A program made the position numbers and the translations under genes. Under the pieces are notes generated by a model. The model worked only from the letters and a program-made list of their open reading frames with translations, searched no databases and was not told the origin of the DNA. A stretch of DNA of 53,421 nucleotides from Octopus bimaculoides (taxonomy: Eukaryota): NCBI RefSeq assembly GCF_001194135.2, contig NC_068989.1:72126293-72179713 (forward strand), in the 5' to 3' direction. This document shows positions 1 through 53,421 of the stretch, piece by piece. Numbering within the stretch: the first letter of the stretch is position 1; each line of letters starts with the position of its first letter.

Positions 1-1282
1 ATTGATATTTTAGCAACATGCCAAGTCAGCAACAATTTAAAAGCAACTGAACTTTTGCTTAGTTTTAGTTTATAAAGATTTTTGCAGTTTTGTTTTTTGA
101 GAAAGAATATTCATTATCATAAAGAAATAACATAAAAAAATATTATACATATACTAGAGTTTTACCCATCATATGACAGGTAACTTTGGAAGTATACTTT
201 TGCCACCATGGGTGATACATTTTTATAATCATACTTTTATCAAATGCATTGATGCTTATGCAAAATGATGAAATGAATACCCAAGGTGGCCGTGGTTCAT
301 AAGAGACTGAAGGTGGAACCCTTCTGCAGGTGAAGACTAATTCAGTCCTCACTGCCCAACTCAAGTGAAGCATCCAGGCTTGGAGTGAAGCACATGGCCT
401 GAGATACCTGCTGATGATACAAGAAAGTTTCTGATTTTGCTATGGATTCAAAAGAAGAGCTTCTGAGTACCTCTGAGCAACTCCTACAGTTTCTGCCTGG
501 GACAAAGTAGCTGTGGTGCTTATTTCATCTATTATCTTAAAGTTAAATAAAACAACTTTATTGTGTGTATAACTCTTCCCATGACTACTCTGTCACTTAG
601 TCTCACTCCTCTGCCTTCTGTCACCAAGCCTAGTATGTGCACTTATCATCCATCTCTTATGTTAACTCTTTCTGCATCTCTCTTTCCCTCGCTCTGTATA
701 GTGTAAAGCGTGATTGGAGAAATCAATCAACTAACGTACTAACATTTATAGTGGTCATTATTATATAGAAATAATAGCAGCAGTCTGTGTTTAATACTAT
801 CATCACAGAGATGAAAGAGAGAGAGAGAGAGAGAGAGAAACTGAGTGAGTGAAGGAGCTTTGTAACAGATTTCTGTTAAATGCCTAATTTCTGTTTGGTT
901 TGTTTTTAACGGTCTACGAACTATCACATACACACACACACAAAAGGACCTACTAGTTTTAATTTTAAAAACTTAATTTTAAAAACTTAAGACCTATGAT
1001 ATCTCCTGTATTTTGCAAATAAAAAGAATAAAAAGAATGTAACTAGTAACCAGTAATCACAAAACACACCCGGTAATATGCCTACATTATATAACAATGA
1101 ACACAATGTCAATAGGTGTATGATATCACAGAAACGAAGTAGAGATAACATTTTTCAAAATCTATTGTTACAAAATACCAAGGTTTCCAGCCATTGCAAT
1201 TCAAATATTTTGTACTTGTTATTACTCTCAACAAAACATTTTGAAACATAAACTATTTAAGAAATAGGTATATATGTTTTAT

Positions 1283-1684
1283 TGTTTACTTGTCTCAGTT
1301 GTTAGACTGCGACCATGCTGGGGCATTGCCTTGAAAAAATTTAGTTGAATGAATCGACCTCAGAGCTTCATTTTTTTTTAAAGCTTAGTACTTATTCTAT
1401 CAGTGTCTTTTGCTGAACTGCTAAATTACAGGGATGTAAACACACCAACACCAGTTGTCAAGTGATGGTGGGGATAAACACAGACACAAAGACACACACA
1501 CACGCATATATATATATAAGATGGGCTTCTTTCAATTTCCATCCACCAAATCCACTCACAAGGCTTTGGTAAGCACAAGACCATTGTAGAAGACATTTGC
1601 TCAAGGTGCCACACTTTGGGACTGAATCTGAAGCCATGTGGTTGTGAAGCAAACTTCTTACCACACAGCCATGTCTGCTCCTAT
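1283..1684 (-). mobile_element. SINE family A, older copy
   Basis: Reverse complement of the A head (cttaccacacagccatg) and core (ccaaatccactcacaaggctttgg), with an internal microsatellite. Confidence 0.8.
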
Positions 1685-1752
1685 AAGTCACACCTATATC
1701 TTTTTATCCAAAGTAAATCTGAATTGCAGATTTAACAAAGTAATTAATTTAA

Positions 1753-1969
1753 CCCTTTTAATGACAATTTACTTAAGACCTGGTTCTATAATACATACTT
1801 CTTGCTTTAAAGTAATCTAAATTAAAATCTTCCATAAAAATTTCATGTTAATTTATTTTCCAAACATCAACTTAGTAATGACAAAGTTATTTTACTAAAT
1901 TTTTCAGTATTTTCAAAAGCAAACAAAACAAAGGCGATGTATTTCAATATGAATATGGTAACAAAAGGC
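1753..1969. mobile_element. piggyBac-like MITE, family 1
   Basis: TTAA flanks both ends (1749-1752 and 1970-1973). Termini are ccctttt...aaaaggc. The internal sequence is shared with the copies at 6165, 18420 and 35180. Confidence 0.65.
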
Positions 1970-4142
1970 TTAAAATTTTGGGGTCGAGACCTCAATGAAA
2001 TTGTCCCTTAATTTATTTCACCATTAAAGGGGATAATATTCAGAGATCAATATCAAGACTATTTAATTATAGCCTTTTAAAATACTGCACTGCCAGGATA
2101 CATATTTTAATATTGATTTCTTTTGATTCAATACAATTCTTTCTAAGGAAGAGAATAGAAGTAACCAATTTATATATTATTATTAGTATACTATCAATAA
2201 ACTCCGTATATTATCAATACTTATTTCATTGATTTGGGAAAGTAAAGTTGCAAAGTTGATAACCAAAGGTTTGAATAAAGATTACTGAAACAACAAACTT
2301 GTTATGGCAAGGTACCCCCTTCACTGTCTCAATTATTCCTACCAAAAAAATTAAATGTGAGAACATTTATACATTCTAAGCCACCACTTCTGCTGTTACC
2401 ACCACCATTTTACAACCACTTTCTGTGCTGGCATTGATCTAGTGGTGGTGGTGGTGGTGGTGGTGGTGGTGGGGGGGGTTCAACATGATTTGACGATATA
2501 GAAAATGATGTCAAGCTTCAATGTTTTGATTTTGACCATTTCTATGACTTGATGCCCTTCCTAATGCCAGTCCCTTTACAGAGTGTATTGGGTGCATCTT
2601 TTCATGGCACCAGCACTAGAGAGGTTATCTTGCACCCTGGCAAGACTGAAGAGACCTTTCGAACATTGCTTTGTCTCTAACCAATATGCCACCCACCTTA
2701 AAGAGTGTACCAATTTTTAAAAATTTCCTCATGGTTCAGCACTAGGGAGATTGCTTTGTAATTTACAAGACCAAAGAATGTTTGGAATGCTTGAATGAGA
2801 TGCGTATTCTGAAAATTACATAGCAGGCTATTGTTCTAGTAGCACAGTACCTCTGAATAAATAAGAACTGATACAGAATAAAGAGAACTGATTACTCTGG
2901 TTTGCAATGGTCACTCTCTCTAGTGTCAGTGACATCATGAATAACACTCAGTACATTCTGAAGTGGTTGATGACAGAGATGGTATCCAGCCATAGGAATC
3001 ATGCTAAAAGATGGAATGTATAAACAACACATGGACTTCGCAAGCCACATTGCAGGCTACTTGTCAAATTAGGCAGTAAATCAGAGAAAAACTGATGTAC
3101 AGGTAGTGCTAGATCAAAATATGGGCCTTAAGAAGTGCAACCCAAGGGCATCTGCCAGCCGGAGGTCTCTCAGAAATTAAGTGAAATGTTATCGAAAATA
3201 TCACTGGCAGTCTCACAGCATTTGTGGTGGCATGGGGTCCTGCAGAAAAAAAGAACCTTAATCCAGATTTATGCAAATAGTGGAAACCATCCAATACATG
3301 TTAGCATGGCAAAAACAGATGTAGACAGAGAATGTGTGTGTGTGTGTGTGTGTGCATGTGAAAACTCAAAGCAAATATTCAGTCAAATTATTTGTAGCAC
3401 ATTGGATACAAAATGAAAAATATTTTTTTGAACTGGTTCTTAGAAACCATTATAGTTGATGTTATAAATAACAATTTCATAATTACATTATGAATTAATG
3501 TACTACATTTCTTTCTGAAATTGGAGCTTATAATAGTCTAATAACTAAATTAGATATTGTTAAAATGAGATACTGCATAATTATATATAGAAAATGAATG
3601 GGTTTAGATTCTTAAAAAAAAAAAATATATTTTTTACTCTTTTTCATCTTCTGAACAACGAACATCATTTTAACTTTTGCTGTTTATATTTCATTTCAAA
3701 TGCAACAAATATATTTAAGAATCAAATTAATAAAAGCTCTTAATTTTTTCTTGGAATGGATATTGATTAGTTCTCTTAGCCTATACACCTCTAACAACAA
3801 CAACAACAACAATAATGTGCATGAATGTGTATGAGAGAGCATATGCACACATATATATAGTGCATCTGTAAATATATCATCTTCATCATCATTGTTTTAA
3901 TATCCACTTTTCTATGTTTTAATGAAACTTGGACAGACTTTATTGAGGCAGATTTTCTATGTCTGGGTACCCTTCCTGACACCAATCCTCTCCTGTTTCC
4001 AGGAGACATTTCTTCATGGCCAGACACAATTTCGCAAAATAATGAAAATAAATGACACAGCTTATATGACTGTGACACTCATTTACAACTATTATGCAAT
4101 GTCAAAACAAGGAAACACACACATATACATACATATTTACAT

Positions 4143-4597
<455 letters not shown>

Positions 4598-5736
4598 TTA
4601 TGCATGAGATCGTTTAATCACAGCTTTCGAACACTCATAACATATAGTTCCCATTCAAAATAAGCTTCGGACAGCTTGCTGTAATTTACTGTTGATTATT
4701 AATAAATTGATTTACTTACAACTTCTCAATACGTACGTATGATCTCACTGTATGAATGATTAATTTACAGAGTATTTATTGTTAATGGTTCCTTTTCAGC
4801 TGCTAACAAAATTGAACAGGAAACCACAGCCGCTAAAAGTGCCCCAACTTAAATCTTTTCTTAAGTAGTTACCTCCTGAAATGTTTTCATAGTTACTTAT
4901 TGTATAATCTATTATTTCCTTTAATAACAAACAATAAACTCTTTCTTTCTGTCTGTCTGTCTACCTGTAAGATATTAACTATACTACTGTCCCAAGTAAG
5001 CATATACTGTGATAGCACATTACAGCATATTGTTATATAATACAAAAATACTTGTTCAAATCTCAAACAAGCCCTGATATTTTTTCATAAGTTCATATGG
5101 TCTAGTGATTGGGATCTTAAAATATATAAAGCAGTGAACAAAATACCATATGATTTTAATTATAGGCCCCTCTTCTGAGGACTGATAAAATAAAGTAGCT
5201 GACAAGTTACCGGTATCCAAACTCTTTTGGCCTTGTTCCCAATGAAAGAAATCAATATTATGTATATACTTCCATAATTAGCAACTGATAAAATTATGCT
5301 AAAAACTCTGACTAATCCCTTTAAGGCAGTGTCCCAGCATGGCCGCAGTCCAATGACTGAAACAAGTAAAAGATGAAAGAAAGATTGACTCTTAAACTGT
5401 AACTAGATAGTTTACTTGAGTTTAAAAAAAGGAAGTTGTGACAATTTTGTCATGGATGTTTATCTACTCCGACTTTGTAATCAGTATCAAACTAGCTGTG
5501 TAGATATGTAAATAGTATCACTTAGCAACTCATCAACATCTGTATCATATCATCCACATATTAAGTTGTTTTGTTTTGTTACCATACTGATATAGCGGAT
5601 GCAGTTCTCTTAACCTTTTTTTTTTTGCATTAAACCACCTATGGTTTTCTTATACAAAATTCTCCAATCTAAAGTGTTCATAGTTAAAATAAAAATCCAT
5701 CAGTCAAAATTTAATGTAAGAACCTTTTGTAAATTT

Positions 5737-5908
5737 GCGTAGGAGTGGCTGTGTGGTAAGTAGCTTGCATACCAACCACATGTTTCTGGGTTCAGTCCCA
5801 CTGCGTGGCACCTTGGGCAAGTGTCTTTTATTATAGCCTCGGGCTGACCAAAGCCTTGTGAGTGGATTTGGTAGACGGAAACTGAAAGAAGCCCGTCGTA
5901 TATATGTA

Positions 5909-5941
<33 letters not shown>

Positions 5942-6152
5942 GTCTGTGTTTNNNNNNNNNNCCCCCAAATCGCTTGACAACTGATGCTGGTGTGTTTACG
6001 TCCCCGTAAGTTAGTGGTTCGCCAAAAGAGACCGATAGAATAAGTACTAGGCTTGCAAAGAATAAGTCCTGGGGTCGATTTCTTCGACTAAAGGCGGTGC
6101 TCCAGCATGGCTGCAGTCAAATGACTGAAACAAGTAAAAGAGTAAAAGAATA
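5737..6152 (+). mobile_element. tRNA-derived SINE family A with internal (TA)/(TG) microsatellite
   Basis: Head ggagtggctgtgtggtaagtagcttgc...gggttcagtccc, core ccttgggcaagtgtctt...gccttgtgagtggatttggtagacggaaactg, and 3' end atgactgaaacaagtaaaag. Confidence 0.88.
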
Positions 6153-6164
6153 ACACCATCTTAA

Positions 6165-6505
6165 TCCTTTTGATATCAACTTTACAACTCTATTTTAAAG
6201 TGCTTTAAATTTAAACCTCACATCAAAATATCCTGTTCCAAACACCACCTTATTAACATTTTGGCATAAGGCCAGGAATTTTGAGGGGAGGGGTAAATCA
6301 ATAACATTGACCTCCTCTCCAGTAAGGCAAAGTCAACTCTAGCAGTATTTGAACTCAGATTGCAAAAAGCTGGAAGAAATGCTGCTAAGCATTTCTATCT
6401 GACAGTAGCAATTCTCTCACCTCAAATGACAATGTTATTTCATTTATTCCAAAATTAATTGAAACAATGGCAATGCATTTCAACAGAAATATGACCACAA
6501 AATGG
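6165..6505. mobile_element. piggyBac-like MITE family 1, interrupted by a SINE C copy (about 6258-6420)
   Basis: Left end ttaa|tccttttgatatc and right end ccacaaaatgg|ttag. The internal aattaattgaaacaatggcaatgcatttcaacagaaatatg is shared with the other copies. Confidence 0.55.
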
Positions 6506-7415
6506 TTAGTAATGACCAAAATCAGCTATTTTGCTAAATCTCTGAAAATTCTTGATTATATAAAAAAAATTAATCAAAACATAGCCAGAATATTTCAGGG
6601 AGGTGTTAAATATTAACTTTAGCTGTGTGCAGAGCAGTTTTGTGTACACTTTTCTAGTGAGTCAGTATTTTATAGATCTGAGTATATTTGCTTTCACAAT
6701 AACACTCCAAGCCAACCATTAGGTTTCATTGTAAACAGTGTTTGTCCTGAATGTTTCCCTAACTTACTTTCTGAACAATTGTCAATTCGAACATTTTTCA
6801 CACCCGTACCTTTTCATTAGTATCTTATTTTCAATTTTGTTATGAGATTTCCAATTGAGCAGGCTTTATATTTCATTACCAATCTCAAACAATGTTATAA
6901 GAAAACACCATTAAATTCATTATTTTCTCAGCAAATATAAGCGAATGTCAGTGTGAAGAGGAAAAAAAAATGGGAGGTGGCGGGGGGAGGGGGGCAACAG
7001 AGAGATAAGGCGGTGAAAGAGGAAGGAAAGAGGCAAAGAGACTAATTAAATATTAGATTTCCTGCATCCTATTGGATTGTTGGGAGCAGCAAAGGTCCTT
7101 CAAACTATATCTATGGGAAAGTTTGAGCACAGCTTTGCAAGCTAATGACACATGTAACAATTCAAAGCATTCCGATGGCTATCATTTTTTAATCAGCAGA
7201 CCATACCTCCCCACAGTATCTATATGCACACTTAAAGTAGAATAGAATGGGATGGCAAAATAAATATTAGCTGAAATGGAGAAGAGGTGATAAAAGTTAC
7301 TAAAATCTTTAGATGCTATTTCTGTGCGAGACTTCTTTTTTAAGGAAGACCATAACAAAGAATGGACAGACAGGTTTGTATTTTTTAAAAACAGGATTTT
7401 ACACTATGTTGAGAT

Positions 7416-7456
<41 letters not shown>

Positions 7457-7718
7457 AAAAATCAAGCCAATAACAGAGCCTCTATGTGGCAACTCAACAT
7501 GCAAGAAATAGCAGCCAAATCTCCCTCAAATCACACTTTAACAACCATCTTAAAAAATGAAACCTTTGCTAATGTTGTCATGGGTTTCATGCGTGTAAAG
7601 GAAAGACAAGATAGTCATGGCTATCTAATGGAATCATCTAAAGAAAATAGAGATGATGATGATGATACCAATGCCAAAGGCAATGACAAAACCATTTTAT
7701 TTCAACTTTAATATAACA

Positions 7719-7998
7719 GGTTGATATCCTGGCACTTGTGCCAGTGGCATGTGAATAAAACATTGGACTGACTCCTGTGCAGGTGGCACGTAAAAAACAC
7801 CATTTGAGCATGGCCATTGTCAGTACTGCCGGACTGGCCCTTGTGCCGGTGGCACGTAAAAAGCACCCACTACACTCTCTGAGTCGTTGGCGTTAAGAAG
7901 GGCATCCAGCTGTAGAAACTCTGCCAGATTAGATTGGAGTCTGGTGTAGCCATCTGGTTTGCCAGTTCCCAGTCAAATCGTCCAACCCATGCTAGCAC
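7719..7998 (+). mobile_element. Retroposon family D
   Basis: Repeated ggtggcacgtaaaaa(a/g)cacc, then ggcgttaagaagggcatccagctgtagaaac...cagtcaaatcgtccaacccatgctagca. Confidence 0.75.
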
Positions 7999-8764
7999 TT
8001 TATCTTAATTTTGAAAAATAAAAAAAGTATAAAAAACCTGCATTAATTATGGGATGACCCAATATATAATTGAATAAAGAGGGCTGCTAATTATATAAAA
8101 ACAGGTCTAGTGTGTAGCTCTGTGTCAAAATTGAGGAAATTGTATTCAAAATTCAGTGATTGATTTCTAAACAGTGAAACTAGATAATTCACAAGATTAA
8201 AAAAAAAAAAATAAGAGAAAAAAGAAAAAGCAGCTGTGTGTTAGGTGTAGATAGTGAATACAGACTACATTCTAAATCCTGGTTTCTTTTTTTTTTTTTC
8301 TATCAGAGCAGAACAGATAAGAACATAAAACAAAACATTCAGGATAGTTTTTGTATCTGTTTTAAACAGGATATTTGATTTAGATTTTAGGAACAGGTAT
8401 GAAAATAAGTTACATTGCATTTGTCTTAAGAAAATTGATAATGCTTAAATATAAACAGGTAAATATCGCTTGGTGGAAAATACTAGGGATAGAAGTATGT
8501 GTATAAAAATCACAGGTTTAGCATTATATGAGAAGTTTCTCTGATGATGGATGAAAGAAAAATCATTAGCAAGTTGTGCACAAGTGGGATATTTATTTTG
8601 TTAATTGATAGAAGAAAGAACAAATTAATCTAAGAATACATAATGTGAGCAGCCATGTCTTTCCTCTGCAGGAAGAAACTGGTTTCAGTCTTTTCCTTCA
8701 TACTCTAACCTTTCCTCACCTAGTATAAAGCTGCTTCTCTCTTTGCTATAGCCCCACTTAGTCA

Positions 8765-9003
8765 ATAGGGATCTTAGTCTAGTGAGTTACTTGGCAAACT
8801 CACAAGTGCAGGTGCCACAAATAAAAAAAAAAAGAATGCATCCTGGACACACTATTGGCATTAAGAAGGGTATCTAACCATAGAAACCATACCAAAGCAG
8901 ACACTGGAGCATGATACAGTCCTCCGACCCATCTAATCTTGTCAGACTGTTGGACCCATACCAGCATGGAACATAAATATTAAAAGGTGATGATAATGAT
9001 GAT
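8765..9003 (+). mobile_element. Family D, decayed
   Basis: ttggcattaagaagggtatctaaccatagaaacc...ccagcatggaaca...gatgataatgatgat matches D. Confidence 0.65.
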
Positions 9004-9113
9004 GGTAACTGGATCAATGATTATTAGGGTTACATGAATTAAGTCACAGAGTGAAGTCTCAAAATGATTGTTTTGAAATTTCAAAAATTACAACTCCACC
9101 ATATTGATATATA

Positions 9114-9122
9114 AACACACAC

Positions 9123-9193
<71 letters not shown>
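9114..9193. repeat. (CA)n microsatellite
   Basis: Seen directly. Confidence 0.98.
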
Positions 9194-9195
<2 letters not shown>

Positions 9196-9198
9196 TTG

Positions 9199-9518
9199 TG
9201 CAGGTATGGCTAAGTGATTAACACATTCACTCTCAATGCACGGTACCTTGTACAAACGTCTTCGATTATAGCCTAAGGATGACCAATACTTTGTGAGTAA
9301 AATTTGGTAGACAGAAATAGTCCAGAAATTGTCACATGTATGTGTGTGTATGTGTGTATGTTGTACCCTTTTATGTCTTGTAACCTAGAGATTCAACAAA
9401 CAGAAGTTGATAAAATAAGTGCCAGACCGGAATAAATACTAAGGTTTAGATGATCAAGTAAAACCCTTCAAGTCAGATCCTCAAAATGACTTCAATGACT
9501 GAACCAGTAAAAGAATAA
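9199..9518 (+). mobile_element. SINE family A, decayed
   Basis: Contains the core ctttgtgagtaaaatttggtagacagaaa and the 3' end aatgactgaaccagtaaaagaataa. Confidence 0.65.
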
Positions 9519-10048
9519 ACACACACACACACTATACTGAATATCTACAGATCTATTTGAAATGTAGTCTAACATACAAGAAGTCTGTAATGAGTTTTCA
9601 TCACATTTTGAACTGCCACAAAAGATCCAACAATCACCAACTGTTGCACTTTTGTTTTTCTCCTTCGCTCTCTGTTCTATTTCTTTTTATATTAATATCG
9701 CCTCTATAGTCTTCTTGTACTACTTATATTATTTCACCATATACATTTCTGCTTTCTTTAGATAATTTCATCAGCAGACACTCTAAAGTAATTTCTATTG
9801 AACATTCATTAAACAAGGACATCATGCATACTAAACACTTGTACTAAACAGTTGTGCATCATCTGCAACACGAGTAATCAACAACATTGTTGTTATTGTC
9901 ATCATATTACAAAAGTCTTCAGGAAATCTATATTTCGTTTTGTATTGTGGGAACTGGAAAGTTCAATGCCCCACAGTGAGCAGTGGTTTCATCTAAAGCA
10001 ATGGGACTTCTCAATCACTACATTATAAACAGAAGTATTATGTAAACA

Positions 10049-10427
10049 GTGGAGGCACAATGGCCCAGTGGTTAGGGCAGCGGACTCGCGGTCGTGGGAT
10101 TGCGGTTTCAATTCCCAAACCGGGCGTTGCAAGTGTTTATTGAGCGAAAACACTTAAAGCTCCACGAAGCTCTGACAGGGGAAGGTGGCGAACCCTGTTG
10201 TACTCTTCCACCACAACTTTTTCTCACTCTTACTTCCTGTTTCTGTTGTGCCTGTAATTCAAAGGGTCAGCCTTGTCACACTGTGTCACGCTGAATATCC
10301 CCGAGGACTACGTTAAGGGTACACGTGTCTGTGGAGTGCTCAGCCACTTGCACGTTAATTTCACGAGCAGGCTGTTCCGTTGATCGGATCAACTGGAACA
10401 CTCGTCATTGCAACCGACGGAGTGCCA
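10049..10427 (+). mobile_element. SINE family B
   Basis: Has the same head, body and 3' end (gacggagtgcca) as the other B copies but lacks the CAA tail. Confidence 0.9.
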
Positions 10428-11459
10428 GTCACTATGTAAACTTATCCACTGCTCTTTCCTTTCTTAATTTCTCTTATGTTGCTAGTGGACTTAGGAAATA
10501 TATAACTNNNNNNNNNNNNNNNNNNNNNNNNNNNNNNNNNNNNNNNNNNNNNNNNNNNNNNNNNNNNNNNNNNNNNNNNNNNNNNNNNNNNNNNNNNNNN
10601 NNNNNNNNNNNNNNNNNNNNNNNNNNNNNNNNNNNNNNNNNNNNNNNNNNNNNNNNNNNNNNNNNNNNNNNNNNNNNNNNNNNNNNNNNNNNNNNNNNNN
10701 NNNNNNNNNNNNNNNNNNNNNNNNNNNNNNNNNNNNNNNNNNNNNNNNNNNNNNNNNNNNNNNNNNNNNNNNNNNNNNNNNNNNNNNNNNNNNNNNNNNN
10801 NNNNNNNNNNNNNNNNNNNNNNNNNNNNNNNNNNNNNNNNNNNNNNNNNNNNNNNNNNNNNNNNNNNNNNNNNNNNNNNNNNNNNNNNNNNNNNNNNNNN
10901 NNNNNNNNNNNNNNNNNNNNNNNNNNNNNNNNNNNNNNNNNNNNNNNNNNNNNNNNNNNNNNNNNNNNNNNNNNNNNNNNNNNNNNNNNNNNNNNNNNNN
11001 NNNNNNNNNNNNNNNNNNNNNNNNNNNNNNNNNNNNNNNNNNNNNNAAAAATTAACTCAGTTTTAATTCCACAGCCCACCATTAACCATGAGAAAAACCA
11101 GTCAGCATTTATCAACAAGATGCTCACTGAAACAAAACAAATATTTCTTGAAATATCTTATGTGATGAATAAATATGCAATATTCTAATTGTTAAGGTGG
11201 GGGGAAAATAATCCAAATCAAAAAGAAAATATTTCAGATGGTCGCATTCTAATTAACAGCTGGTCTTAATTTTCCTGAAATCTCTTATTGTAGAAAAGAA
11301 AAAAGAAAAAAAATATTTCAATGAATATTGTAGTTCGCTTGAAGCATTGTGTATTGTTTGTAAAGAATAAAAGGTTTAGAAAGGTATAACAATGCACTAT
11401 AGAACAAAAATGGACTATATACCTGTAAATAAAGATAGTATTCTTAAATAATGCTTTTC

Positions 11460-11655
11460 CCTATGGGCACAAGGCCTGAAATTTTAGTGGGAGGAGGTCT
11501 AGTCAATTACATTGATCCCAGTGTGCAACTGGTACTTATTTTATTGACCCTGAAAGGCAAAACCAACCTCGGCAGAATTTGAGCTTAGAATGTAAAGAGA
11601 GATGAAATGCTGCTAAGGATTTTGTCTGGCATACTAATGGTTCAGCCAGTGACCT
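11460..11655 (-). mobile_element. SINE family C, CpG-decayed
   Basis: caactggtacttattttattgaccctgaaagg...gaatttgagcttagaa is the reverse complement of C. Confidence 0.75.
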
Positions 11656-11944
11656 GCTTTACAACATTATCAAATAATAAAAACTGACAGGTAAAAGAAC
11701 AGAATGGAAGCTAATGTAGAGGGGAAGCTTTCCTCCAAAAATCTAGTTTGGATCTTGGAATGTAGAGTTCAACTGCCAGTTTAGCCTGACTATTAAATCA
11801 GGCCAAACTAAGGACCAGAATATATAATGTAGGTATAATCTATGAACCCAACTCGACTGATGTGACTCCATTATGTAGGAAAAAAATGGTAAACATTTAA
11901 CATCAAACTCTATAATGTTTTTTTACACGCCAGTATAATCTAAA

Positions 11945-12332
11945 GTGGAGGCGCAATGGCCCGGTGGTTAGGGCAGCGGACTCGTAGTCATAGGATCGCG
12001 GTTTCGATTCCCAGACTGGGCGTTGTGAGTGTTTATTGAGCGAAAAAACCTAAAGCTCCACGAGGCTCCGGCAGGGGATGGTGGCGAACCCTGCTGTACT
12101 CTTCCACCACAACTTTCTCTCACTCTTACTTCCTGTTTCTGTTGTGCCTGTAATTCAAAGGATCAGCCTTGTCACACTGTGTCACGCTGAATATCTCCGA
12201 GAACTATGTTAAGGGTACACGTGTCTGTGGAGTGCTCAGCCACTTGCACGTTAATGTCACGAGCAGGCTGTTCCGTTGATCGGATCAACTGGAACCCTCG
12301 ACGTCGTAAGCGATGGAGTGCCAACAACAGCA
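11945..12332 (+). mobile_element. SINE family B, full-length
   Basis: Nearly identical to the 29501 copy. TSD ataatctaa at 11935-11943 and 12333-12341. Confidence 0.92.
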
Positions 12333-12950
12333 ATAATCTAATTCTGAAGATGTAAAACACTGGATTATTTGCCTCAAATAAGACCATGAAGCAATGAACC
12401 ATATCAGATGCTTAGAAAATTCCATGCTCCCCAAAATTTGCCAACACTAGATCCTGACATGCTTACCACTTTAGTTATAGTTCACCTTTCTGTAAGAGAC
12501 ACTTGCCCAAGGTGTCACGCAATGACACTAAACCTGAAACCATATGTTTAAGAAGTAAACTTCTGAACTTCATAGTCAAAATAAAGAAAGTAAGAAAAAA
12601 AAAAAATGAGGTAAAAATGAGTTTCACACATTCAAACTGGATTTTCCAACTGTTTTAGGTCATTGAACAAATTTTATGGTATGTGTCAAACACCATGACA
12701 GTTTAGTCACTGAAGTGTATATATATATGCAAGGTTGTAGAATTAGATAATGGTGTATTTGGCTCTAAATTATAACTATACATATCATTTATAGCAGTAA
12801 TGCATTTCAGAAAGGAATGGAAATTAAAGCGTGCAGTAAGGGACGGACTGACAGAAAGTAACAGCAAACTGTTTTGAACGTAGTGGGAACATAAGTTATC
12901 AAAAAGAATGACAACAGTGTCATTTAAGAAATCTCAAATAACTAATTATA

Positions 12951-13320
12951 TTTTACTTGTTTTAGTCATTGAACTGCAGCCATGCTGGAGCATTGCCTTG
13001 AAGAGTTTAGTCAAACAAATGGTACTTATTCTAATGATCGATCTCTTTTGCTGAACAGCCAAGTCATGGGGATATATCAAACCAACAAGAGTTGTCAAGA
13101 GGATGGTAGACAAATTTAACACACAGACACACATACACAGACATATACATATGATGGGATTCCACACAGTTTCCATCTACGAAATTCATTCACAAGGAGT
13201 TGGTTGACATGGGGCTATAGTAGAAGACACTTGCCCCAAGTGCTGTGCACTGGAATTGAACCTGAAACTGCAAAGTTCCAAAGCTAGCTTCTTTACTACA
13301 CAGCCATGCTTGTGCCTATA
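12951..13320 (-). mobile_element. SINE family A, older copy
   Basis: Reverse complement of the A 3' end, core and head. Confidence 0.78.
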
Positions 13321-14662
13321 TTAGACCTCATTTTAGGATTTATCTGATTATTTATCTATTTATTTATTCATATGCCATTCTGAGATTTATTTAGTGAAAA
13401 GAGCTCAAGAACTTGAACCCAATTTCATTACAGGTATTTTAATCCTGTAAACCTTGAGATGAAATGGAAAAGAAAAGTAAACTTCAACAAGATTACAACT
13501 CAAAGACAATGAAGCACCACACACACACACACACACACAGAGGCAAACACATATATTATAAAGCTTCTATAAGGATAGCCTACTTCTGTAACCAGTTCTT
13601 TTGACCTACATGAAACAAATAAAACATCATCATCCGCAATTAAGTCTATGGTACAAGTAGTTGTCTAAAAAAAAAAAAAATAAAGAAGTAAATTAAAAGT
13701 GGCCATCAGAGTGGTGTATGTACTCTATGGTTCTCATAAAAGAAAAACAAAAGATGCAACAACCAACAACAAAAAACGTTGCTCACAAGTCAGTCACCTA
13801 TTTTATAGTAGTAGTCTGAAAATTGGGTAGAATGTAAGAGGTAAAAAAGAAAAAGAGAAACAAAATAAGTTACAGTGAAACAAATGGTTGTTACATTATG
13901 AAACTCCTACTAAGACAACCTTCCATCCCAAATAAAACATTTGACAAGGACTACAAAAAAATATATATATAAGTAGTCTGTATACAAGAAGGACATTTTT
14001 AGTTTCTGTAACTTAGTTTAATAACCAGCATCAATGATGCCATGGAATGGCTATTATCACTTTTATCATACTCAACTCTGTAGCAAAAAGATAAGGAACT
14101 CTGAAAATTTCATGAAGAATAAAGGGGAAAAAAAATATCCAAAAAAAAAAAGAAAAGAAAAAAAGAAAAAAAAATGGTTAATAAATCACAGTATGTATAA
14201 AAATAGACTAAAAAAAAGGGTAACACTCTTTCTAGGTCCTTTACTTTCCTCTCCTCCAACCTCCATTCATTTTTACTAATTTTGTGAGCTAACCTGTGTC
14301 TTGCAGGCCAGACTGATAAACTATCTAGCCAAACATCTCGTAATGTATAAATAAGTATAATCTCTTACATAGATGTGAAGCTTCAGATTTGAGGTCGGTA
14401 TGTCAACAAATGTAGCTTTGGGTGCTTTATATATATCAAAGCATAGCCATTTTAGTAAAATTAATAAGGATAATTTGTTTTTATTAAAGCACCTAATAGA
14501 GTATCTTATTTTCCTCCACAAATTACATTTTTTATATTTTTTATCTTTTAGTCAAAGAGAGAAAGCAGTGCCTATGGCCCATTACAAGGCCACCAAGACT
14601 GATGAGGAGGAGGACGATAACCTCAAACCAGAAACCCAGCCCAAATGTTTGCAACAAATTAA

Positions 14663-14881
14663 CCTTTAGCATTTAAACCAGCTATTTCTGGACTAAATAT
14701 TCTACGTGTTTTATGTTCAAACTGGCCAGGTCTGGCCTCTCACACCTACCCTACAATGTCAATCTAAAAATATACAGTCATGTCACTGAAATCTCAAAGG
14801 TACATGATAATGCCCAATTAAGTCAAAACAGTGTGAATAAGTAAGCATTAGATTTGACAGAATAATCCGAATGCTAATGGG
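14663..14881. mobile_element. piggyBac-like MITE, family 2
   Basis: Short TIRs ttaa|cctttagcatt ... aatgctaatggg. TTAA is present on the left and degraded on the right. Confidence 0.6.
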
Positions 14882-15536
14882 TCCAAGTCTACCACCCAGG
14901 TGAGCCATGATTGGGTCTGAACTCAGAACACAAAGAGCTAGAACAAACACCACAAAGTATTCTGCCTGATGTTCTTACAGCACCACCAATCCACTACCTT
15001 GGATTGTGTATTTTTTTTAATTGGTCCATAAAGGGTATTTAATCATTATAATCAATCAGAATACTTATTTTATTGATCCTGAAATGATGAAAGCTAAAGC
15101 TATCCCTCTCTCCCATTCAATTTGAACAACCCAAAGAATTAAAGTACCAAACAATTTACAATAAAGAGTAGTGTTTTAGCTAATTCCCATCAACCTTTAT
15201 TCAGGTCACTGCCACAGAGAATAAGTAACTAATGGACTCTATAGGATTTAATAGAATTTACAAGAAGCCATCTGTCTAAAGACCAGCAAGGTAACAAGAA
15301 TATTTAACAATTACAAGTTATTTCATATAAGCACAAGTCCTCGGATTTACAGGAGAAAAAGATCTAAGGAAATTTCACAAAGCATGTCATTTTAAATGAT
15401 ACAGGAGGAAGATTAGCAAAATGAATCAGAGAATCAAAAGAAACAACTTTGGAATCAAAGAGAATTAAATATTAAATGATTAAAAATATTATACGGTGTT
15501 AAGATAATGAGACACAAACACATACATGAATATGAT

Positions 15537-15689
15537 GAGCTTCTTCCAGTTTTCTTCTACCAAATCCACTTACAAAACTTAGGTCAGCCTAGGGCTATAG
15601 TAAAAGACACTTGCTCAAGGTGCCATGCAGTGGGACCGAACTTGAAACCATGTGGTTGGGGAGCTAACTTTTTAACCATTCAACCATGG
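15537..15689 (-). mobile_element. SINE family A, 5' half
   Basis: ctaccaaatccacttacaaa...gacacttgctcaaggtgccatgcagtggg is the reverse complement of the A core. Confidence 0.7.
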
Positions 15690-16069
15690 TGTAGATTGAT
15701 ATAAAATAAACAACAGCAAGGTGCTGGGGGTTGATTGATTCAATTTTAATACACAAAAGAGAATGCATGTATATGTTCCAAGTTATAGGTCACAGTTTAG
15801 CACCTTTGGTAGCTGAACTTTTGCATAAAAGTACATCTCTACAAAGTCATGAGACTATGAGATGTTTTCTGAAATTTGCTCCTATTTTAGTTTCAGATAC
15901 NNNNNNNNNNNNNNNNAAAAAAAAACGAACTAAGAATGTTGTATATCCCAAGCACTGCAATGGACAAGTGAGTGGGAATGAGTAAGTCATTTAGAATAAT
16001 TACCTAAATTAATGCAGTATTTTTACGAAAAAAAAAAAAGCATGTTTTTCCAGGCCTAAATCTGTTTTG

Positions 16070-16340
16070 GGCCCTTAGACTCACAAGGCCAAAATTTAAC
16101 TCTGTTTCCATGGCATATAAGTGACTGAGATTACAATACTCCCCCACACCTCACTTCCTGAATGGGATATTGGTTCATTGTAGGTTTGGATTTCCAGCTA
16201 CTACTGGATTGCTGGAATTCATTTGGAGCTACGTGGACCGGAGTTACATGAAATGAAGTGTTTTACTCAAGAACACAACTCACTGCCTGAACAAGGAATT
16301 GAAACTACAGTCTTACACAGTGAGTACAACACTGTAAGTG
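16070..16340 (-). mobile_element. SINE family E, decayed
   Basis: catgaaatgaagtgttttactcaagaacacaac...ggaattgaaactac is the reverse complement of the E head. Confidence 0.55.
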
Positions 16341-16342
16341 CT

Positions 16343-16521
16343 TAGTGGCATTTTGGCTGCCTTCATGTTCTTTGTTCAAATTCTGCCGTGGTCAGCTTTG
16401 CCTTTCATCCTTTCAGGGATCATAAAACAGGCACCAGTCAAGCACTGGGGTTGACGTAGTCAACTAACATCCTTTCCTGAAATTGCTTGTCTTGTGCTAA
16501 AATTTGAAATCATCATCATCA

Positions 16522-16554
<33 letters not shown>

Positions 16555-16975
16555 GGAGGTGGTGAGCTGGCAGAATCATTAGCACGCTGGGCGAAATGCT
16601 TAACAATATTTTGCTTGTCATCATGTTCCGAGTTAAAATGCCGCCAGAGTTGACTTTGCCTTTCATCCTTGGTGTCGATAAATTAAGTACCGGTTATACA
16701 CTGGGGTCGATATAATCGACTGGTCCCCTCCCCAAAGATGTGCCTATAGTAGAAAGGTAAAGGTGGTGAACTGGCAGAATCATTAGCACACTGGGCGAAA
16801 TGCTTGGTGGTATTTTGTCTGTCGCTATGTTCTGAGTTCAAATTCCACTGAGGTCAACTTTGCTTTTCATCTTTTGGGGATTGATAAATTAAGTACCAGT
16901 CAAGTGCCAGGGTAGATGTGATCGACTGTCCCCCTCCCCACAAAAATCCAGACCTTGTACCTATAGTAGAAAAGA
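16343..16975 (+). mobile_element. Three head-to-tail copies of SINE family C
   Basis: Repeated ggtgagctggcagaatcattagcac...gagttcaaatt...gactttgcctttcatcc...aagtacc...gcctatagtagaaagg units, with a (TTA)n tail between the first two. Confidence 0.85.
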
Positions 16976-18419
16976 TTCTTCTTCTTATTATTATTATTTT
17001 AACATCTAATATTGGTGACATGAGAAAAAAGTTTTATTAGTCTATGTATGTGTACATGCATAGTTTACTTAACAGTTGTACAATAACAGTAAAAAAAAAA
17101 AACAAAAAAAACAACAAAATCTGAAAATCAAAAATGAAAGGAGTCAGAAATCCCCGCTCTTTTAGAAGAAGTAACGACTTTTGCAGACATGAAGTGCAGA
17201 TTTATCATGAACTATTTTAATCCATGGCATAACATAATGAAAGAAAGAAGAAATTATTTCGCTAGAAAAAGGAATACTAACTAATTCTAATACTATTGCT
17301 ATTTCTAACAGATTCTGTTGATGCTTATCGACTTTAGCCACAATGAATGTATTATGGGGGAAGCGTGGCTGTGGAATAACGGTTTTATGAAGTGTGTAGG
17401 TGTATGTGTGTATACCACTGATTAAAGAGGGCGTCAGCTATGGTATTTACCAGGGGGCCAGTTACTATTTAAAAAAAAAAAAAAAAAAAAAAAACCCAGA
17501 AAACATTGTGTGTGTGTGTACACACAAAAAAAACCCCAAAAAAAACAGTCAGTTGTCAAATATGCATATCAATGAAAACTGTCTTCTACGTTCAGAGACT
17601 TTTTGTAATAGTTTTTTGCTTTGCTTTTGTAATTTTCTTTTTTTAGTATAATATCAGCAGCATGTCTGATTTGGCTACCGACACCAGTACATACATANNN
17701 NNNNNNNNNNNNNNNNNNNNNNNNNNNNNNNNNNNNNNNNNNNNNNNNNNNNNNNNNNNNNNNNNNNNNNNNNNNNNNNNNNNNNNNNNNNNNNNNNNNN
17801 NNNNNNNNNNNNNNNNNNNNNNNNNNNNNNNNNNNNNNNNNNNNNNNNNNNNNNNNNNNNNNNNNNNNNNNNNNNNNNNNNNNNNNNNNNNNNNNNNNNN
17901 NNNNNNNNNNNNNNNNNNNNNNNNNNNNNNNNNNNNNNNTATATATATATATATATGTATATGTATGTATGTATAGGCTTTTTTATTCCAGGTTAGATGC
18001 GTGGGCATGTATATTGTTATTTTTATTCATTATACATGTATACAATTTAAAAAGACCGATGATAATTAAATTATCATCTTGCCATGAGCTACTGTTTCTG
18101 AAACCCCACCAGGAGTTCACAAAGTAAATACCAGTATCACACTAGAGTTGATTCGGTGTACTCTATCTATATCTGTACTCCTATTACACATACAACTTGT
18201 GGTTTAGAGCAATGTAGGAACCTCTACACCATCATTCAATCTGCAAGAGATAGTAGCCTAATCTCCCTCAGGTTGCTATGATTCTCAATCATTTTCACTT
18301 TGTAGTGCACTGAAGATCAAATGTAATGATTATCAGTGTGCATGACATGCAAATTTGAAAAACAAACACAAAAAAGAAATTCAAAAATTAAGAAAAATTA
18401 TTAGATAACATTGTTGGTG

Positions 18420-19075
18420 TTGTTTACTTTGATATTATATTTCTGTTGTGGAGGCGCAATGGCCCAGTGGTTAGGGCAGCGGACTCGCGGTCATAGGATC
18501 GCGGTTTCGATTCCCAGACCGGGCGTTGTGAGTGTTTATTGAGTGAAAACACCTAAAAGCTCCACAAGGCTCCGGCAGGGGATGGTGGCGAACCCTGCTG
18601 TACTCTTCCACCACAACTTTGTCTCACTCTTTCTTCCTGTTTCTGTTGTACCTGTATTTCAAAGGGGCCAGCCTTGTCACACTGTGTCACGCTGAATATC
18701 CCCGAGAACTACATTAAGGGTACACGTGTCTGTGAAGTGCTCAGCTACTTGCNNNNNNNNNNNNNNNNNNNNNNNNNNNNNNNNNNNNNNNNNNNNNNNN
18801 NNNNNNNNNNNNNNNNNNNNNNNNNNNNNNNNNNNNNNNNNNNNNNNNNNNNNNNNNNNNNNNNNNNNNNNNNCGGAGTGCCAACAACAACAAAAATATT
18901 TCTGTTAAAATACACCACCTTTGTTCCAATTAATTTTGAATATAACAAAACAGCTGCCATTATTAAGATGGTGTTTGGAACATAAATCAAGATGGAAATT
19001 TAATGGAAAGTTTTGATTTAGATCACTTTAAACAAAGAGGTTTGTATCATAGAACCAAGGAAATTCTCAAGATGC
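18420..19075. mobile_element. piggyBac-like MITE family 1, interrupted by a SINE B copy
   Basis: atatttctgttaaaatacaccacctttgttccaattaattttgaa...gtttgtatcatagaacc is the reverse complement of the 1753-1969 family. The segment atatttctgtt is duplicated around the SINE. Confidence 0.55.
18448..18895 (+). mobile_element. SINE family B (gapped)
   Basis: B head and (CAA)n tail. An 11-bp TSD atatttctgtt lies at 18437-18447 and 18896-18906. Confidence 0.9.
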
Positions 19076-19214
19076 CCAAAACATTTTGTATGAATTTACT
19101 AAAGCCTTAAATTTTATTTTCTAAAACAATCTGAGATGCACTCAGATACCTCTTGCATCCGACACTACAGTTTAAGAGCAACTGCTATCTACTACAGTTT
19201 AAACAAAAAAAAAA

Positions 19215-19400
19215 AAAAAAATTTAGGGGAGAGAGTAAGTTGATTACATTAATCTTAGTGATCAACTGAGTGCTTATTTTGTTGACCCCGAAAGGATGAA
19301 AAGCAAAGTTGAGCTTGGTGGGATTTGAACTCAGAACCTAAAAAGTTGGAAGAAATGCTGCTAAACAGTGTGTCTGATATACTAATGATTCTGTCAGTTT
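19215..19400 (-). mobile_element. SINE family C, decayed
   Basis: caactgagtgcttattttgttgaccccgaaaggatgaaaagcaaagttgagc...atttgaactcagaac is the reverse complement of C. Confidence 0.75.
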
Positions 19401-20729
19401 GCCAATGATTTCTGATTTTGCTTGCATTTTTTGTAAAGGTGGGTGATGATAATGGCAGTGAACAGGTGTATAATCAATTAAATTAACTCAAGTATCAAAC
19501 CAGGAATGTCATTTAATAAAGTTGAACCTGGCACAATTTGAATTCAATAATAACAAGAGCACTCAGAGAGCGCAAACCTCTGCCAAGGTAACACCAACGC
19601 CCTCTCAACGATTAGCCAGAGATGATTTTTAAAATGAGAATATCTGAAATAAACTCGACTTCTCTCACAAACGAGAATACTAAAAATGAACCTGGCTGCT
19701 CTCAAAAATTAAGTAAAAAAAAAAAAAAAAAAAAAAAAGAACAGGATGTAATCGACACCCACCCTACGTATGGCCATTAGACTTCCCAGAAATAGCAGCC
19801 AAATTCTCTCAACTTGCACCATACCGTCCTAACAAAAGAGAGGGACACAAGACAGCCCCGTATAAATATAAACACACACACTTATGGGGTAGCCAAACCT
19901 GGGACGCCTTTGATTATCGACCCGTTCGATCAGAAGTGACTTGAGATGCAAATGGGGGTGAGGACTAAACAACAACCGCAACGGGCGTGTTATATAGAAG
20001 TAAGAAATTGTGACATTTATGACAGATAAATAGGATTTTAAATTTTGGCTCAAGGCCACACAACTTTGGAGGAAAAGGTATGTAGAGTCGATCTGATTCT
20101 CGTACTTAACTGGTTCTTGTTTCCACCACCGCCACCACTAACCAGCCAGCCAGAAAGTGCGTAAATATTCTGTCATTCTATTTTATAAACACGTGTGACC
20201 AAATCTAAAACAGTTCATGACAAAAATAACACCAATTTCTTTTATTTGCCACTAGGTCGACAGATGGGAGACAAACAATAATAATAATGATGATGATGAT
20301 GATGATGATGATGGTAAGAGTTTGAGAACTACACCAAAAAGACGAAATGCATTAAGAAGAAAAAAAAAGGTGGAATTTACATTGATCAAATAGGGGAACA
20401 ATAACAAAAAGGATATAACAAAGGGTTTTTAAAAAATAGAATTCAGAAAAGTGGATATCAATATCGAAAACTGAATGAATATATTGCGTTCGCACGGGAT
20501 GTTTTCGGAAGAATCAACTTCGTGAATCACACACACACACACGCATGACATCTGCCATTTAACGACATTCTGATCGTGATAAGCTATAATTATTTAAACA
20601 ACAGTATCATTCTAGCTTTAAAAGTTTCCAACTAAAACCCCTAAGACAGACTCTAAGAAGGAAGCAATGAAAATGAGATAAGAACCTGCGCTATCCTAGG
20701 TGAGCAAAATAAATCGAACAAGGCAGCGA

Positions 20730-20920
20730 CCGTATTTTCCGGCATACAAGTCGAATTTTTCAGAACGAAATTTACAGGTCGACTTATACATAAAGTCGAC
20801 TTTGGAGGATTAAAATTTCATGAAATGCAGCAGAATTTGGAAGGATAGTGACGATGTTTGAATGTTTGTACTATATGTTTACACTATATACTACGTCGAC
20901 TTGTATGCCAGATAATATGG
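20730..20920. mobile_element. pogo/Tigger-like MITE (191 bp)
   Basis: TIRs are ccgtattttccggcatacaagtcga (20730-20754) and tcgacttgtatgccagataatatgg (20896-20920), matching at 22 of 25 positions. The TA TSD is not intact. Confidence 0.7.
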
Positions 20921-21019
20921 TTATTAGTGACAGTGACTTCGAAGTTTTACTAAGGAAGGCTTACCAAACTATAAATGTCTTTAGGTAAAGTGTTAGGCTT
21001 TAATATATAACCACACAGG

Positions 21020-21222
21020 GGTGGCAAGCTGACAGAATCGTTAGCATACCGAGCAAACGCTTGGCAGCATTTCGTCCGTCTTCATGTTCCGAGTTCAAAT
21101 TCTGCCGAGGCCGACTTTGCCTTTCGTCCTTGATAAAATACGTACCAGTTGAGCACTGGGTCGATGTAATCGACTTACTCTTCCCCTAAAATTCCTGGCC
21201 CTGTGCCAAAAATTGAAATCAA
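21020..21222 (+). mobile_element. SINE family C, CpGs retained
   Basis: gctgacagaatcgttagcataccg...ccgagttcaaattctgccgaggccgactttgcc matches family C. Confidence 0.85.
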
Positions 21223-21554
21223 TATATAACTTAAACACACACATACGTATTCTCATTATTATTTATAACCGTGAAGCTACGATAATGAGTCGGGGTATAT
21301 TGTTTAGTTTTAGAACAACTTAAACCATTAACTGCAAAGGTGCAAAACAGAAGGCCGTTGGTTTGAATCACTGATGTAGCATCATAACTATAATTAGAAT
21401 ATTTACACTTTACGTATTGAGTTCTATTTCCCCAGTATGTACAACCTATATATACATACATATATATATATATGTATGTATTGTCCTTGCGGCGAATAAA
21501 AGCAATAAAGATAATTTTCTTTAATTTTCCTCAATACAAACATACATACATTGG

Positions 21555-21713
21555 CATTTATTCTAGCTCTTTACGTACTGAATTCAAAAGCTGCCGAGGC
21601 TGACTTAGCCTTTTATCTTTTCGAGATCGATAAAATAAGTACCAGTTGAGCACTAGTCAACATAATCGACTGCTACACCCTCTAACTAAATTTCCGACCT
21701 GGTGCCTATAGCA

Positions 21714-21715
<2 letters not shown>
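21555..21715 (+). mobile_element. SINE family C
   Basis: gaattcaaaagctgccgaggctgacttagcc...aagtaccagttgagcact...gcctatagcagaa matches family C. Confidence 0.7.
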
Positions 21716-21764
<49 letters not shown>

Positions 21765-22677
21765 NNNNNNNNNNNNNNNNNNNNNNNNNNNNNNNNNNNN
21801 NNNNNNNNNNNNNNNNNNNNNNNNNNNNNNNNNNNNNNNNNNNNNNNNNNNNNNNNNNNNNNNNNNNNNNNNNNNNNNNNNNNNNNNNNNNNNNNNNNNN
21901 NNNNNNNNNNNNNNNNNNNNNNNNNNNNNNNNNNNNNNNNNNNNNNNNNNNNNNNNNNNNNNNNNNNNNNNNNNNNNNNNNNNNNAATTTGTAATAATAA
22001 AGGAATTTGAAATAATAAAGCCTCACAAAGCAGAAATGAATGAAGACACACCTGTTATGTTTTGTTGTAAAGCATAACCTTCTCTTATTCGATTTCCTCT
22101 CCCGATCAAATATTTATTTAGATAATAACGATCTCTCTTATATATATATATAAGATTTGCTGAAATGACAGGTTAAGCTGAAGAAAAAAGTCAATTATAT
22201 AGGTAATTAACTTGAAGTGTTTAGGTGTTGTTTACATTATTCGATATTGATTTCGGTCCATGTTACTTTTTTAAATAAGGAATCGACTACAAAATTAAGA
22301 TAAATTAAATTAAATCTGTCACGTCCAGACCCCCTACTTACCATACATTAACAATGGAAAAGAAGGTGGGGGGGGGGAAGAAAAAGAAAAAAGTGACAAG
22401 TCATCAATAAGGGCTCGAAACCGGGACCCAGATACGGCTCAATATGGGTAGAGATTAACTTTCAAATAAAGTAACACCGCAATATGAGGTTTATAAAAGA
22501 CATATACACCTTTAGAGAGAGCCACACACACACACATAAATGCCGGATATAGACAGAGTGAAGCCCTTAATATATTTATATAAAACTGGGAGGGGTCCCT
22601 AACTCCAGAAGGTCTCATAAAAATGGAAAACATATGTCTTTGAATTATTATGGGTTTATTTTGCTAACTAGCCACCT

Positions 22678-22851
22678 ATATTATTATTATTATTATATTA
22701 TTATCATTATTATATTATCATTATATTATCATTATTATATTATCATTATTATTATTATTATTATTATTATATTATCATTATTAACTATTAATAATAATAT
22801 CTTCATTATGTAAGTATGTATACATGTATTTATGTATGTGTATAATTCATG

Positions 22852-22895
<44 letters not shown>
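22678..22895. repeat. Imperfect (TTA)/(ATC)n followed by (TA)n
   Basis: Seen directly. Confidence 0.95.
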
Positions 22896-22898
<3 letters not shown>

Positions 22899-23574
22899 AA
22901 TGGAAATAGTTTCAGTTGAAAAAATAGAGATTTGATCGCAGTCTTTAGTTTGGATGAAAACGTAGCGCCAAAAACCATAATTATAGGAATTTATAGCACA
23001 AATAAATAGATGAGATTGTTCGGCTTTCATGCATTTCCCAGAGTAGATTGTGCTGCGTATAAACAGAGTAGGTGAGCCAACAAAGAGAGGAGCCATTGCA
23101 AGAAATAGCAGTCAAATCGCCATCAAAATCACACCTTGCCTTCTTAAAAAGGGTCGTGGGAATACGCATTGAATGGTATAAACCCACATATGTATATATT
23201 TATTTAAAAAAAGGGTGTGATCTGATCTGGAGGTGTTTTGATGTTAGTAAGTCCTTTTTTTTTATTTATAAGGGCTGAAATCGTAGAGACTTTTAAATAA
23301 CAACAATCAACAGAATGACATAGTAATGTAAAACAAAAACCAATTTTTGGTTTTTGAATTAAAAATAGGAATTAAAAGAGAATTTGTGGTAGCGTAAGTT
23401 AGGAGGAGCCCAGAAATAACAGCGAGTAAAATCCCCAATAAATAAAGCGGGGACAAAATAGATAAACAGATATGAGAGAGAGAGAGTGAAAGAGAGAGAG
23501 AGTGAAAGAAAGAGAGACAGAGACAGAGAGAGTGAAAGAAAGAGAGAGAGAGAAGAAGGAATGCCTTGTCTCAC

Positions 23575-23754
23575 CTTGTGTGGAGCATTCAGCAACTTGT
23601 GGACAGCCCCTATTTGATTACATAGTGGTACATCCCTATGGAAAATGAATGTAGGAGGTCGGGTAGGCTCTAGGAACATACTGGTGTTGGAAAAAGGGTC
23701 CATGTCGTCTAGGTATTGAACACGACATAGTAACGTAGCGTCCGATGACGCCAT
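23575..23754 (-). CDS. FHOD3: First coding exon (60 aa) of an FHOD1/FHOD3-type formin, N-terminal GTPase-binding domain
   Basis: Translates to MASSDATLLCRVQYLDDMDPFSNTSMFLEPTRPPTFIFHRDVPLCNQIGAVHKLLNAPHK. This closely matches the FHOD3 N-terminus as I recall it (MATLACRVQFLDDTDPFNSTNFPEPSRPP...VHRLLQAPHK). The ATG context is aacATGG. A phase-0 donor AAG|GTGAGA follows APHK, after which the ORF runs into a CT microsatellite. Confidence 0.95.
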
Positions 23755-23979
23755 GTTGATTGCGTTTAAAGGAACGATCGTCGTCGTCTGACTGTCAGTT
23801 TGTGGAAGTGTGTATATATACGTGTAGGTGTGTATATGTGCGCAAGTATTCAGGCATTTCTGCGTGTATGTATATACGAGTATGGGTGTTGTCTATGTGC
23901 GTGCGTGCTTGCTTCTGTTTTATCGTTACCTTCTTCCCATCACCACTTGCAGCCAAATTTCTTCTTACCTCTTGTCAAC

Positions 23980-24845
23980 AGGCCTTCTCCTCCTCTCCCT
24001 TCTACTCACACTCTGTGTACACCTATCTCCCTCCACCTTCCAACTCTCTCTCTCTCTCTCATTGTATTGCGCTGTCACACACTTTGTCCCTCCCTCCCTC
24101 CGTCTCGCTCCTGCTTTCTCTCTTTCTTTTTTCTTTCCCCCTCCTCCTCCAGCGGTATTTTGTGACTATCTATTTCTCTGTCACTCTGTCTCACTCCCTC
24201 CCTCTCTTTTCTAACCCTCTCTTCTCGTCTGCTTTGATTTGAATCTTAACCTTATATTTTTTCTCTCACACCTTCCTTTTTATTTCTCTCGTTTCTATCT
24301 CATTATTTTGTTTACATTGTTCACGTTTTCTCACTAACCTCTCCAAAACTTGCCTTGTCATATCTATCTATCTATCTACCTATCTATCTATCTATCTATT
24401 TTTCTGTCTGTCTGTCTTTCTATGTATCTGTCTATCTTATCTTATTTTCACTCTCAGCATGATTTTTTTCCTCCCTGCTTCTTGTCTTCTCTGTCTTTCC
24501 ATTCCGTCAACTTTACACTTTATCTCTCTCTCTCTTTCCCTCTCTGGTCTTCTGTCTAACATTTTCACTAAACTCCTCCTTACCTCTATCTCTCTCCCCC
24601 CTCCAAATTTCTCCTTACTATTATCTTCCTCTCGTTTACTCCTATATCTCTTTCCCCTCCCTCCCTCTATCTCTCCTTTGCTTTCTTTCTCTATACCCCA
24701 CCCTCCTTTTATCTGTCTCCCTATCTTTAATTCTCTATCTACATGACACCATGTCATCTTCTAAAATAGCCAGCCACCTCACTTCATCCCTTTTTCCTTT
24801 TCCCACCGCCATGCTTCGACTAGTCCCTATCTCTATCTTCTCTAC
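23980..24845. repeat. Pyrimidine-rich low-complexity tract (about 850 bp) upstream of the formin ATG
   Basis: CT-rich on the + strand, with (CT)n and (CTAT)n patches. Confidence 0.85.
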
Positions 24846-25131
24846 AACCCCATCGTTCTGCAAGCTGTATTTTCTCTTATCAAAATAAACACCCATAACG
24901 CAGCATCAACAGATGCCAGGAAGACGTAATGGGAACGTGGAGACAAAACTTCGTCAGGATGAGGGCTCAAAAAAATAAAGGCACTGCAATAGATACGCAA
25001 ACATACCTCGGTTTTTATCCCAATCACACACACACACACACTTATACAATATATATTGGTCGATCGTCTGAAGTTTCACCTGTGTCTACAATCATGGGTA
25101 AGGTACGAGAAGGGTCTTGATGGAGGCTATA

Positions 25132-25172
<41 letters not shown>

Positions 25173-25356
25173 ACAGGAAAATATAAATCTTTTGGTACTA
25201 TTTTTCTCCATTACACGTGTTTCTCATTTTCCAATAAAAATCACAAAGATTTACATGTTATATAGGCATAAGAGATTCCCTATTAGAGAAATTGTCAGCC
25301 ACCAGCTTACGAACCTTTGTATATGTATAATTTCCATCATAAAGTTTCGGCCATAA

Positions 25357-25405
25357 CTTGCCTGATGAGCCTGTGAACGCACGGGCGAAACTTTTGAGTA
25401 ACAAG
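25357..25405 (+). ncRNA. Type I hammerhead ribozyme motif (Penelope-like element type)
   Basis: Core CUGAUGA at 25362-25368. Stem II is GCCUGUG/CACGGGC (7 bp) with loop AACG, followed by GAAA. Stem III is ACU/AGU with loop UUUG. The cleavage triplet is GUA, with the cut after 25400. Stem I is CUUG/CAAG with a C-A mismatch next to the core. Confidence 0.75.
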
Positions 25406-27306
25406 AGATTGACAAGATCAAACGAAAAATATTGATCTCTACTATAGCCTTGAGTACTTGTGACAACCAACTCTAAACGTATGTTTTGTGTGCATTAACC
25501 AATCTTGAAAAAACCATAGGGTAAAAAAGGAAATATAACTGTAAACGTAACATTAATAAACATGCATAAAGACACACACACACACAGTGTTTTTTAAAGC
25601 AAGAGGTACCCCTAAAATGTGATACAAAGCTCAACCCTGAATTAACAGAATATATATAAATTTGTTTATTTTGCACTGACAACACAACCGGTTGTTTCGT
25701 TCAATGAGTTTCTCGGAGTATTTCGAGAAACTCAGTGAAGCAGAACAACATATGTTTATTTTCTACGGCAGTTACTTCTTTTCGTAGTTTCAGTTTATTG
25801 AGCTATGGTAAGGTAAAGGTATATTAGTTTGACTGTAAATAGTTTCAAGATTAGTTTTTATTGACACATTCATTCTATCAGGCATCCAGATTATAGAGTG
25901 AGCACCTGAAAAGGAGAGACTAAAATATGATTTAGGGAATTATGTCAAACATGAAAATAGCAGTGTACGGTGCAGTTAATAGCTATAGGGTATCGTAGTT
26001 TTTTTGGCAGTTACACAATGTCGTAAATTGTTTTAAATGTGAAAAAAGAATCACTTTCTGATAGTACGCAGAATTTTTAAAAAGCCGTTGCAGAAACTGA
26101 AAGTGGCGTATTGATAAAACTGGTGTAAAAAATACTGCAGAGATCACTGATATGAAATTCAGTAAGGTTATGGTGCAAGTCAGGTGACAATAACAGCAAT
26201 AATATTTCAAAACGTCTGGATGGCTTTGAATAAACCTCTGATCAGAAACTGTGATTTCAAACAAAAGAGATCTAAGTTCCAGAATAATTGGTTCTAAAAC
26301 TAACATTCTTCTCAAAAATATATCAATACTTATTGCTAATACACTAAATATAAGCAACTTTTTTCAAGAAGCAGGCCGCATGTGAGATTATTAATTATTA
26401 GTCGAAGTACGCTGCTAAAAAAAATTCAAGGTATTTTTTCATAAGCGTGGCATACAGCAAACCGTAGTTTGCTCATGACTGTAATACATCAATAATAAAC
26501 CATCAGTCAAAACCAAGCAAAGGGACGTCTTTTTGGAAAGGGGACTCCTTTTTCTGAAGAAATAAGAATAAATAAATGAGCTTCTCTTATAGTGGTTGCG
26601 TGAAAGGTGGATGGAAATGCGAGAATATGTGAGATCCATAGAGTAGATCTAAATGAAAGAATTTGTTCCGCTCCATTATTCAATTCCCAAATACTAAATC
26701 GATGTTTGTATTATATCTTTCTGATATAAATTATTTTGCTAAAGTGGATTTCTATCAACAGATAGAAATGTGTTCTAAAGCAAGATAAATTACAACAACA
26801 AATACACCAATTATCTTTTTTTTCCAGAAAGACACGTCTTTCATATGGAAGACACGGTCCTTCAAATACAGCTAGCACCATCTTTCAGAGAGCAACTAAA
26901 CATGTTGCTGGAAGTCATACCGATAATGTTTATTACTTATGAAGATGATGCATATATTAGTGAAAAAAAAAAAGCAATTACTTGAAAGTCTAAATTTTAA
27001 AGTAGATAAGATAATATAATATATCAAGTAAAGTGATCAAACGAATTAAGTCACTGTCAGAGACTTATAAGCGCGCGCACGCAAACACACACACACACAG
27101 AGGCATGACTGAATGATTAAGAAGCTCACTTTGCAATCACGTGGTTTTGGGTTCAGTCCAACAGCGTGACATCGTGCTGACCAATGCTTTATGGAGCAAT
27201 CTCGTTGGACAGAAACTATATGGAAAGCCGCTGTATATATATATGTGTATGCATGTGTGTGTGTGTGTGTGTGTGTATGTGTGTGCATGTATGGATGGAT
27301 GTGTAT

Positions 27307-27554
27307 AGAAATTATTCAGACTGTATACAATTATTTGAATCACTTCGTAAACGCAATGTCCTATTTCTATGGGGAGTTCAACAACAAAAGGCATTTGAGC
27401 ATTTGAAAAGTGATGTTGGTGTCAGAACCAGTGGCCCAGATTTAGAATGTCAAGAAAGAGATTACATAAACAACTGACGAAAGTGGAAAAGCTATATAAG
27501 AAATACTTTCACATGGCGGCCATTTTGTAGGGAGATATTTTACTTGGCCGAGAA
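27307..27554 (+). pseudogene. Decayed Ty3/Gypsy pol fragment (RT connection to RNase H)
   Basis: RNYSDCIQLFESLRKRNVLFLWGVQQQKAFEHLKS, then after a frameshift KKEIT*TTDESGKAI*EILSHGGH. This resembles the Gypsy W..QQKAFE.LK and TDAS..AIG.ILSQ motifs. It contains stops and a frameshift. Confidence 0.65.
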
Positions 27555-27804
27555 TTGGAATGGGTTTCAGATCATAGACCACACACACACACACACTGAT
27601 AAAAGCGAAATTCTGTCTGTCCGTCTTGGACACCTGTATCTCAATCTACAATTGCTCTACATAGGCATATTATACCTTTTTGGAATCAGGATGATCCCGG
27701 GATTGAAAATCTACCCTTTATTTGGTTCTTAAACATCTAGCATTGGGATCTGATTTAAAAGCATTTGTGTAGCTATTTCTAGCAGGTGAAGCTTGGCTGA
27801 TTCA

Positions 27805-27838
27805 CGCCATCTTGGTTGGCATTTATCAGATGACGTCA
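27805..27838 (-). promoter_or_regulatory. YY1-like site and full CRE palindrome; candidate promoter
   Basis: CGCCATCTT at 27805-27813 (AAGATGGCG on the minus strand) and TGACGTCA at 27831-27838, in a CpG-retaining region. Confidence 0.4.
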
Positions 27839-29253
27839 GAGATCAAGGGGGAGATAAATGATATTCGCTTCGTTAATTTTAGGTCTAAATAAGAACTTTG
27901 GGACAAATTGGCCAACAGTTGGAATTCAACTTGGAACTGGACCAATAGAATGATTGCATTACAGAATTAATTCGCATCCGTCCTTAACTTCTGATCAAAC
28001 ACCACCGGGGCATATAATCATTATAGACGTATTATATTCATGCTATTTAGTTTTCTTTAGTTTTGGGCCGTAGGCCCAATTAGCTGGAGCTAGCTTAAGT
28101 GCAGCTTTTAAGCTAGTATATATATAGATATATCGAAAGTAACAGCAATATGTATTTGAAGATGTGAAACGATATGCGAATTCAGTTCTGTATTTAAGAG
28201 ATGAGGAATTATGCATATTATTTACATGTGACGGATATAACAAACAAGATGAAGACAAATATCCGTCAAATATAAATAATGTAGATATGCGAATTGTTAG
28301 ACATATGCGAGAATAAAATCCTAACTGCTTCACGTAATGAAATTAAAGCATGGTTACATGCACCTATTGATCACGCTTCTATCAAGAATTTGAACAAAAT
28401 GTTCGAGAAATAAATGAAATTTCTGAAAGAGCGATCGCAAGTATTATAAAAGTGGGTTTTAAAAGATATTCATCAAATAATACATATTTGAGTGACGTGA
28501 CATGCGTTTGAGCTATCAAATAATTCTACATTCAAGAAATCGTTGTCCATTTTCTTTGACAGGGTGCAAAGAGCTGTAACAATGTTTTGTGCAACTGCAC
28601 CTCCAATTTGATGTCAATACAAAAGAAATGAAGAACTCCAGCAAACCAGTCACAACAGGGTTCTTTACATTTAGCGCATTTATAATTCGCAGAATATAAA
28701 TTATTATTATTTTTATAGATGCATCTCCATATTTGAAGGCTAATACATATAGTTCAGCTAGTATGGCGTTGAGAAGGGATATTCTAAATGAATACAAAGT
28801 TTCCATGGTTATTTTACCTGAAGCATTGTAGTGACTAGTTAGTAGACAGGTTTGAGAGATTTAAAAGGTTAACTTTGGAAGACAACGGCTTAGAAACAAT
28901 ATATTATGTGGGGAATTTAAATCGGCGGACCTTTCGTAAACCTAAAAAATGCTCCAACGTCACGCAAATTCACTAACATATAGAATTATTATTTAAATTA
29001 TTTAGACCCAAGAGTTTAAATATCTTTCCCTGATACACAACACAAGCAATGTAAATTGTGTGTGTAATCTAACGTTGAAAATGTGACTACATTAATTTTA
29101 ACTTGTTAGTTGTGCTCTAAAGCAGAAACTGCGCAATAAACTGTTTCTTACGCGTTTAAAAATCTTAATTTGATTTAATGGGGAAAATAATAATTAAGCT
29201 CATTTCTCGGTTGACAAATCGTTAAATGTCGTAGAAAAGCGAATACAAATTGC

Positions 29254-29320
29254 ACCGGAAGTGACGATAATAAAATCTCATACATACATGCACCGAAAAC
29301 ATCAGCAGAATAGTGACGTA
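29254..29320 (+). promoter_or_regulatory. ETS motif overlapping a CRE half-site; candidate promoter
   Basis: ACCGGAAGTGACG at 29254-29266 and a second GTGACGTA near 29313, in a CpG-retaining region. Confidence 0.4.
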
Positions 29321-29500
29321 AAGGGAACTGGGAGTTTCGTGCAGTAGATGTGGGTTTAGGGAAATGCTGCCTGTTTGAGATCTTCTGTCGTCTGTGAAAC
29401 AGCTTGCCCCATTGTAACGCTATAGTTATTACCAGGGACGCATTTGATATTAGATAGGTAGGCTTCCTGTTTTAGTTTAGGTCATATATATAGCTGTGAA

Positions 29501-29887
29501 GTGGAGGCGCAATGGCCCAGTGGTTAGGGCAGCGGACTCGCGGTCATAGGATCGCGGTTTCGATTCCCAGATCGGGCGTTGTGAGTGTTTATTGAACGAA
29601 AACACCTAAAGCTCCACGAGGCTCCGGCAGGGGATGGTGGCGAACCCTGCTGTACTCTTTCACCACAACTTTGTCTCACTCTTACTTCCTGTTTCTGTTG
29701 GGCCTGTAATTCAAAGGGTCAGCCTTGTCACACTGTGTCACGCTGAATATCCCCGAGAACTACGTTAAGAGTACACGTGTCTGTGGAGTGCTCAGCCACT
29801 TGCACGTTAATTTCACGAGCAGGCTGTTCCGTTGATCGGATCAACTGGAACCCTCGACGTCGTAAGCGACGGAGTGCCAACAACAAC
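29501..29887 (+). mobile_element. tRNA-derived SINE family B, full-length young copy
   Basis: A box TGGCCCAGTGG, B box GGTTTCGATTCC and a (CAA)n tail. An 11-bp TSD atagctgtgaa lies at 29490-29500 and 29888-29898. Confidence 0.92.
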
Positions 29888-30848
29888 ATAGCTGTGAATC
29901 ATTCTTAAAATTTTGTTCATCTATTGATATATGCATTCTAGAAAAGACTATGGAAGGGCGTTAGATACTCACCAAGAAGAAACTCATGTGATAATGTTGA
30001 ACAAGTGAAGCTTTATTAAGATCGTACCTGTATGAGCAAAACAGTTTCAGAGACATTGAAGCAACTTTAACAACGTTCTATGCATAGTTTTCATGTTATA
30101 TAAATATAATGAAATTATGTAATTTCACTCGTCACTTTCACTTCCTGCTGTAATTTGCTTGCACCTTTTTAGGACACTAAACTCCACATTAGTCCTATTA
30201 TTATTATATGACGAGCTTAATGCATCGAAAAGGGACAGAAAAGCAAGTCTGTTGGTCAGCACCCGATAACGTGAAGCCCACCTACCCGTTTATCGTTACC
30301 CTTTACTTTGATTATTATAATTTACTCAATCTATTCAATTCAAAGTGTGTTGAATCTCGGAAATATACCGAGTACTGACTGACTCAATCTTAAACACCCA
30401 GACGGTCATATTTTTATCGGCAATGATTCACCTTTTGTATTACAAATATCACTTCAGCGCTCAAATGTTTTATCGACGATCTCAGCAGTTTACGGAAAAA
30501 AAAAAATATTGTCTTATGAGCGTGCCTTTTTATCACCGTAATACAACCGTATAAAATTGGTAAATCACGACAGATCGAGAACGGTATATAATACCCACTT
30601 TTATATTAGAAGAAGCAAATATAAAAATACTAAAGAAAAAAAAGAAAGAAATTCAGGTTAAAGAACAGTTAAATGTTGCTGTTGCTGAATCTCTTTGTAG
30701 CCTCCATGAATTGGAAGATCTTATTTATGGTCGGTGGATCCTTGAAAATGCACTGCACCTTCTGTCTAACCTTAATTTTTCTCTCATAGACTGGTTATTT
30801 TTGCATGAAAGCGGAAGACAGTGAAATAACTAACTATAGCAATAGAAG

Positions 30849-31133
30849 AACAAGTGCAGTGTCATTGAATCGGAATTGATAGCCTGCAAACATTTAATTT
30901 AAAGTTTATTGGGATACGAAAGTATTCCAAATATTGGATTAATCTTAAACACCCTGTTGGTGTGCATAAAAGTTGAAGGTTGTTTAGTACTGTAATAACA
31001 GAAACAAACAAGTGCAGAATCACTGAATTGGAATTAATAATTTGCAAACATTTAAGTTGCATGGCAATCTCGGAAATATTCCAAGTATTGGATCAATCTT
31101 AAACAACCAGTTGTTCATAAAAGTTGAAGGCAG
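30849..31133 (+). repeat. Diverged two-copy tandem duplication, period about 157 bp
   Basis: aacaagtgcag, tgcaaacatttaa, tattccaa(a/g)tattggat(t/c)aatcttaaaca and cataaaagttgaagg each occur twice, in order. Confidence 0.85.
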
Positions 31134-32226
31134 TATACAAGTATTCAATGTTCCCCACTAATATTTTGTTGTGGGAGGGCACAGAAATTTGCTTGCGTGA
31201 GAGAATGTTGTCTTTCTTTACAAATTATGTGCATTCACGCGAATAATGACATCATTAAAAAGAATTCGATTTCGTTTTGAAAACCATGTACGAGCTTAGA
31301 GGGAAGATCGCACACTTTGTATAGTACGATATAGCCCTTCAAAATGCATGGCCCCGAGCATATGTTCTCTTTGTTAGTGGTTTAATCCAGCGCTGGTTAC
31401 ACTTACCCAATAATTAAATTGATATAAGTATCTTCACACCCTGCCACGCACACACACTCAACGTCATGCAACGCATATAAGAGACGGTATAATAAGATAA
31501 GTGTATGTATTTATATAGGTACGATGAGTGAGACGAAATTGGAATATATAAGAACGTTTCTTATCAGACTCCCTATGTTTAATGACCTTGTTTCCCTTTC
31601 TCTATCTATCTGCCCCTAATTTTTCTCTATTTTTTTTTACTGCTCACTGCTTGACGTTTCAATGTTCATATCTACAGTTTTTTTTTTATATAAGGGCACT
31701 TAGTTTGATTTAAGAACTTCAGATTGGATCTTTTAATAATAGCATTACTTGATGCATCACAGTTAGTTAGACCTCAACCAAACTAATTACCTGACAGTGT
31801 GTATGTATACTTGCATACTACGGTCGCCAGTTTTCTTAGTCATAAAAAAGAAAAGCAAAAAAAAACTTAAAATGTTCAAAGCTGATTCACAAGTTGTGTT
31901 GGTTATTTATACTTTTTCTTTTTCCACTAAATTTCCTATTTTCTGTCATTTCGACATAGCCTAACAGGCGGTAACAAGTGTAGAAAGTTCAATTTAAGAG
32001 AATTCTCGAATGTTTTCTATAAATCAATTTTTGCGAATTTATTATCAAAAGCGATCTGTCTGCTTTTCAGTTATCATACTTTGTTTTATCCATTCTGATC
32101 GTCGTTACTGCTGCTATAGTTTAACCCCAGGTTAGTCCTGATCGAGAACTTTTATCAAATACTTTCCGACCGCCTTTTATTTTCTACCAGGTTTGGCGTG
32201 TCTAAGACTATTACATTATATAACGT

Positions 32227-32370
32227 GGATCTTTTTGGTTTGACGGGCAACACTTGTTTTCGAATACAAATTTTTTTATCTGTTCTATACGAAGTTTGAA
32301 AGTGTTTCGGTACCAAAAACACTACATAAAACATTAATGAAAAATGTTGCCCGTCAAACCAAAAAGATCC
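32227..32370. mobile_element. Small MITE-like element with perfect 26-bp inverted repeats
   Basis: ggatctttttggtttgacgggcaaca (32227-32252) has its exact reverse complement at 32345-32370. No clear TSD. Confidence 0.75.
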
Positions 32371-33399
32371 CTCACTTCATAGAAAATCCCTCTTTGGCTT
32401 GTGTTCTGTACATTATAATCGTTATAAAGTCGACAAATGAATATACTGCGTGTCTAAAATAGATAAAAAATACAAGGGCTACGTAGCCAATCTATGTACC
32501 GTGGATGCAGGCATGAGTAGCTCGCATTTATGAAGTTCGCATGTATAAGGCTTACCAATCATGACGTTCTAGATTCAATCCAACTTCGTGGTACTTTGGA
32601 TAGATTTTTTTTTATCATAGCCTTGGATCGGCACAGGATTTCTTAGTAAAATGGAATCATACGGAACTGTGCACTCGCTTTCTGTTTAGTTACCCTTTCT
32701 CTCTCTCTAGCTGTCTCTTTTCTCTCTCTTTATTCTTTCTTTCAGCCTGTCTTTTCTCCGCGTTCTCTCTGTCTCTCTTTCACCCTTACCAATATCTACA
32801 TATATCTTCCCCCCTCTTTCTCATCTCTACTTATATCAATTTTCCCTTTCTCTCTTCTTCATTCCTACCTATCTATATCTGTTCCTCCCTGTCTTTATCC
32901 TTCTTTATTATCTATATCTATTCCCTTGTCTCCCCACCTCTCTCTTTACTTCCTTATCTACACACATGCATTGTTGTCTTTTCTCTTAACACCAAGGTTC
33001 AAATCGTTCCAAAAGGTAATGAGAAAATCTTTGTGTGTGTCATTTCAGAAAATCTTTGTATGTGACAACTCAAACAAAATATCCCAAGGTTCATTTGCCG
33101 TTGTCACGAAACACATAACATACGATCAAGACGTTAATCAAAGAGTCACTTCACGTCGCAGACGATCAAGACGATTATCAAAGAATCATTTTCTCAAACG
33201 TCACAAACACTTGTTTGTCGGATAAGTAATATCGATTTGCTTTCGTAGTTAACTGTCACCCAAAACAACCGTTGAAGATGTCAAGAATAATCGTGGATAC
33301 ATGCTAATTTGTACATTTAGCATATATTTGCGCACACGAACGAACGTGTGCGTGTGCGTGTGCATCATCCTTATTTTACGTCTACTTTCCATACTGACA

Positions 33400-33660
33400 T
33401 TGATTGGAGGATCGTGACTAGCTCATAGATTTCAATTTTGCCATTGGTACTTGGAGTGGATGCCTTTCCTAACGCCAATTGCTTTATGGAGTGTACTGGG
33501 TTCATTTTACTACTAGTAGAGAATTTGTCATGCTCTTAGCAAAGTTAAAAGTCTTTCTTGTGTTGTCTCCTTTTGTTCACTAACCAATTTAAAGAGTGTA
33601 TTGGGAACGTTTTTAGTGTGGCGCCAGCACCAGAGAAGCTGCCTTGTCTTCAGAAGGAGT
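33400..33660 (-). mobile_element. Family D-related decayed copy or copies
   Basis: ggatgcctttcctaacgccaa...gagtgtactggg is the reverse complement of D; similar sequence occurs at about 2490-2760. Confidence 0.5.
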
Positions 33661-35179
33661 CAACATTACACTGTCTCCATTTGTTTCAAGTGAATGTGAT
33701 TGAGAGTGTGGCAGGAGAGAAAGTAGTGGTAGAGAGAAGAGTAGAGTGAGGTAGTGAGTAAAGAAAGAGTAAGACTATAAGGAAAGGAAGAGAGTGCCAG
33801 AAGTGAAATGATGGTAAAGGAAGAGTAATGAAAATGAATGGAAGGCAGCTACATATCAGTTGTTGGTGAGGACATTGAACACAGAAATACCTTGACTAGC
33901 TTGCATGATGGTGGTGAGACTAGGTAATGATGGAGTGGACTGTTGGTGGTTAGGAACAAACGTGGTGGTCCATCCTTGGTGATGCTTTTATAGGGGTAGC
34001 ACCTTTGTGTGTACTGCATAAGCCTGTACAAGCTTGGGGACCCAGTGGGGTTGGCATGGCACACTCAAGGGTTGCTTCAGGTGATACATACTCTAACTAC
34101 ACCACTGTAATTGGGTAGAATTTAAGAAAAAAAAATACTTATTCGAAGTTCACATACAAGAAATAGATACCAGATCATTTATGAACAATACCCATGCTGT
34201 TTAGCACCTTATCCAGTAGAAGATTTATTTTGCACTCATTATATGCCACAAAACTATAGTCAAGAACTAACATCCTCACAAGGCCCACCCAATCTACAAG
34301 TCATTCATTCATTAGCATATACTGAGTATATGCTATTGATTTATATCTATAGTTTAGTTACAAATCAATACTATAAATGGAGGATATGCTACTTATGCAT
34401 GCCAATAAAACTTGTATATATTAAGTTATGTGTTAACAAATGCGTGTGTTAACAAATGCTTGAATAGTGATATTGGAAATCTAGGAATGGGAATCTTGGA
34501 AAATGGAAAATAAAATCAATGAAACTCTTCATTTCCTGCTTCTTCCAAAGTAATTCTACAAGTGAGGCTGTAAAAATATGTAGAAGATTTTGGTGTAAGT
34601 ATTACTGTGATGTGAACAAATTTGCTTCATGTGACTAAATGGATCTAGATTTGATCCTACTGCTCAGCCCTTTGTACTTGTGGAATTTGGAGGACAAGAG
34701 CTGTGTAGGAATTACTGAATGGTTAAGAAGAAGTTTGTTTCACATCTCTGAGATTCTGGGTTTGATACCTCTGTGACACGATAGGTGAAGGTCTAAAGTT
34801 GACCCAAGCCTGGTGAGTGAAATTAAGTAGATAGAAGATGTAGATTGTATTTGTAATTTAATGGTCTAATTGTGACTATGTTGCATCATGCTCAGGATGC
34901 AATGTTACCCATTCACAGAGAGAGAGAGAGAGGTGGGGGAGAGAAAGCAGACCCTAATATTTGACTAGTATATTATTTGTTCACCCTGGATGTATGAAAT
35001 GCATAATTGTCATTGACAGCATTTGAACTCAGAGCACAGAGAAGTTAAACAGCCACCACAAAGTGTAATATTCATTCTACCTGACACTCTAATGATCCTG
35101 CCAAGGTGCCAAGCAGTGGGACTGAACTGAAACCAAGTGGTTACAAAGCAAGCTTCTTAACCACAAAGCCATGTTTAAA

Positions 35180-35337
35180 ATTAAATAAAATAACTTTGTC
35201 ACATTTAACCTGGAGTTAAAAAAACTTAGATTTACATGAAATTTTGATAGAAGGTTCATAATTTAAAATACTTAAAAATGAGAAGTTTGTCTTATATAGA
35301 ATCAGGGACTGACTCAGGTGGGTTGGTACCAAAAGGG
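35180..35337. mobile_element. piggyBac-like MITE family 1, one-ended fragment
   Basis: Ends in ggttggtaccaaaaggg|tcaa. The internal aaaataactttgtca...catgaaattttgatagaagg matches the family. Confidence 0.5.
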
Positions 35338-35927
35338 TCAAATATTAAACAATTTGCAAAAAAATGAAAAAAAAAAGGAATTATATTTAGTCTCTTCCCT
35401 AAAGTTAAAAGAAAGAATTATAATAATAAAAAAATTATTCATTTGTTTATCATTTATGTTTTGTGTAGATGGAAGGGCTTAAATTCAACATTTAATCTTT
35501 TATATATGAATAAATCATTATTATTAGGTAGCTGTAACCAGCTCATGTTGTTTGATCTTTGTGTGATAATCCATGAGATAATAACTAGTTTATTACCTAA
35601 TGGATAATATTAGCTGATGGGAAAATAACTAGTATATGATTACTATCTTACACGAGACATCTGCTGTTCCCTATTGTACTAAGCTTTGTGGGATAAAAAA
35701 AATTTGATTCAAATTTAGCTGAAATTCATTTCATCAATTCAAATATATTAAGCTGTTTGACAATAATAGACCAAGGGGCTGGTTGTGTTTTTAAGGGCAG
35801 ATGGTAGGGAGCTGGATTATGTAATTTGTGTTATTTACTTTGGTATCATACAGTTTCAAGTTTGTGCTGTCCTGTTTGAAAGGGGCTTGGCCAAATTTCA
35901 TCAAATAAGTACAAATAGAAATAATCA

Positions 35928-36182
35928 AATCATCATCATCATTGCCATCATCATCATCATCATCACTGTCGTCATCACCATCATCATTGTCATCATCATC
36001 ATCATTGTCATCATCATCATTACTGTCGTCATCACCATCATCATTGTCATCATCATCATCATCATCATCATCATCACCGTCACTGTCATCATCATCGTCA
36101 TCGTTGTTGTCGTCATTGTTGTGGTTGTTGTCATCATCGTCATTATCATTATTGTCATCATTATCATCGTCATCTTCATCAT
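35928..36182. repeat. Long imperfect (CAT)n/(CGT)n microsatellite
   Basis: Seen directly; it generates the poly-I, poly-M and poly-S ORFs. Confidence 0.97.
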
Positions 36183-36330
36183 TTAATGTTCATGTTCCAT
36201 GTTGACATGGATTGGATGGGTCTGAGAGGAACTGAAGGTTCCAAGGACTGCATAGTGCTCTATCGTTGACTTCAGTATGGTTTTCACAGCTGGATGCCTT
36301 TCCTAACCCCAACACTGCCTCAGAAAACAA
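36182..36330 (-). mobile_element. Family D 3' end; the adjacent (CAT)n is its expanded tail
   Basis: gttccatgttgacatgg...cagctggatgcctttcctaaccccaac is the reverse complement of D. Confidence 0.7.
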
Positions 36331-36444
36331 AACTCTGCTTCACCTCCTATGTCAACATCAACAAGGGAAGGTAAAACAGTAATGAGGATGATGATGATTC
36401 TTCATTTAACAACAACAAAAATGTAACAAAAACAAAATAATGGT

Positions 36445-36655
36445 TTCAAATTTTGGCACAAAGCCAGCAATTTTTGGAGAGGGGGATAAGTTGATAACAT
36501 TGTCCCCAGTGCTCAACTGGTATTTAATTTATCAATCCTGAAAGGATGAAAGGCAAAGTTGACCTCGGCAGGATTTGAACTCCGAATGTAAGGATGGATG
36601 AAATGCCACTAAGCATTTTGCCTGGCGTATTTACGATTCTGCCAGCTCCTGCCCT
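36445..36655 (-). mobile_element. SINE family C
   Basis: ccccagtgctcaactggta...gaaaggatgaaaggcaaagttgacctcggcaggatttgaactc is the reverse complement of C. Confidence 0.82.
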
Positions 36656-37214
36656 AAGCAAAATCACAATAATAAAAATCAATAATAAATGGTTATATTT
36701 CCCAATATCACACAATCTGGAAGTCTCCACCTTCTAAAAATTGAAAGCTTCACTTCTATGTAACAATAACTGAATATATAAATAAATAAATAAATAAATA
36801 AAAGCATATCAAATAAAATAAAATAATAAATGATTAAATAATCAAAAATAAGAGAAGACATAAACATATAATACATGTTGTATTTTTCTGGTATTTCTAA
36901 TTAATTCAACCCTTATTGTCTTTTAACGTGTAAAATGAATTCAGTTGGGGCAAAAGGTGTGATTCTCGGTGCAGGAGAAATGAATGCCAGTAGGAATTAA
37001 ATTAATAACTTAGAGCATATTGATTGATAAATGAATGCACACTTTCACTGACTGAGTCATCAATGGCACTGATTTTGTTTGGTTAATGAGCAAACACAAG
37101 CTTTACATCATTAACATGTCGAAGCTTCTCCAGTAAATGACTACTGATGAATGAACACAAGCTTTTATTGATTGGTTATTGATTGAAAACATTTAAAAGA
37201 TTATTCTACGAAGA

Positions 37215-37600
<386 letters not shown>

Positions 37601-37984
37601 GAATGATGGCTGTTGAATTATTGTATTTATTGGCCACCAAAGTGGAAAGTTGACTAATTATTTTAGACCTTCGTTGACCGCATAATTAAACACCAATCTT
37701 TATTGATTGACATTAGCTCCAATATTGACTAATTAACTATTGTGAATGCTCATTGATGAAACATTGGATAAAAAAGGAAAAAAAAAATAAATGTGGCTGA
37801 GATAAAGATAAATATCTCTGAATCAATGATGACAATAATGTGTTAGAATTTAATGAAAGATCAGGAATTGGCAGAAGAGGTTACCCAAGGGAGTTATTAG
37901 TATTACAGAGAATTTCTTCACATAATACAGAAGCATTTTTTAAAAATCTCCAGCAAGACTATCAATGATTGTTATTATCACAGC

Positions 37985-38450
37985 TGCCAAGGTAGCAAGA
38001 TGGTGGAATCATTACCATGCTGCACAAAACGCTTAGCAGCATCTTATCTGTCTTTACATTGAGTTCGAATTTCGCTGAGGTTGACTTTGCCTTTCATCCT
38101 TTTGGGGTTGATAAATTAAGTACCAGTGAAACACTGGGGTNNNNNNNNNNACGAATTTCAGGCCATGTGCCTATAACAGAAAAGATTATTATTATTATCA
38201 CTACTGTGGTGAGTTGGCAAATCATAAGCATGCTGGGCAAAATCCATAGTAACATGTCATATGTCTTTATGTTCTGAGTTCAAATTCTGCCAAGGTTGAT
38301 TTTATCTTTCATTCTTTAAGGCTTGATAAAATAAGTACCAGTTAAGTACTGGATTCAATGTAACTGACTTGCCCAAAACTTAAGGTCTTGCACCTATAGT
38401 AGAAAGGATTATTATTATTATTATTATTATTATTGTTATTTTTATTATTA
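37985..38450 (+). mobile_element. Two head-to-tail copies of SINE family C
   Basis: Same unit as at 16343, each copy ending cctata(a/g)(c/t)agaaa(a/g)gattatta. Confidence 0.8.
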
Positions 38451-38454
38451 TTAT

Positions 38455-38998
38455 TGAGTGAGAGAGCAGTGCATGCCATCAAAGTGACACTGGGGTAAAA
38501 TATATGAAGCCCAGTATACCCATCATGACTACCCATCTGGTAATGGTACACCAGGCACATGCATCACAACCATATGTGCACGACACGGTGATCTCATATT
38601 AATATAAACAGCACATGATCTTGCAGGTGGGGCCCAGTCAGAATTTTATTCAGGTCGAGTATCCCATCCCGTTCAAAAGGTGCCTGAGTAAGGGTTAAGG
38701 ATGATGAACAAAACAATCCATGTTTCCAGAGATGAATTATTCAAAGCCAAAAGAATTCCTCTCAACACATGGCCATGATGCTCCCTCACTACTTCTGCTC
38801 ATGATCAGAGACGCACATATCGTCAGCCACCAAGGGACATACTCAACTGGTTAAGGTCAAACAACTGAGAATCAAATCTGTGGTATTGAGCAGAATATTT
38901 GCTGTAGTCCATCTTTTATATCAAGACAAAACAAAGTACATGATAACACTTCCAGTCAGTTAAGGTCAGAAGCCATGTGTGCCACTGCCTGGTACTGC
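38455..38998. repeat. Unclassified interspersed repeat (about 550 bp) bounded by (TTA)n and (CAT)n tracts
   Basis: A GC-richer block with no ORF. I recall it as a common octopus repeat, but there is no second copy in this window. Confidence 0.4.
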
Positions 38999-39008
38999 AT
39001 CATCATCA

Positions 39009-39046
<38 letters not shown>

Positions 39047-39543
39047 ACCATTGTCATTATCATCATCAATATCATCTTAAGTTGCATCCCTGTGCAATAG
39101 ATCTGCTCCCCCACCAAATACGGTAAGAAAGTGGATTATTAGAAGCAGCCTGTTGCATTAGAGATTTAAGACATCCTCAAGTTGATTGTGAGCAGATGGT
39201 ATCCTTGCGTAACACATTTAACAGCTTATTGTCAAAATTAACACATATAGTAGAGAGCTGAAATAATATATATGCTTACAGTAAATAATAAATAGATAGA
39301 ATCAATGTTCTGATTAACTCATTCCTTGCTTGCTGAAGTGGTTGGTAGGTTTATATATTCAAAGACTAAGATGGAACTGATTAGATCTTCATGGTGTTTA
39401 CATTCTTTTACTGGAATTTCCATCTTCTCTTGTATGATGGCGATGTTTGTTAATAAGCATCACCTGATGTCAAGACAAGGGTTCACACATGCCCGCATAC
39501 AAAGACACATATGTGTTGTTCAAGATATCCCAAAAAAGAATAC

Positions 39544-39546
<3 letters not shown>

Positions 39547-39588
<42 letters not shown>

Positions 39589-39660
39589 NNNNNNNNNNGA
39601 GAGAGAGAGAGAGAGAGAGAGAAAGAGATAGAGAGAGAGATAGAGAGACAGAGAGAGAAA
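39547..39660. repeat. (GA)n microsatellite (gapped)
   Basis: Seen directly. Confidence 0.97.
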
Positions 39661-39826
39661 TATTTGGTGATGTAAACAGGAAAAATAGAACTTAAAACAT
39701 AAAGATAAGTTTGATAAGTGCTAACACATGAAACTCCTGGCCCTTGAGCCACTGTTGCTTCTGCTAAATATTAATAGAAATATATGTGTGTGTGTGTGTA
39801 TATTTATGTATGTGACGTATGCAAGT

Positions 39827-39920
39827 ATATGTATGTATATGAACGTATGTAATTATATGTATGTATATGAACGTATGTAATTATATGTAGGTATATGAAT
39901 GTATGTAATTATATGTATGT
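39827..39920 (+). repeat. 28-bp minisatellite, about 3 copies
   Basis: The unit gaacgtatgtaattatatgtatgtatat starts at 39841, 39869 and 39897. Confidence 0.85.
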
Positions 39921-40892
39921 ATGTATGTGTGCCTGTGCCTCCAGTACTAGATTAATCCTGTAACACTAAATAATTGATTGGTTGATAAGTTTAGCCAATG
40001 TCATCATAAATAGTTGCAATTTCATAACATGAAAGATAAAACTGTGAAGTTCAAAAGGAAGAAATTTTTCTTGTGATTTACTAATGGTGGAGATTATAGT
40101 CAAGTGATTTGGAATCACAAATAGAACTTACAACATTTTAGGTCAGGCACAAAGCATTGATTGCATTCATATATCAAAATAGAAGGAAACAGATACAGAA
40201 ATATAGGTAGAGAGACAGACAGATAGGTAGATAAACAGAGAGAAAGAGAGAGAGAGAGAGGTGCAGATAAAGGCAAAGAAAGAATCATAGATAAAACACG
40301 ATACACAAATATGAGAGTGGGGAACAGACATAAACACACACACACACACATGTGCGTGTTCATGCACACATGCATGCACATGCACGCACAGAGACAGAGT
40401 TGATAGAGTTAATGACAGATAGAAAGATAGACGCACACGTATTACAAATGTGAAAATATTGGAGTAACTGACAGTTACAGTTTCCCTTTGTTAATGCTGA
40501 AATCAACATAGGGCAACTGCTGAGCTGTTGATGTCTACCAAGGCAGAAATGTGTTCATATCATACATATATATATATATAAACAATATATGAGTATATGC
40601 ATATACATGTACANNNNNNNNNNNNNNNNNNNNNNNNNNNNNNNNNNNNNNNNNNNNNNNNNNNNNNNNNNNNNNNNNNNNNNNNNNNNNNNNNNNNNNN
40701 NNNNNNNNNNNNNNNNNNNNNNNNNNNNNNNNNNNNNNNNNNNNNNNNNNNNNNNNNNNNNNNNNNNNNNNNNNNNNNNNNNNNNNNNNNNNNNNNNNNN
40801 NNNNNNNNNNNNNNNNNNNNNNNNNNNNNNNNNNNNNNNNNNNNNNNNNNNNNNNNNNNNNNNNNNNNNNNNNNNNNNNNNNNNNNNNNNNN

Positions 40893-41064
40893 TATTTCGG
40901 CCAGAGTTCTTTCGTCACACTTCTGTGACCTCATCAGTGGTCCTTTGTTTCCTTCCTTCTTATGTGTGTCTCACCTTCTTATGTGAGACACACATAAGAA
41001 AGAAGGAAACAAAGGACCACTGATGAGGTCACAGAAGTGTGACGAAAGAACTCTGGCCGAAATA
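40893..41064. repeat. Long inverted repeat: 82-bp arms, 1 mismatch, 8-nt loop
   Basis: 40893-40974 is the reverse complement of 40983-41064 except for one C/T. The loop is cttcttat. The left arm is cut off by the gap. Confidence 0.95.
41014..41058 (+). ncRNA. Minimal or degenerate type I hammerhead motif; a mirror copy is on the minus strand at 40899-40943
   Basis: Reads GGACCA-CUGAUGA-G-GUCAC(AGAAGU)GUGAC-GAAA-G-AA-CUC-UGGCC. The core and stem II are present and stem I is GG(A)CCA/UGGCC. Stem III is only 2 bp, and there is one extra G after the core. Confidence 0.5.
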
Positions 41065-41842
41065 CGATTAATATAAAATAAAGGTGAAGCAAATTAACAC
41101 CAAATATACAGTGCGTGTGTTTTTATTGGCTAAACTGGCAATATGACCATCCCCAAGTACAACATCATATATATATATACATATATATATACATACGTAC
41201 ACACACACACACATACACACACACATATATATATATATAAACAATATATGAGTATATGCATATACATGTACATGTATGTACATATAGATACATAACTAGG
41301 TACATGATGTGGCAAAAGAACATGGACAAAATGATAAACAAGGTACAACAAACAAGCAGGCCACATAGAGAACATATCCTTCATCAGCTGCCAAACACAT
41401 TTACATTCATTCATATACATAGAAATACACGTGTATGCACACACACACACACACTCATTATGAATGTACATGCAAAACACATACATACATGCTCAAAAAA
41501 CATACATACATACATATGTACATTTGCACAAGAGAATCTAAGAGATAAAAATGTTGATATCTGCATATGTCGGTGTGCATGTGTGACATGTAAGTCTGTG
41601 TATGTGTGAGTACATATGAAGTTGAAATCAGGCAAGTAAATAAGTAAATAAATGCTTATGAAATTGCCTAATTGAGATAATCTGATTTGTAAGTTTTTAA
41701 ATGAGATTACAACAATTAACTCATATCAGTGATGCAATAACCACCAGAATAGATTTGTTGCATCGAAATATAAATACATGCACATATCTATTTATCTGTC
41801 TGTCTGTCTGCCTGCCTGCCTGCCTGTCTGTGTGTGTGTCTG

Positions 41843-41874
<32 letters not shown>

Positions 41875-41899
41875 CATACATGTAAACACATCTGTACAC

Positions 41900-42304
41900 G
41901 GAGTGGCTGTGTGGTAAGTAGTTTGCTTACCAACCACATGGTTCTGGGTTCATTCCCACTGCTTGGCACTTTGGGCAAGTGTCTTCAACTATAGCTTCGA
42001 GCCGACCAAAGCCTTGTGAGTGGATTTGGTAGACGGAAACTGAAAGAAGCCCGTCATATATATATATGTGTGTTTGTATATGTTTGTGTGTCTGTGTCTG
42101 TCCTCCCCCCCTCCCCAACATCGCTTGACAACCGATGGCGGTGTGTTTACGTCCCCGTAACTTAGCGGTTTGGCAAAAAGAGACCGATAGAATAAGTACT
42201 AGGCTTCCAAAGAATAAGTCCTGGGGTCGATTTGCTCGACTAAAGGCGGTGCTCCAGCATGACCGCAGTCAAATGACTGAAACAAGTAAAAAAAAAAAAA
42301 GAAT
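41900..42304 (+). mobile_element. SINE family A, full-length
   Basis: Same head, core and 3' end as the 5737 copy. Confidence 0.88.
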
Positions 42305-42362
42305 ATATACATGTAAACATATGTACACATATATGCATATACACATATACATGCACATACGT

Positions 42363-42610
42363 GAAGGCGCGTGGCCTGGAGGCAAGTTGTTGCACTCACA
42401 ATTGCACTCAAGATTGCGGTTTCAGTTCTCTAACTGGGAAGTGCATTGTGTTCTTTAGCCAAGCATTTCATTTCATGCTGCCCAAGTCCACTCAATGGAC
42501 TGGCATCTCGTTTATGGAAGAGAGTTGTGGACTTAGTGACTTTTACGCCAGCGGTGTGGCATAATTTGAAAGCTACAACAATGCAAGGAAGAGCATTGTG
42601 GCCAGCGGTA
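42363..42610 (+). mobile_element. tRNA-derived SINE family E, decayed
   Basis: gaaggcgcgtggcc...gcggtttcagttc...ttgtgttctttagccaagcatttcatttca; a reverse copy is at 16070-16340. Confidence 0.55.
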
Positions 42611-42674
42611 TATAACACTTGACAGTCTGGTCTGTACTGCTACATATGTACATGTAAATATACATACATATATA

Positions 42675-42735
42675 CGAGGTGGTATCAGAAAGTTCCCGGA
42701 TTAGTTATGTTTAATAAAAAATAACTTATTTACCT
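42675..42735 (+). mobile_element. Tc1/mariner-like terminal fragment
   Basis: ta|cgaggtggtatcagaaagttcccgga resembles a mariner TIR after a TA site. No partner TIR was found. Confidence 0.4.
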
Positions 42736-43249
42736 AAACTTTGTATGTATACATATATATTTACAAATATATATATACACACTCACACATAAACACATAC
42801 ACATACGTACATATCATAAAATTATATATATATATGTATGTGGTTGCGTGTGTGTGAGTGTATGTATGGGTGTGCGTGCACATATATATATATATATATA
42901 TATATAGATATATATATAGTGTTAGGTGTGATGTATAGAAATTGAATATTGAGAAAAAAAGTCGTCAGAATTTTGGAAAAAAAATCTTTTTATTTCTTCA
43001 TTATTATTACCGCTTTCTCGAACATGTCAAGTAGAATTTTGTGAATGTACAAACAGCTTGTTCATTTATATAAAACAGATGTTTTTCGGGGGTTTTGTTC
43101 AGGAGAAGAGAACATTGTTCTTCTTTTTTTTTGTGTGTGAGGTTCCATTGACAATGGAGATGGATATACATACATACATACATACATATATATATATGTG
43201 TGTGTACGTGTCGGTCTTTGCTCCTACCATTACCACCACCATCACCACC

Positions 43250-43430
43250 GCTTGACAACTGTTGTTGGTATGGCTACGTCCCTAAAATTTTTGAGCTTCG
43301 GCAAAAGACACCGATAGAGTAAATATCAAGCTTAAACACAAGAACTAGGGTCGATTTGTTCGACTAAAATTCTTTAAGGCTCAGCATGGTCGCAGTTTAA
43401 CGACCGAAACAAATAAAAATAAAAGATAAA
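43250..43430 (+). mobile_element. SINE family A, 3' half
   Basis: cgcttgacaac...ccgataga...gtcgatttgttcgactaaa...cagcatggtcgcagt matches the A 3' region. Confidence 0.7.
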
Positions 43431-43845
43431 GATTTTCTTTTTTGCGTACACTGACTGTTGATTTTTCATCTATCCTCATTATTTCGGCCAACAGATTTGG
43501 ACATAAGAGTCGGTATGTTTAATCAAAGGGCAATGCTTCGTTAGACATAGTGGAAGACCCTTAATGAATTTTCATCAAACTGCTCGATTAAATACGGTTC
43601 CTTAAGACAAGAAATTAAAACCAGAAAATAGACAAATTTCAAATCACAACATGAGAATGAAATCTTCAGGGTGTAACTATACAGGAACTAATTATCATCT
43701 TAATATACACACTGAAATTGATACTAAAATACACTGTTACGAAACTATTCTCGAAAATATATTTAAGAGTCTTCTCCCTTGAAACTTAATTTGTGACTTT
43801 TTGTCTCCCTTGGATACTTATGAACGTTGTTATACTGAACTCTGG

Positions 43846-43915
43846 TCCTAGGTAGTATAATGGTAGTATCCTCACTTGCTACAAAGAAACCGGAGTTCAA
43901 TTCCCAGTCGGGTAG
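43846..43915 (+). pseudogene. tRNA-Asp-like pseudogene
   Basis: TCCTAGGTAGTATAATGGTAGTATCCTCACTTGCTACAAAGAAACCGGAGTTCAATTCCCAGTCGGGTAG is collinear with eukaryotic tRNA-Asp(GTC) as I recall it. A and B boxes are recognisable. The anticodon stem (CTCAC/AAAGA) does not pair. Confidence 0.6.
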
Positions 43916-44544
43916 TCACTCAGAATTTTTATTTTCAATGGTGAGCCACTGCATAATCTTTAGACTATCAAGTGGAGAATTGCAATATACAAGATTCTGT
44001 GCTGAACATAGTTGTGTTTATAAAAATAGTGGTTCTTAAAATTTTTGGCTCGCTAGTACAAACAGGATAAATTGAACTCAAAACACGTGTGCGTGCGTGC
44101 ATGTGTGCGCGTGTGCGCGTGTAGCTTGTCTCGCGACTGCAGTTTCAAACTACTGTGAATTTTAGGCGAATTAAGAATGGGTTGGCTGTTATTTCTAGCG
44201 ACTTGAATGCCCACATAGAGCATTTTAACATGAATGTTGAACTTCACCAACTCACTAGTATTGCAACTTAGATCAAATTATTGTCTGAGTCTGGGTTTCA
44301 AGACTCAATCTATTTATTACTTATGGATTCTTGGGGATAAAGATCAATCACGGTCTGAAATTTTGTCCATAGGCGTATGATACCCACCCTACTCCCTTAC
44401 TCAGGGTTCCTCATTGGATCGCTTTAATTGGAGTTATTGTTGTTGTTTGACTCTCAGCTCAGACCTCATCGAGCAAACTTATGACTATTATACTTGTTCC
44501 GTTCCAATATAACATCATCCAATACAAGACGATGAGATGATAAA

Positions 44545-44745
44545 ATCGTTATCACACCAGACAAAACATTTCGTGGCATTTCGTCCGTCTTGAAGTTCTG
44601 AGTTTAAATTTCACCGCGGTGAGATTTCTCTTCCGTGCTTTCGGGGTCGATAAAATAAGTACCAGTTGAGTACTGTGGTCGATGTAATCATCTTCTCCCT
44701 CCCCTGAATTTACTGGCCTTGTGCCAAAATTTGAAACTAATTTTA
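44545..44745 (-). mobile_element. SINE family C
   Basis: Collinear with the 21020 copy. Confidence 0.3.
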
Positions 44746-45058
44746 CATTATCCAATTTTATCGTTCTTCGTAAGACAATAGAATGTGATTTGGAGGAGAT
44801 TTATTTAACTACTGATTCTAGAACGACGAGTGATCACGTATAGGCTCCCTAATATTTTACCCCCGTTTACTCTGAATCCTTTATGTGTTTACAGAGCTTC
44901 TGTGACTGGCGGGATAACGAGTGGTAAGTATCCTCAAACCGATGAAATAGCCTCCAGTACTTGTAGCAGGATGGACATGGTTAAAGGCACACAAGAGCGG
45001 ACCAGGTGGCGGTGTTAAACCAGCGATAGATGAAATCTACCGCACAGGAACTCAGAAC

Positions 45059-45099
<41 letters not shown>

Positions 45100-45174
45100 A
45101 ACAAATAATGCAAGACATCTCCGTTCGACGCTCTAATAATCAATGCCGACTATAAAACAAAGTACTGTGGACTG

Positions 45175-46330
45175 GTCCTTTATTTTATAGATCCCGAGAG
45201 GATGAAAAGCGAAGCTGGCCTCAGTGGGATTTGAACTCAGACCGGAGAGAGCAGTTACAAATACTGCAAAGCATTTTGTCCTACGCTCTAACGACTCTGC
45301 TAATTCATTCGTTTTAGCATCAGTTGAACGGATCTGGTTCTTTAATAATTTATTGATCCCGAAAGGAAGAAAAGCGAAGTTGGCCACAGTCCGGTTTGAA
45401 CTCAGAGCGCAGAAAAGCGGAGCAAATATCTTTTCTGCTATAAGCACAAGACCTGAAATTTTGGGGGAGGGGTTAGTCAATTGCACCGGCCTGAGTGCTT
45501 AACTGGTACTGTAGCGAAGGTATCACCAGTCTAATGAAAGGAGTCACTAGTATGGTGAGTTCACTATATTCGTAGTTAATGTGTAGCTATAGCCCAATGG
45601 AGTGTTCATAGTCTGGTTGAAGTGATGACGTCGACGGTAGTAGCGTGTCGATACTGTCTCTGTGTGTTTGTTCAATAGTAATTGATATACAGAGACAGAC
45701 GGACAAAACTCAACTTGTTCGATAGCAAAGTTTATTCACAGTAGTGGGTTGCGTACAATGTTAAAGTCTTGTATAAGATTTCTGTGAAGAAGTAAGTTGT
45801 GTTTTATAGAGAAGTCTATAATGTGAATGAATGCGTGACGACATTAGACGTACTTTGTGTCTATAGAAAGAGACTTGATAGAAGTGTTTCTAGAAAGGAT
45901 GGGAGGTGACGGCATTGAATTTGGTCGATACTGTTAGCGCACTTGGACGAAGAATTGTGTTCGTGTGAGAGACGCCAGCGTAAACGCGATAGAACCAAAC
46001 TACCAGCCGGGAGTCCTTAGAGAAAAGAACTCAATTAAACATGGCAGCAGCCACATTATATAAGTGATAGTCGGACGTAGTAGAGAGAGAGCCAGTTCGG
46101 ATGTAGTAGAGCTGTAAACTTACAGTGTCATTTGAGCCTACCTTGAGATTTAAAATGTATGTTTTTACTAATGCTAGTACAGACATGCTACGGTACTTAT
46201 TTTATCTACCCCGAAAGGATGAAAGGCAAAGTCGACCTCGTTGGCATTTGAACTCAGAACGTAAAGACTGACGAAACGCCGCTAAGCATTTTGTAATGCA
46301 GTTTGTCCTACGTTGTAACTATTCTGGCAA
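45175..46330 (-). mobile_element. Cluster of SINE C pieces, the last split by the solo LTR
   Basis: gaaaggatgaaa(a/g)gc(g/a)aag...tttgaactcaga occurs near 45200, 45360 and 46215. The segment 45450-45509 joins 46193 onward. Confidence 0.75.
45510..46192 (-). mobile_element. Solo LTR (683 bp), probably Ty3/Gypsy type
   Basis: Termini are TGTAGC...GCTACG (one change from TG...CA). A 4-bp TSD GTAC lies at 45506-45509 and 46193-46196. Removing the element restores the SINE C sequence aactggtacttattttatc. On the minus strand, TATATAA near 46060 precedes AATAAA near 45733, consistent with U3-R-U5 order. Confidence 0.75.
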
Positions 46331-46631
46331 TTCGCTTGTTTTAGCAGCAGTTGAAGGGGCTAAAGGGATTATGTGCTAGTTTATATTTAGAAATGATCGC
46401 ATAAATTCTCACGATATTAAGGAAGTAACGATTAAAAAAACATAAGAATAATAATAAAAAAAAAGCTAGGCTTATAATTTTTTCTACAAAATTGAGGGTA
46501 CATTTAGTAGGAAACTAATATACATTAATAGCAAAATGGATCTATGAAACGAAAAGATGATGGGAGTTTCTTTTTTGCGCTTAATCAGCCTACTGAATAA
46601 TTCAAGGTTGATTAATGCATAATAAGGCCAG

Positions 46632-46681
<50 letters not shown>

Positions 46682-47324
46682 TTATTGTAATTATTTGACA
46701 ATAGGGGAAGTTATTATTTAACAAGGTTGAAAAGCATTCGAATTTAGCCGGCAGCGAGAATTAGCGCGTCGTTACAATGGCAGCATTAGGACAGTTATGT
46801 GTGTGTGTGTGTGTGTTATTGTGTATGCGTATGTAAGAGAGAGGGAAAGAAAAAAGAGAAGTAGAGAGTACCTCTGTATGAGAAAGGAAGAAAGAGAGAG
46901 AGAACGCGTGTTATTGTGAGTTTGTGCGAGAGAGAGTGTGAGAAAAAGTGGCAGAGAAAAAGTAAGAAGGAGAGAGAGAGAGAGAGATTGGGAATTTAGT
47001 GTTCCCAGATTAAAGCGGAACCAGTACGGAAATTACAATAAAGGAAACTAATGAAAAATACAAGTTTTACTTTATTTTTTTTGAAGTATTTATGAATATC
47101 TGTGTCAAAAGAAGCAAAAACTTCGATTGAACATCCAAATAAATTAGTATTTCCCAACATTTTAGTTTCATTCCTCAGATCCTGCTAGTGCAGTCGATTC
47201 TGTTTTTTGCTGCCGAGGGTCAATGTCGAATTTAAACATGAGCCAAACAATATTAGAAATGTAGTCGCGATAGCAGTATTGTTGTTGCAGTTGATTTCTC
47301 GCTCATCCCTGTGCTAGTAGACGT

Positions 47325-47631
47325 TTGTTGTTGTTGGCACTCCGTCGCTTACGACGTCGAGGGTTCCAGTTGATCCGATCAACGAAACAGCCTGCTCGTG
47401 AAATTAACGTGCAAGTGGCTGAGCACTCCACAGACACGTGTACCCTTAACGTAGTTCTCGGGGATATTTAGCGTGACACAGTGTGACAAGGCTGACCCTT
47501 TGAATTACAGGCACAACAGAAACAAGAAGTAAGAGTGAGAGAAAGTTGTGGTGGAAGAGTACAGCAGGGTTCGCCACCATCCCCTGCCGGAGCCTCGTGG
47601 AGCTTTAGGTGTTTTCGCTCAATAAACACTA
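47325..47631 (-). mobile_element. SINE family B, 5' end lost in the gap
   Basis: Reverse complement of the B body and (CAA)n tail. Confidence 0.9.
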
Positions 47632-48207
47632 NNNNNNNNNNNNNNNNNNNNNNNNNNNNNNNNNNNNNNNNNNNNNNNNNNNNNNNNNNNNNNNNNNNNN
47701 NNNNNNNNNNNNNNNNNNNNNNNNNNNNNNNNNNNNNNNNNNNNNNNNNNNNNNNNNNNNNNNNNNNNNNNNNNNNNNNNNNNNNNNNNNNNNNNNNNNN
47801 NNNNNNNNNNNNNNNNNNNNNNNNNNNNNNNNNNNNNNNNNNNNNNNNNNNNNNNNNNNNNNNNNNNNNNNNNNNNNNNNNNNNNNNNNNNNNNNNNNNN
47901 NNNNNNNNNNNNNNNNNNNNNNNNNNNNNNNNNNNNNNNNNNNNNNNNNNNNNNNNNNNNNNNNNNNNNNNNNNNNNNNNNNNNNNNNNNNNNNNNNNNN
48001 NNNNNNNNNNNNNNNNNNNNNNNNNNNNNNNNNNNNNNNNNNNNNNNNNNNNNNNNNNNNNNCAAAATAGGGGTGAGGAGACGACGGCGGTGGGGAAAAA
48101 TTTTTTTTGTTTGGTTTTGTTTGGAAATCAGTAAAGAAAAAAAGAACAGCTTAAAAAAGATTAACAGTTGAAAACAATGTAGATTAGCGTGATAAAATCG
48201 ATGTAAC

Positions 48208-48250
<43 letters not shown>

Positions 48251-48251
<1 letters not shown>

Positions 48252-48410
48252 CGCCGAGGTCGACTTTGCCTTTCATTCTTTCGAGGTCGATAAATTAAGT
48301 ATCAGTTGCGTACTGGGGTCGATCTAATCGACTGGCTCCCTCCCCTCAAATTTCAGGCCCTGTGCCTGTGGTAGAAAGGATTATTATTATTATTATTATT
48401 ATAATTATTA
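48251..48410 (+). mobile_element. SINE family C, 5'-truncated, between (TAT)n tracts
   Basis: ccgccgaggtcgactttgcc...gtagaaaggattattatt matches the C 3' part. Confidence 0.85.
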
Positions 48411-48908
48411 TTATTATAGAAGGAACAATGTGTGTCAAATGAAGGAACAGAGTGTCAAATGAACTTCTAATTGTCATTCGTCTCAACACAGACATATACT
48501 CATACATACATGCTTATATATATATACGTACACACACACACGTATACACATACAGAGTGATACTGAAATCTATAGCGAATTGTGGCCATATAACACTTAA
48601 GGTACAAGAAGAATTTTTAAGCAATTACAATTACATGCTACAGTAATGAAAAGCGTCAGCATTAGCGAAAGTGTTTTTCAAAATGAGAAAAATGGGCAAG
48701 GGAGAGAATTCCGAAGTTTAAATTGATTAAAAATGAAATGCAGCCGAGGAAATGCGCTTGATGTTCCATCTAATAAGAATTATCAAGGAATAAGTCTCCA
48801 GTCCTTACTTTTGCTGTAAGAATTCACAAGGTTTTTCTATCTTCAAAATAATTTCATACTCAACATCGAATAGGGATAGAAATAACGAATGAGATAATGT
48901 TGACTTAC

Positions 48909-49010
48909 CTTAGCAACATCAATTGCAAACGAGTCCAGCAATTCATCCAAAGTTTGGTAACCTTGGAATTTTGTGTCATCACCGTCCCATCCGGGTACGC
49001 GAATGACCTT
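48909..49010 (-). CDS. 3' part of an internal exon, probably of the same unidentified gene; 5' end lies in the gap
   Basis: Translates to KVIRVPGWDGDDTKFQGYQTLDELLDSFAIDVAK, followed by a phase-0 donor AAG|GTAAGT. It is on the same strand as, and 2.2 kb downstream of, the large exon. Confidence 0.7.
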
Positions 49011-51207
49011 NNNNNNNNNNNNNNNNNNNNNNNNNNNNNNNNNNNNNNNNNNNNNNNNNNNNNNNNNNNNNNNNNNNNNNNNNNNNNNNNNNNNNNNNNN
49101 NNNNNNNNNNNNNNNNNNNNNNNNNNNNNNNNNNNNNNNNNNNNNNNNNNNNNNNNNNNNNNNNNNNNNNNNNNNNNNNNNNNNNNNNNNNNNNNNNNNN
49201 NNNNNNNNNNNNNNNNNNNNNNNNNNNNNNNNNNNNNNNNNNNNNNNNNNNNNNNNNNNNNNNNNNNNNNNNNNNNNNNNNNNNNNNNNNNNNNNNNNNN
49301 NNNNNNNNNNNNNNNNNNNNNNNNNNNNNNNNNNNNNNNNNNNNNNNNNNNNNNNNNNNNNNNNNNNNNNNNNNNNNNNNNNNNNNNNNNNNNNNNNNNN
49401 NNNNNNNNNNNNNNNNNNNNNNNNNNNNNNNNNNNNNNNNNNNNNNNNNNNNNNNNNNNNNNNNNNNNNNNNNNNNNNNNNNNNNNNNNNNNNNNNNNNN
49501 NNNNNNNNNNNNNNNNNNNNNNNNNNNNNNNNNNNNNNNNNNNNNNNNNNNNNNNNNNNNNNNNNNNNNNNNNNNNNNNNNNNNNNNNNNNNNNNNNNNN
49601 NNNNNNNNNNNNNNNNNNNNNNNNNNNNNNNNNNNNNNNNNNNNNNNNNNNNNNNNNNNNNNNNNNNNNNNNNNNNNNNNNNNNNNNNNNNNNNNNNNNC
49701 TTTGTGAATTAAAATAATAGATTCATATCGAAAACACACAGAAAAAAGAAAAAAAGTTGAAATCTAAACATTTGTTTTAAAATCCATATTGTAAATACAT
49801 ATATTCATCAATATTTCTCGAAATAGAGGCTCGGACAGAATATATAAAAAAAAAAAAACTTCAGTTTCGAAATGAGAAGAAGAACGAAAGTGCATCTCTT
49901 AGATTTAATACAGACATAATGTACAACACTAGATGCACATCGAAAGTCGGAATAGTTGGAATATCCGCTTGGCACGTCAACCCCAGTCCAAGTACTTTCA
50001 CTACTAAAAGATGTGGGTTTGTTGAAACTAGCTTATTGTATTAATTTCATTCATGGTTGACATGATATAATATAATCGGGGAAATAATCTACAGAAATCT
50101 TATTGTATGTTCAATTCTTACTTTTTGTTACTGTATCACACGTATGTGTATGTACGTATGTATATATAAGTGTGTCGGTGTATGTCCTATATATCATAAT
50201 CGTTTTCCTCTCTTTTTACAGCTGTAAAATATTTATCCGCTTTAAATTATTAAATAGGTATTAAATAATTAAATCGATAGAAAGACAACGAATTGACATG
50301 AAAGTGAATTGTTAATTGTTTTCCCTCTCACTTGTTGTCAACTCTAGTGATATTTCTGAGAAGAGTCGCAGCTCTGCAATATGAAATGATATGAATGGAG
50401 TGAAAATCATTATAATTTTTGCTGACGAAAGCTGTCGTTAATACCATAATCTCACTGAGCATGTATATTTAACCGAATGAATGTTTCACCAGGAGTGAAT
50501 GTTTCACACGTACATATGAAGATTCACTAACTTAATGTAGCAAGCGCGATAATTTTAATTAATCGAAACTTGTACTTGTGTCAAGGTGAGACAAACATCG
50601 TCAAACAATGCTTAACTAAACCAAACAAATACATACAGTACATCATGTTAATACACATACTAGACAATACTATAAAAACCAGAGCCAAATGGAATAGCTA
50701 ACAAAAGGTTCTATATTTTAAGAAAATTTAATCGCAGTTCGTTCACAACATTAAAATGTCCTTTAGAATACATTAGTCCTAAATATTTATTATTTTTCTC
50801 TTAATGTTTTGACCATACTTATTTTCTCTTGAACAAAATATTCTAGTGTTAAAATTTTAATTGGAAAGTCAAATTTAATTAGCCATTAATTTCAATGATA
50901 AAAACAAACTCTGTTTGGTATCACTTTAATGTGTAGATTGCCTGGTCATTTACACATAAGTGTGCAGCCTAACCCTCACTCTAAAACTTTACTCTAACCT
51001 CAACCCAAATCCGAAACCCCAATTCTAACCCTAAACCTTAATCCTAATCTTAACACAAATCAGCTCATTTCTACGGATACTGTGGTAAATGATACACTAA
51101 AGTAGTATTCTCTTTTATTCTATGAGAACTTATACTAGTAACGAGTTTTCTGTAATAGTATTATTAGAAAGTTTTGAATTTGCTCAATGAAAATAGTTTT
51201 GACTTAC

Positions 51208-52968
51208 CTGTCTTTGTGGGCCTCTTCTTTCATCCAACATGTCTTCCACAGAACTTTGTCTACTTGCTCTTCCTGGTAACGGCGGCTTTCCACCCCGCAT
51301 GTAGCGGTTAGGCGAATCTTCACGCGAAAAGCCACCGCTATCGCTTGCACCTTCAAAACCTTCCCCAGGTCTAGATCCCGGGTGGCGATATCCACCGTGA
51401 GACGGTTGTCGGTCATCGATTATATCTTCACGTGAATTTTCTCGTCTAATACGACGACCAGACTCATTGGAAGTTTGTCGTGATGGGGCCACATTTCTTC
51501 GAATATTTGCATTCGGTGATTCATCTCTTGTGAAAGCATCTGAAGAACTACCAGAACCTTTTCCAACTTTACGGAATACATTCTGATTTACTTCTATATC
51601 GGCTTTATTAAGGTCTGATTTCCGGAAGTCTTTATTGGGTAGGTTTTGGCCCCTCTCAGCTAGGGAATCAATCTCACTGCCTTTGGACGGATGCTTGTGT
51701 GCTCGGTATTTATTTCGGCGATTCGGTGAAGAATCCCGCGAAAACGTTGGAGAATCTTCTCTTGCAGAACGTGACTCTTGCCGACTGTAGCGTGAGTCTT
51801 GCTTCCATCGGGAGCCACTTCTTTCAGGTGAGACTTCACGAGGTTCAGGTCTTTGATGTCGGTTATAATTATCGCGATTTTTCTCAGCACCAACGCCAGG
51901 ATGTCTGTGAGGTTCTGTGAGGAGATTTTGTTTCCAGTGTTCAACTTTTTCAATGCTATCCCTTAAAGAAAGGTTCTCTGGGGTTAGCGACGAATTTTCT
52001 GATTTTAAGGCACCTTCTGGTTGTCTTTCTTTGCTACCATGGCGACGTCTTCTAGGTTTGTCATCCAGTATGCTATCTCGCGAAGACGACCGGCTAAAAC
52101 CGGGTTTGCCGTCTCTGCTTCCCCCTTGGGATCGTCGTTCTTTCCGAGAACTCCTAGACTCTTCATATTCATGTTCCTGTATAGAATTAGGATTTGGAGT
52201 ACTTGTTCTTGGACCATATCTCCATTTGCTTGGAGCACCATCGTCTTCAAAGGCACTTAGTTCCGATTCAAATTCATCTCCTCGCCTCCTAGATGAACGA
52301 GACGGGGTTGGAGCGTCACCATAAACTGCTTTCCTCCACGTTCTTTCTGACGGCGCGTCGCTTATCGTTCCATCTGGCGGCGAATCTCTGTAATTTCTTC
52401 TGTTGTGTCCGCTACCACCTGTTTCATTGTTTGTTATACCTGATCCCATTTCTCCGAGAGGTTTGTTAGCGGCTTTTTCGAATCTGTTTCTGAATTTTGA
52501 GAATTTATCTTCTTTGCCGCGGCCTCCCCCTTCTTCTTTATCACGTCCTCCACCACCTTCTTCGTCACAACCACTACCTCTNNNNNNNNNNNNNNNNNNN
52601 NNNNNNNNNNNNNNNNNNNNNNNNNNNNNNNNNNNNNNNNNNNNNNNNNNNNNNNNNNNNNNNNNNNNNNNNNNNNNNNNNNNNNNNNNNNNNNNNNNNN
52701 NNNNNNNNNNNNNNNNNNNNNNNNNNNNNNNNNNNNNNNNNNNNNNNNNNNNNNNNNNNNNNNNNNNNNNNNNNNNNNNNNNNNNNNNNNNNNNNNNNNN
52801 NNNNNGATATCCTTCGTCAACTGTTCACTGATACGAAACCGTCTGTAAGTCTCGCGACGCACTTCCTTCTTCGGGATTTTGATCCGTTTCGTTTTCGATA
52901 TGGCGTCTTTTCTGTTTGAATCTCGTGTGATTTCTGGTCGTGGTGATGTACCTCTGCATACTAAGTAT
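51208..52968 (-). CDS. Large internal exon of an unidentified gene; Arg/Ser/Asp/Gly-rich, probably disordered protein (gap at 52582-52806)
   Basis: The frame is open from the gap edge at 52581 (RGSGCDEEGGGGRDKEEGG...LGEMGSGITNN...) to a phase-0 donor CAG|GTAAGT at 51208/51207. GC content is far above the flanks. A strong acceptor (long T-rich tract ending ctcag) lies at 52969/52968. The reading frame before the gap is uncertain. Confidence 0.8.
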
Positions 52969-53035
52969 CTGAGAAAAAAATAAAAAGAAAAAGAAAAGAC
53001 ACATAAATATGTATATGTGTGTGTACATACATACA

Positions 53036-53066
<31 letters not shown>

Positions 53067-53272
53067 GTATAAAAAGAAAAGGAAAAAGAAAACTTCTAAC
53101 AATGTAGAAAACTTTACTAGAACCTTTATATTTCGGGCACAAAACACATCCTCAGGAGGAAGCAGTCCAAGAAATGTCTAGTTACATCGAATTCGTTATT
53201 TATAATGTAACGAATTCGATGTAACAAGACATTTCTTCGACATAAAATATAAAGGGCTTTGTAAAACTTTCT

Positions 53273-53421
53273 GCGCAGGAGTGGCTGTGTGGTAAGTAGC
53301 TTGCTTACCAACCACATGGTTCTGGGTTCAGTCCCACTGCGTGGCACCTTGGGTAAGAAGTGTCTTCTACTATAGCCCCGGGCCGACGAAAGCCTTGTGA
53401 GTGGATCTGGTAGACGGAAAC
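53273..53421 (+). mobile_element. SINE family A, truncated by the window end
   Basis: Head and core are nearly identical to the 5737 copy. Confidence 0.88.

What the first reader, a model, noticed from the sequence alone, without database searches (positions are those of the whole stretch)
25357..25405. Near-canonical hammerhead ribozyme just upstream of the formin gene
All conserved core nucleotides are present (CUGAUGA, GAAA, GUA), with a 7-bp stem II and a 3-bp stem III closed by a tetraloop. It lies 1.6 kb upstream of the FHOD ATG and on the opposite strand. Type I hammerheads are known from Penelope-like elements and retrozymes, so it may be a relic. Its position means it could cut a divergent promoter transcript, or give it a defined 5' end about 300 nt upstream of the hairpin and splice-donor candidate at 25705-25813. 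The C-A mismatch at the base of stem I may reduce activity. Any host function is my inference.
Basis: partly seen in the sequence, partly recalled or inferred. Interest (0 to 1): 0.75.

Follow-up and report, generated by a model that had tools for sequence, protein, structure and literature searches.

The report
Solitary transposon-type hammerhead ribozyme motif
A complete hammerhead self-cleaving RNA motif does sit between two octopus genes, but it looks like an ordinary single leftover copy of the hammerheads that retrotransposons scatter through invertebrate genomes, and nothing shows the host uses it.

Summary
The motif is present exactly as described, at window 25357-25405 on the + strand. 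It has an intact CUGAUGA/GAAA/UA core, a 7-bp helix II, a 3-bp helix III with a tetraloop, and a 4-bp helix I after an A·C mismatch. Cleavage would fall between 25400 and 25401.

It is not a chance match. About 0.0007 motifs of this quality are expected per window. The window also holds two more hammerheads (an inverted pair at 40.9-41.06 kb), and a relative's contig holds another.

The window is Octopus bimaculoides. The motif lies in the 2.1-kb gap between the last exon of a hornerin-like gene and the FHOD start codon. It is antisense to both genes, and no + strand gene is annotated.

Its long helix II, short open helix I and small helix III match the hammerheads of Penelope-like retroelements (PLEs). 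Most of those occur as solitary copies. It lacks their bulged base and palindromic helix III. No second copy, tandem repeat or PLE coding remnant is nearby.

Rfam scores it below threshold, but also misses hammerheads next to PLE ORFs that I fetched as controls. Folding favours an inactive stem that sequesters GAAA.

Verdict: a retroelement relic, probably weakly active or inactive. Host function is unsupported. Copy number and orthologue conservation could not be tested.

The parts
25357..25361 (+). Helix I, 5' strand (CUUG pairs; C25361 = position 2.1, mismatched with A25401)
   Evidence: read directly; the pairing was used in the energy evaluation
25362..25368 (+). Catalytic box CUGAUGA (C3-A9)
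25369..25386 (+). Helix II hairpin GCCUGUG-AACG-CACGGGC (7 bp including G10.1-C11.1 and one G-U)
   Evidence: pair probabilities above 0.99
25387..25390 (+). Catalytic box GAAA (G12 A13 A14 A15.1)
25390..25399 (+). Helix III hairpin A-U, C-G, U-A with loop UUUG; the loop is not palindromic
   Evidence: pair probability only about 0.001-0.01 in the thermodynamic ensemble
25400..25401 (+). Predicted cleavage site: after A25400 (H17 of the GUA triplet); the new 5'-OH end would be at 25401
   Evidence: position inferred from hammerhead numbering applied; cleavage itself was not tested
25401..25405 (+). Helix I, 3' strand (A·C mismatch, then CAAG)
25341..25352 (+). Upstream arm AAAGUUUCGGCC, complementary to 25383-25394 (GGGCGAAACUUU). 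It forms a competing stem that sequesters the GAAA box and the helix III 5' strand
   Evidence: 12 nt, 92% complementary; pair probability about 0.8; MFE -23.6 against -13.2 kcal/mol for the hammerhead fold
25891..25905 (-). Context: last coding mini-exon (VLTL-stop) of the hornerin-like gene, with AATAAA signals downstream of it on the - strand
23570..23754 (-). Context: FHOD exon 1, ATG at 23754. The 3' boundary is approximate (my estimate from the ORF translation)
   Evidence: (hits carry PF18382)
41020..41053 (+). Second hammerhead in the window, of the minimal kind found in Penelope-like elements: ggacca CUGAUGA g GUCACA GAAG UGUGAC GAAA G AA C UC^ uggcc
40904..40937 (-). Inverted twin of the 41020 hammerhead. 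It is the other arm of the 82-nt palindrome next to an assembly gap

Best explanation
This is a solitary hammerhead ribozyme (HHR) motif of type I topology, left in Octopus bimaculoides intergenic DNA by a retroelement. The most likely source is a 5'-truncated or decayed copy of a Penelope-like element (PLE) terminal repeat, or a non-autonomous derivative of one.

In the parent element, the hammerhead would cut the + strand transcript 3' of the GUA triplet. That leaves a 2',3'-cyclic phosphate and a 5'-OH end, and so processes element RNA out of longer or multimeric transcripts.

In this copy the catalytic core is intact, but I infer it to be weakly active or inactive. Helix I has only 4 bp after an A·C mismatch. 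Helix III is marginal. There is no partner copy with which to form a dimer. An upstream 8-12 nt segment pairs with the GAAA box.

Shown: the motif, that it is not a chance match, its genomic position, its architecture, and the competing fold. Inferred: the retroelement origin, the low activity, and the absence of host function.
For: - The motif is complete and correctly spaced.
- About 0.0007 motifs of this quality are expected per window. The same 53 kb also holds an inverted pair of PLE-style hammerheads. A 22-kb contig from a relative holds another type I hammerhead. Hammerhead motifs are therefore dense in this lineage.
- Published PLE minimal hammerheads have a helix II of 7-8 bp, a helix I of 4-5 bp without a defined loop 1, a G10.1-C11.1 pair and a small helix III. 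They occur mostly as single copies attributed to truncated PLEs, and they cleave poorly in vitro (PMC4209133; PMC6765202). Here helix II is 7 bp, helix I is 4 bp, and G10.1-C11.1 is present.
- My descriptor found a hammerhead 150-850 nt 3' of the ORF, on the same strand, in all three PLE loci I fetched as controls.
- Rfam missed every one of those control hammerheads. Its miss here is therefore not evidence against the motif.
- PLEs are a sizeable, anciently expanded repeat class in Octopus (PMC13282606). 235 Rfam Hammerhead_1 loci were reported in the giant squid (PMC6962438).
- The motif is antisense to both flanking genes, and no + strand gene is called.
- The hammerhead fold is about 10 kcal/mol less stable than the MFE. 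Its helix I and III pair probabilities are at most 0.03.
Against: - No second copy of this sequence was found in the window, or in about 48 kb of additional cephalopod DNA plus the three control loci. Membership of a repeat family is therefore not demonstrated.
- There is no PLE ORF or coding remnant. No long ORF lies within about 6 kb. tblastn with 120 PLE proteins found nothing significant anywhere in the window. Those probes come from one PLE clade only.
- The motif lacks the unpaired base between A9 and G10.1.
- It lacks the palindromic helix III and loop that Cervera & de la Pena list as hallmarks.
- Its real helix III hairpin and GUA triplet differ from the ACGU-type helix III of the three control loci.
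- Activity, transcription and conservation were not tested.
Confidence: 0.72

Rival explanations
1. The host has taken over this ribozyme. A + strand transcript (a promoter-upstream or antisense RNA divergent from FHOD, or antisense to the 3' end of the hornerin-like gene) is self-cleaved at 25400/25401. This terminates or destabilises it, or gives a downstream RNA a defined 5' end.
For: The catalytic core is fully intact, which is not guaranteed in an old relic. The motif lies in a short 2.1-kb intergenic gap next to a promoter region. Host-conserved hammerheads exist in other animals, such as the intronic hammerheads of amniotes (my own knowledge; the work is cited in PMC4209133).
Against: No + strand gene or ORF is present. 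Predicted folding strongly favours an inactive stem. Helix I is weak and mismatched. There is no evidence of conservation or transcription, because neither could be tested. Solitary copies of transposon hammerheads are the common case.
Confidence: 0.05
2. The match is a coincidence: unrelated sequence that happens to fit the hammerhead descriptor.
For: About 0.0007 such motifs per 53 kb scales to tens of chance matches in a genome of about 2.7 Gb (the extrapolation and genome size are mine). No second copy was found. All Rfam scores are below threshold.
Against: The observed density of hammerhead motifs in the cephalopod DNA at hand is about a thousand times the chance rate. Features outside the descriptor are also right: the G10.1-C11.1 pair, the GUA triplet and a GC-rich 7-bp helix II in a locally AT-rich region.
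Confidence: 0.03
3. It is a type III hammerhead, as in the Rfam alignment. Helix III would be the open stem AAAGU (25341-25345) paired with ACUUU (25390-25394). Cleavage would follow GUU, between 25346 and 25347. Helix I would be a hairpin at 25347-25361.
For: The only Rfam hit is Hammerhead_3 over 25339-25396, at 24.5 bits and E = 0.005 for the 401 nt searched. The 5-bp stem exists and extends to a 12-nt inverted repeat.
Against: The helix I hairpin would be only C-G plus two G-U pairs with a 7-nt loop, and it is destabilising. The type III fold scores -7.9 kcal/mol against -11.7 for type I. Extending the stem pairs UUC with GAA and so destroys the GAAA core. The score is half the gathering threshold.
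Confidence: 0.03
4. It is one unit of a cephalopod family of small, non-autonomous hammerhead elements (retrozyme-like RNAs) whose hammerheads have a stable helix III and act as monomers, rather than a relic of a PLE terminal repeat.
For: The other cephalopod hammerhead seen (L003 8305-8268) also has a real helix III hairpin and a GUA triplet. It sits in a compact rod-like element of about 165 nt flanked by microsatellites. The motif here is likewise flanked by (TG)17 at 25136-25170 and a (CA) run at about 25573-25587. Animal retrozymes are proposed to derive from PLE terminal repeats (bioRxiv 10.64898/2026.07.22.740005).
Against: There is no tandem repeat here. The 402-nt segment between the microsatellites has no unusual fold (z = -0.8). 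There is no sequence similarity to the L003 element outside the core. Microsatellites are so frequent in this window (61 Tandem Repeats Finder rows in 53 kb) that flanking ones mean little.
Confidence: 0.12

Closest known systems
Minimal hammerheads of Penelope-like elements (min-HHRs; Cervera & de la Pena 2014, PMC4209133)
   Same: Type I topology, an intact CUGANGA/GAAA/UH core, a long helix II (7 bp), a short open helix I (4 bp) with no defined loop 1, a G10.1-C11.1 pair and a small helix III. It is a solitary genomic copy in an invertebrate, and low activity as a monomer is expected.
   Different: There is no unpaired base between A9 and G10.1. Helix III is a real 3-bp hairpin with a non-palindromic UUUG loop, not ACGU or a palindromic loop. 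No flanking RT/GIY-YIG ORF or terminal repeat is detectable. Family membership is not shown.
Canonical metazoan type I hammerheads in non-LTR retrozymes and satellite repeats (Cervera & de la Pena 2020, PMC7229834; Rfam RF00163)
   Same: Type I topology. Helix III is 2-3 bp capped by a tetraloop, as described for invertebrate retrozyme hammerheads. The surrounding sequence is AT-rich.
   Different: It is not in a 170-400 bp tandem repeat. Helix II is 7 bp rather than about 4. Helix I is 4 bp rather than 6, with no loop 1 / loop 2 tertiary-contact pattern. RF00163 does not match.
SINE-like hammerhead elements of Schistosoma (Sm-alpha / Sj-alpha; reviewed in PMC6765202)
   Same: A dispersed, retroelement-borne type I hammerhead in an invertebrate genome.
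   Different: Those are high-copy elements with an internal promoter and efficient, well-folded hammerheads. No promoter-bearing unit or other copies were seen here.
Host-conserved intronic hammerheads of amniotes (HH9/HH10; my own knowledge, work cited in PMC4209133)
   Same: A single-copy hammerhead close to protein-coding genes.
   Different: Those lie on the sense strand inside introns and are conserved across species. This one is intergenic and antisense to both neighbouring genes, and its conservation is untested.

Membership tests
Hammerhead ribozyme (any type) | Conserved core: C3 U4 G5 A6 N7 G8 A9, G12 A13 A14, an A15.1-U16.1 pair, and H17 that is not G | tested here: met
   CUGAUGA at 25362-25368, GAAA at 25387-25390, U25399 pairs with A25390, and H17 = A25400.
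Hammerhead ribozyme (any type) | Three helices around the core, with correct connectivity | tested here: met
   helix I 4 bp, helix II 7 bp, helix III 3-4 bp. Helices I and III are thermodynamically marginal.
Hammerhead ribozyme (any type) | Site-specific self-cleavage | not testable with these tools
   This needs in vitro transcription and cleavage, or mapping of 5'-OH / cyclic-phosphate ends.
Rfam hammerhead models (clan CL00010: RF00163, RF00008, RF02276 and others) | Score at or above the family gathering threshold | tested here: not met
   no hit at gathering; the best hit is Hammerhead_3 at 24.5 and 22 bits against a threshold of 48.5, and no type I hit is listed. Control: the hammerheads next to the three fetched PLE ORFs are also missed at E <= 0.1.
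PLE minimal hammerhead (Cervera & de la Pena 2014) | Long helix II (6-8 bp) with G10.1-C11.1, and a short helix I (4-5 bp) without a defined loop 1 | tested here: met
   Compare the description and the control hammerheads.
PLE minimal hammerhead (Cervera & de la Pena 2014) | An unpaired nucleotide between A9 and G10.1 | tested here: not met
   G25369 directly follows A25368 and pairs with C25386. All hammerheads in the three control loci, and the 41020 motif, have the bulge.
PLE minimal hammerhead (Cervera & de la Pena 2014) | A minimal or palindromic helix III and loop 3 that allow an extended helix III in a dimer | tested here: not met
   ACUUUUGAGU is not self-complementary. In a dimer the loop would give U·G, U·U, U·U, G·U (read). 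Helix III is nonetheless short.
PLE minimal hammerhead (Cervera & de la Pena 2014) | Location in a terminal repeat flanking an RT + GIY-YIG ORF | tested here: not met
   No long ORF lies within about 6 kb, and tblastn with 120 PLE proteins gave nothing significant. Most published genomic copies are likewise solitary, so this does not exclude a PLE origin.
PLE minimal hammerhead (Cervera & de la Pena 2014) | Belongs to a genome-wide consensus family that shows covariation | not testable with these tools
   No searchable octopus genome was available. No copy was found in the roughly 100 kb of cephalopod DNA at hand. The metagenome pattern scan returned 0.
Metazoan non-LTR retrozyme | Head-to-tail tandem repeats of about 170-400 bp, each carrying a type I hammerhead | tested here: not met
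   Tandem Repeats Finder and the repeat search show no such array at 25.0-25.9 kb. This hammerhead sequence occurs only once in the window.
Metazoan non-LTR retrozyme | [quoted passage not shown] | not testable with these tools
   No transcriptome data could be reached.

The most novel reading that the evidence does not exclude
The motif is functional rather than a relic. One version: it is a conserved ribozyme that cleaves an unannotated + strand RNA in the FHOD promoter region. Another version: it belongs to an undescribed cephalopod family of small hammerhead elements with stable helix III hairpins and GUA sites (as in the rod-like element on L003), which act as monomers and may form small circular RNAs.
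Probability: 0.1. Interest if true: 0.5.

Novelty: new member of a known kind. Interest (0 to 1): 0.18.

Why it matters
It matters little on its own. Hammerhead motifs from Penelope-like elements and retrozymes are already known to be massively widespread in invertebrate genomes, and mostly as solitary copies.

The case does give three useful points:
- Rfam hammerhead models miss this class entirely, including the hammerheads I found next to PLE ORFs as controls. Annotation based on Rfam therefore under-counts them.
- At least two architectures coexist in cephalopod DNA. One is a bulged minimal form with a tiny helix III. The other has a real helix III hairpin and a GUA site.
- If the motif proved conserved or expressed at this locus, it would be a rare candidate for a host-adopted ribozyme beside a promoter.

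Tried and rejected
- **Rfam as arbiter.** There was no hit at gathering score. I rejected this as negative evidence after the control hammerheads next to PLE ORFs also went undetected.
- **Type III reading from the Rfam alignment.** Rejected on the energy and the quality of helix I.
- **Orthologue conservation.**
  - The FHOD exon 1 search gave only two 65%-identical ORFs on contigs of about 1 kb.
  - The hornerin-like ORF led to one relative contig (L003), which does not reach the FHOD-upstream region.
  - The O. bimaculoides chromosome locus (L004) is 100% identical to the window wherever the two align, so it is not an independent check.
- **Repeat-family membership through ORFs.**
  - HMMER search of the antisense reading frame across the motif, against 1.84 billion proteins, gave only spurious repetitive bacterial proteins.
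  - Exact look-ups of the two antisense ORFs found nothing.
- **DNA pattern scan.** A scan of JGI metagenome contigs for this hammerhead's core plus helix III returned 0.
- **PLE proteins of Octopus.** My PLE RT/EN probe (a consensus written from memory) retrieved 3314 PLE proteins. None of the 120 listed carried a cephalopod name, though most have no name at all.
- **Covariance model from the control hammerheads.** Abandoned, because MAFFT put helix II in different registers in different sequences.
- **Larger structured element between the flanking microsatellites.** No signal (z = -0.8).
- **Similarity of the flanks to the other hammerhead loci.** None found.

Full report
**Observation.** The + strand at 25357-25405 reads CUUGC-CUGAUGA-GCCUGUG-AACG-CACGGGC-GAAA-CU-UUUG-AG-U-A-ACAAG.
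- In hammerhead numbering, C3-A9 is 25362-25368 and G12-A15.1 is 25387-25390. U16.1 is 25399 and H17 is A25400.
- Helix II has 7 bp, including G10.1-C11.1 and one G-U.
- Helix III is A-U, C-G, U-A closed by UUUG.
- Helix I is four Watson-Crick pairs (25357-25360 with 25402-25405) after an A25401·C25361 mismatch next to the core.
- Cleavage would fall between 25400 and 25401.

**Chance.** I wrote a descriptor for the core plus three helices and ran it on simulated sequences from a second-order Markov model of the window's composition.
- At the observed quality (helix II at least 7 bp, helix III at least 3 bp, at least 4 of 6 pairs in helix I) it expects 0.0007 motifs per window on both strands. 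A loose version expects 0.09.
- An extended descriptor, allowing a bulged base after A9 and 2-nt loops, expects 0.0007 motifs with helix II of at least 6 bp. It finds three: this one, and an inverted pair at 41020-41053 (+) and 40937-40904 (-).
- The same descriptor finds a type I hammerhead on a 22-kb contig of a relative (L003).
- Hammerhead motifs are therefore roughly a thousand times denser in this DNA than chance predicts.

**Rfam.**
- No family reaches its gathering score anywhere in the window.
- With permissive settings the only hammerhead hit is the type III model, at 24.5 bits against a threshold of 48.5. It is carried by the core and helix II.
- Trimming the region does not bring up a type I hit.
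- This is a weak negative. I fetched three loci that carry Penelope-like element (PLE) ORFs. Each has a minimal hammerhead 150-850 nt 3' of the ORF on the same strand. Rfam detects none of them even at E <= 0.1.

**Where it is.**
- A 100%-identical cluster member of a window-encoded ORF is XP_014769630.1, 'hornerin-like', from Octopus bimaculoides.
- The locus is CM046609.1:72142183-72205863 of GCA_001194135.2. It is 100% identical to the window wherever the two align.
- Both annotated genes are on the window's - strand. The hornerin-like gene ends in a four-codon exon (VLTL-stop, 25905-25891), with AATAAA signals just downstream. FHOD starts at ATG 23754.
- The hammerhead lies in the 2.1-kb gap between them, on the opposite strand. 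It is about 490 nt past one gene's stop codon and 1.6 kb before the other's start codon.
- No + strand gene is called, and no + strand ORF of note exists.

**What it resembles.** Cervera & de la Pena (PMC4209133) describe the minimal hammerheads of metazoan PLEs as follows:
- type I topology;
- a helix II of 7-8 bp;
- a conserved G10.1-C11.1 pair;
- an unpaired base after A9;
- a tiny or palindromic helix III;
- present in thousands of copies per genome, mostly as single motifs attributed to truncated PLEs, and sometimes as pairs on opposite strands 100-700 bp apart;
- poor cleavage in vitro, and only as dimers (see also PMC6765202).

The 25.36-kb motif matches the helix I and II pattern and the solitary state. 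It lacks the bulged base and has a real, non-palindromic helix III hairpin.

The 41-kb pair matches the published form almost point for point, including the opposite-strand arrangement.

Canonical retrozyme hammerheads differ. They have a helix I of 6 bp, a helix II of 4 bp and loop-loop contacts, and they sit in 170-400 bp tandem repeats (PMC7229834). No tandem array exists here.

PLEs are a substantial and anciently expanded repeat class in Octopus (PMC13282606). Rfam-type hammerheads have been counted in the giant squid genome (PMC6962438).

**What I could not show.**
- No second copy of this particular sequence exists in the window, in the about 48 kb of additional cephalopod DNA, or in the three control loci.
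- There is no PLE coding remnant. No long ORF lies within about 6 kb. tblastn with 120 PLE proteins gave nothing significant in the window.
- Searches meant to reveal a repeat family or an orthologous locus all came back empty or fell short.
- The retroelement origin is therefore an inference from architecture, from motif density and from the literature. It is not a demonstrated family membership.

**Likely activity.**
- In a 91-nt context the hammerhead secondary structure scores -13.2 kcal/mol with the rest of the segment free to fold. The minimum free energy is -23.6.
- The favoured fold pairs AAAGUUUC (25341-25348) with GAAACUUU (25387-25394) at about 0.8 probability, which buries the GAAA box.
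- The pairs of helices I and III have probabilities of 0.03 or less, even when the upstream competitor is left out.
- Nearest-neighbour energies ignore the tertiary stabilisation of the hammerhead core, so this is indicative only.
- Together with the 1.1/2.1 mismatch, a 4-bp helix I and the lack of a partner copy, I expect weak or no self-cleavage from the native sequence. My own rough estimate is a 30% chance of detectable cleavage in vitro.
- The type III topology suggested by the Rfam alignment is worse still, at -7.9 against -11.7 kcal/mol, and its helix I is destabilising.

**Verdict.**
- The best reading is an ordinary solitary hammerhead left by a Penelope-like or related non-autonomous retroelement. 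It is a new member of a well-known kind.
- The proposed host function is unsupported and has a low prior. It needs + strand transcription and cross-species conservation, neither of which could be examined here.

Noticed in passing
window 40893-41064: An 82-nt-arm palindrome, 99% complementary with an 8-nt spacer, abuts the N gap at 40614-40892. Each arm carries a PLE-style minimal hammerhead with a bulged G after A9, a 6-bp helix II, a 2-bp helix III with an AA loop, and a CUC cleavage triplet. Inverted truncated copies are typical of PLE insertions. The near-perfect identity next to a gap could also be an assembly artefact. Rfam in E-value mode calls it many miRNA families, all far below gathering score.
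   Followed up: partly
L003 8150-8400 (- strand); hammerhead at 8305-8268: A contig from a relative (ENA ERZ21867824; 66% protein identity in the hornerin-like gene) carries a type I hammerhead with a 5-bp helix III and a GUA site. It lies inside a near-perfect hairpin of about 165 nt (MFE -106.6 kcal/mol, z = -13.6), flanked by (TA)n and (TC)n(TA)n. It looks like a small rod-shaped hammerhead element.
   Followed up: partly
window 25707-25744: A perfect 11-bp hairpin (TGAGTTTCTCG / CGAGAAACTCA, 8-nt loop) lies about 150 nt 3' of the hornerin-like stop codon on the - strand.
   Followed up: no
window 25891-25905 and 48906-49010 (- strand): The annotated hornerin-like gene model ends in a four-codon exon (VLTL-stop) 23 kb from the preceding exon and only 2.1 kb upstream of the FHOD ATG. 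This terminal exon could be a mis-joined 5' non-coding exon of FHOD.
   Followed up: no
window 10047-10346, 11943-12242, 29499-29798 (+) and 47318-47630 (inverted): A dispersed repeat of about 300 nt is present in four copies at 92-97% identity. It is probably a young SINE-like family. A second, more diverged family of about 155 nt with ATT-rich tails is at 16316, 16778, 38220, 44544 and 48184.
   Followed up: no
window 25136-25170 and about 25573-25587: A (TG)17 run and a (CA) run bracket the roughly 400-nt segment that holds the hammerhead. PLEs are reported to prefer microsatellite targets. Microsatellites are so frequent in this window that this is weak evidence.
   Followed up: partly
L005 6133-6166; L006 6425-6459, 7062-7028, 1737-1703; L007 5729-5762, 2039-2006: All three fetched PLE loci (a JGI metagenome contig, lamprey, and the bee Megachile) have minimal hammerheads 3' of the RT/EN ORF, with an ACGU helix III and a bulged base. 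None is detected by any Rfam hammerhead model at E <= 0.1.
   Followed up: yes
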